32,000 bases of DNA, from contig NZ_LGHJ01000006.1 in assembly GCF_001306055.1 (NCBI RefSeq), positions 104,633-136,632 on the forward strand, given 5' to 3'. The notes under the pieces are model-generated. The model was given only the letters and a program-made list of their open reading frames with translations. It had not been told where the DNA came from and made no database searches. This stretch comes from Bellilinea caldifistulae. GTDB lineage: Bacteria; Chloroflexota; Anaerolineae; Anaerolineales; Anaerolineaceae. Of this stretch, positions 1 through 32,000 are shown in pieces. Each line of letters opens with the position of its first letter. The first letter of the stretch is position 1. Position numbers and translations under genes: made by a program.

Positions 1-2125
1 TGGCGCGCATGACGCCGATTTCGCGGGTGCGTTCCAGCACATTCATGCTCATGGTGCCCATCAGCCCAATTGCGCCGACCGCGGCAATCAGGCCGGAGAG
101 CAACAGCAGCACGGTGGTCAGCAGATCCAGGCCGTTGGCGGAGATTTCCTTCAGGCGCAGGCCGGCGGTGATTTCTTCGACCCGGTATCCCCGCCGTTCC
201 AGTTCCTGCTCCACCAGCCGGCCGAATGCCTTTTGTTCCTCCAGGGTGAGGTTGTCCCGCTCGGCCAGCACGCGGAAGTTGGTGGTGCGGTTGCTCTGCC
301 CCAGTTCGGCCTGAATCACCTCGCCGTTGGCGTAAGCCAGCAAACCGGCGCTGCGTCCCACCAGTTGAAAGATGCCGGTCACCACCCAGTCCCGCTCGCG
401 CCCGTTAAGGCGCAGGCGAATGGTATCGCCCGGTTTCAAACCGGGGTACACATCCAGAAAACGCTCGCTGACGGCAAGGGCATGGTGATCGCCCGGTTCA
501 ATCCAGCGTCCGCTGATCAAAATCGGTTCAACCATCCGGCTACCAGCCGGCGGGGCGATGATCGAGAAGCTTTCGCCGCTGCCATCCGCCAGCACCAGCT
601 CCCCGCGGGCTCCGCTCCAGCCCTCCACCAATCGAACGCCCGGCAGGCCCAGCAGGTCGGCTTCTACCTGACTGAGGCGGTAAGGCTGCTGAAAGGTAAT
701 GCTGATGTCGGCCAGAAAATAATACCGCAGGCGGTCAATGTAGGATTGCAGGGAAATGCGCGTGTTCAACGTGCCGATGAAAATTGCCCCGCCAAGCGTC
801 AGCGTGATCAATGTCAGAATCAACCGGCTGCGGCGGCGGAAGGTGTTACGCAGTGAAATGAGCAGCGGGCGCGAGAGGCCGCGCACCCGCCGCAGCGCCC
901 GTAGAAGGCGTCCCTCGCGCAGGGCGGCTTGCAGCGGCGAGATGCCGCTGAGTGCCTGCTGAACCGGGATGCGCACTGCCCGTTGAATGGGCAGCCAGCC
1001 CGCCCCGGCCGGCACAACCAGCGCCAGTGCCGCCATCAGCGCCACTGTTTCGGGCAGCAGGTGGGGTTGACTGGCGGGGATGTTGATGCCGGTCTGCATC
1101 ATCCCCAGCAAGACGCCGGTCATCCAGCGTACCGGGTAAAGCGAAAGGAGCAGCGCAATCAGACCGTACAGTTCGATCAGCACCAGATACAGGCGGGCAA
1201 TCTGTCCGCCGGTTGCCCCCACCGACTTCATCACCCCAATCTGCTGCACCTGTTGGGCCAGCAGGGCTTGCAGGGTGTTGGTGATGAGGAAACCGCTCAG
1301 AAAAACCACCAGCAGTCCCAGCAGGACGAGAATGCTCGCCAGGGCATCCGTGTAGGTGCTGTTGGGGTGATCGTGCCGGCCGTTGACAGCGTAACTGTAC
1401 ACGATGTGGCCGTTCTTTTCGAGTATATCGGCGGCAGCCCGTCCCAGGGCGCGCAGGTGATCGTAGTCATCGGCATTCTGACTGGCGGTCAGATACACCA
1501 GATTGATGGATTGAGGCTGTTCCAGCCATTCCAGCGAGTCCCAGGTGGTAAACGCCTGGGCCGGGGCGAGGAAGAAACCGCCGTCGGCCCGCGATGCGCC
1601 GATGGTCTGATCCTGCACCACGGCGCGCACTGGCACACGCTCCACCCGCCCGGAGGGCAACTGCACTTCGAGGGTGTGATCCGGGTAGAGGGTCAGTTCG
1701 GGCAGTTTGAACTGATCCACCGCAAAGGTGCGCTCGGCAGGTGGAAAATCACCCGCCAGCACCAACACTTGATTGATCCGTTTTTCGGCGTAGTCCGGCG
1801 GGGCAATCACATTCAGGCGCACCCAGTCACCCTCGTTGTTGCGTACCCGCAGGTTGAAGGTGCGCACACCCTCGGCTTCAGCGACGCCTTCCATGTGGCG
1901 CAGCGGGAAGAGATCCTCTTCCGTCAGCGGCGAAGTGATCAGCATGACGTTGGCGGGGTTGACCGAGGCATAGGTCTCGCGCATCAGATAGGCCGATTGC
2001 AGGCGGGTATTGGTGATGCTGCCCACCGCCAGCAGCCCGACCGCAATCGAAAGGATGACCAGCAGCGAGCGGGTGGGGTTGCCGAGAAAATCAGCAAGGA
2101 TTTTTCTCCAGCGGGGCGGCATCAT
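1..2125 (-). CDS. ABC transporter permease, MacB/FtsX family with two FtsX-type membrane modules (partial; C-terminus lies beyond the window start)
   Basis: This ORF is not in the track because it is open at the window edge. Manual minus-strand translation from the ATGATG at 2125 gives an uninterrupted frame: MMPPRWRKILADFLGNPTRSLLVILSIAVGLLAVG...VGATGGQIARLYLVLIELYG...LSGLIAAVGAIGLMGTMSMNVLERTREIGVMRA. These are typical FtsX motifs, with large extracytoplasmic loops. Its start overlaps the stop of the upstream ATPase gene (ATGA). The long plus-strand ORFs here are antisense shadows. Confidence 0.85.
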   Translation of the reverse strand, partial: MMPPRWRKILADFLGNPTRSLLVILSIAVGLLAVGSITNTRLQSAYLMRETYASVNPANVMLITSPLTEEDLFPLRHMEGVAEAEGVRTFNLRVRNNEGDWVRLNVIAPPDYAEKRINQVLVLAGDFPPAERTFAVDQFKLPELTLYPDHTLEVQLPSGRVERVPVRAVVQDQTIGASRADGGFFLAPAQAFTTWDSLEWLEQPQSINLVYLTASQNADDYDHLRALGRAAADILEKNGHIVYSYAVNGRHDHPNSTYTDALASILVLLGLLVVFLSGFLITNTLQALLAQQVQQIGVMKSVGATGGQIARLYLVLIELYGLIALLLSLYPVRWMTGVLLGMMQTGINIPASQPHLLPETVALMAALALVVPAGAGWLPIQRAVRIPVQQALSGISPLQAALREGRLLRALRRVRGLSRPLLISLRNTFRRRSRLILTLITLTLGGAIFIGTLNTRISLQSYIDRLRYYFLADISITFQQPYRLSQVEADLLGLPGVRLVEGWSGARGELVLADGSGESFSIIAPPAGSRMVEPILISGRWIEPGDHHALAVSERFLDVYPGLKPGDTIRLRLNGRERDWVVTGIFQLVGRSAGLLAYANGEVIQAELGQSNRTTNFRVLAERDNLTLEEQKAFGRLVEQELERRGYRVEEITAGLRLKEISANGLDLLTTVLLLLSGLIAAVGAIGLMGTMSMNVLERTREIGVMRA

Positions 2126-3183
2126 CGTTTGAATCCTCCACCGGGGTGGTGCTTTAGGAAGACCTGCTTCAACCCGCTGGATTGCAGCCAGTCCCGCCAG
2201 CCGGCCGGTTCGATCACCAGCGCTTCGCCGCCTTCGATGGCGCGCAGGCTGGCAGCCGGGGAGATTTCAGCCAGCGTTTCGGCGCTCCAAAACATACCGG
2301 GGTGGTATTCGGCGGCCGGCTTTTCGGCTTCCGCTTCGGTTGGAAAGAGACCCACCCGTCCGCTGACCAGCACCCACAGACCGACGGCTTCGCCCGGGCG
2401 GGCAAGGATTTGGCCGGCTTCAAATCGGCGCGGGCTGGCCAGGTGAGTCAGTTGCAGCAATTGGGGGTGGGTCAGCCAGTTCAGCGCGGCTGCCAGATGC
2501 GGATGGATGATTTCCCCATCCGAGAGCAGAATCGTGCGGTGGGTGCGCGCCATCAGGGCTGGGTCGTGGGTGACGATGATGACGGTCTTGCCCTGCGCCA
2601 CCAGGCCGTCGAACAGGTTGAGTACATCTGCAGCGGTACGTTCGTCCAGATTGCCGGTCGGCTCATCGGCAACGATGAGCGGCGGATCGTTGGCAAGGGC
2701 GCGGGCAATGGCGGCGGCCTGCTGCTGCCCGCCCGAAACCGCCCCGGGCAATTTGTCCATCACATCCGCCAGGCCGACCTGTTCCAGCAGGCTGCGGGCG
2801 CGCACCTCGCGTTCGGCGGGGGTGTAGCAGTTGCACAAATCCATCGGTAAAAGGGTGTTTTCCAGCAGCGAGAGCATCGGCAGCAGCTGGAAGAACTGAA
2901 AGACAATCCCAATCGTCACCCCGCGCCAGGCAGCCAGTTGATTTTCGGTGAGGGTGTGGGGCTGAACACCGGCGACTTCTACCAGCCCGCGGGTGGGGTG
3001 GTCAATCCCGGTGATCATGTTCAGCAGGGTGGATTTGCCGCTGCCGGACTTTCCGACAATGCTGACATATTCCCCCTGCTGAATGGAAAGGGAAATGCCC
3101 TTCAACACCTCAACCTGACCGCCGGGCGCAGGAAAGGCCTTGACCACGTCCTGAAGGCGCAGGTAGCCATTTGTCCGGCTCAT
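2122..3183 (-). CDS. ABC transporter ATP-binding protein with a C-terminal cyclic-nucleotide-binding-like (cNMP-like) domain
   Basis: Walker A GKSGSGKST, signature LSGGQQQ, Walker B LIVADEPT and H-loop VTHD are all present. The C-terminal ~120 aa (RRFEAGQILARPGEAVGLWVLVSGRVGLF...GMFWSAETLAEISPAASLRAIEGGEALVIE) follow the cNMP-binding beta-roll pattern. I place the start at the ATG at 3183, which forms an ATGA overlap with the upstream stop, rather than at the track start 3216. Confidence 0.85.
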   Translation of the reverse strand: MSRTNGYLRLQDVVKAFPAPGGQVEVLKGISLSIQQGEYVSIVGKSGSGKSTLLNMITGIDHPTRGLVEVAGVQPHTLTENQLAAWRGVTIGIVFQFFQLLPMLSLLENTLLPMDLCNCYTPAEREVRARSLLEQVGLADVMDKLPGAVSGGQQQAAAIARALANDPPLIVADEPTGNLDERTAADVLNLFDGLVAQGKTVIIVTHDPALMARTHRTILLSDGEIIHPHLAAALNWLTHPQLLQLTHLASPRRFEAGQILARPGEAVGLWVLVSGRVGLFPTEAEAEKPAAEYHPGMFWSAETLAEISPAASLRAIEGGEALVIEPAGWRDWLQSSGLKQVFLKHHPGGGFKR

Positions 3184-3893
3184 GCTGTAACCTCCGCCGG
3201 TAATTGGGCCTGACACTCGTGCAGGCGGCCATCCTCCAACCGCAGGCAGCGGGTTGCCCGCTCCATCAGGCTGGTATCGTGGGTGACCATCAGAACGGCT
3301 TTTCCCTCTTCGGCAAGGCGGATGAAAATCTGGATGATTGTTTCGGCGGTGACCGAATCCAGCCGGCCGGTTGGTTCGTCGGCCACAATCAGGGGCGGGT
3401 CGTTAGCCAGGGCGCGGGCAATTGCCACGCGCTGCTGCTGCCCGCCAGAGATGGCTGCCGGGCGTTTGTAAGCGTGATCCTTCAGCTCAACCGAGTCGAG
3501 CAATTGCAGGGCGCGCTGCGGACTGCGCAGAGGATGAAACTGCCTGCAAAAGTCCATCGGCAGCATGACATTGTCCAGCAGACTCAGGTTGGGCAACAGG
3601 TAAAACGACTGGTAGATGATGCCAATCTTTTGACCGCGAAAGCGCGCCCGCCGGCTTTCGTTCAAGCGGTGCAGGCTGACGCCATCGCACAGCACCTCCC
3701 CGCCGCTCAGGGTGTCTATGCCGGCGATCATGTTGACCAGGGTGGTCTTGCCCGCCCCGGATTTACCGTAAATCAGCACGAACTCGCCGGGGAAGACCTG
3801 CAGGTTGATCCCTTTCAACACCGCCTGCCCGCCGCTTGGGGAGGGGTAGGTTTTCTGCACATCCACCAGTTTCAAAATGGGGCTGGCGCTCAT
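3180..3893 (-). CDS. ABC transporter ATP-binding protein (MacB/LolD-like)
   Basis: Walker [37 protein letters not shown] and VTHD are present. The track start at 3902 is a TTG; the first ATG is at 3893 ([13 protein letters not shown]...). This is the first gene of a three-gene minus-strand operon. Confidence 0.85.
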
Positions 3894-3976
3894 TCCAAAC
3901 AACCTGTATAATAATAGACAGACTGTTTATGATTATAAATCAGCAAGGACGGCTGTCAAGAAGCAATTCTCGGAGG

Positions 3977-3994
3977 CTGTTCAGAATTGAACAG
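3977..3994. promoter_or_regulatory. Perfect inverted repeat CTGTTCA-GAAT-TGAACAG; candidate TetR operator in the divergent promoter region
   Basis: Read directly from the sequence: 7-bp perfect arms with a 4-bp spacer. It sits 20 bp upstream of the TetR start and within the 110-bp AT-rich gap shared with the divergent ABC operon. Confidence 0.45.
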
Positions 3995-4013
3995 CAATTC
4001 AGGTTAGGATAAC

Positions 4014-4631
4014 ATGAGCACACCTGCCCAACGACCTGACCGGCGGGTCAGCCGGACGCGGCGGCTGCTGCGCGAAGCGCTGACCAGCTTGATTCTCGAA
4101 AAAGGCTACGATGCGGTGACGATAGAGGACATCACCCGCCGTGCCGATCTCGGCCGAACCACCTTTTACCTGCACTACCGCGACAAGGAACACCTCTTTC
4201 TGGAAAGCATCGAACAGAGCGCCGATGAACTGGCCCGTCAGATTGTGCAGATACCGGCGGAAACGTTGTTCAACGAAAACGGCGAAGGCGCCGGTCTGCC
4301 GATTGCGCTGGTCTTTGAACACGCTGCCCAAAATGCGGATCTGTACCGTGCCATGCTGCGCAGCGAGGGTTCGATTAAAGCCACCAGCCGCCTGCGGGAA
4401 TTAACCATCCAGTACGCGCTGGAGTTCACCCGCCGCTGGTGGGAGCGGCGCGGGTTGACCAGCGAGCCGCACATACCGCTGGAAGTGATTGCCCAGTTTT
4501 TCGCCGCCAGCCTGCTGGGTACGCTGGTGTGGTGGTTGGAAGCGGGCATGCCCTACCCGCCCCGCCAGATGGCGGCCTTCTTCCGCCGGCTGGTGCTGGA
4601 TGGACTGCGCAGCGTCACCGAATCTCATTAA
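4014..4631 (+). CDS. TetR/AcrR family transcriptional regulator
   Basis: The N-terminal HTH has the TetR pattern (RRLLREALTSLILEKGYDAVTIEDITRRADLGRTTFYLHYRDKEHLF). It is about 200 aa and divergent from the ABC exporter operon. Confidence 0.85.
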   Translation: MSTPAQRPDRRVSRTRRLLREALTSLILEKGYDAVTIEDITRRADLGRTTFYLHYRDKEHLFLESIEQSADELARQIVQIPAETLFNENGEGAGLPIALVFEHAAQNADLYRAMLRSEGSIKATSRLRELTIQYALEFTRRWWERRGLTSEPHIPLEVIAQFFAASLLGTLVWWLEAGMPYPPRQMAAFFRRLVLDGLRSVTESH

Positions 4632-4653
4632 TAACAAGTTGCTTTGATCATAA

Positions 4654-4682
4654 TTGTCTTTCATGCCCGAATCTTCTACAAT
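4654..4682 (+). promoter_or_regulatory. Candidate sigma70-type promoter TTGTCT-17-TACAAT upstream of the UPF0261 gene
   Basis: Hexamers read directly from the sequence. It lies in the 104-bp gap between the TetR stop and the UPF0261 start. Confidence 0.3.
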
Positions 4683-4735
4683 AGAAACGGTTCTTTCTTC
4701 TCCCCATTTCCCAAAATCTTCCAAAGGAGGTCAAT

Positions 4736-5950
4736 ATGCCAAAAACCGTTGTGCTGGTTGGGGCGCTGGATACGAAAGGCAAGGAATTTGCCTTCGTGCG
4801 CGATTTAATTGCCGCGCAGGGACTGCAAACGCTGGTGGTGGATTTTGGCGTGATCGGCGAACCGGCCTTTGCGCCGGATATTCCGCGCAGTGAAGTGGCG
4901 GCAGCCGGGGGCGGCGATCTGGCGGTGCTGGCGGACGGCAAGCACAAAGACGAGGCCATGCGCGTCATGGCAGCCGGGCTGGCGAAGGTGGTGCGCAAAC
5001 TCTACGACGAAGGCAAACTGGACGGCATTCTCGGCATGGGCGGTTCGGGCGGCACTTCGATTGCCACGGCAGCGATGCGCACGCTGCCGGTGGGTGTGCC
5101 AAAGGTGATGGTTTCAACCGTCGCCGGCGGGGATGTTTCGGCATATGCCGGCACGAAGGATATCACTTTCATGCCCTCGATTGTGGATGTAGCCGGCATC
5201 AACAGCATCAGCCGGGTGATTTACACCAACGCCGCCGGGGCAATCAGCGGCATGGTCAAGATGGAAGCCCCCGCCGCCAAAGCCGACAAACCCCTGATTG
5301 TGGCTTCCATGTTCGGCAATACCACCCAGGCGGTAGATCATGCCCGTTCGATACTGGAAAATGCCGGTTATGAGGTGCTGGTCTTTCACGCCACCGGCAC
5401 CGGCGGACGGACGATGGAAAGCCTGATCAGCGATGGTTATATCACCGCGTGCCTCGACATCACCACCACCGAGCTGGCCGATGAGGTGTGCGGCGGGGTG
5501 CTGAGCGCAGGCCCGGAACGCTGCCTGGCGGCAGCCCGCAAGGGCATTCCTACCGTGCTGGTGCCGGGGTGCGTGGACATGGCCAACTTCTGGGGCATCG
5601 AAACCGTGCCGGAAAAGTACAAAGGCCGCAAATTGTACCAGTGGAACCCGAATGTGACTCTGCTGCGCACCAATGTGGAAGAAAACATCAAAATTGGCGA
5701 GATGCTGGCGCGGGCAGCCAACGAATCCACCGGGCCAGTGGCAGTTCTCATTCCCCTCAAGGGCGTTTCAATGCTCGACAGTCCCGGCGGGGATTTTTGG
5801 GACGAAGAAGCCGACCGGGCTTGCTTTGAAACCATTCGCAAAAATCTCAAACCGGGTATCCCGTATATTGAGATAGACGCCAATATCAACGATCCGGAAT
5901 TTTCCGGCAGGGTTGCCGAAACCCTGTTGGAGATGTTGAAAAAATCTTAA
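4736..5950 (+). CDS. UPF0261 family protein (Tm-1 N-terminal-half homologue, putative nucleotide-binding)
   Basis: MPKTVVLVGALDTKGKEFAFVRDLI...GMGGSGGTSIATAAMRTLPVGVPKVMVST... matches my recollection of the UPF0261 (PF06792) family. There is a strong RBS (AAAGGAGG) 5 nt upstream. Confidence 0.8.
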   Translation: MPKTVVLVGALDTKGKEFAFVRDLIAAQGLQTLVVDFGVIGEPAFAPDIPRSEVAAAGGGDLAVLADGKHKDEAMRVMAAGLAKVVRKLYDEGKLDGILGMGGSGGTSIATAAMRTLPVGVPKVMVSTVAGGDVSAYAGTKDITFMPSIVDVAGINSISRVIYTNAAGAISGMVKMEAPAAKADKPLIVASMFGNTTQAVDHARSILENAGYEVLVFHATGTGGRTMESLISDGYITACLDITTTELADEVCGGVLSAGPERCLAAARKGIPTVLVPGCVDMANFWGIETVPEKYKGRKLYQWNPNVTLLRTNVEENIKIGEMLARAANESTGPVAVLIPLKGVSMLDSPGGDFWDEEADRACFETIRKNLKPGIPYIEIDANINDPEFSGRVAETLLEMLKKS

Positions 5951-5965
5951 GTCAAGGAGGGAAGC

Positions 5966-6796
5966 ATGGCATTCACCCGTCAGGAAATTTTAAACCGTTT
6001 GCAGGCGCAGGTTGCCGCCGGGCGCGCCATTGTCGGCGCGGGAGCCGGCACCGGGATTTCAGCCAAATTTGCCGAAGCCGGTGGGGCCGACATCATCATC
6101 ATTTACAATTCGGGACGCTACCGCATGGCCGGGCGTGGCTCGCTGGCTGGCCTGCTGCCCTACGGCGACGCCAACCAGATTGTGGTGGAGATGGCCAGCG
6201 AAGTGCTGCCGGTGGTCAAGAATACACCGGTGCTGGCCGGGGTGTGCGGCACCGACCCGTTCCGGCTGATGCCGGTCTTTCTCAAGCAGCTGCGCGAAAT
6301 TGGCTTTTCGGGCGTGCAGAACTTTCCGACCGTCGGGTTGATTGACGGCAACTTCCGCGCTAACCTGGAAGCCACCGGCATGGGCTATGACAAAGAAGTC
6401 GAGATGATTCGGCTGGCGCACGAGATGGATTTGTTCACCTCGCCCTACGTGTTCGATGCCGATCAAGCGCGCGAGATGGCACGGGTCGGCGCGGATGTGC
6501 TGGTAGCGCATGTCGGGCTGACGACTTCCGGCAGTATTGGCGCCGGGGTGGCGATGACGCTTGACGAAGCGATAGACAAGGTGCTGGAGATTGCCGAAGC
6601 CGGCAAGCAGGTGCGCAAGGACATTCTGGTCATCTGCCACGGTGGGCCGTTTGACGAACCCGATCAGGTCGGCAAGGCACTGGCGCGCATGCCGGGCATT
6701 GTCGGCTTCTTTGGGGCGTCCAGCATCGAGCGTCTGCCCACCGAACGCGCCATTCGAGCGCAGGTGGAGGCGTTCAAGAATATCCGGCTGGCGTAG
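5966..6796 (+). CDS. PEP-hydrolase-like TIM-barrel protein (TIM-barrel signal transduction family; Tm-1 C-terminal-half homologue)
   Basis: ...[45 protein letters not shown]...[13 protein letters not shown]... is typical of PF09370. The RBS is AAGGAGGG. It starts 15 bp after the UPF0261 gene. Confidence 0.8.
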
Positions 6797-6817
6797 ATCT
6801 CTATCCCGAAGATTAGA

Positions 6818-6851
6818 CTGGCGGGTATTGAGCCCGCCAGTTTTGTTTTTT
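6818..6851 (+). terminator. Rho-independent terminator after the TIM-barrel gene
   Basis: Stem CTGGCGGG (6818-6825), loop TATTGAG, stem CCCGCCAG (6833-6840), followed by TTTTGTTTTTT. Confidence 0.75.
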
Positions 6852-6937
6852 GATTCCATATCACCGCCCATTTGCTCGCCGCCTTTTAGGAGGCTTTTTC
6901 TCACCAGTCAGCCCCATACCTCACCAGGAAATTGGAG

Positions 6938-7153
6938 TTTCACTATACGCCTGAACACAACTGAAGTCGAAATCTCTGTTCTGACTGAACAATGCTTGGA
7001 TCGCAGGTTGGGTAGCCAAGCAATGGTAGCAAGCCAAATCGGCGCTTGGGAAGCTGAACGGAACGCCGCCCGGCAACCAATGATTGACGTTTCACCATCC
7101 CGAATGCCAGGGATAAACTCAAAAAATTGTACCCGGTGAAAGAAGAACAATGA
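6938..7153 (+). pseudogene. IS630-family transposase C-terminal remnant (truncated and frameshifted)
   Basis: The translation fragments are FHYTPEHN*, then EVEISVLTEQCLDRRLGSQAMVASQIGAWEAERNAARQPMID, then (after a frameshift) ARDKLKKLYPVKEEQ*. These follow the canonical IS630-family C-terminal pattern (FHYTP.H.SWLN..E.....L...CL.RR......L...I..W...RN......W.F....AR.KL..LYP). No N-terminal part or DDE core is present. Confidence 0.7.
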
Positions 7154-7164
7154 TTGACCCGGCT

Positions 7165-7232
7165 CCCCGACGTTTGACTCACCTGCGCCGCGAAGCACAG
7201 CGAGGCGGTGTCAGGGGAAGCGCATGTTGGGC
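7165..7232 (-). repeat. attC site of the terminal cassette (eroded distal half)
   Basis: On the cassette (minus) strand it starts with GCCCAAC (complement of GTTGGGC at 7226-7232), 16 nt after the Ble-like stop. It shares the core TCACCTGCGCCG.GAAGC.CAGCG.GGCGG.GTCAGG with the other attC sites. The distal box reads GTCGGGG instead of GTTRRRY, and the left arm no longer pairs well. Confidence 0.6.
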
Positions 7233-7248
7233 GGCGTTCTTTCAGGAA

Positions 7249-7593
7249 TTAATCATCTTCAAAGAAAAAGAGCCCGTTTCCATCCATATCAAGCGCGACA
7301 AACTCTTTCCTGCCCCAAGACTTTTCTTCTAAAGCCCCGTTTGGATGGATAACCTCTGCTTGCTGGTACTCCTTATACAACACTTCAATATTGTCTACCG
7401 CTATCCTGCAAGCAGTGTTTTCGGCGATATTCTTATCCTGACATTCCCATAAATGAATTTCCACCGAGTCACGCTTCACGGCAGCATAATCGCCATAGTT
7501 GAAAAGCTCCACAAAGCCAAATTTGCTCTTATAAAATTCGACCGAAGCCTTTACATTAGCAGCAGGGAATTTAGGGACAACATATTTAAACAT
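7249..7593 (-). CDS. Bleomycin-binding-protein-like VOC (glyoxalase/bleomycin resistance) family protein
   Basis: This 114-aa protein (...ASVEFYKSKFGFVELFNYGDYAAVKRDSVEIHLWECQD...EEKSWGRKEFVALDMDGNGLFFFEDD) aligns along its length with the Sh ble/BLMA pattern as I recall it (AVEFW...LGF...DDFAGV.RDDV.LF...Q....PWGREFA..DP.GN..HF). An AGGAG RBS lies 7 nt upstream. Confidence 0.75.
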   Translation of the reverse strand: MFKYVVPKFPAANVKASVEFYKSKFGFVELFNYGDYAAVKRDSVEIHLWECQDKNIAENTACRIAVDNIEVLYKEYQQAEVIHPNGALEEKSWGRKEFVALDMDGNGLFFFEDD

Positions 7594-7616
7594 AGTCTGC
7601 TCCTATCTATGAACGC

Positions 7617-8087
7617 CTACAAAATCGGAACACAAAAGTCCATAGTATGCTCGTAGTAGACCTCATAACTGGGACGTTGCGGGTCTACAATCAGTTGATG
7701 TTGTGGCACATACTCCGCAAAGAAACGCCCGATAGTCTCTCCTATCGTATTTGAGTCTTTCTCAAGTGATAGGATTGCATAACGCCCACCTGGTAGTTCT
7801 TTTGTTTGGACACCTTCGGTGTCTCGGGAAATGGACTCAGGAAGTTCTAGTGCGCACTCATAACCAACTAATTGAGCGCCGTTGGTGCGTGGGATGCCAA
7901 TTACCTTTAGGGTTGAAGGGTCGAAGCCGCACCGTTGAGCCCAGTCTTTTATATGTTGAAAACCATCCCGAATTTGTTCGTTATAACTACCCGTCGCTTG
8001 TTGTAGTTGGCAAGACACATAGACGATAAAGGCAGGTGTCAAATCTTGTATAGTAACGTGTAATGGTTGTTCAGTAAAAGTGTTCAT
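7617..8087 (-). CDS. GyrI-like small-molecule-binding domain protein
   Basis: I trimmed this to the ATG at 8087 (MNTFTEQPLHVTIQDL...), which has a GGGAGA RBS. The track's longer ORF (to 8381) runs through an attC site. The fold pattern is GyrI-like/SbmC-type: IGIP......YE.A.E........V....LPGG.YA............I......W........P..E.Y. Confidence 0.7.
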   Translation of the reverse strand: MNTFTEQPLHVTIQDLTPAFIVYVSCQLQQATGSYNEQIRDGFQHIKDWAQRCGFDPSTLKVIGIPRTNGAQLVGYECALELPESISRDTEGVQTKELPGGRYAILSLEKDSNTIGETIGRFFAEYVPQHQLIVDPQRPSYEVYYEHTMDFCVPIL

Positions 8088-8152
8088 AAAAAGTCTCCCA
8101 TGCTGAAATTGTGAACGACAAAGCGTGTTGGTGTGGTGGAACGGATTAAGCC

Positions 8153-8221
8153 GCCCAACGAGCGGCGCATCACCTGTGGCGAGCCGCGCAGCGGAGCGTC
8201 CGCTGCAAACGGTTGTTAGGC
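8153..8221 (-). repeat. attC site (DHFR-like cassette)
   Basis: The plus strand reads GCCCAAC (8153-8159) ... GTTAGGC (8215-8221). It contains the shared core CATCACCTGTGGCGAGCCGCGCAGCGGAGCG and begins 6 nt after the stop of the 8227-8865 ORF. Confidence 0.75.
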
Positions 8222-8226
8222 CGCCC

Positions 8227-8865
8227 TCACCGACGCACATAGCGCAAGTGTGTGGCGGCTGGACTATCAAGAACCCTGTCAATGCGAAACTGCGGCAACG
8301 GCTCGCGCAGGTTTTCGAAGAGACGCCGCCCGCCACCGAACAACACGGGGGCCAGGGCGATTTCCAGCTCGTCAACGACACCCAGGTTCAGGTACTGCTG
8401 GATCACATCCGCTCCACCCGCGATACGAATATCACGACTGCCTGCGGATTCCCGAGCCAACTCTAGGGCACGCTCTGGCCCGTCATTGATGAAATAAAAG
8501 GTCGTTCCACCAGGGCGTACCCAGGGATTCCGATTCTCGTGAGTAAGAACGTATACCGGCGTGTGAAACGGAGCCTCCTCTGGCCAACCACGCTCGCCAC
8601 CGTCGAACATTCGCTTGCCCATGATGTTGGCTCCGATACGCTCCGTGGTGGTGCGAAGCAATTCATTGACTGGGCCGGTCTCTCCACCTGGTCCAAGCTT
8701 GAGATTCTCGCGGAAGTACTGTTGATTAAATATCCAGCCCATCAGCGCACCCCACTTGGCGCCCCAGTCCTTGTAGTCTGGGTTGTCCCAGTTCTCCATG
8801 GTCATTCCTTCCGGTGCGATGTAGCCATCGAGACTAAGGCTAATGTTGACGAATACTTTGCTCAT
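8227..8865 (-). CDS. Dihydrofolate-reductase-like protein, RibD C-terminal domain family
   Basis: MSKVFVNISLSLDGYIA...GKRMF........W........PVYVLTH......W......F....G.....L......G..DI.I.GGA...Q.YL..G..DEL.I...PV..G.G..LF is the characteristic RibD_C (PF01872) pattern. The RBS is AGGGAGAA. Confidence 0.8.
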   Translation of the reverse strand: MSKVFVNISLSLDGYIAPEGMTMENWDNPDYKDWGAKWGALMGWIFNQQYFRENLKLGPGGETGPVNELLRTTTERIGANIMGKRMFDGGERGWPEEAPFHTPVYVLTHENRNPWVRPGGTTFYFINDGPERALELARESAGSRDIRIAGGADVIQQYLNLGVVDELEIALAPVLFGGGRRLFENLREPLPQFRIDRVLDSPAATHLRYVRR

Positions 8866-8893
8866 GATTCTCCCTTCGCGTGTTCGGATGTCA

Positions 8894-8970
<77 letters not shown>

Positions 8971-8997
8971 AACCCGTGGTTCTTTGAAATAAGCCTT

Positions 8998-9561
8998 TCA
9001 AACAATCCTTTCCATTTCCATCTGATCTTGACGATCAGGACGAATCCAGAATAAAGCAATGTTGGCTTCTCTACATAATTCAGCCAATATATCTCGTCGA
9101 ATTCTACCATTCCACTTGCCACTCAGATAGCCACTGCTTTGTGACGTAAATACGAAATCAGCAATAACTTCGGCTCGCCCGTCCTGCAAAATGCCTGAAA
9201 TTTGTTTCAATGATTCTATGTCTTCCGACAAAACGCTTTTAAAGCGACGCCTATGTTGTTGAGGTGAGTGCCCCCAGCGCTGGAAGGCTTTTATCTGAAC
9301 AACAAGTACAGGCTGGACACACCCCGGGGTGGTATTGGCTTGGCCTATGACAAGATCAAACTTGCGCTCTCCCCGAGAAACTCCGCAGAGACGGGTTTCG
9401 CTGTAAATTTCTGAAAGCGGACATCCATTTTCGAGAAGCCGATAGTAAAGATAAGCCGCTACGTCTGCTTCCAGCAAAGGAAAGAACTTCTTCTGATTGA
9501 AAGCATCACACAAGTCTTGTAAAGACCTTTGGAGTAAATCAAAAGCACTCTTAGTATCCAA
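8998..9561 (-). CDS. Hypothetical protein, 187 aa, with a possible PD-(D/E)xK-type nuclease motif arrangement
   Basis: I recognise no family. The start is a TTG at 9561, with GGAG 10 nt upstream and no in-frame ATG available. The motif order is LLEAD (helix), YSETRL (strand), RKFDLVIG (strand with Asp), then VLVVQIKAF (Q-x-K). This resembles the E...D...(E/Q)xK core of PD-(D/E)xK nucleases. The ORF is flanked by attC sites on both sides. Confidence 0.6.
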   Translation of the reverse strand: MDTKSAFDLLQRSLQDLCDAFNQKKFFPLLEADVAAYLYYRLLENGCPLSEIYSETRLCGVSRGERKFDLVIGQANTTPGCVQPVLVVQIKAFQRWGHSPQQHRRRFKSVLSEDIESLKQISGILQDGRAEVIADFVFTSQSSGYLSGKWNGRIRRDILAELCREANIALFWIRPDRQDQMEMERIV

Positions 9562-9593
9562 CTCTAATGCTCTCCATTGTTCATGAAAGGGCT

Positions 9594-9665
9594 GGCTAAC
9601 GGTTTGCGCTTCACCTGCGCCGTGAAGCGCAGCGGAGCGGCGTCAGGTGGAAGCGCGTGTTAGCC
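9594..9665 (-). repeat. attC site (DpnI-like cassette)
   Basis: GGCTAAC (9594-9600) and GTTAGCC (9659-9665) are exact reverse complements. The inner arm GCGCTTCACCTG pairs with CAGGTG(G)AAGCGC, leaving one extrahelical G. It begins 4 nt after the stop of the 9669-10451 ORF. Confidence 0.8.
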
Positions 9666-9668
9666 CGC

Positions 9669-10451
9669 CTATTGCATAGATCGGTAAATTTTACGATATA
9701 CACCTGGCTTGATAAACTGTATCAAGCCCAAGTCTCTGATAATTTGAAGTTGTTGCCTAATCTTGGCTCGTATGTTTTGGTTAGCGGGATAGGATTTAGC
9801 CAATTCTTTCTCATAAGCGTACACTTGTTGAAGTGTGAACTGTTGGGGTAGTGATTCTACTATCCGTAGGACGAGAGCAACCCATCCCCTTTGGTCCAAG
9901 GTTAGCGTTGACACAGAATGAGCAGTCTGCCATTGCAACCTGACTATTGTTGGTGGGCTTGCTGAACCATTTTGCACCACATCTACAAATGCAGTACATG
10001 GTATAGATTCAAGTGCCAATAAGCACCCTTGCCAACCCGCGCGTCGCGCTTGTGGACCTAAAGGGCGACGAGGAATGATGCTTTGTTCAGTTATCCACGA
10101 CCGATGAAGTATTCTAACCTGTTGAACAGATAGGTTCTTGAGATCATATTGTAGGAGGATCAGGGAAGGATGCCTTCCATTCTTAATTGCTTGGATTGTG
10201 GTATTGTATTCTGCCCCTAGTATCTTCTTCCCAAAAGGTTTTGATTGGCTTTTAAGTTGATAGGTTTCCCCACAAGACTGACACTGAAAATCAGATGTGC
10301 GTGAGTTCGCCGGCAAAAGAGACAATGTCCCGCCACAAGAAGGACATTCAAGATTGTCGGATGCCCACGCTTCCGTAAGAATACGCGCTTTCTGCGACGC
10401 ACTCTTGTAACCTTGTATTTTACTAAGATATCTTGAAAAACCAATATCCAT
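9669..10451 (-). CDS. DpnI-like (Dam-replacing family) methyl-directed type IIM restriction endonuclease
   Basis: YKSASQKARILTEAW, CPSCGG...CQSCGE, RRPLGPQARRAGWQGC and the C-terminal winged-helix tail IRAKIRQQLQIIRDLGLIQFIKPGVYRKI closely match the DpnI sequence as I remember it (SNSQKARILTEDW, CPNCG...CNHC, RKPLAPTARRAGWIGC, IKEKIRQQLQILRDKEIIEF..GKYRKL). Confidence 0.85.
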   Translation of the reverse strand: MDIGFSRYLSKIQGYKSASQKARILTEAWASDNLECPSCGGTLSLLPANSRTSDFQCQSCGETYQLKSQSKPFGKKILGAEYNTTIQAIKNGRHPSLILLQYDLKNLSVQQVRILHRSWITEQSIIPRRPLGPQARRAGWQGCLLALESIPCTAFVDVVQNGSASPPTIVRLQWQTAHSVSTLTLDQRGWVALVLRIVESLPQQFTLQQVYAYEKELAKSYPANQNIRAKIRQQLQIIRDLGLIQFIKPGVYRKIYRSMQ

Positions 10452-10469
10452 AATAACATCTCAAGAGCA

Positions 10470-10486
10470 GGCTAACGGTGTTAGCC
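10470..10486 (-). repeat. Vestigial attC: GGCTAAC-GGT-GTTAGCC (R boxes only; the whole internal part is deleted)
   Basis: The ends are identical to those of the full attC at 9594-9665 (GGCTAACGGT...GTGTTAGCCCGC), but about 55 internal bp are missing. It lies 7 nt after the Mrr stop and 18 nt before the DpnI-like start. Confidence 0.65.
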
Positions 10487-10493
10487 CGCTTTT

Positions 10494-11342
10494 TTATAGC
10501 GAAGCAAACCAATTTTTATCAACCGACACCTTTTCAACCTGGATTTTTTCGGTTTTTACGCCTAAAGCCAACTCTCGCAATTTTTCAACCAACTGATCGC
10601 CATCTATCAAATCAATTGCAGGTGCGCCATCACGGGTGGCTTCCCATACGGCATCTTTGGTAAATGTTCCCGTTGTAACCAGTAAACCTTTATCGGCTCG
10701 TCCAACCATTGCGCCACGAAAATCTCTTACTTGATTTGCCCTTACTGCGCCTTGCCAGCGTTTACACTGAAAAATTACATGAAAACTCAATAAACCACCC
10801 AAGCGCATAATACCACGACCATCTATACCCCCATCTCCACTGCGCCCTGTAACTTCAACTTGAATAAAACCAGATTCTCGTAAAAATCGTTGTATCAGTC
10901 TTTCAAAGGCATCTGGCTCCATTTTCATCAGCGTTTCGAGCAACTCTTCTTGCCAAGTGAGCGTTTTGCTTTCTTCGTCAACTTCAGTGGCTTCTAAACG
11001 TTCTGCCCGTAATTGCCCTCGCACTACTCTGACAACTTCCTTTTCATTTACATCTGTCAGGTTTCTGCCTTCAGGAGTTAATGCCCAAACACCACGACTA
11101 GAATTTTCAAGAATCCCGTACCTTTTCAAATAACTGCGTGTCCATGCTAACCGATATTCAAATTCAGTTTGTCCACCACGTTTTGAATCGTGCAAAATAT
11201 CCAACTGCTCATCTTGCAAGCCTAAAATTTCTGCAACCTTACTGTTGATTTCTTCAACTGTTCCCGATCCACCCAATTTTTTCATCGCTCGGAGTAGGGG
11301 ATTCATCATTTCGTCATAGGTAGGAATATTGTTCTTTGACAT
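10494..11342 (-). CDS. mrr: Mrr-family type IV (modification-dependent) restriction endonuclease
   Basis: The N-terminal winged helix is Mrr_N type (IPTYDEMMNPLLRAMKKLGG..T..EI...VAE.LGL...Q). The C-terminal Mrr_cat core is FE.L...FL...GF..VEVTGRSGDGGIDG.G.........V.FQCKRW...V....VRDF.GAM.....KG..VTTG.F. It is the first cassette next to attI. Confidence 0.85.
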   Translation of the reverse strand: MSKNNIPTYDEMMNPLLRAMKKLGGSGTVEEINSKVAEILGLQDEQLDILHDSKRGGQTEFEYRLAWTRSYLKRYGILENSSRGVWALTPEGRNLTDVNEKEVVRVVRGQLRAERLEATEVDEESKTLTWQEELLETLMKMEPDAFERLIQRFLRESGFIQVEVTGRSGDGGIDGRGIMRLGGLLSFHVIFQCKRWQGAVRANQVRDFRGAMVGRADKGLLVTTGTFTKDAVWEATRDGAPAIDLIDGDQLVEKLRELALGVKTEKIQVEKVSVDKNWFASL

Positions 11343-11540
11343 TGTTGACCTTTGAAACGATTACACAATGGGCGGACTAACGATTATATTATACAGACTT
11401 CTGATACACTGCATTTTTGCCGTATATCTAGACCAATGAAGTGGGTTATACCGCGATTATGCCTGGTTATCTAAGACCCTCCGATTAGAATTATTACTAA
11501 ATAGATTATATTAAACTAGGGAAAAATTTCAACTGTTTTT
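11343..11540 (-). promoter_or_regulatory. attI-like region with the cassette junction core (minus strand GTTAGTC = 11375-11381)
   Basis: This is a strongly AT-rich ~200-bp spacer between the divergent intI remnant and the first cassette. A GTTRRRY-type core lies 33 nt upstream of the Mrr start. The short motif CGATTA recurs at 11381, 11454 and 11482; whether these are recombinase-binding repeats is speculative. Confidence 0.5.
11505..11532 (-). promoter_or_regulatory. Candidate cassette promoter (Pc): TTGAAA-16-TATAAT on the minus strand
   Basis: Read directly: the minus strand has TTGAAA (11532-11527), a 16-nt spacer, then TATAAT (11510-11505). It is oriented toward the cassette array and lies just upstream of the intI remnant ATG. 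Confidence 0.45.
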
Positions 11541-12301
11541 ATGCCTGATCCATCCTCTCCAAGACCCAAAAAACTTCTCGATCTGCTTCGAGATGCCATC
11601 CGGCTGAAATGGGTATCGCTGAGATCGAAGCCTTCCTCACCCATCTGGCGAAAGACGAGCATGTTTCTGCCTCTACTCAAAACCAGGCCTTGAGCGCACT
11701 TATCTTTCTCTACCGTGATGTGCTTGACTTACCCCTCAATTTGACATTTCAGTCAGTTCAGGCGAGGAGGCCAAAACATCTGCCGACGCTAGTTTCGAAG
11801 ACTGAGGTCGAGCGAGTGCTGCGCCAGATGAGCGGAGAAACCCTGCTGATGACCCAGCTTATGGCAGCGGCTGACGTTTGCGGGTGAAAGATGTGGACTT
11901 TGAACAACACCGGATTATGGTGCGTGACCCAAAAGGAAGGCATGATCGCACGACCAGGCTGCCAGTAACCCTTGAGCTGTCCTTGCAAGCTTAACTCCAG
12001 GCGGTGAAACACCTTCATGAGCGCGACCTTGCTTCCGGGCACGGAGAAGTGCCCCTTCCCTCGGTTCTGGGCAGGTGTTCGTACTGTTCAGGAGCTATTA
12101 GGGCATAAGGATGTAAAGACGACCAGGATATATACCCACGCGCTTAATCGCGGAGCCAATGCTGTGCGCAGCCCGCTGGATGAGAGAGGCTGCTTGTTCA
12201 AGCTTGTCCCTGCTCTTGTCTGGAGTTTTAATCCTTGCATGGACTCGGTCGAGCTGTGCCAGATCTTGCTCAAATCGTGCTGCCTAACAAAACTTTTTTG
12301 A
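11541..12301 (+). pseudogene. intI: Integron integrase (IntI-type tyrosine recombinase) pseudogene
   Basis: Fragments lie in three frames: MPDPSSPRPKKLLDLLRDAIRLK; MGIAEIEAFLTHLAKDEHVSASTQNQALSALIFLYRDVL...RRPKHLPTLVSKTEVERVL; [37 protein letters not shown]...*...[18 protein letters not shown]; and [36 protein letters not shown]. There are in-frame stops at 11872-11874 and 11992-11994 and at least three frame changes. The segment between the YLP..L motif and [11 protein letters not shown], which in intact IntI holds the IntI-specific insertion and the box II His/Arg, is absent. Confidence 0.85.
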
Positions 12302-12308
12302 TGAAGTA

Positions 12309-13307
12309 CTAGGCATTCAGGTAAGGCAAGTCCAGCATCAGGACATCCAGCAGCAGGCGGGTATTGAGGTTGGCGTCCAGTCCGGCCTGGGCCTGCTCAA
12401 CGGCGTTCAGGCAGGCGTAGGCACGCCGCAGGTCAAGGCGGGCGGCAATGCTTTCGAGCCGCTCGCGCTGGTCAAGGTTGGTGAGCGCCCCGGCAGATGC
12501 GCCGCAAATCAACAGCACATCCCGCCACAGGCTGCTCCAGGTTTGCAGCACGGCGCGGATTTTCTCGCGGTCGTTGCCTTCAGCCAGCCCCTCGCTGATT
12601 TGAAAGCGGGTCAAGCGGTCGCCGCTCAGAGCGGTGAAGAACAGATCAATTCGGCGCTGGCGTTCGGTGAGCGCCTGCTCATCGTGAAGAAGGCGCAAGG
12701 CCATCCCCGGACGTCCCCCGCTCAAATGAGCGAAAAGGCGCGCCTGCTCTATTGGGACACCCGCGCTGCGCTGCAAGTGGTCGGCCAGTGCATCCAGCGC
12801 CATCGGGCGCAGGCGCAGCACCTCGCAGCGCGAGAGGATGGTGGGCAGTACGTCTTCGGGGGTGGGGGCAGTCAGCAATAAAATGACTTTGGGCGGGGCT
12901 TCTTCCAGCGTTTTGAGCAGGGCGTTCTGCGCACTGGGGGTGGCCTGTTCAAAATTGAGCAGCAGGGCAAGCCGGTAGGGGGCTTCGTAGGGGGAAAGGG
13001 AGAGGCTGCGCTGCAATTCGCGCACCTGTTCCACTTTGAGACTGCTGGCACCTTCGGCTGGCTGAATCACGCTCAGGTCGGCGTGTTCCATGCGGGCAAT
13101 CTGGCGGCAGGTGCGGCATTCGTCGCATGGTTCGCCGGGCTGAACCGGCTGGGGGCAATTCAAGGCGCGCGCGAAGGCCAGCGCCAGCGTGCGCCTTCCC
13201 ACGCCGGGCGGACCGCTGAACAGGTAAGCATGGCGCACTTCCCCATTGCGGATGTGCTGCTGCAACAGGCGCACCGCCCAATCATGACCCCAGATTTCCC
13301 ACGGCAT
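12309..13307 (-). CDS. holB: DNA polymerase III subunit delta-prime
   Basis: ...HAYLFSGPPGVGRRTLALAFARALNC....GEPCDECRTCRQI....H.DL........S..V.QVREL........Y...Y....L.......SAQNALLKTLEEPP..V.L.L......VLPTI.SRC is the classical HolB pattern. Confidence 0.9.
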   Translation of the reverse strand: MPWEIWGHDWAVRLLQQHIRNGEVRHAYLFSGPPGVGRRTLALAFARALNCPQPVQPGEPCDECRTCRQIARMEHADLSVIQPAEGASSLKVEQVRELQRSLSLSPYEAPYRLALLLNFEQATPSAQNALLKTLEEAPPKVILLLTAPTPEDVLPTILSRCEVLRLRPMALDALADHLQRSAGVPIEQARLFAHLSGGRPGMALRLLHDEQALTERQRRIDLFFTALSGDRLTRFQISEGLAEGNDREKIRAVLQTWSSLWRDVLLICGASAGALTNLDQRERLESIAARLDLRRAYACLNAVEQAQAGLDANLNTRLLLDVLMLDLPYLNA

Positions 13308-13326
13308 AGGTTGATTTTAACCGAAT

Positions 13327-13965
13327 TCAAGCCATTTCGGGTTGGATCAGGAACACCCCCGCGCAAAACGAAACCGGCTCGAACGCGGCTTGAAAGCCGG
13401 CGGCGCGCAGGGCCGGCAGGTCGTCCTCAACCAGCCAGTAGGGTTCTTCGTCCCATGCATCGGCGGCGGCTTGCTTTGCCTGTTGGCGTGCTTCCGCATT
13501 GGGGAAGGCAATATCACCGATCACGATCCAGCCGCCGGGTTCAAGGTGATTGCGCAGGTGTGTGAGCAGGGCAATTTTGCCAGCCTGATCGAAGTGATGA
13601 AAAACATAAGCAGAGACCATCCGCGCGTAATGCTGCGGCACATCGGCGGGCAGCGGATTGCCCAACTGGTGTTGAAAGAATCTGGCCCCCGGTACTTTGC
13701 GGCGGGCAATTTTCAGCATTTCGGCGGAAAAGTCGCTGCCCCACACGCGGCAGCCGGCCTGCACAAAGCGGGCGGTCAGGTTGCCGGTGCCACAGCCGAG
13801 ATCCAGCACACTCAAACCGGGCCGAACCCCGGCGCGTTGAAAGACCCGCTCCAGCACCCCGGCGTAGCCCTCAAAGGGGAGGCCCTGACCGCGCTCGACT
13901 TCCGAGTCGTAGTTCTCTGCCCACCGGTCAAATTCCCCAGGCGTGAACAGGCCGTTTACTTCCAC
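13327..13965 (-). CDS. Class I SAM-dependent methyltransferase
   Basis: Motif I is VLDLGCGTGNL, followed by GSDFS..ML..A. I chose the GTG at 13965 as the start (VEVNGLFTPGEFDRW...). The longer track ORF (to 14106) overlaps the upstream gene by 150 nt and has no homology signal in that stretch. Confidence 0.75.
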   Translation of the reverse strand: MEVNGLFTPGEFDRWAENYDSEVERGQGLPFEGYAGVLERVFQRAGVRPGLSVLDLGCGTGNLTARFVQAGCRVWGSDFSAEMLKIARRKVPGARFFQHQLGNPLPADVPQHYARMVSAYVFHHFDQAGKIALLTHLRNHLEPGGWIVIGDIAFPNAEARQQAKQAAADAWDEEPYWLVEDDLPALRAAGFQAAFEPVSFCAGVFLIQPEMA

Positions 13966-14696
13966 TCGAACACCAGCGCCGGGAAGTCCGGCAGGTTGAT
14001 GGTCATTTTGGACGGTTCGGGACTGCCGCACGTTCCCCCAATGCAGTTGCATTTTTCGTCCATCAGGTTGCTGGTGCAGGAGATGGCGGTGTACTCCACC
14101 ACCCAATCCCCTCGTACCGTGGGCGGCATGAAGGCGTAAAAGACTCCTTCCGGGTCGGTCATCGCATCGGTGCGCTGCTGATTGGGTGCTTCGCCCTGGG
14201 TGATCATGAATTGAATGCCGCTGATCGGTTTACCGGTGCGGTCGGCCACCCGCCCCATGACGGTCACCACGTTCTCCGGCTGAATGACCGGCACAGCCCG
14301 TAAATCCACCGGTGATTCAAGCAGTTGGGCAAAAATCCAACCGCTGATGCCCTTATCGTTCTCCACCCGAATCCACTCGCCGCCGGGGGATTTGCCGAGC
14401 ACGGTAAAGACCGTCCCTTTGCGCACACTGGCCTGAACGGCAAACAGATAGCCGGGGTTTGCGCGTACGTTGACCCAATCCACGGCGGTTTTCACCTCAA
14501 AGGGGGCAAACGGTGTGGCCGTCGGCGTGGGGGTGGCGGTGGGCAGGGGGGTGGGTGATGGGGTGAGGGTGGCGGTCGGCGGTGGTGGGCTGGGGGTGAG
14601 CGTGTTGGTCGGCGTGGGGGTGGGTTGCGCCAGCGCGTTGCAGCCGGTCAGCATCAAAATTATGATGAGAATACCAATCCCGAAAAGAGCGCGCAT
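13956..14696 (-). CDS. Lipoprotein with a Pro/Thr-rich linker and an SH3b-like domain
   Basis: I placed the start at the ATG at 14696, which has a GGAGG RBS. The signal peptide plus lipobox is MRALFGIGILIIILMLTGC, followed by a PT linker of about 40 aa, then VDWVNVRANPG....V....KG..F.VLGKS..GEWIRV.......GWIF (bacterial SH3 pattern). Confidence 0.75.
   Translation of the reverse strand: MRALFGIGILIIILMLTGCNALAQPTPTPTNTLTPSPPPPTATLTPSPTPLPTATPTPTATPFAPFEVKTAVDWVNVRANPGYLFAVQASVRKGTVFTVLGKSPGGEWIRVENDKGISGWIFAQLLESPVDLRAVPVIQPENVVTVMGRVADRTGKPISGIQFMITQGEAPNQQRTDAMTDPEGVFYAFMPPTVRGDWVVEYTAISCTSNLMDEKCNCIGGTCGSPEPSKMTINLPDFPALVFEWK
14529..14634. repeat. Low-complexity G-run tract (plus strand) encoding the Pro/Thr linker
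   Basis: Repeated GGGGG/GGGG/GGG runs separated by 1-7 nt (gtgggggtggcggtgggcaggggggtgggtgatggggtgagggtgg...), corresponding to ACC/CCC/CCA codons on the coding strand. Confidence 0.6.
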
Positions 14697-14882
14697 GATC
14701 TGGTCCCTCCTCTTCTCTAAACCGATCTCTCCTGCGCATGGGGGCTGGTTGTGTTCCTCCATATCTGAATTATACAACTTTCGCTGACCAGACAATCGTT
14801 CCGAGAGCCGGCAATTGTAAAAGAAAACAACCTGCCGGGGGGGTGTCCTTTGGGCAGAGCGTTGGAACGTCTTTTGATCAAC

Positions 14883-15758
14883 TCAGGCCGGCTGAATGAA
14901 GGTGCCGGCGCGCAGTTCCGCCAGCGTCTGCTGGATTTCTTCCATGGTATTCATCACAAATGGCCCATAGGGGTAAATCGGTTCACCGAAGGGGGCGCCG
15001 GCCATCAGCATGAAACGCGCCGGTGCGCTGACCCCGCCGGGCTGAGCCAGACCGGTCTCGACCACCAGCCGTTCACCGGGGTGGAAAGTGATCATGCGCA
15101 CAGCCGAAACAACCTGCTGTTCACCAAACATTGCCGATCCCTCGAACAGATACACCAGCAAGGTATGTTCGTGGGGCAGGTCGAGTTCAAAGCGGCTGCC
15201 GGGCAGTAACTGGACTTCCATGTAAATCGGTTGGGCGGCAATTTCGGTGACCGGTCCTCGAATGCCGGCGTACTCACCGGCTACCACGCGCACCGAAACA
15301 CCGTCTTTTTCGTGCAGCGGAATGTGGGCGGATTGGATTTCCTGATAACGCGGCTGACTCATCTTGAGGGCTGCCGGCAGGTTGACCCACAGTTGAAAGC
15401 CATCTACCCGCCCGGCCTGACTGGGGCGCGGCATTTCTTCGTGCAAGATACCCCGTCCACTGGTCATCCACTGCACATCCCCGGCGGCGATCACCCCCAT
15501 GTTGCCGAGGCTGTCGCGGTGGCGCACACTGCCTTCCAGCATGTAGGTGACCGTTTCGATGCCGCGATGCGGATGGGTGGGAAAGCCCACCAGCGGCGTT
15601 TCGCGCGGGTCGTTGAAGGCAAAATGGTCAAACAGCAAAAACGGGTCGAATCGGTTTTCGCGGCTGGGCGCAAACGAGCGCAGCAGGCGCACGCCGGCGC
15701 CTTCGATGACCATTTTCGGCTCGATGATCTGGTGAATTGTACGAAGGGATGCGCTCAT
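14883..15758 (-). CDS. Pirin family protein
   Basis: I trimmed this to the ATG at 15758 (MSASLRTIHQI...), which has a GAGGAAA RBS. FPTHPHRGIETVTYMLEGSVRHRDSLGN...GDVQWMTSGRGILHEEMP is the canonical pirin cupin motif. Confidence 0.9.
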   Translation of the reverse strand: MSASLRTIHQIIEPKMVIEGAGVRLLRSFAPSRENRFDPFLLFDHFAFNDPRETPLVGFPTHPHRGIETVTYMLEGSVRHRDSLGNMGVIAAGDVQWMTSGRGILHEEMPRPSQAGRVDGFQLWVNLPAALKMSQPRYQEIQSAHIPLHEKDGVSVRVVAGEYAGIRGPVTEIAAQPIYMEVQLLPGSRFELDLPHEHTLLVYLFEGSAMFGEQQVVSAVRMITFHPGERLVVETGLAQPGGVSAPARFMLMAGAPFGEPIYPYGPFVMNTMEEIQQTLAELRAGTFIQPA

Positions 15759-15915
15759 CTCATTTCCTCTATTGCGACAATAATTATCCGAATTGTATTT
15801 CATTATAACCCAAATGGAGGGGTTGCGGCGGTTTCCTGTAACGGCTTTGGGGGAGACCGCCGCGCCGCCTGACGGCGGCTCAAACAGGGTTTGAATTGAC
15901 TGTTCCGGTCCGGGG

Positions 15916-16665
15916 TTAGAGCAGAAACAGCAGCCAGCCGGAAATGGCGCGGTAGAGGGCAGGTGCAGCCACATGACGCACCTTCATCATCGTCCAGCCG
16001 GCCAGGAGGCTGTGCAAAATGGTAACCCCCCAGCCCGTCCACTGACTTTCAGCCGGCAGCAAGAAAATCCGGGGCGACTGATACAGCACAAACAAGCCGG
16101 CGCTCAGCAGCCAGCCGGGCAGGCTGCCGAGCCAGGCGGAAAACCGCGGCTGCAAGTAGCCGCGAAACAGGGTTTCTTCCCCCACCGCAATGGCCAGTAA
16201 AAGCAGCAGGGCTTGAGCCTGCTCCGGGCTGACCCCGCCCAGCAGGCGGGTGAGCATGCCGCGCAGGAAGATGCTCAACAAGCCCACCGCAATGCCGATT
16301 TGAAGCGCCGGCCCGAATAAAGCCCGTCCCCAGCCGGCGCTGCGCGGCGGCTGACGGCGGTAAATCAGGGCTGCTCCGCTCAGCGCTCCGGCCAGTACTG
16401 CCAGGCTGAGCGCCGGATAGAGGGAGGCAATTCCGCCGCGTTGGATTTCCCGGGCAGTTGCCGGTTGAGCGGCCATCAGGAAAGCCAGCAGCACCATGCC
16501 CCCGCCCAGCGCCAGTGCAACCAACCCCTCGCGGCGCGGATATTGAAATTGCAGCGGAGGCACCCGACGCAGCCGCGGGCTGATGCCCAGCAGCATGATG
16601 ACCGCGATCACCCCCAGCGCTTCACTGACCAACCCCACCCATTGAGCCGTGGTCAATACCGGCAT
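15916..16665 (-). CDS. CPBP family intramembrane glutamic endopeptidase (CAAX protease family)
   Basis: It is polytopic and hydrophobic, with the EETLFRGYLQ motif 1 (EExxxR) and downstream His-containing helices. Confidence 0.75.
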   Translation of the reverse strand: MPVLTTAQWVGLVSEALGVIAVIMLLGISPRLRRVPPLQFQYPRREGLVALALGGGMVLLAFLMAAQPATAREIQRGGIASLYPALSLAVLAGALSGAALIYRRQPPRSAGWGRALFGPALQIGIAVGLLSIFLRGMLTRLLGGVSPEQAQALLLLLAIAVGEETLFRGYLQPRFSAWLGSLPGWLLSAGLFVLYQSPRIFLLPAESQWTGWGVTILHSLLAGWTMMKVRHVAAPALYRAISGWLLFLL

Positions 16666-16668
16666 GGG

Positions 16669-17106
16669 TTATTCCTGATCGCTCTGGGCTGGTGTGGAAA
16701 AATCCTCTTCACTTTGCGGCATTTCTACCACAATTTCCACCTGCTCTTCCATGCGTACCTGACCGCGCAGGAAAGCGCCTTCTTCGGTGGAGAACGAAAC
16801 GACGGTCACATCGCCCCATACCCGACCGGTGGAGCGGATTTCCAGTTTTTCGGCAAGGATGTTGCCGCGCAATGCTCCGGCGACCACAACGGTGTTGGCA
16901 CGCAACTCCGGGCAGGTGACCCGGCCGGTCTCACCGATCACCACCAAACCGCGCACGGCAATATCGCCTTCAAAAGTGCCTTCGATACGCACGCCGCCGC
17001 TGCCGTGCAGGCTGCCTTTCCAGTTGATGCCCGGCCCCAGCACCGATGTAACCCGCTCGGTGGGCGGTGGTGGCGGCGATCCTGCTGGTGGATTTTTGCG
17101 AAACAT
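16669..17106 (-). CDS. Bactofilin (polymer-forming cytoskeletal protein)
   Basis: I.G.L.G.G.VRIEG.FEGDI...G.VVIGE.G.V.......VVV.G...GNI.A.KLEI...G.V.GDV is the bactofilin/DUF583 beta-helix repeat. It has Pro-rich N-terminal and acidic C-terminal tails, and a GGAGG RBS. Confidence 0.85.
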   Translation of the reverse strand: MFRKNPPAGSPPPPPTERVTSVLGPGINWKGSLHGSGGVRIEGTFEGDIAVRGLVVIGETGRVTCPELRANTVVVAGALRGNILAEKLEIRSTGRVWGDVTVVSFSTEEGAFLRGQVRMEEQVEIVVEMPQSEEDFSTPAQSDQE

Positions 17107-17128
17107 AGGCTACCTCCTCAGTCTGGGT

Positions 17129-17806
17129 TCATCGCGGCGGATAAACGCTGCCGGCATAGACCACCGTGCCGGGCGGTACATCCGCCTTGACGGTGGCGCC
17201 GTTGCCAACCCGCGCCCCGCGTCCAATTGTCAAATTGAGATTGATGGTGGCGCCCATGCCAATCTGGGCGAAATCTTCCACCCTTACACCGCCGGCCAGC
17301 AGCGCACCCGGCGAGAGGTTGACACATTTGCCGATCACGCAATCGTGAGAGACGACCACCCCGGCGTTCAGCACACTGCCGTAGCCGATGACCGCGCAGG
17401 CCGAGACGTAACTTTGTGCCAGAACCTGCACGCCGCCTTCCAGCCGTGCCGAAGAATCCACCCACGCGGTTGGATGCACCAGCGCCGGGCAGTTGAAGCC
17501 GGCTGCCGCCAGCGTTTCAAATACTTTCAGGCGCACTTCGGGGTGATTGATGCCGCCCACCCCGTTCACTGCCAGCCGAACACCGCGGGCGTACAACTCC
17601 GGCAGGACCGCCGCGCCACCCACCACCGGCACACCCAGCACCTCGCTGCCCGGCGGTAGGCCGTCATCCACCACCGCCACCCAGTGATAAGTCCCGGCGG
17701 CGCGCACCAGTTCAATCAGGGTTTTGCCGTGACCGCCGCCGCCAAAGAGGATCAAGGCGGTGGGGTCATAATCCGGCGTTGGCATGTGAGCGTTTGGGTC
17801 GAGCAT
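17129..17806 (-). CDS. NeuD/PglD-like sugar O-/N-acyltransferase (left-handed beta-helix hexapeptide transferase)
   Basis: An N-terminal Rossmann-like segment LILFGGGGHGK....V is followed by hexapeptide repeats (VHPTAWV...A....G.QV.A...V.A...IG....LN.G..V.HDC.IG..V.L.PGA.LAG.V.V.....IG.GA). Confidence 0.8.
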   Translation of the reverse strand: MLDPNAHMPTPDYDPTALILFGGGGHGKTLIELVRAAGTYHWVAVVDDGLPPGSEVLGVPVVGGAAVLPELYARGVRLAVNGVGGINHPEVRLKVFETLAAAGFNCPALVHPTAWVDSSARLEGGVQVLAQSYVSACAVIGYGSVLNAGVVVSHDCVIGKCVNLSPGALLAGGVRVEDFAQIGMGATINLNLTIGRGARVGNGATVKADVPPGTVVYAGSVYPPR

Positions 17807-17825
17807 GTCTTTTTTATATCACAAA

Positions 17826-18596
17826 TCACAGGTGCAGGCAGGCCTGCACCGCCAGCCAGAAGATGCGTTCGCGGTCATCGGCGCGTTTGTGCCAGGCGCG
17901 GCTGTCCCAGCCCTCCGGCACGACCAGGTCGCCGCCATAGACCAGCTCCCCAAAGGTGACGCCGCGAAATTGAGCCACTGCGAAGAAAGCCGCCGCTTCC
18001 ATCTCCACCACCTGACAGCCTTCGGCCAGCCGTGTGGCACGGCGGTTTACGGTTTCGCGGTAGATGCCGTCGGTTGTCCATGCTTTGGCGAGGGTGTAGG
18101 GCATGCCCGCCGATTTGAGAGCGGCTTGCAGGGCGGCCACGGCTGCCGGGCTGGCACTGACTTCCCGGCCGGGGGGCAGATAATGATATGAAACGCCCTC
18201 GTCCCGCACCGCCCCTGTCAAAATTAGCGGGTGACCGGCGTTGATCGAGTGGTCAATTACCCCGCATCCGCCAGCCGCAATAAAACGGTTGACGCCAAGG
18301 GCGATGATCTCTTCCAGAAAACCGGCTGAAAGCGGGGCGCCCACCCCCGGATGAGCCACCAGCAAATTCTGGCCATTCTCTTCCAGGATGTACAACGGGT
18401 TCGGGCCGATTTCCGACTTCAACCGCCCGATGACCTTCAGCCGGCCTTTACGGCGCAGACGGTTGATCACATCCTGAAAAAAGCACAGCACGGCACGGGG
18501 CGGAGCGGGTTGAGTCAACTTGACCGGCCGGGGTTCCAAAATGGCGCGTTCAGCCGGGTCAAATTCCAGCAGCGGAACAGTTTGATTGGGGTTCAT
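17826..18596 (-). CDS. Nucleoside phosphorylase family protein (PNP_UDP_1 fold, uridine-phosphorylase-like)
   Basis: ...VAHPGVGAPLSAGFLEEIIALGVNRFIAAGGCG...GAVRDEGVSYHY.........W.TD..YRET.......L..G...VEMEAAA.FAVA is the PNP/UDP phosphorylase core pattern. Its start overlaps the stop of the upstream methyltransferase (ATGA). Confidence 0.75.
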   Translation of the reverse strand: MNPNQTVPLLEFDPAERAILEPRPVKLTQPAPPRAVLCFFQDVINRLRRKGRLKVIGRLKSEIGPNPLYILEENGQNLLVAHPGVGAPLSAGFLEEIIALGVNRFIAAGGCGVIDHSINAGHPLILTGAVRDEGVSYHYLPPGREVSASPAAVAALQAALKSAGMPYTLAKAWTTDGIYRETVNRRATRLAEGCQVVEMEAAAFFAVAQFRGVTFGELVYGGDLVVPEGWDSRAWHKRADDRERIFWLAVQACLHL

Positions 18597-19456
18597 GGGT
18601 TCTCCGTGGGGGATAAATCACAATTGATCCATTCGATTTCTTCGACACCCGCAAAACGCTGCTGCATGATGGCAATTGCCTGCGGGTTGTTATCTATTAA
18701 GATGAACCGCCGCCCCAGTTCCAGAGCCGCCGCCCCGGTCGTGCCGCTGCCGGCAAAAAAATCCAGCACCAGCCCGCCGGGTGTGGAAGAAGCCTGAAGG
18801 ATACGCCGCAGGATGCCGAGCGGTTTTTGGGTGGGGTAGCCGGTTTTTTCTTTGCTGTTGGTGGGGACGATGGTGTGCCACCACGTATCGGTGGGCAGTT
18901 TGCCGCGGGCGGCTTTTTCAGCGCCCACCAGTCCCGGCGCCATGTAGGGGATGCGTTCGATTAGATCGGTGTTGAAAATGTAGTTGTGCGGGTCGCGCGC
19001 GTACCAGAGGATGTTATCGTGCTTTGGCGGCCATTTGCGGCGGGTGCGTCCGCCATAATCGTAAGCCCAGATGATTTCATTGAGAAAGCATTCCCGTCCG
19101 AAAATCTGATCGAGCAGTACTTTGCAGTAATGCACCTCGCGGTAGTCAATGTGAAAGTACAAACTGCCGTTGGGCTGCAACAGGCGGTGAGCTTCGCGCA
19201 GGCGGGGTTCCAGAAAGGCCAGGTAATCATCGAAAATATCGGCGTAGGAATGCGAGCCAAGCCGCACGGTGCGGTAGCGCCGGCCGCCAAACCCGACCCG
19301 GTCACCGCCGCCGTCGCTGTGCGTGCGCAGGCGGACGCGCTGCTGCACCCGTCCGGTATTGAAGGGCGGATCAATGTAAATCAATTCCACACTGCCCGAG
19401 GGCAGGGATTGCAATATCGGCAGGTTGTCTCCAAAGTAGATGCGATGGGTGGACAT
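18593..19456 (-). CDS. Site-specific DNA methyltransferase, beta-class N6A/N4C amino-methyltransferase (orphan; no adjacent endonuclease)
   Basis: Motif IV IYIDPPFN is N-terminal, and motif I VLDFFAGSGTTGAAA is C-terminal, preceded by YPTQKP. This is the circular permutation typical of beta-class (PF01555) enzymes. Confidence 0.85.
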   Translation of the reverse strand: MSTHRIYFGDNLPILQSLPSGSVELIYIDPPFNTGRVQQRVRLRTHSDGGGDRVGFGGRRYRTVRLGSHSYADIFDDYLAFLEPRLREAHRLLQPNGSLYFHIDYREVHYCKVLLDQIFGRECFLNEIIWAYDYGGRTRRKWPPKHDNILWYARDPHNYIFNTDLIERIPYMAPGLVGAEKAARGKLPTDTWWHTIVPTNSKEKTGYPTQKPLGILRRILQASSTPGGLVLDFFAGSGTTGAAALELGRRFILIDNNPQAIAIMQQRFAGVEEIEWINCDLSPTENP

Positions 19457-19600
19457 AGCCTAATTTTACCCTCAGTTGGGGGTAGCATGGCCGGACTGGC
19501 CGTTCAGACAGGCGGGTTTTATCCGCCAGAGGGATGCGGAAAATCCCTCCGCGGTTTATGCTGGGGTGGAAACACTCGAATCAGCGAAAGGAATTGCCCG

Positions 19601-21868
19601 ATGCCCTCCTCCCTGCCCGAAGACTTCCCCCCAACTCGACAAACCTCTTCCCCGCCGTCTTCTGTTCGTTCGGCAACCTGGCGGGGCGCCGCAAGCGCCG
19701 TATTGGCAGCATTCTTGCTGATTGTTGCACTGACGGGCTACTTCTTATCCCGCCACGGCGGAACGAGTATCTGGCTGGCGGTTGCAGCAAGTGTGATGGG
19801 GTTGGTTACGGCCGCGGCGGGCCTGGTGTTTGGCCTCGGCATTTTGTTGGGAAAACTGCCGCGGCTGTTTCGGTTTGCTTTGCTGGTGTTCCTGTTGTGC
19901 GCTGCCGTCCTTGTTTCGTTGAGCTTAGCGTTGCTGCCGGGAGCGGCGGCTGTACTGGCTGTGATTCTGGCGGGTGCCGGGCTGGTCGGCGGTGGGGTGG
20001 GAGGGCTGTTGTACCGCCATCCAGAGGCAACCAGCCGTAAGCCACGACTTGTGGGGGTGGTGCAGACCTGCGGCGGAATTTTGATTCTGGCTTTGGTTGG
20101 CGCCTTTCTTGCCTGGCCGGGCAGCCCCGCCGAACCACCCATCAATGCGGCTGCCCAAAACCTTGCTCAAATTCCTGTTTTGGCGTTGCCCAATCCCGCC
20201 GAGAGCGGGCCATATCCGGTGGCTTTGCTGACCTACGGCAGCGGCGAGGACAGGCTTCGCCCCGAATACGGCGCACAGGCGGCGGTGTTGACGCCGCGGG
20301 TGGACGGCTCGCTGCTTTTGGAGGGTTGGTCTGATTTGCGGACGGCTTATTGGGGGTTTTCGCCCGCCGAATTACCGCTCAACGGGCGGGTGTGGTATCC
20401 ACAGGCTGAGGGGCGCTTTCCGCTGGTGATTGCCGTGCATGGCAATCACCCGATGGAAGAATACTCGGAAAGCGGTTACGACTACCTGGGGCAATTGCTG
20501 GCTTCGCGCGGTTTTATTTTTGTGGCGCTGGATGAGAATTTTCTCAACATTTCGGCGTGGGGCGATGCGCTCTTTTTCAGTCCTTTGAAAGAAGAATCGG
20601 ATGCGCGTGGCTGGCTGGTGCTGGAACATCTGCGCCAGTGGCGCGCATGGAACGAACAGGCCGGCAGCCCCTTCTACCGGCGGGTTGACCTGAATCGGAT
20701 TGCGTTGATGGGACATTCGCGCGGTGGTGAGGCGATTGTGGTGGCCGCGGCTTTCAATCGCCTGGCGTACTACCCGGATAATGCCGCTCTGGCATTCGAC
20801 TATGGTTTCAACATCCGCTCTTTAATCGCCCTGGCGCCGGCGGATGGACAGTATCAACCCTGCGGCTTGCGCACACCGCTGCAAGATGTCAACTATCTGG
20901 TACTGCATGGCACCCACGACATGGATGTGCTGACCATGATGGGCGCTGCCCCATTTGAACGGTTGGAGTTCAGCGGACAAGGTGATTTTTATAAAGCCTC
21001 GGTTTACATCTACGGCGCCAATCATGGGCAGTTCAACAGCGTGTGGGGGCAAAAAGACATGGCCGAGCCGATCCCGCGTTTATACAACCTGCGCCAGTTG
21101 CTCCCCCAAAGCGATCAGCAGCGCATTGCCCGGGTGCTGGTTAGCGCCTTCCTGGCGGATACTTTGCAGGGAGAGAATGCCTACCGGCGTCTGTTTCAGG
21201 ATTTGCGCGGTGGACGGAACTGGCTTCCAGATACGATTTACCTCAATCAATATCAGGACAGTCAAACGCGGACACTGGCGGATTTCAGTGAAGACATTGA
21301 CCTGACTACTACCACGCTGCGCGGCGGCCGATTCGCAGGGCTTAACCTGACTCGCTGGAATGAACAGATGGTCAGGGGAAAATGGGGTGAGTTTGGTTTC
21401 AAGGCGGTTTACCTGGGCTGGCATGGCGGCTCATCTTCCCCCGCCAGTTTTACCCTTTACCTGCCGGAGGAGGGGCTTGCAGCGGGGGATGGGCGGGTTT
21501 TATCCTTCTCGCTGGCGGATGCCGCTGAATCTCCGCATCAGGATGAAAAAAGCAGCGAGCGTCCTTTGCCTGCTGCCACGCCGTTGGAATTGACGATTGA
21601 GGTTTTTGACGACCGTGGCAATGCTGCCCGCCTTCCGCTCAGCCGATATGCCTTGCTACAACCGCAGATTCAAGGGGTGTTTGCCAAGGCCGCTTTCATG
21701 CACGCCACCCCGCTTTCCGAGCCGATTTTCCAAACTTTTGATTTTCCGCTGGAATGGTTTGGGGAAGTTAACCCTGCGTTGGACCTGAACTCACTGGCCG
21801 GGATACGTCTGATCTTCGACCAAACGGCGGATGGGGTCATTGCGCTGAATCGGATTTCTGTACGCTGA
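19601..21868 (+). CDS. Membrane-anchored alpha/beta-hydrolase-fold protein (serine hydrolase, GHSRGG nucleophile elbow) with a C-terminal beta-rich domain
   Basis: I trimmed this to the ATG at 19601 (MPSSLPEDF...). The track ORF from 18986 is antisense to the methyltransferase. There are about six hydrophobic helices, then PLVIAVHGNH, IALMGHSRGG and LVLHGTHD. Confidence 0.75.
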   Translation: MPSSLPEDFPPTRQTSSPPSSVRSATWRGAASAVLAAFLLIVALTGYFLSRHGGTSIWLAVAASVMGLVTAAAGLVFGLGILLGKLPRLFRFALLVFLLCAAVLVSLSLALLPGAAAVLAVILAGAGLVGGGVGGLLYRHPEATSRKPRLVGVVQTCGGILILALVGAFLAWPGSPAEPPINAAAQNLAQIPVLALPNPAESGPYPVALLTYGSGEDRLRPEYGAQAAVLTPRVDGSLLLEGWSDLRTAYWGFSPAELPLNGRVWYPQAEGRFPLVIAVHGNHPMEEYSESGYDYLGQLLASRGFIFVALDENFLNISAWGDALFFSPLKEESDARGWLVLEHLRQWRAWNEQAGSPFYRRVDLNRIALMGHSRGGEAIVVAAAFNRLAYYPDNAALAFDYGFNIRSLIALAPADGQYQPCGLRTPLQDVNYLVLHGTHDMDVLTMMGAAPFERLEFSGQGDFYKASVYIYGANHGQFNSVWGQKDMAEPIPRLYNLRQLLPQSDQQRIARVLVSAFLADTLQGENAYRRLFQDLRGGRNWLPDTIYLNQYQDSQTRTLADFSEDIDLTTTTLRGGRFAGLNLTRWNEQMVRGKWGEFGFKAVYLGWHGGSSSPASFTLYLPEEGLAAGDGRVLSFSLADAAESPHQDEKSSERPLPAATPLELTIEVFDDRGNAARLPLSRYALLQPQIQGVFAKAAFMHATPLSEPIFQTFDFPLEWFGEVNPALDLNSLAGIRLIFDQTADGVIALNRISVR

Positions 21869-21897
21869 TGCCCACCGGAACAGAATGGAAGAGCGCA

Positions 21898-22245
21898 TTA
21901 CTCAGGTTTTTCGGATGCCATTCTTTCCTCCAACCGGCGCACGCGTTCGCTGAGCCGGACCTGAGCGGCGTTCATCCGTCCGGCGATGAAAAGCAGGGCA
22001 GCAATGGCCGTCATCAGCACGGCTGCCAGGATGCCGGCGTTGATCAAAGCCGACTGCAAGGGTCGGATGATCAGGTTGGCCAGTTCACCCAGGCCGAACA
22101 TCTGGAAGAAGATTTGATTGGCGGGTAAGGCGTTGGCAGCTCCGATCATCGCAATCAAGAGGATGATTGCCAGCGCCAGCATCACGCCGGCAAACAGGTA
22201 GAGGATCACGCTGATCCAGTTGGTTCGGTTACTCTCAGCGCTCAT
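21898..22245 (-). CDS. Small membrane protein, hypothetical
   Basis: I placed the start at the ATG at 22245 (MSAESNRTNWISVILYLFAGVMLALAIILLI...). It has three predicted hydrophobic helices and a C-terminal amphipathic/coiled segment. I recognise no family. Confidence 0.5.
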   Translation of the reverse strand: MSAESNRTNWISVILYLFAGVMLALAIILLIAMIGAANALPANQIFFQMFGLGELANLIIRPLQSALINAGILAAVLMTAIAALLFIAGRMNAAQVRLSERVRRLEERMASEKPE

Positions 22246-22344
22246 CGTTGACCTCAGCAAAAATGGGATAAGGGACTGTTCCCCTCTGCGAGTGTACCAC
22301 ACAAAGCACCGTCTTTCGCCGATTAAACCGGTGGTGAAATTGGA

Positions 22345-22373
22345 TTGACATTCGGCGTTGAAAACAATATACT
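22345..22373 (+). promoter_or_regulatory. Near-consensus sigma70-type promoter TTGACA-17-TATACT
   Basis: Read directly: TTGACA at 22345-22350, a 17-nt spacer, then TATACT at 22368-22373. It is followed by the inverted repeat TTAGATG-N8-CATCTAA (22389-22410). The nearest downstream plus-strand gene starts at 22654. Confidence 0.5.
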
Positions 22374-22653
22374 CTATTTAGAGTTATTTTAGATGGTAAA
22401 TAACATCTAAATGGAGTATAAAATGGAATCTCCCTTTCCTTTTTTCCCAATCCGCTTGATGGTCAGGCAAATCCGGCGGGTTTACCGGCCTTTTTTGATT
22501 CGCCCGGCTCATGCCTACTTTTTTCCGACTTATCTGCGCACGCTTCCCCGCCGGCTGCGCATGGCCTGCCTGTCGCATGAAGCCGGAAGCCCGTTTTCCG
22601 CGCCGGTCGCCGATTCAACCTGGCAAGACCACTTCCCTATTTTATAAACTTCC

Positions 22654-23055
22654 ATGCCTGAACCCGAAAAAGTCACCATCAATCTGAGCGTGGTGGACTT
22701 AGGTCAGATTGATGTGCTGGTTGAAGAAGGTTATTATTCCAGCCGCACCGATTTTCTGCGGACGGCTGCCCGCGCTCAATTGGAAAAGCACAACGAAGCC
22801 CTGAGTCAAATCATCCGCCGGCGCGGGTTGACCATTGGGGTTGTTCACCTGAGCCGCGCGCAGCTGGAAGAACTTGCTCACAAGGGGGAAAGTCTTGACC
22901 TGCGGGTGGCAGGGATGCTGTCCATGGATGACGATGTGCCGCCGCAGTTGGCTGCGGCGGTGATTCGAAATCTGCAAGTGTTTGGCGTAGTGCGCGCCAG
23001 CCGGGCTGTGCGGGCAGCGTTGGGGATCAAAGAGCGGCGCACCCCGGCGGAGTGA
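22654..23055 (+). CDS. Ribbon-helix-helix (CopG/NikR-N-like) domain protein
   Basis: The N-terminus KVTINLSVVDLGQIDVLVEEGYYSSRTDFLRTAARAQL follows the RHH pattern (beta strand, then the G.Y.SRS..IR.A.R helix pair). I do not recognise the C-terminal ~80 aa. Confidence 0.7.
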   Translation: MPEPEKVTINLSVVDLGQIDVLVEEGYYSSRTDFLRTAARAQLEKHNEALSQIIRRRGLTIGVVHLSRAQLEELAHKGESLDLRVAGMLSMDDDVPPQLAAAVIRNLQVFGVVRASRAVRAALGIKERRTPAE

Positions 23056-23064
23056 ACTTGTTGG

Positions 23065-24336
23065 TTAGATGGCCTGTTTGTGTCTGACGATGCGTTCGAG
23101 GGCGTCGCCCAGCATCTTTAACTCGCGCTCGGTGTTGTAGTGAACTGCCCCGACCCGTACCATGCCGCCCTTGTCCTCGACACCTAACCGTTCGGTGACC
23201 GCCAGCGCGTAGTAATTACCGTCCCAGACATAGATATCCTCTCGTCCCAGCGCGGCAGCCACTTCGCGCGGATGCTGACCGTTCAAACGAAAGGCAAACG
23301 TCGGCACACGGTCTTTGATGCGGCGTGGATCGCTCAATCCGTAAAGCGTCAGGCCGGAAATGCTTTTGAGGACATCCAGCAGGGCGCGGCTCAGTCGGTA
23401 TTCATAAGCGCGAATGGCAGACATGGCCTGTTTCAGGCGTAAGCGCCGCCCTTTGTAATGCGGGCTTAATTCCCGGCTGTATTCCCCGCCAAAAGTTTCC
23501 CCCAGCCATTCCAGATACTCGATGGTTCCGAGTACACCGGCAATGCCTTCGTGGTTTTGGGTGCCGGTTTCAAATTTGCCGGGAGGCGTGTTGGGCGCCG
23601 GGCGTACCTTGTAGGCAAACAGGTTGTCGAGCAAGTCGTAACGCCCGTAGAGGATGCCGGCGTGCGGGCCGAAAAACTTGTACGAAGAGGCGACCAGAAA
23701 ATCACAACCGAGCGCCTGTACATCAATCGGCCCGTGGGCGGCGTACTGGACGGCGTCCACGTAAACCAGCGCGCCGGCTGCATGGGCCAGCGGGATAATT
23801 TCTTCGAGCGGGTTGATCGTTCCCAGCGCGTTCGAAGCGTACCCGACGGCCAGCAGGCGCGGTTTTTCTTCCAGCGCAGCACGCAAATCATCCACATCCA
23901 GCGTGCCGTCTTCCGGGTGAAAATCCACCCAGCGCACCTTAACCCCGCGGTCCTGAGCGGCCAGCACCCACGGCGTGATGTTGGCGTCGTGGTCCAGTCG
24001 GGTGACCACGATGGTATCGCCTTCCTTCCAGGTCCGCGCCAGCGAGCGGCTGATGTGCAGCGTCAGGGTGGTCATGTTGTTGCCAAAGACGATTTCTTCT
24101 GGGCGGGCAGCGTTATAGAAATCTGCCATGGCAGCGTGGGCGTTATCCAGAATGACATCCGATTCCTGGCTGGTGTGAAAAGCGCCGCCATGATTGGCGT
24201 TGGAGGTAGTCAGGTACTGCTGGATTCGCTCCAATGCCGAGAGGGTAATTTGTGTTCCACCGGGATTATCCAGAAAGATAGCGCCGCTTTGCAAGGCAGG
24301 AAAACGGTTGCGAATGATCGAACTTTCCAGAGTCAT
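23065..24336 (-). CDS. Cysteine desulfurase-like class V aminotransferase (SufS-related subfamily)
   Basis: FLDNPGGTQ..........Y.....AN.GG.F..S.........A....A.F.NA...EI.FG.N.TT ... T.LDHDAN..PW ... ASSYKF.GPH.G.LYG is the PLP fold-type I class V pattern with the SSYKF lysine. Confidence 0.8.
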   Translation of the reverse strand: MTLESSIIRNRFPALQSGAIFLDNPGGTQITLSALERIQQYLTTSNANHGGAFHTSQESDVILDNAHAAMADFYNAARPEEIVFGNNMTTLTLHISRSLARTWKEGDTIVVTRLDHDANITPWVLAAQDRGVKVRWVDFHPEDGTLDVDDLRAALEEKPRLLAVGYASNALGTINPLEEIIPLAHAAGALVYVDAVQYAAHGPIDVQALGCDFLVASSYKFFGPHAGILYGRYDLLDNLFAYKVRPAPNTPPGKFETGTQNHEGIAGVLGTIEYLEWLGETFGGEYSRELSPHYKGRRLRLKQAMSAIRAYEYRLSRALLDVLKSISGLTLYGLSDPRRIKDRVPTFAFRLNGQHPREVAAALGREDIYVWDGNYYALAVTERLGVEDKGGMVRVGAVHYNTERELKMLGDALERIVRHKQAI

Positions 24337-24479
24337 GGGCTGCTGCTCCTTTGGCGGGTATTTTCAAACATTATACGTCACTTTTGCGGAGAGGGAGATT
24401 TTCTTGATCGCCGATGATGGAGTAGAGTATAATTCAATTAAACGATCGGTAAGTAACTATCCTGACAGGAGGAATTTTC

Positions 24480-24962
24480 ATGTCCACCCTCAATTTGATC
24501 CTGCAGAGCCTGCATAACCTCACCCGCTGGGCGCTGGTGATTCTGGCAATCATCGTGATTGTGCGTGGGTTTACCGGCTGGCAGCGCGGGCGGCGTTTCA
24601 ATCAAGATGACAACCGCTTTGGGATGCTTTACACTTCCTTTTTCGATGTGCAGTTGTTGTTAGGGCTGATTTTGTACTTTTCCAAGGGCTGGTTTGGGGT
24701 GCTGACGGCCGATTTTGCGGCTGCCATGCGCGCTTCCGGCACGCGCTTCTTCGCCATTGAACATTTTTTGCTGATGTTCGTGGCGCTGGTGGTGGCGCAT
24801 GTGGTGCGCAGCCGTACACGCAAAGCCGCCAGTGATGTCCTCAAACACCGCTGGGCGGCTTTCGGCTATCTGGCATCCTTTGTCTTGATGCTGGCGGCAA
24901 TTCCCTGGCCGTTCCTCGATTATGGGAGGCCGTGGCTGCGCCTGTTTGGGTTGCAGTTTTAA
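24480..24962 (+). CDS. Hypothetical membrane protein (about four transmembrane helices)
   Basis: A GGAGG RBS lies 7 nt upstream. The hydrophobic segments are WALVILAIIVIV, LLLGLILYF, FLLMFVALVVAHVV and FGYLASFVLMLAAI. A candidate promoter TTGATC-18-TATAAT lies at 24404-24433. Confidence 0.6.
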   Translation: MSTLNLILQSLHNLTRWALVILAIIVIVRGFTGWQRGRRFNQDDNRFGMLYTSFFDVQLLLGLILYFSKGWFGVLTADFAAAMRASGTRFFAIEHFLLMFVALVVAHVVRSRTRKAASDVLKHRWAAFGYLASFVLMLAAIPWPFLDYGRPWLRLFGLQF

Positions 24963-24971
24963 CCGCCGGGC

Positions 24972-25736
24972 TTAATCCAGTTCCAGCTCTGCCACCGAAC
25001 CAACCACCCGTTGAGGCTGGAAGGGGTAGGCGGAAATCATATCGCGGCTGGTGACGCCGCTCAGCACCAGAATGGTGCCTAAGCCACTTTGAATGCCGGC
25101 GACAATGTCGGTGTCCATGCGGTCGCCGATCATGATGGTATTTTCGCTGTGGACGCCAAGGTAATTCAGCGCCGCGCGCATCATGAAGGGGTTGGGCTTG
25201 CCGACAAAGAAGGGGGCTTTACCGGTGGCTTTTTCAATTAAAGCCGCCATTGCGCCGCAGGCCGGCACAATCCCTTCGTCCGTTGGCCCGGTTGCATCGG
25301 GGTTGGTGGCCACAAACCGTGCTCCGGCGTTGATCAAGCGCACCGCTTTGGTCACCTGCGCAAAACTGTAATTAAAGGTTTCGCCTAAAACGACATAATC
25401 CGGGTCGAACTCGGTCTGGATGTAGCCCACCTCGTGCAGGGCGACCTGCAAGCCGCTTTCGCCAATCACAAAGGCTTTGCCGTTCGGTTTTTGAGCATCC
25501 AGAAAGCGAGCGGTGGCCATGGCGCAGGTGAAGATCGAATCTTTGTCAATGTCCAGCCCCATATTTTGCAGACGGTGCGAAAGGTCGAGCGGCGTCCAGA
25601 TGGGGTTGTTGGTCAGCACCAGGAACTTGATCTTTTTTGCCTTCAGGCGGGCGATGAACGCATCCGCTCCGGGGATGATCTTTTGTCCGCTGATCAAAAC
25701 GCCATCCATATCAATCAAATAGTTGACTTTTGGCAT
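24972..25736 (-). CDS. HAD-IIA family hydrolase (NagD-like sugar/nucleotide phosphatase)
   Basis: The motifs are LIDMDGVL (motif I), LTNN (motif II) and [11 protein letters not shown] (motif IV), with length and order as in NagD-type enzymes. Confidence 0.85.
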
Positions 25737-25855
25737 GGCTGCTCCTTCTTGGAGGAAATGGTCTTGCCGTGTTAAGAATTATAGCCTGTACTCACCGTTA
25801 ATGTGGCTTCTTAACCGATTAATCACCGGATCATAACAAACCGACCCGCCCCGGT

Positions 25856-26926
25856 TTAGATGTTAAAGCGGATGTTCAAGATATCGCCGTCTTTGACGAT
25901 GTACTCTTTCCCCTCCAAGCGCAACTTGCCTTTGGCGCGTGCTTCGCTCATGCCGCCCAGCGCAATCAGATCATCATAACTGATCACCTCGGCGCGGATG
26001 AACCCCTTTTGCAAGTCGGTGTGAATTTCGCCGGCGGCTTCGGGGGCGGTTGCGCCGCGCCGCACCGTCCAGGCGCGGACTTCGTCCGGCCCGACGGTGA
26101 AAAAGGACTGCAGTCCCAACAGATCATACGAAAGGCGAATCATGCGGTTGAGGCTGGGTTCGCTGATGCCGTATTCCGCCATGAACAGGGCTGCATCTTC
26201 GGGCGGTAATTGGGCAATCTCCATTTCCAGTTTGGCCTGCAGTGCCACCACCTGACTGTGGCGGTGAGCATATTCCAGGGCCGGGGCGGCCTGTCCCTCG
26301 GAGAGGTTTAACACCACCAGCACCGGCTTGCGGCTGAGGAAGCCAAAGCCGGAAAGCAGTTTTTCTTCCTCCGGTTCAATATCTATATCACGCAGGGGAA
26401 TTTCCTGGCTGAGGGCCTGCTGCAATCGCTCGAACAGGGCAATTTCACGCTCAATCGCCGAGCGATCCCGCCCGCCGCCCTTTTTGCGCTCTTCTGCCAG
26501 CCGTTCCAGTTTACGTTCGACGGCGATCAGGTCGTTCAGCACAAATTCGGCGTCCATGGCTTCGAGGTCACGCTGCGGGTCAACGCTGCCTTGCGGATGC
26601 GGCACATTTTCATCCTCAAAAACCCGCACCACGTGAAGAAAACCGTCCATCTGGGTTAACTGATTGAGCAGCGTGCCGGAGATGCCGCTCTTCCCCGCCG
26701 AGCCATCCAGCCCGGCAATATCGGCGTAGGTGACTTTGGCGTAAATGGTCTTTTTGGGATTGAACATTTTCGAAAGCACGTCCACCCGCGGGTCGGGCAC
26801 ATCCACCACGGCGGTGTGAATTTCGATTTTTCCGGTGGCCACACCGGTGGGTTGATTGCCGCGGGTAAGGGCGTTAAACAAAGTGGTCTTTCCCGATTGT
26901 GGTAATCCGATGATTCCCAAACGCAT
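25856..26926 (-). CDS. ychF: Redox-regulated ribosome-binding ATPase YchF
   Basis: MRLGIIGLPQSGKTTLFNALT, ...DIAGL..GA..G.G.GN.FL...R..D...HVVR.F, and a C-terminal TGS-like segment AG.IH.D...GFIRAEV...DDL. Confidence 0.9.
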   Translation of the reverse strand: MRLGIIGLPQSGKTTLFNALTRGNQPTGVATGKIEIHTAVVDVPDPRVDVLSKMFNPKKTIYAKVTYADIAGLDGSAGKSGISGTLLNQLTQMDGFLHVVRVFEDENVPHPQGSVDPQRDLEAMDAEFVLNDLIAVERKLERLAEERKKGGGRDRSAIEREIALFERLQQALSQEIPLRDIDIEPEEEKLLSGFGFLSRKPVLVVLNLSEGQAAPALEYAHRHSQVVALQAKLEMEIAQLPPEDAALFMAEYGISEPSLNRMIRLSYDLLGLQSFFTVGPDEVRAWTVRRGATAPEAAGEIHTDLQKGFIRAEVISYDDLIALGGMSEARAKGKLRLEGKEYIVKDGDILNIRFNI

Positions 26927-26940
26927 GATCGTTTGAAACC

Positions 26941-26969
26941 TTGACCCTTCTGAAGAATTTTGATATATT
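26941..26969 (+). promoter_or_regulatory. Candidate promoter for the tRNA gene: TTGACC-17-TATATT
   Basis: Hexamers read directly from the sequence. The -10 element ends 14 nt before the mature tRNA 5' end. Confidence 0.5.
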
Positions 26970-26983
26970 TCAGGTTAGATCAC

Positions 26984-27066
26984 GCCGAAGTGGCGGAACT
27001 GGCAGACGCGCACGACTCAAAATCGTGTACCCTCCGGGTATGTGGGTTCGATTCCCACCTTCGGCA
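26984..27066 (+). tRNA. tRNA-Leu (anticodon CAA), class II with a long variable arm; CCA not encoded
   Basis: Folded by hand. The acceptor stem is GCCGAAG/CTTCGGC with discriminator A. The anticodon stem is CACGA/TCGTG with loop CT-CAA-AA. The variable arm is ACCC-TCC-GGGT. The T arm is GTGGG-TTCGATT-CCCAC. Confidence 0.9.
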
Positions 27067-27087
27067 CTGCTGATTATATCACGCTGT

Positions 27088-27118
27088 GCGCCGCAATTTT
27101 CTGCGGCGCTGGTTTGTT
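27088..27118 (+). terminator. Rho-independent terminator after tRNA-Leu
   Basis: Stem GCGCCGCA (27088-27095), loop ATTTTC, stem TGCGGCGC (27102-27109), followed by TGGTTTGTT. Confidence 0.6.
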
Positions 27119-27152
27119 AAGATCAGTCTGACATGCCGTTTTGGAGTATCCC

Positions 27153-27938
27153 ATGCAACCCGAATTACATGACCTGATGATATGGGCACGCGAAGCCGGC
27201 GAATTGCTGCGCGAACGATTCGGCGGCGATCACACCATCCGCTTCAAGGGCAGTACCGACATTGTCACCGAAGCCGATCATCAATCCGAAGCATTGTTGA
27301 TGGAGCGCATTCTCAGCCGTTTTCCTAATCACACCATCATCACCGAAGAGAGCGGCCAGCGCAACGGCAGCGATGATCGCTGCTGGTACCTCGATCCGAT
27401 TGACGGGACGATCAACTTTGCCCACGGGTTTGCCTTCTTTTGTGTCTCGATTGCCTATGCCGAGGCGGGCGACCTGCGGCTGGGGGTAGTGTACGACCCG
27501 ATCCATGAAGAAATGTTTGCCGCTGAATGGGGCAAAGGCGCAAGCCTGAACGGTCGCCCGATCCGCCCGGGGAATGCAACCGAACTGCACGAGTGCCTGC
27601 TGGTATCCGGCCTGCCGCACCATGACCATTCTCCCTACACCGATGCGGCGTTTGCCTGCTTTCGCGACCTGACGCTGCGTTCGCAGGGGGTGCGCCGGCT
27701 GGGTTCGGCGGCACTCGATTTGTGTTATACCGCTTGCGGGCGGCTGGATGGTTACTGGGAACTTGCCGTTCAGCATTATGATATTGCCGCCAGCGCGTTG
27801 ATCGCCCGCGAGGCCGGCTGCATTGTTACCAAAGCAGACGGCGATGAGGATATTCTGAAACCGCCGGTGAGTATTCTGGCGGGCAACCCGCAGGTTTACG
27901 CGCTGCTGCGGGAGGCCCTGCGCCGGCATGGTTTATAA
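27153..27938 (+). CDS. Inositol monophosphatase family protein (SuhB-like)
   Basis: TEADHQSE, ITEESG, WYLDPIDGT.NF and a C-terminal GSAALDLCY.A.GR.DGYWE are the canonical IMPase motifs. I chose the ATG at 27153, which has GGAG 6 nt upstream, over the TTG at 27141. Confidence 0.85.
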   Translation: MQPELHDLMIWAREAGELLRERFGGDHTIRFKGSTDIVTEADHQSEALLMERILSRFPNHTIITEESGQRNGSDDRCWYLDPIDGTINFAHGFAFFCVSIAYAEAGDLRLGVVYDPIHEEMFAAEWGKGASLNGRPIRPGNATELHECLLVSGLPHHDHSPYTDAAFACFRDLTLRSQGVRRLGSAALDLCYTACGRLDGYWELAVQHYDIAASALIAREAGCIVTKADGDEDILKPPVSILAGNPQVYALLREALRRHGL

Positions 27939-27943
27939 AAAAA

Positions 27944-27970
27944 CCTGCCCGGGGTTATCCACCGGGCAGG
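27944..27970. terminator. Bidirectional hairpin terminator between convergent genes
   Basis: CCTGCCCGG (27944-27952) pairs with CCGGGCAGG (27962-27970) around a 9-nt loop. It is preceded by AAAAAAA, which is a T-run for the minus-strand gene, and followed by TCTATTT. Confidence 0.7.
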
Positions 27971-27992
27971 TCTATTTAATGCGGAGGAAGGA

Positions 27993-30900
27993 TTACCGTG
28001 AAATCACTGGCATCCACAACCGAACAGGCACCACGATGTTCAGGCGTCCTTCGATTTGCGGATTGATCGGCTCGGTTTTACTCTGGACGTATTCGATCAC
28101 CGCATCACGGACGTAATACTGCGTATCCGCGACGATTTGATCAAGCGGCCAGAGCGACACTCCACCGTCATTAAAGTTGCAGGAGCCCGCGGCCAGATAA
28201 TTGACGGTAGAGACATTGTAGTAGGTGTTGGCATCGTTGAAGTCAACCAGTTTACCGTCAATTTCCAGCGCGGCAACGTTATTGCCGTTGGGCAGCTCGG
28301 GGTAAGTATCGAAGTAGGTAATCTTACCGCCAGCATTGATATCCAGCATACAGGTGGTGTAGTAGGAGTAACCGCCGTACCCCGGCACATACTTGTAGTA
28401 GTAGTAATTGCGGTATGCCCGTTCCAATACTTTTTTGAGTTGTGGGCCGTTCATCCGCAAAACGACCAGCGAATTTTCATACGGCATGGCGCTGAACATG
28501 TCGCTGATCTTGAGAGAGTAGGGGGTGGTGGGGGTGGCAGTATCCGCAATCCGCCGATTGGTCATAGCGCCGGACAGGTGGAAATCAACCTCAATCTTTT
28601 CTTTTTCCAGTTTCCACACCGAAGCATCGGCCTGCAAGTTAGCTCCGTTGGTTTCGCTGGTATAAGCCTGAAGTGTATCAATCGGGGTGATGGTTTGACC
28701 GATGACTGTATTGTTGTAGGCGGCCAATTTGTCGGCATATGGCTGGACAAGGCTCTTGATGGTGGGGTCTTCAGTGTAGGTTGTGGTTACTTCAATTGCG
28801 CGCCCGGCGCGGGAAACGACTTCATAGGCTTGCGATAAAATGCCCGCATCGCTGGTTGTGGTGGTTGATTTGGGACGCAACCCAATGATAATTTCGCCGA
28901 GGTAGGTGTTGTAGCGATTGGCTTGCCCGATGATCACCGCTCCTCCATCCGGATTGCCCAGCAAGGTCGGCAGGAATTTGAATGGTTCAGGAATGAAACG
29001 AGTATCGCTTGGATGGGTGTGCGAGTGCCCTCCGACGATGGCATCAATGCCAGAAACGTGGGTTGCCAGATAGGTGTCCACGTTGTCATCCACTTCCACG
29101 CTGGCAGGGTTAGGTGCGAAACCAATATGGGTCAAGGCAATTACCACATCGCTGCTATCGCGCAACATATCCACATACTGGCTGGCAGTTTCAATCGGAT
29201 TGGTGAAGGTCAATCCTTCGATGTTGCTCGGAAGTTCGTAATTGGGCACGCGATGGTTACCGATGCCAATAATGCTGACCTTAATCGCTTCTGGGCCAAC
29301 CGGTTTGCGCACAAACGGCAATACCGGTATCTGGCCAATGCCGTACCGGCCATCGTCCTGTAAGTTGGCCTGTAGGATGGGGAAATTGGCATCCGAAAGG
29401 GTGCTAAAAACTTCCTTGCCAAAGTTGAATTCGTGATTGCCCAACACCATGGCGTCGTACCCCATGGCATTGAAGGCTTTGATCAGCGGGTTGATTTGCA
29501 TGTCGGCCGGCAGCGAACTGCCATCTGCACAGTAGCCTAAGCCGGCTGACTTGAAGTAGTACATCATCGAGTCGCCCTGGATATTATCCCCGGCGGTGAG
29601 TAGCAGCGTACGGTTGGGGTTGTGGGCACGTTCCTGTTTGATCAGGGTTGCCAGATTGGTATAACCCACCGTGCTACCCGATTGGAGCAAGCGCCCGTGT
29701 GAATCATTGTGGTGCAGGATAGTGAGCGGAACAATCGGACCACCAGCATCCGTGCCCTCGCGAGTGACGCGTCCGTCCAGTTTGCCATCGCCAGCGGGGC
29801 CTTTATAGGGTTCATCTTGGGTATAATTACGCACCCACTCGATGACCAGATTCAACATATCTCCCCAGTAGGACAGATTCCTGGCGTATTTGAACTGGAT
29901 GAAACCATCCTGCCCGGCAGGTGCCAGGAAACTGTTTGTAGCAATCCGGTAGGTGCGGTTTGGATCAATGGGCACCCAGCCGTTTGCTTCGCGGTCAAAC
30001 ACCTCAATGTCATAAGCGCCCCATGCCCACGGTTGTGGCCCTGGGAGAGCGTCTGAATAGCGATAGAATTTATGACGGATTCCTGCAATCGAAAGAGCGC
30101 CCTTGAAGAGAGTGGCGCTTTGATTGAGCAGGTCAATGATTTCGGCCCCGCTCATATCCGCCACAACGGTGTCATTCCCAAACGGTAAAACCTGGAACAA
30201 CATGCCGTAGGTGAGTACCATCGGACCATGCGACCAAACACCTTCGCTCTGGCAGTCGCTCGCCGTGCTGGTCCAGATGTAGGTGCCGGGGTTGGCGGGA
30301 TCTTCTTTATCGCACCAGTCAATCCGAATACCACCTGGATTGTTGAAGACCATATCCACGTCATTATCGGGGGTTGTATCGGAGTTCAACTGGTTATAGA
30401 TGGCATCTTGAATGAAGGTGCCCATCATCCCATCACCGTTGTAGTTGCGCAGCAAATCCACCTGCACCCATCCAATAGGTTCATTGATCAGGTTTTGATA
30501 ATCGGGATCCGAGACATACCCATTCACCAGACTCTGAACGGTCGGGTCCTGCGGGTCGGTTGTGCCGACTACAATCCGGCTCCAACTGATCGTAACCGCG
30601 CCGGTAGCCGGGTCATAGGTAAAATCGGCCCGGCCAATCTTGCGCCCGTTGTAATGGGCCTGAACTACGGCCGTATTGCCGACCATGGTGGCGGCACTTA
30701 GGTCGGTGTGGCTGTGACCGCCGATGATCAGGTGTACCGGTTTACCTGCGTCATTAAGATTGCGGGCAAGGGTCTGATCCCCATAGACCGTAAAGCCATA
30801 ACCATAGCCGCCGTCGGCATAGCCATTGTGGCTGAGCACTACCAGCACATCGGCACCGGCTGCTTTCATCTCGTCATAATAATGCAGGATGGATTGGGTT

Positions 30901-31565
30901 GGGTCTTTGAAGCAAAGTCCCTCGGTGGCTTCAGCGATGGTGATATAAGGGGTTTCGACCGAACCGACGCCGATCACCCCCACCTGGACTTTATTGGGGT
31001 CTGTTCCAACCTCCAAAATCGTGTAAGGCTCAATGGTGTAGTTATTTCCAGCCCCGTCATCCAAAACTGGGCGATCCCAGCCATCGCATGAGTTGCCTAC
31101 TTTTTTGACAATGTTGGCTGCCAGCATGGGGAATGGTTTTTTGCCGGCTTCAGTCGCAGCAGCCTGCAAACCTCGTTTGGCTAATACTTGCTGCCCCCAA
31201 TCGAATTCGTGGTTACCGAGCGCAACCGCATCGTAACCAATGGTTTTGTAGTAGTCAATGGTTGGTTGGCCCTTGAGGATGTTGGAAATAAGCGAACCTT
31301 GCAGCATATCCCCCGCATCCAAGACCAGAACATTATCGGCTCCCACTGCCGTTCGAACTTCATTGATCTTATAGGCCACCCGCGCAGCGCCGGGGTTCGA
31401 GCCAGAGGCTTCCAGATTGCCGTGAAAATCATTGGTGTGTAGAATGGTGAAATTGATGGTAGTTAGTGTCTGAGGCTTTTGCACGTCGGCACTGTAAACC
31501 GGCATTGGCAGTGCCAGACAGAGAATCAAAACCAGAGAAACGATTTGGAAAAACTTGAATTTCAT
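27993..31565 (-). CDS. Secreted tandem bifunctional metallophosphatase/5'-nucleotidase (two complete metallophos + 5'-nucleotidase-C modules)
   Basis: The signal peptide is MKFKFFQIVSLVLILCLALPMPVYSA. Module 1 has ILHTNDFHGNL, LDAGDMLQGS, LGNHEFDWG and GGHSH. Module 2 has ILHHNDSHGRL, LTAGDNIQGD, LGNHEFNFG and GGHSH. The RBS is AAGGAGAGGG. Confidence 0.9.
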   Translation of the reverse strand: MKFKFFQIVSLVLILCLALPMPVYSADVQKPQTLTTINFTILHTNDFHGNLEASGSNPGAARVAYKINEVRTAVGADNVLVLDAGDMLQGSLISNILKGQPTIDYYKTIGYDAVALGNHEFDWGQQVLAKRGLQAAATEAGKKPFPMLAANIVKKVGNSCDGWDRPVLDDGAGNNYTIEPYTILEVGTDPNKVQVGVIGVGSVETPYITIAEATEGLCFKDPTQSILHYYDEMKAAGADVLVVLSHNGYADGGYGYGFTVYGDQTLARNLNDAGKPVHLIIGGHSHTDLSAATMVGNTAVVQAHYNGRKIGRADFTYDPATGAVTISWSRIVVGTTDPQDPTVQSLVNGYVSDPDYQNLINEPIGWVQVDLLRNYNGDGMMGTFIQDAIYNQLNSDTTPDNDVDMVFNNPGGIRIDWCDKEDPANPGTYIWTSTASDCQSEGVWSHGPMVLTYGMLFQVLPFGNDTVVADMSGAEIIDLLNQSATLFKGALSIAGIRHKFYRYSDALPGPQPWAWGAYDIEVFDREANGWVPIDPNRTYRIATNSFLAPAGQDGFIQFKYARNLSYWGDMLNLVIEWVRNYTQDEPYKGPAGDGKLDGRVTREGTDAGGPIVPLTILHHNDSHGRLLQSGSTVGYTNLATLIKQERAHNPNRTLLLTAGDNIQGDSMMYYFKSAGLGYCADGSSLPADMQINPLIKAFNAMGYDAMVLGNHEFNFGKEVFSTLSDANFPILQANLQDDGRYGIGQIPVLPFVRKPVGPEAIKVSIIGIGNHRVPNYELPSNIEGLTFTNPIETASQYVDMLRDSSDVVIALTHIGFAPNPASVEVDDNVDTYLATHVSGIDAIVGGHSHTHPSDTRFIPEPFKFLPTLLGNPDGGAVIIGQANRYNTYLGEIIIGLRPKSTTTTSDAGILSQAYEVVSRAGRAIEVTTTYTEDPTIKSLVQPYADKLAAYNNTVIGQTITPIDTLQAYTSETNGANLQADASVWKLEKEKIEVDFHLSGAMTNRRIADTATPTTPYSLKISDMFSAMPYENSLVVLRMNGPQLKKVLERAYRNYYYYKYVPGYGGYSYYTTCMLDINAGGKITYFDTYPELPNGNNVAALEIDGKLVDFNDANTYYNVSTVNYLAAGSCNFNDGGVSLWPLDQIVADTQYYVRDAVIEYVQSKTEPINPQIEGRLNIVVPVRLWMPVISR

Positions 31566-31960
31566 GTTCCCTCTCCTTAGACCTGAGTTTTGGAATCTAC
31601 CCGCAGAAAATCAAACCGATTCAAATGCCGATAGCCCACCACCTCCTTTCAGATGTTTCTGTAAAGGGTAACTCATCTTAGGAAATTGACATATATAAAG
31701 AAAATCTCTTTTCAATTAAACTATGCTGGAAGGGAAAAGAAATTAAGAAGAAGTTATCAAAAAGAAAACAATAAATTGAAAGAGATTAACCCTGGCTTAT
31801 CCCACAAGTAAAACCCCAACCCATTCAACTTTATTTTAGCAAAGTTGGTCTGTCGTGTAAAGTTACTTAAGTCGAGATTGTTGAAAAACAAACAACTGGG
31901 ATTGACGAAAAGGGGAAAACCTTAATACAATCGAACCAAACCACTTTGGAGATCAGCGGG

Positions 31961-32000
31961 ATGGAAAAGCAGCGTTTCGAAGAAACCGGCAAAGGATCAT
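31961..32000 (+). CDS. Possible start of a plus-strand gene (MEKQRFEETGKGS...), truncated by the window end
   Basis: The ATG at 31961 has GGAG 9 nt upstream, and a candidate promoter TTGACG-18-TACAAT lies at 31902-31931. Only 13 codons are visible, so this is weakly supported. Confidence 0.25.
   Translation, partial: MEKQRFEETGKGS

What the first reader, a model, noticed from the sequence alone, without database searches (positions are those of the whole stretch)
9669..11342. Two methyltransferase-less, modification-dependent restriction enzymes (Mrr and DpnI-like) occupy the attI-proximal, best-expressed positions
Seen in sequence: cassette 1 has the Mrr_N winged helix plus the Mrr_cat core (GDGGIDG...FQCKRW). 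Cassette 2 matches DpnI along its whole length, including the C-terminal winged helix. Neither has a partner methyltransferase.

Established knowledge: Mrr and DpnI cut only modified DNA (m6A/m5C, and Gm6ATC respectively). They therefore function as single genes, which suits the size limit of integron cassettes. Cassettes nearest Pc are the most strongly expressed.

Inference: the integron works, or once worked, as a store of type IV/IIM restriction directed against phages or plasmids carrying Dam-type or other methylation. A consequence is that the host genome should be free of Gm6ATC, even though GATC sites are common in the surrounding core genes.
Basis: partly seen in the sequence, partly recalled or inferred. 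Interest (0 to 1): 0.65.

Follow-up and report, generated by a model that had tools for sequence, protein, structure and literature searches.

The report
Two methyl-DNA-cutting genes in a dead integron
The first two genes of a decayed chromosomal integron in the anaerobic bacterium Bellilinea caldifistulae do encode single-gene enzymes predicted to cut only methylated foreign DNA, which adds one more example to the already published finding that integrons store small anti-phage defences.

Summary
ORF 10494..11342(-) is an Mrr_N + Mrr_cat protein. ORF 9669..10451(-) matches DpnI end to end, including the winged helix. No methyltransferase lies in the cassette array.

Four points change the picture:
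- The window comes from Bellilinea caldifistulae GOMI-1 (Chloroflexota). Its integron is a fossil. intI has two frameshifts, a stop codon and a deletion of about 74 residues. Two of the four full attC sites no longer fold.
- The two genes are no longer separate cassettes. The Mrr attC is reduced to a 23-nt stub, so they now form one fused two-gene unit. Each gene occurs alone in other arrays with its own attC.
- The DpnI-like protein keeps every Gm6ATC and methyl contact residue and the Zn site. Its catalytic E64 is replaced by Gln (D54..Q65-L-K67). About half of the DpnI family has Gln there, so this is a natural variant, not decay. No Gln-type member has been assayed, as far as I found.
- An orphan beta-class N6/N4 DNA methyltransferase sits 7 kb away among core genes. 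Its specificity is unknown.

I could not test whether the host lacks Gm6ATC. Type II and IV restriction genes in integron cassettes are already published. Verdict: new member of a known kind, modest interest.

The parts
10494..11342 (-). Mrr-like type IV restriction gene (282 aa). N-terminal Mrr_N winged helix and C-terminal Mrr_cat with D153...Q183-C-K185. First gene after attI.
   Evidence: Pfam and PADLOC matches. The motif aligns with MspJI D..QxK. It is conserved in at least 118/120 homologues. dN/dS is about 0.05 against L011 and L007.
9669..10451 (-). DpnI-like type IIM restriction gene (260 aa). PD-(D/E)XK catalytic domain with a Cys4 Zn site, plus a C-terminal winged helix. The catalytic motif is D54...Q65-L-K67.
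   Evidence: Pfam, PADLOC and PDB 4esj matches. Residue mapping. 36% identity to DpnI.
10467..10489 (-). attC stub GCGGGCTAACACCGTTAGCCTGC between the two genes. It is the 5' end of the Mrr cassette's attC joined directly to the 5' end of the DpnI cassette. The central ~100 nt are deleted.
   Evidence: Compared with the full ~130-nt attC after Mrr in L011 and with the DpnI cassette start GTTAGCCCGCTC in L003, L004, L005 and L015. It forms only a 7-bp hairpin. The junction is identical in the independent Logan assembly L002.
11374..11413 (-). attI core and crossover point (…TGCAGTGTATCAGAAGTCTGTATAATATAATC G|TTAGTCC), the start of the first cassette.
   Evidence: Homologous to the attI-like region of L011, which ends at GTTGGGCGG, the start of the GyrI cassette.
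11505..11532 (-). Promoter-like site TTGAAA-16-TATAAT (11/12 matches) facing the cassettes. Candidate Pc.
   Evidence: Consensus scan. The number of sites in the region is not above the shuffled expectation, so this is a candidate only.
11541..12301 (+). Integron integrase pseudogene, in pieces across frames, with an in-frame stop and an internal deletion of about 74 residues (box II region).
   Evidence: Three-frame translation. TIGR02249 integrase_gron hits to profile positions 41-125, 137-203 and 278-314 only.
9594..9666 (-). Canonical attC of the DpnI-like cassette (R'' GGCTAAC ... R' GTTAGCC).
   Evidence: The bottom strand folds at -26.7 kcal/mol, z = -5.7. The same attC follows the gene in L005 and L015.
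8998..9561 (-). Next cassette: a 187-aa orphan protein. It may be a third PD-(D/E)XK-type protein (weak evidence).
   Evidence: No Pfam, NCBIfam, PADLOC or PHROG hit. 21 homologues share invariant E31, D33, D69 and K91. AF2 pLDDT 94. No PDB match. Weak BFVD hits to PD-(D/E)XK nucleases.
8894..8971 (-). Canonical attC of the 187-aa cassette.
   Evidence: Folds at -21.8 kcal/mol, z = -3.2.
8153..8222 (-). Degenerate, apparently chimeric attC after the RibD_C cassette (8227..8865).
   Evidence: Folds no better than shuffles, z = -0.9. The sequence halves resemble two different attC types.
7165..7233 (-). Decayed terminal attC (R' reads GTCGGGG) after the two-gene GyrI-like + bleomycin-binding-like cassette (7249..8087).
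   Evidence: Fold z = 0.05. The intact version of the same attC is in L011.
18593..19456 (-). Orphan beta-class N6/N4 DNA methyltransferase in the core genome. It is not part of the integron but bears on self-restriction.
   Evidence: Pfam N6_N4_Mtase. Best solved relative is M.RsrI at 2.3e-28; DpnA matches only at the C-terminus at 3e-11. Below the cut-offs for YhdJ and CcrM. PADLOC MTase_II at 1e-142.

Best explanation
The locus is a fossil chromosomal integron in Bellilinea caldifistulae GOMI-1. It lies next to holB and has about 47% G+C, against about 57-61% in the flanking core DNA. Its first two genes were captured as independent cassettes from a pool shared among Chloroflexota and other anaerobic-digester or hot-spring lineages. 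Loss of the intervening attC then welded them into one bicistronic unit just downstream of attI.

Gene 1 is an Mrr-type type IV enzyme. By analogy with E. coli Mrr, its N-terminal winged helix binds modified DNA and its D..QxK nuclease domain cuts it.

Gene 2 is a DpnI-type enzyme. Its catalytic domain and its C-terminal winged helix each read fully methylated Gm6ATC, through R128, L131, R137, W140, G142 and K230/R232. D54, Q65, K67 and E27 form the active site.

Together they would degrade incoming phage or plasmid DNA that carries Dam-type or other foreign methylation. No protective methyltransferase is needed, because the host's own DNA lacks those marks.

Shown here: domain architecture, residue conservation, cassette status, attC deletion, dead integrase, purifying selection. 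Inferred: expression from the attI-side promoter, nuclease activity of the Gln variant, target modifications of the Mrr-like enzyme, and absence of Gm6ATC in the host.
For: - Domain matches.
- All DpnI residues that contact GATC bases or the two methyl groups (listed in PMC4117772) are conserved in the window protein and in 116-120 of its 120 closest homologues. N48 is the exception: 81/120, and conserved here. The Zn cysteines and E25, D53 and K66 are also kept.
- Gln at the E64 position is invariant in the 120 closest homologues and present in 78 of 151 family representatives. It is therefore a selected state. D..QxK is also the native active motif of Mrr and MspJI nucleases (alignment; 'Mrr catalytic domain (PD-QXK)' in PMC11037411).
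- Purifying selection: Mrr dN/dS 0.035-0.056 at dS 0.7-1.0; DpnI-like 0.235 at dS 0.10.
- Cassette status: the DpnI-like gene has identical cassette boundaries in six other loci. Mrr has its own attC in L011/L012. The two genes are never together elsewhere.
- No methyltransferase lies next to Mrr in three different contexts.
- A promoter-like site faces the cassettes.
[quoted passage not shown] Characterised DpnI-family enzymes are toxic in Dam+ cells.
Against: - No member of the Gln-type half of the DpnI family has been assayed, as far as I could find. E64A essentially abolishes DpnI activity, and E64Q was not tested.
- The characterised relatives FcyTI and Psp4BI are about 58% identical to DpnI, whereas this protein is 36% identical.
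- The integron is decaying, so these genes could be silent passengers. A 92%-identical copy of the DpnI cassette is a pseudogene in a Nitrospiraceae MAG.
- Promoter-like sites in the region are no more frequent than in shuffled sequence.
- Nothing here shows what the Mrr-like enzyme recognises. The host has an N6/N4 methyltransferase of unknown specificity 7 kb away.
Confidence: 0.6

Rival explanations
1. The two genes are silent or nearly silent relics of a dead integron. They are still intact because the decay is recent, and they provide no current defence to the host.
For: intI is a pseudogene. Two attC sites are degenerate and one is deleted. The promoter call is a consensus match only. 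A related DpnI cassette is already pseudogenised elsewhere.
Against: Both ORFs are full-length with every conserved residue intact, while the adjacent intI has accumulated several lesions. That contrast suggests selection is maintaining the two genes. An Mrr orthologue that lost its attC is kept intact at a fixed chromosomal site in another Anaerolineaceae lineage found in many samples.
Confidence: 0.2
2. The Gln-type DpnI-like protein is not a double-strand endonuclease. It may be a Gm6ATC-binding protein or a weak nickase. The Glu-to-Gln change would lower metal binding, as in engineered Glu-to-Gln mutants of other PD-(D/E)XK enzymes. The protein would then act as a methylation sensor or blocker rather than a restriction enzyme.
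For: The canonical metal-binding Glu is absent. E64A essentially abolishes DpnI activity. No nearby acidic residue co-varies with Gln to compensate: the E61 versus Q64 association has Fisher p = 0.74.
Against: Gln is strictly conserved together with D, K, E27 and the Zn site, across a clade that makes up about half of the family. Natural D..QxK active sites cleave DNA in the Mrr and MspJI family and, from my own knowledge, in HinP1I. PADLOC's type IIM model matches end to end.
Confidence: 0.12
3. The pair serves mainly to guard the host epigenome rather than to stop phage. It would kill or cure cells that acquire a foreign methyltransferase or restriction-modification system (for example a DpnII/MboI-type GATC system). 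This is the 'conflict with epigenetic systems' model for methyl-specific nucleases.
For: The concept is reviewed in PMC2993543 (listed). DpnI-family enzymes are lethal in Dam+ cells. In other arrays cassettes carry methyltransferase plus REase systems right beside this gene (L003), so such systems circulate in the same pool.
Against: This model is not exclusive of anti-phage defence. No data here separate the two. It is the same molecular mechanism with a different selective agent.
Confidence: 0.08

Closest known systems
R.DpnI (Streptococcus pneumoniae; PDB 4esj/4kyw) and the PD-(D/E)XK-wH type IIM family (FcyTI, Psp4BI; Pfam PF06044 + PF17726, 'Dam-replacing family')
   Same: The two-domain architecture is the same over the whole length. 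The Cys4 Zn site is kept, as are E25, D53 and K66. All Gm6ATC base and methyl contacts are kept (Q18, N48, R126, L129, R135, W138, G140), and so are the winged-helix residues K229 and R231. The gene is solitary, with no methyltransferase.
   Different: Identity to DpnI is only 36%. Catalytic E64 is Gln (D-X10-Q-X-K). The gene is carried as an integron cassette. No biochemistry exists for this Gln-type clade.
E. coli Mrr / Mrr-type type IV restriction enzymes (Pfam Mrr_N + Mrr_cat; catalytic domain related to MspJI and AspBHI)
   Same: An N-terminal winged helix and a C-terminal D..QxK nuclease domain. A single gene with no methyltransferase partner in three genomic contexts.
   Different: It belongs to a compact 282-aa clade that is about 70% identical across several phyla. 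Its modification specificity is unknown. The Mrr_N profile shows no specific similarity to the m6A-reading winged helix of DpnI (hhalign probability 1.8%).
Defence cassettes of sedentary chromosomal and mobile integrons (Darracq et al., bioRxiv 10.1101/2024.07.02.601686; Kieffer et al., bioRxiv 10.1101/2024.07.02.601719)
   Same: Small single-gene or two-gene defence functions held as attC-bounded cassettes. Small restriction systems (type II and IV) are reported as the more prevalent kind, and position near attI matters for protection.
   Different: The host is a thermophilic anaerobic Chloroflexota, not Vibrio or Enterobacteria. The platform is dead (pseudo-intI). The two nucleases have been fused into one unit by attC loss.
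Fused gene cassettes of class 1 integrons (cassette pairs that lost the intervening attC/59-be)
   Same: Two formerly independent cassettes are joined after deletion of most of the attC between them, so that they can only move together (my own knowledge of the phenomenon; sequence evidence).
   Different: Here the fused genes are two modification-dependent nucleases rather than resistance genes. The deletion end-points fall at a short CCGTT direct repeat inside the attC.

Membership tests
DpnI family (type IIM, PD-(D/E)XK + winged helix) | Full-length match to the DpnI catalytic domain (PF06044) and the DpnI_C winged helix (PF17726) | tested here: met
   E 2.2e-55 (profile 8-181/183) and 3.1e-28 (1-70/70). 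PDB 4esj at 2.5e-48 over residues 9-255.
DpnI family (type IIM, PD-(D/E)XK + winged helix) | Catalytic residues E25, D53, E64, K66 (numbering and mutagenesis from PMC3424567) | tested here: inconclusive
   E27, D54 and K67 are present, but E64 is Q65. Gln is invariant in the 120 closest homologues and present in 78 of 151 family representatives. The strict motif is therefore not met, but the family itself is dimorphic at this position.
DpnI family (type IIM, PD-(D/E)XK + winged helix) | Cys4 zinc site | tested here: met
   C36, C39, C57 and C60 align with C34, C37, C56 and C59.
DpnI family (type IIM, PD-(D/E)XK + winged helix) | Residues that read Gm6ATC and the methyl pair (Q18, N48, R126, L129, R135, W138, G140; winged-helix K229, R231; from PMC4117772) | tested here: met
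   All are conserved: Q20, N49, R128, L131, R137, W140, G142, K230, R232.
DpnI family (type IIM, PD-(D/E)XK + winged helix) | Cleaves GATC only when the adenines are methylated | not testable with these tools
   Requires enzyme assays or Dam+/dam- transformation tests.
Mrr-type type IV restriction enzyme | N-terminal Mrr_N winged helix plus C-terminal Mrr_cat domain | tested here: met
   Pfam E 2.3e-23 and 9.7e-30. PADLOC mREase_IV at 1.4e-32.
Mrr-type type IV restriction enzyme | Catalytic D...QxK motif | tested here: met
   GDGGID(153)G ... FQ(183)CK(185) aligns with the MspJI SGDGGVD ... GQAK motif. It is conserved in at least 118/120 homologues.
Mrr-type type IV restriction enzyme | No cognate methyltransferase | tested here: met
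   None is adjacent in the window, in L011/L012 or in L006-L010.
Mrr-type type IV restriction enzyme | Cleavage depends on m6A/m5C modification | not testable with these tools
   Needs in vivo restriction assays against methyltransferase-expressing plasmids.
Functional integron | Intact integron integrase gene | tested here: not met
   The fragments lie in three frames, there is an in-frame stop, and profile positions ~204-277 are missing.
Functional integron | attI site with a G|TT crossover next to the first cassette | tested here: met
   GTTAGTCC at 11374..11381. The preceding ~90 nt are homologous to the attI-like region of L011.
Functional integron | Each cassette ends in a foldable attC (R''/L''...L'/R') | tested here: not met
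   Only two of five boundaries are canonical (z = -5.7 and -3.2). Two are degenerate (z = -0.9 and 0.05). One is a 23-nt stub.
Integron gene cassette (each nuclease gene) | The same gene is found in other arrays with the same cassette boundaries | tested here: met
   The DpnI-like gene occurs in L003, L004, L005, L013, L014 and L015. Mrr occurs in L011/L012 with a full attC.

The most novel reading that the evidence does not exclude
Loss of the attC may not be incidental decay. It could have created a selected composite cassette that stacks two complementary methylation-dependent nucleases, a broad Mrr type and a Gm6ATC-specific DpnI type. The pair would be co-transcribed without an intervening hairpin, possibly together with a third, uncharacterised PD-(D/E)XK-like cassette product (the 187-aa ORF). 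In addition, the Gln-type half of the DpnI family, never assayed, might have distinct catalytic behaviour, for example different metal dependence, nicking, or hemimethylated-site preference.
Probability: 0.15. Interest if true: 0.5.

Novelty: new member of a known kind. Interest (0 to 1): 0.3.

Why it matters
- It extends the 'integrons as defence biobanks' picture, established mainly in Vibrio and clinical integrons, to a cultured thermophilic anaerobic Chloroflexota.
- It shows a cassette pool shared with Nitrospirota- and Kapaibacteria-binned contigs.
- It provides a clean example of cassette fusion by attC deletion.
- It flags that about half of the DpnI family carries Gln in place of the catalytic Glu and has not been assayed. 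That is a cheap, well-defined biochemical question, and the answer could be useful for Gm6ATC-specific reagents from thermophiles.
- It does not change current understanding of how such enzymes or integrons work.

Tried and rejected
- **Catalytic decay of the DpnI-like gene.** Rejected. Gln65 is invariant in the clade and common across the family.
- **Migration of the acidic residue to position -3 (E62) as compensation.** Not supported. E61 shows no covariation with Q64 (Fisher p = 0.74).
- **The Mrr_N winged helix as a DpnI_C-type m6A reader.** hhalign probability 1.8%, so there is no support.
- **The 187-aa cassette ORF as a clear third nuclease.** Only weak evidence. There is no PDB fold match. 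BFVD gives weak PD-(D/E)XK hits.
- **The 187-aa ORF as the homologue of the ORF after Mrr in L011.** This would have implied that DpnI inserted between them. Rejected, because the two ORFs show no similarity.
- **The nearby methyltransferase as a Dam or DpnA equivalent.** No support. The best relatives are M.RsrI, YhdJ and CcrM types. The specificity stays unknown.
- **Searching the host genome for Dam.** Not possible. The one genome-contig scan returned only three other loci and not the host.
- **GATC counts in the window.** Observed/expected is about 1.15-1.27 in core DNA. This is uninformative about methylation.
- **Phage carriage.** There are no close relatives of the DpnI-like gene in viral contigs and only one 55% Mrr relative.
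- **Assembly artefact at the Mrr/DpnI junction.** Rejected. The junction is identical in the GenBank scaffold and in an independent Logan assembly.
Full report
**1. What is there**

The finding covers two adjacent minus-strand ORFs. ORF 10494..11342 (282 aa) matches Pfam Mrr_N (E 2.3e-23) and Mrr_cat (E 9.7e-30). It also matches PADLOC's type IV methyl-directed REase model at 1.4e-32. They align with the D..QxK active site of MspJI. They are conserved in at least 118 of the 120 closest homologues.

ORF 9669..10451 (260 aa) matches Pfam DpnI (E 2.2e-55) and DpnI_C (E 3.1e-28) over essentially the whole of both profiles. It matches PADLOC mREase_II at 1.8e-62 over 3-255/256 and the crystal-structure sequence of R.DpnI (4esj) at 2.5e-48 over residues 9-255.

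**2. Source and context**

The exact proteins are encoded on scaffold DF967971.1 of assembly GCA_001050215.2. That scaffold is 3,698,317 bp long. This is Bellilinea caldifistulae GOMI-1, a thermophilic, strictly anaerobic filamentous Chloroflexota (PMC4574363; PMC10937449).

The two genes lead a same-strand array:
- Mrr-like;
- DpnI-like;
- a 187-aa orphan;
- a RibD_C-domain protein;
- a GyrI-like/Cass2 protein followed by a bleomycin-binding-like protein.

The array has 47% G+C. The first three genes have 43-45%, against about 57-61% in the flanking core DNA. It lies between holB and a PEP_hydrolase/UPF0261 pair.

**3. The integron is a fossil**

The divergent integrase (11541..12301, plus strand) survives only as pieces. 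TIGR02249 'integron integrase' profile positions 41-125, 137-203 and 278-314 are found in different reading frames. There is an in-frame stop, and positions ~204-277 are missing.

attI is recognisable. The ~90 nt before the crossover G|TTAGTCC (11374..11381) are homologous to the attI-like region of an independent Chloroflexota locus, L011.

Of the attC sites, those after the DpnI-like gene (9594..9666) and after the 187-aa gene (8894..8971) fold as canonical imperfect hairpins (-26.7 and -21.8 kcal/mol; z = -5.7 and -3.2). The site after RibD_C looks like a chimera of two attC types. The terminal site has lost its GTT. Neither of these two folds better than shuffled sequence. So 'once worked' is right and 'works' is not.

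**4. The two nucleases are now one fused cassette**

In L011/L012 the 94%-identical Mrr gene is followed by a full ~130-nt attC, GCAGGCTAACACCGTTTGCAGCGG…CAACCGTT|GGGCGG. In L003, L004, L005 and L015 the DpnI-like cassette starts G|TTAGCCCGCTC…; L013 and L014 carry variant forms of that start. In all six loci the gene ends in its own attC.

In the window the intergenic 42 nt read GCGGGCTAACACCGTT|AGCCTGCTCTTGAG…. That is the first ~16 nt of the Mrr attC joined directly to the first bases of the DpnI cassette.

The simplest reading, which is an inference, is a deletion of the attC body between two short CCGTT direct repeats. The hairpin could have favoured such a deletion. The remaining 7-bp stem cannot be a recombination site.

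The same junction is present in the GenBank scaffold and in an independent Logan assembly, L002, so it is not an assembly error. Their pairing therefore arose here by successive capture and then fusion.

**5. Careful alignment of the DpnI-like protein**

PMC3424567 shows that D53, E64 and K66 (with E25) form the DpnI active site. D53A, E64A and K66A essentially abolish activity, and four cysteines bind Zn. PMC4117772 lists the Gm6ATC readers: Q18, N48, R126, L129, R135, W138 and G140, plus K229/R231 in the winged helix.

Mapping these onto the window protein gives the following:
- E27, D54 and K67 are present.
- All four cysteines are present.
- Every reader residue is conserved (Q20, N49, R128, L131, R137, W140, G142, K230, R232).
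- E64 is replaced by Q65.

Gln is invariant in the 120 closest homologues. In an exhaustive search of 50%-clustered representatives, the column splits Q 78: E 68 among the top 151. So D-X10-(E/Q)-X-K is a natural dimorphism of the family.

D..QxK is also the native active motif of the Mrr and MspJI nucleases. The experimentally characterised relatives FcyTI and Psp4BI are about 58% identical to DpnI. The window protein is 36% identical. I found no assay of a Gln-type member. My conclusion is that Gm6ATC specificity is strongly predicted, while catalytic competence is likely but inferred.

**6. Selection and mobility**

- Mrr has dN/dS 0.035-0.056 at dS 0.7-1.0 between the window, L011 and L007. 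The DpnI-like gene has dN/dS 0.235 at dS 0.10 against L003.
- The Mrr clade is about 70% identical across contigs attributed to Chloroflexota, KSB1, Tectomicrobia and Competibacteraceae.
- In one widely sampled Anaerolineaceae lineage, Mrr sits alone between ruvC and a SIS-domain gene with no attC, which looks like a domesticated cassette.
- The DpnI-like cassette appears in contigs binned as Thermanaerothrix, Nitrospiraceae and Kapaibacterium.
- In the Nitrospiraceae contig it is a pseudogene, with a TAG straight after QLKS and a 1-nt deletion.
- Close relatives are essentially absent from viral contigs.

**7. Methyltransferases and the Gm6ATC prediction**

No methyltransferase lies in the array. 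The one DNA methyltransferase in the window (18593..19456, minus strand) is a beta-class N6/N4 enzyme among core genes. Its best relatives are M.RsrI (2.3e-28), the YhdJ-like PRK11524 model and CcrM, the last two below their family cut-offs. DpnA matches only the C-terminal SAM-binding part. Its specificity cannot be called.

I could not search the rest of the genome for Dam. GATC frequency in the window (observed/expected about 1.2) says nothing about methylation. The prediction that the host lacks Gm6ATC therefore rests on precedent: fewer than 100 potential conflicts for more than 1,000 winged-helix fusion nucleases (PMC11037411).

**8. Expression**

A near-consensus TTGAAA-16-TATAAT site lies at 11532..11505 on the cassette strand, about 160 nt upstream of the Mrr start. 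The attC stub is not followed by a T-run on the coding strand, so it looks terminator-like only on the opposite strand. Co-transcription of both genes is therefore plausible but not shown.

**9. Comparison with what is known, and verdict**

Darracq et al. report that integron cassettes encode many defence systems. [quoted passage not shown] Kieffer et al. show the same principle for mobile integrons. Ghaly et al. found restriction functions enriched in cassette metagenomes.

What is specific to this locus is the Chloroflexota host, the dead platform, the attC-deletion fusion of two methylation-dependent nucleases, and membership of the unassayed Gln-type branch of the DpnI family.

I rate it a new member of a known kind, with interest 0.3.

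Noticed in passing
window 8998..9561 (-): The third cassette encodes a 187-aa protein with no Pfam, NCBIfam, PADLOC or PHROG hit. It has 21 homologues, most of them unnamed metagenomic sequences, with invariant E31, D33, D69 and K91 and a (Q/E)-x-K motif. The AF2 model is very confident (pLDDT 94.4) but has no significant PDB fold match. Weak BFVD matches are enriched in PD-(D/E)XK nucleases. It may be a third nuclease-type defence cassette.
   Followed up: partly
window 8153..8222 (-) and 7165..7233 (-): The attC after the RibD_C cassette looks like a chimera. Its 5' half resembles the L011 Mrr attC and its 3' half resembles the L003 DpnI attC. This suggests that a deletion removed at least one former cassette. 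The terminal attC has GTC in place of the GTT crossover triplet. Neither site folds better than shuffles.
   Followed up: partly
window 7249..8087 (-); L011 7048..7881; L012 452..1285: A GyrI-like/Cass2 gene and a bleomycin-binding-like (glyoxalase-fold) gene, 23 nt apart with no attC between them, form a conserved two-gene cassette. It is 90-92% identical at the protein level in another Chloroflexota array, where it is the first cassette.
   Followed up: partly
window 18593..19456 (-): An orphan beta-class N6/N4 DNA methyltransferase (motif IDPPF, then FAGSGTTG) lies among core genes 7 kb from the integron. Its specificity is unknown. It matters for self-restriction by the Mrr-like enzyme.
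   Followed up: partly
window 14537..14607: Compared with GenBank scaffold DF967971.1, the window carries an extra 87-nt repeat copy in the Pro/Thr-rich linker of an SH3-domain protein. The two sequences are otherwise 100% identical over 20 kb. This is either an assembly-version difference or repeat-length variation.
   Followed up: partly
L015 6001..6782: In a Nitrospiraceae-binned contig the same DpnI-like cassette (92% in the best segment) is the first cassette after an attI-like GTTAGCC. It is inactivated by a stop codon straight after the QLKS catalytic strand and by a 1-nt deletion. This may reflect a conflict with host methylation.
   Followed up: partly
L003 1166..4310: A related integron has its integrase split into two ORFs. 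Its first cassette carries an N6_N4 methyltransferase plus a Bpu10I-like endonuclease that is itself split into two ORFs. That cassette lies immediately before the 95%-identical DpnI-like cassette.
   Followed up: no
L006-L010, 8001..8849: A 92%-identical Mrr gene sits alone between ruvC and a SIS-domain gene in an Anaerolineaceae lineage indexed in 217 blocks of the contig collection. The cassette's 5' leader is retained but the attC is lost. This appears to be a domesticated cassette.
   Followed up: partly
L005 50..8704: An 88%-identical DpnI-like cassette with a canonical attC lies a few kb from phage-like genes (a GP88-family gene and a GpA-type terminase ATPase) on a metagenomic contig.
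   Followed up: no
L011 6790..6990: L011 keeps an attI region homologous to the window's but has no integrase gene at all upstream. The neighbour is an OB_ChsH2_C gene. Related arrays therefore persist at different chromosomal sites after complete loss of intI.
   Followed up: partly
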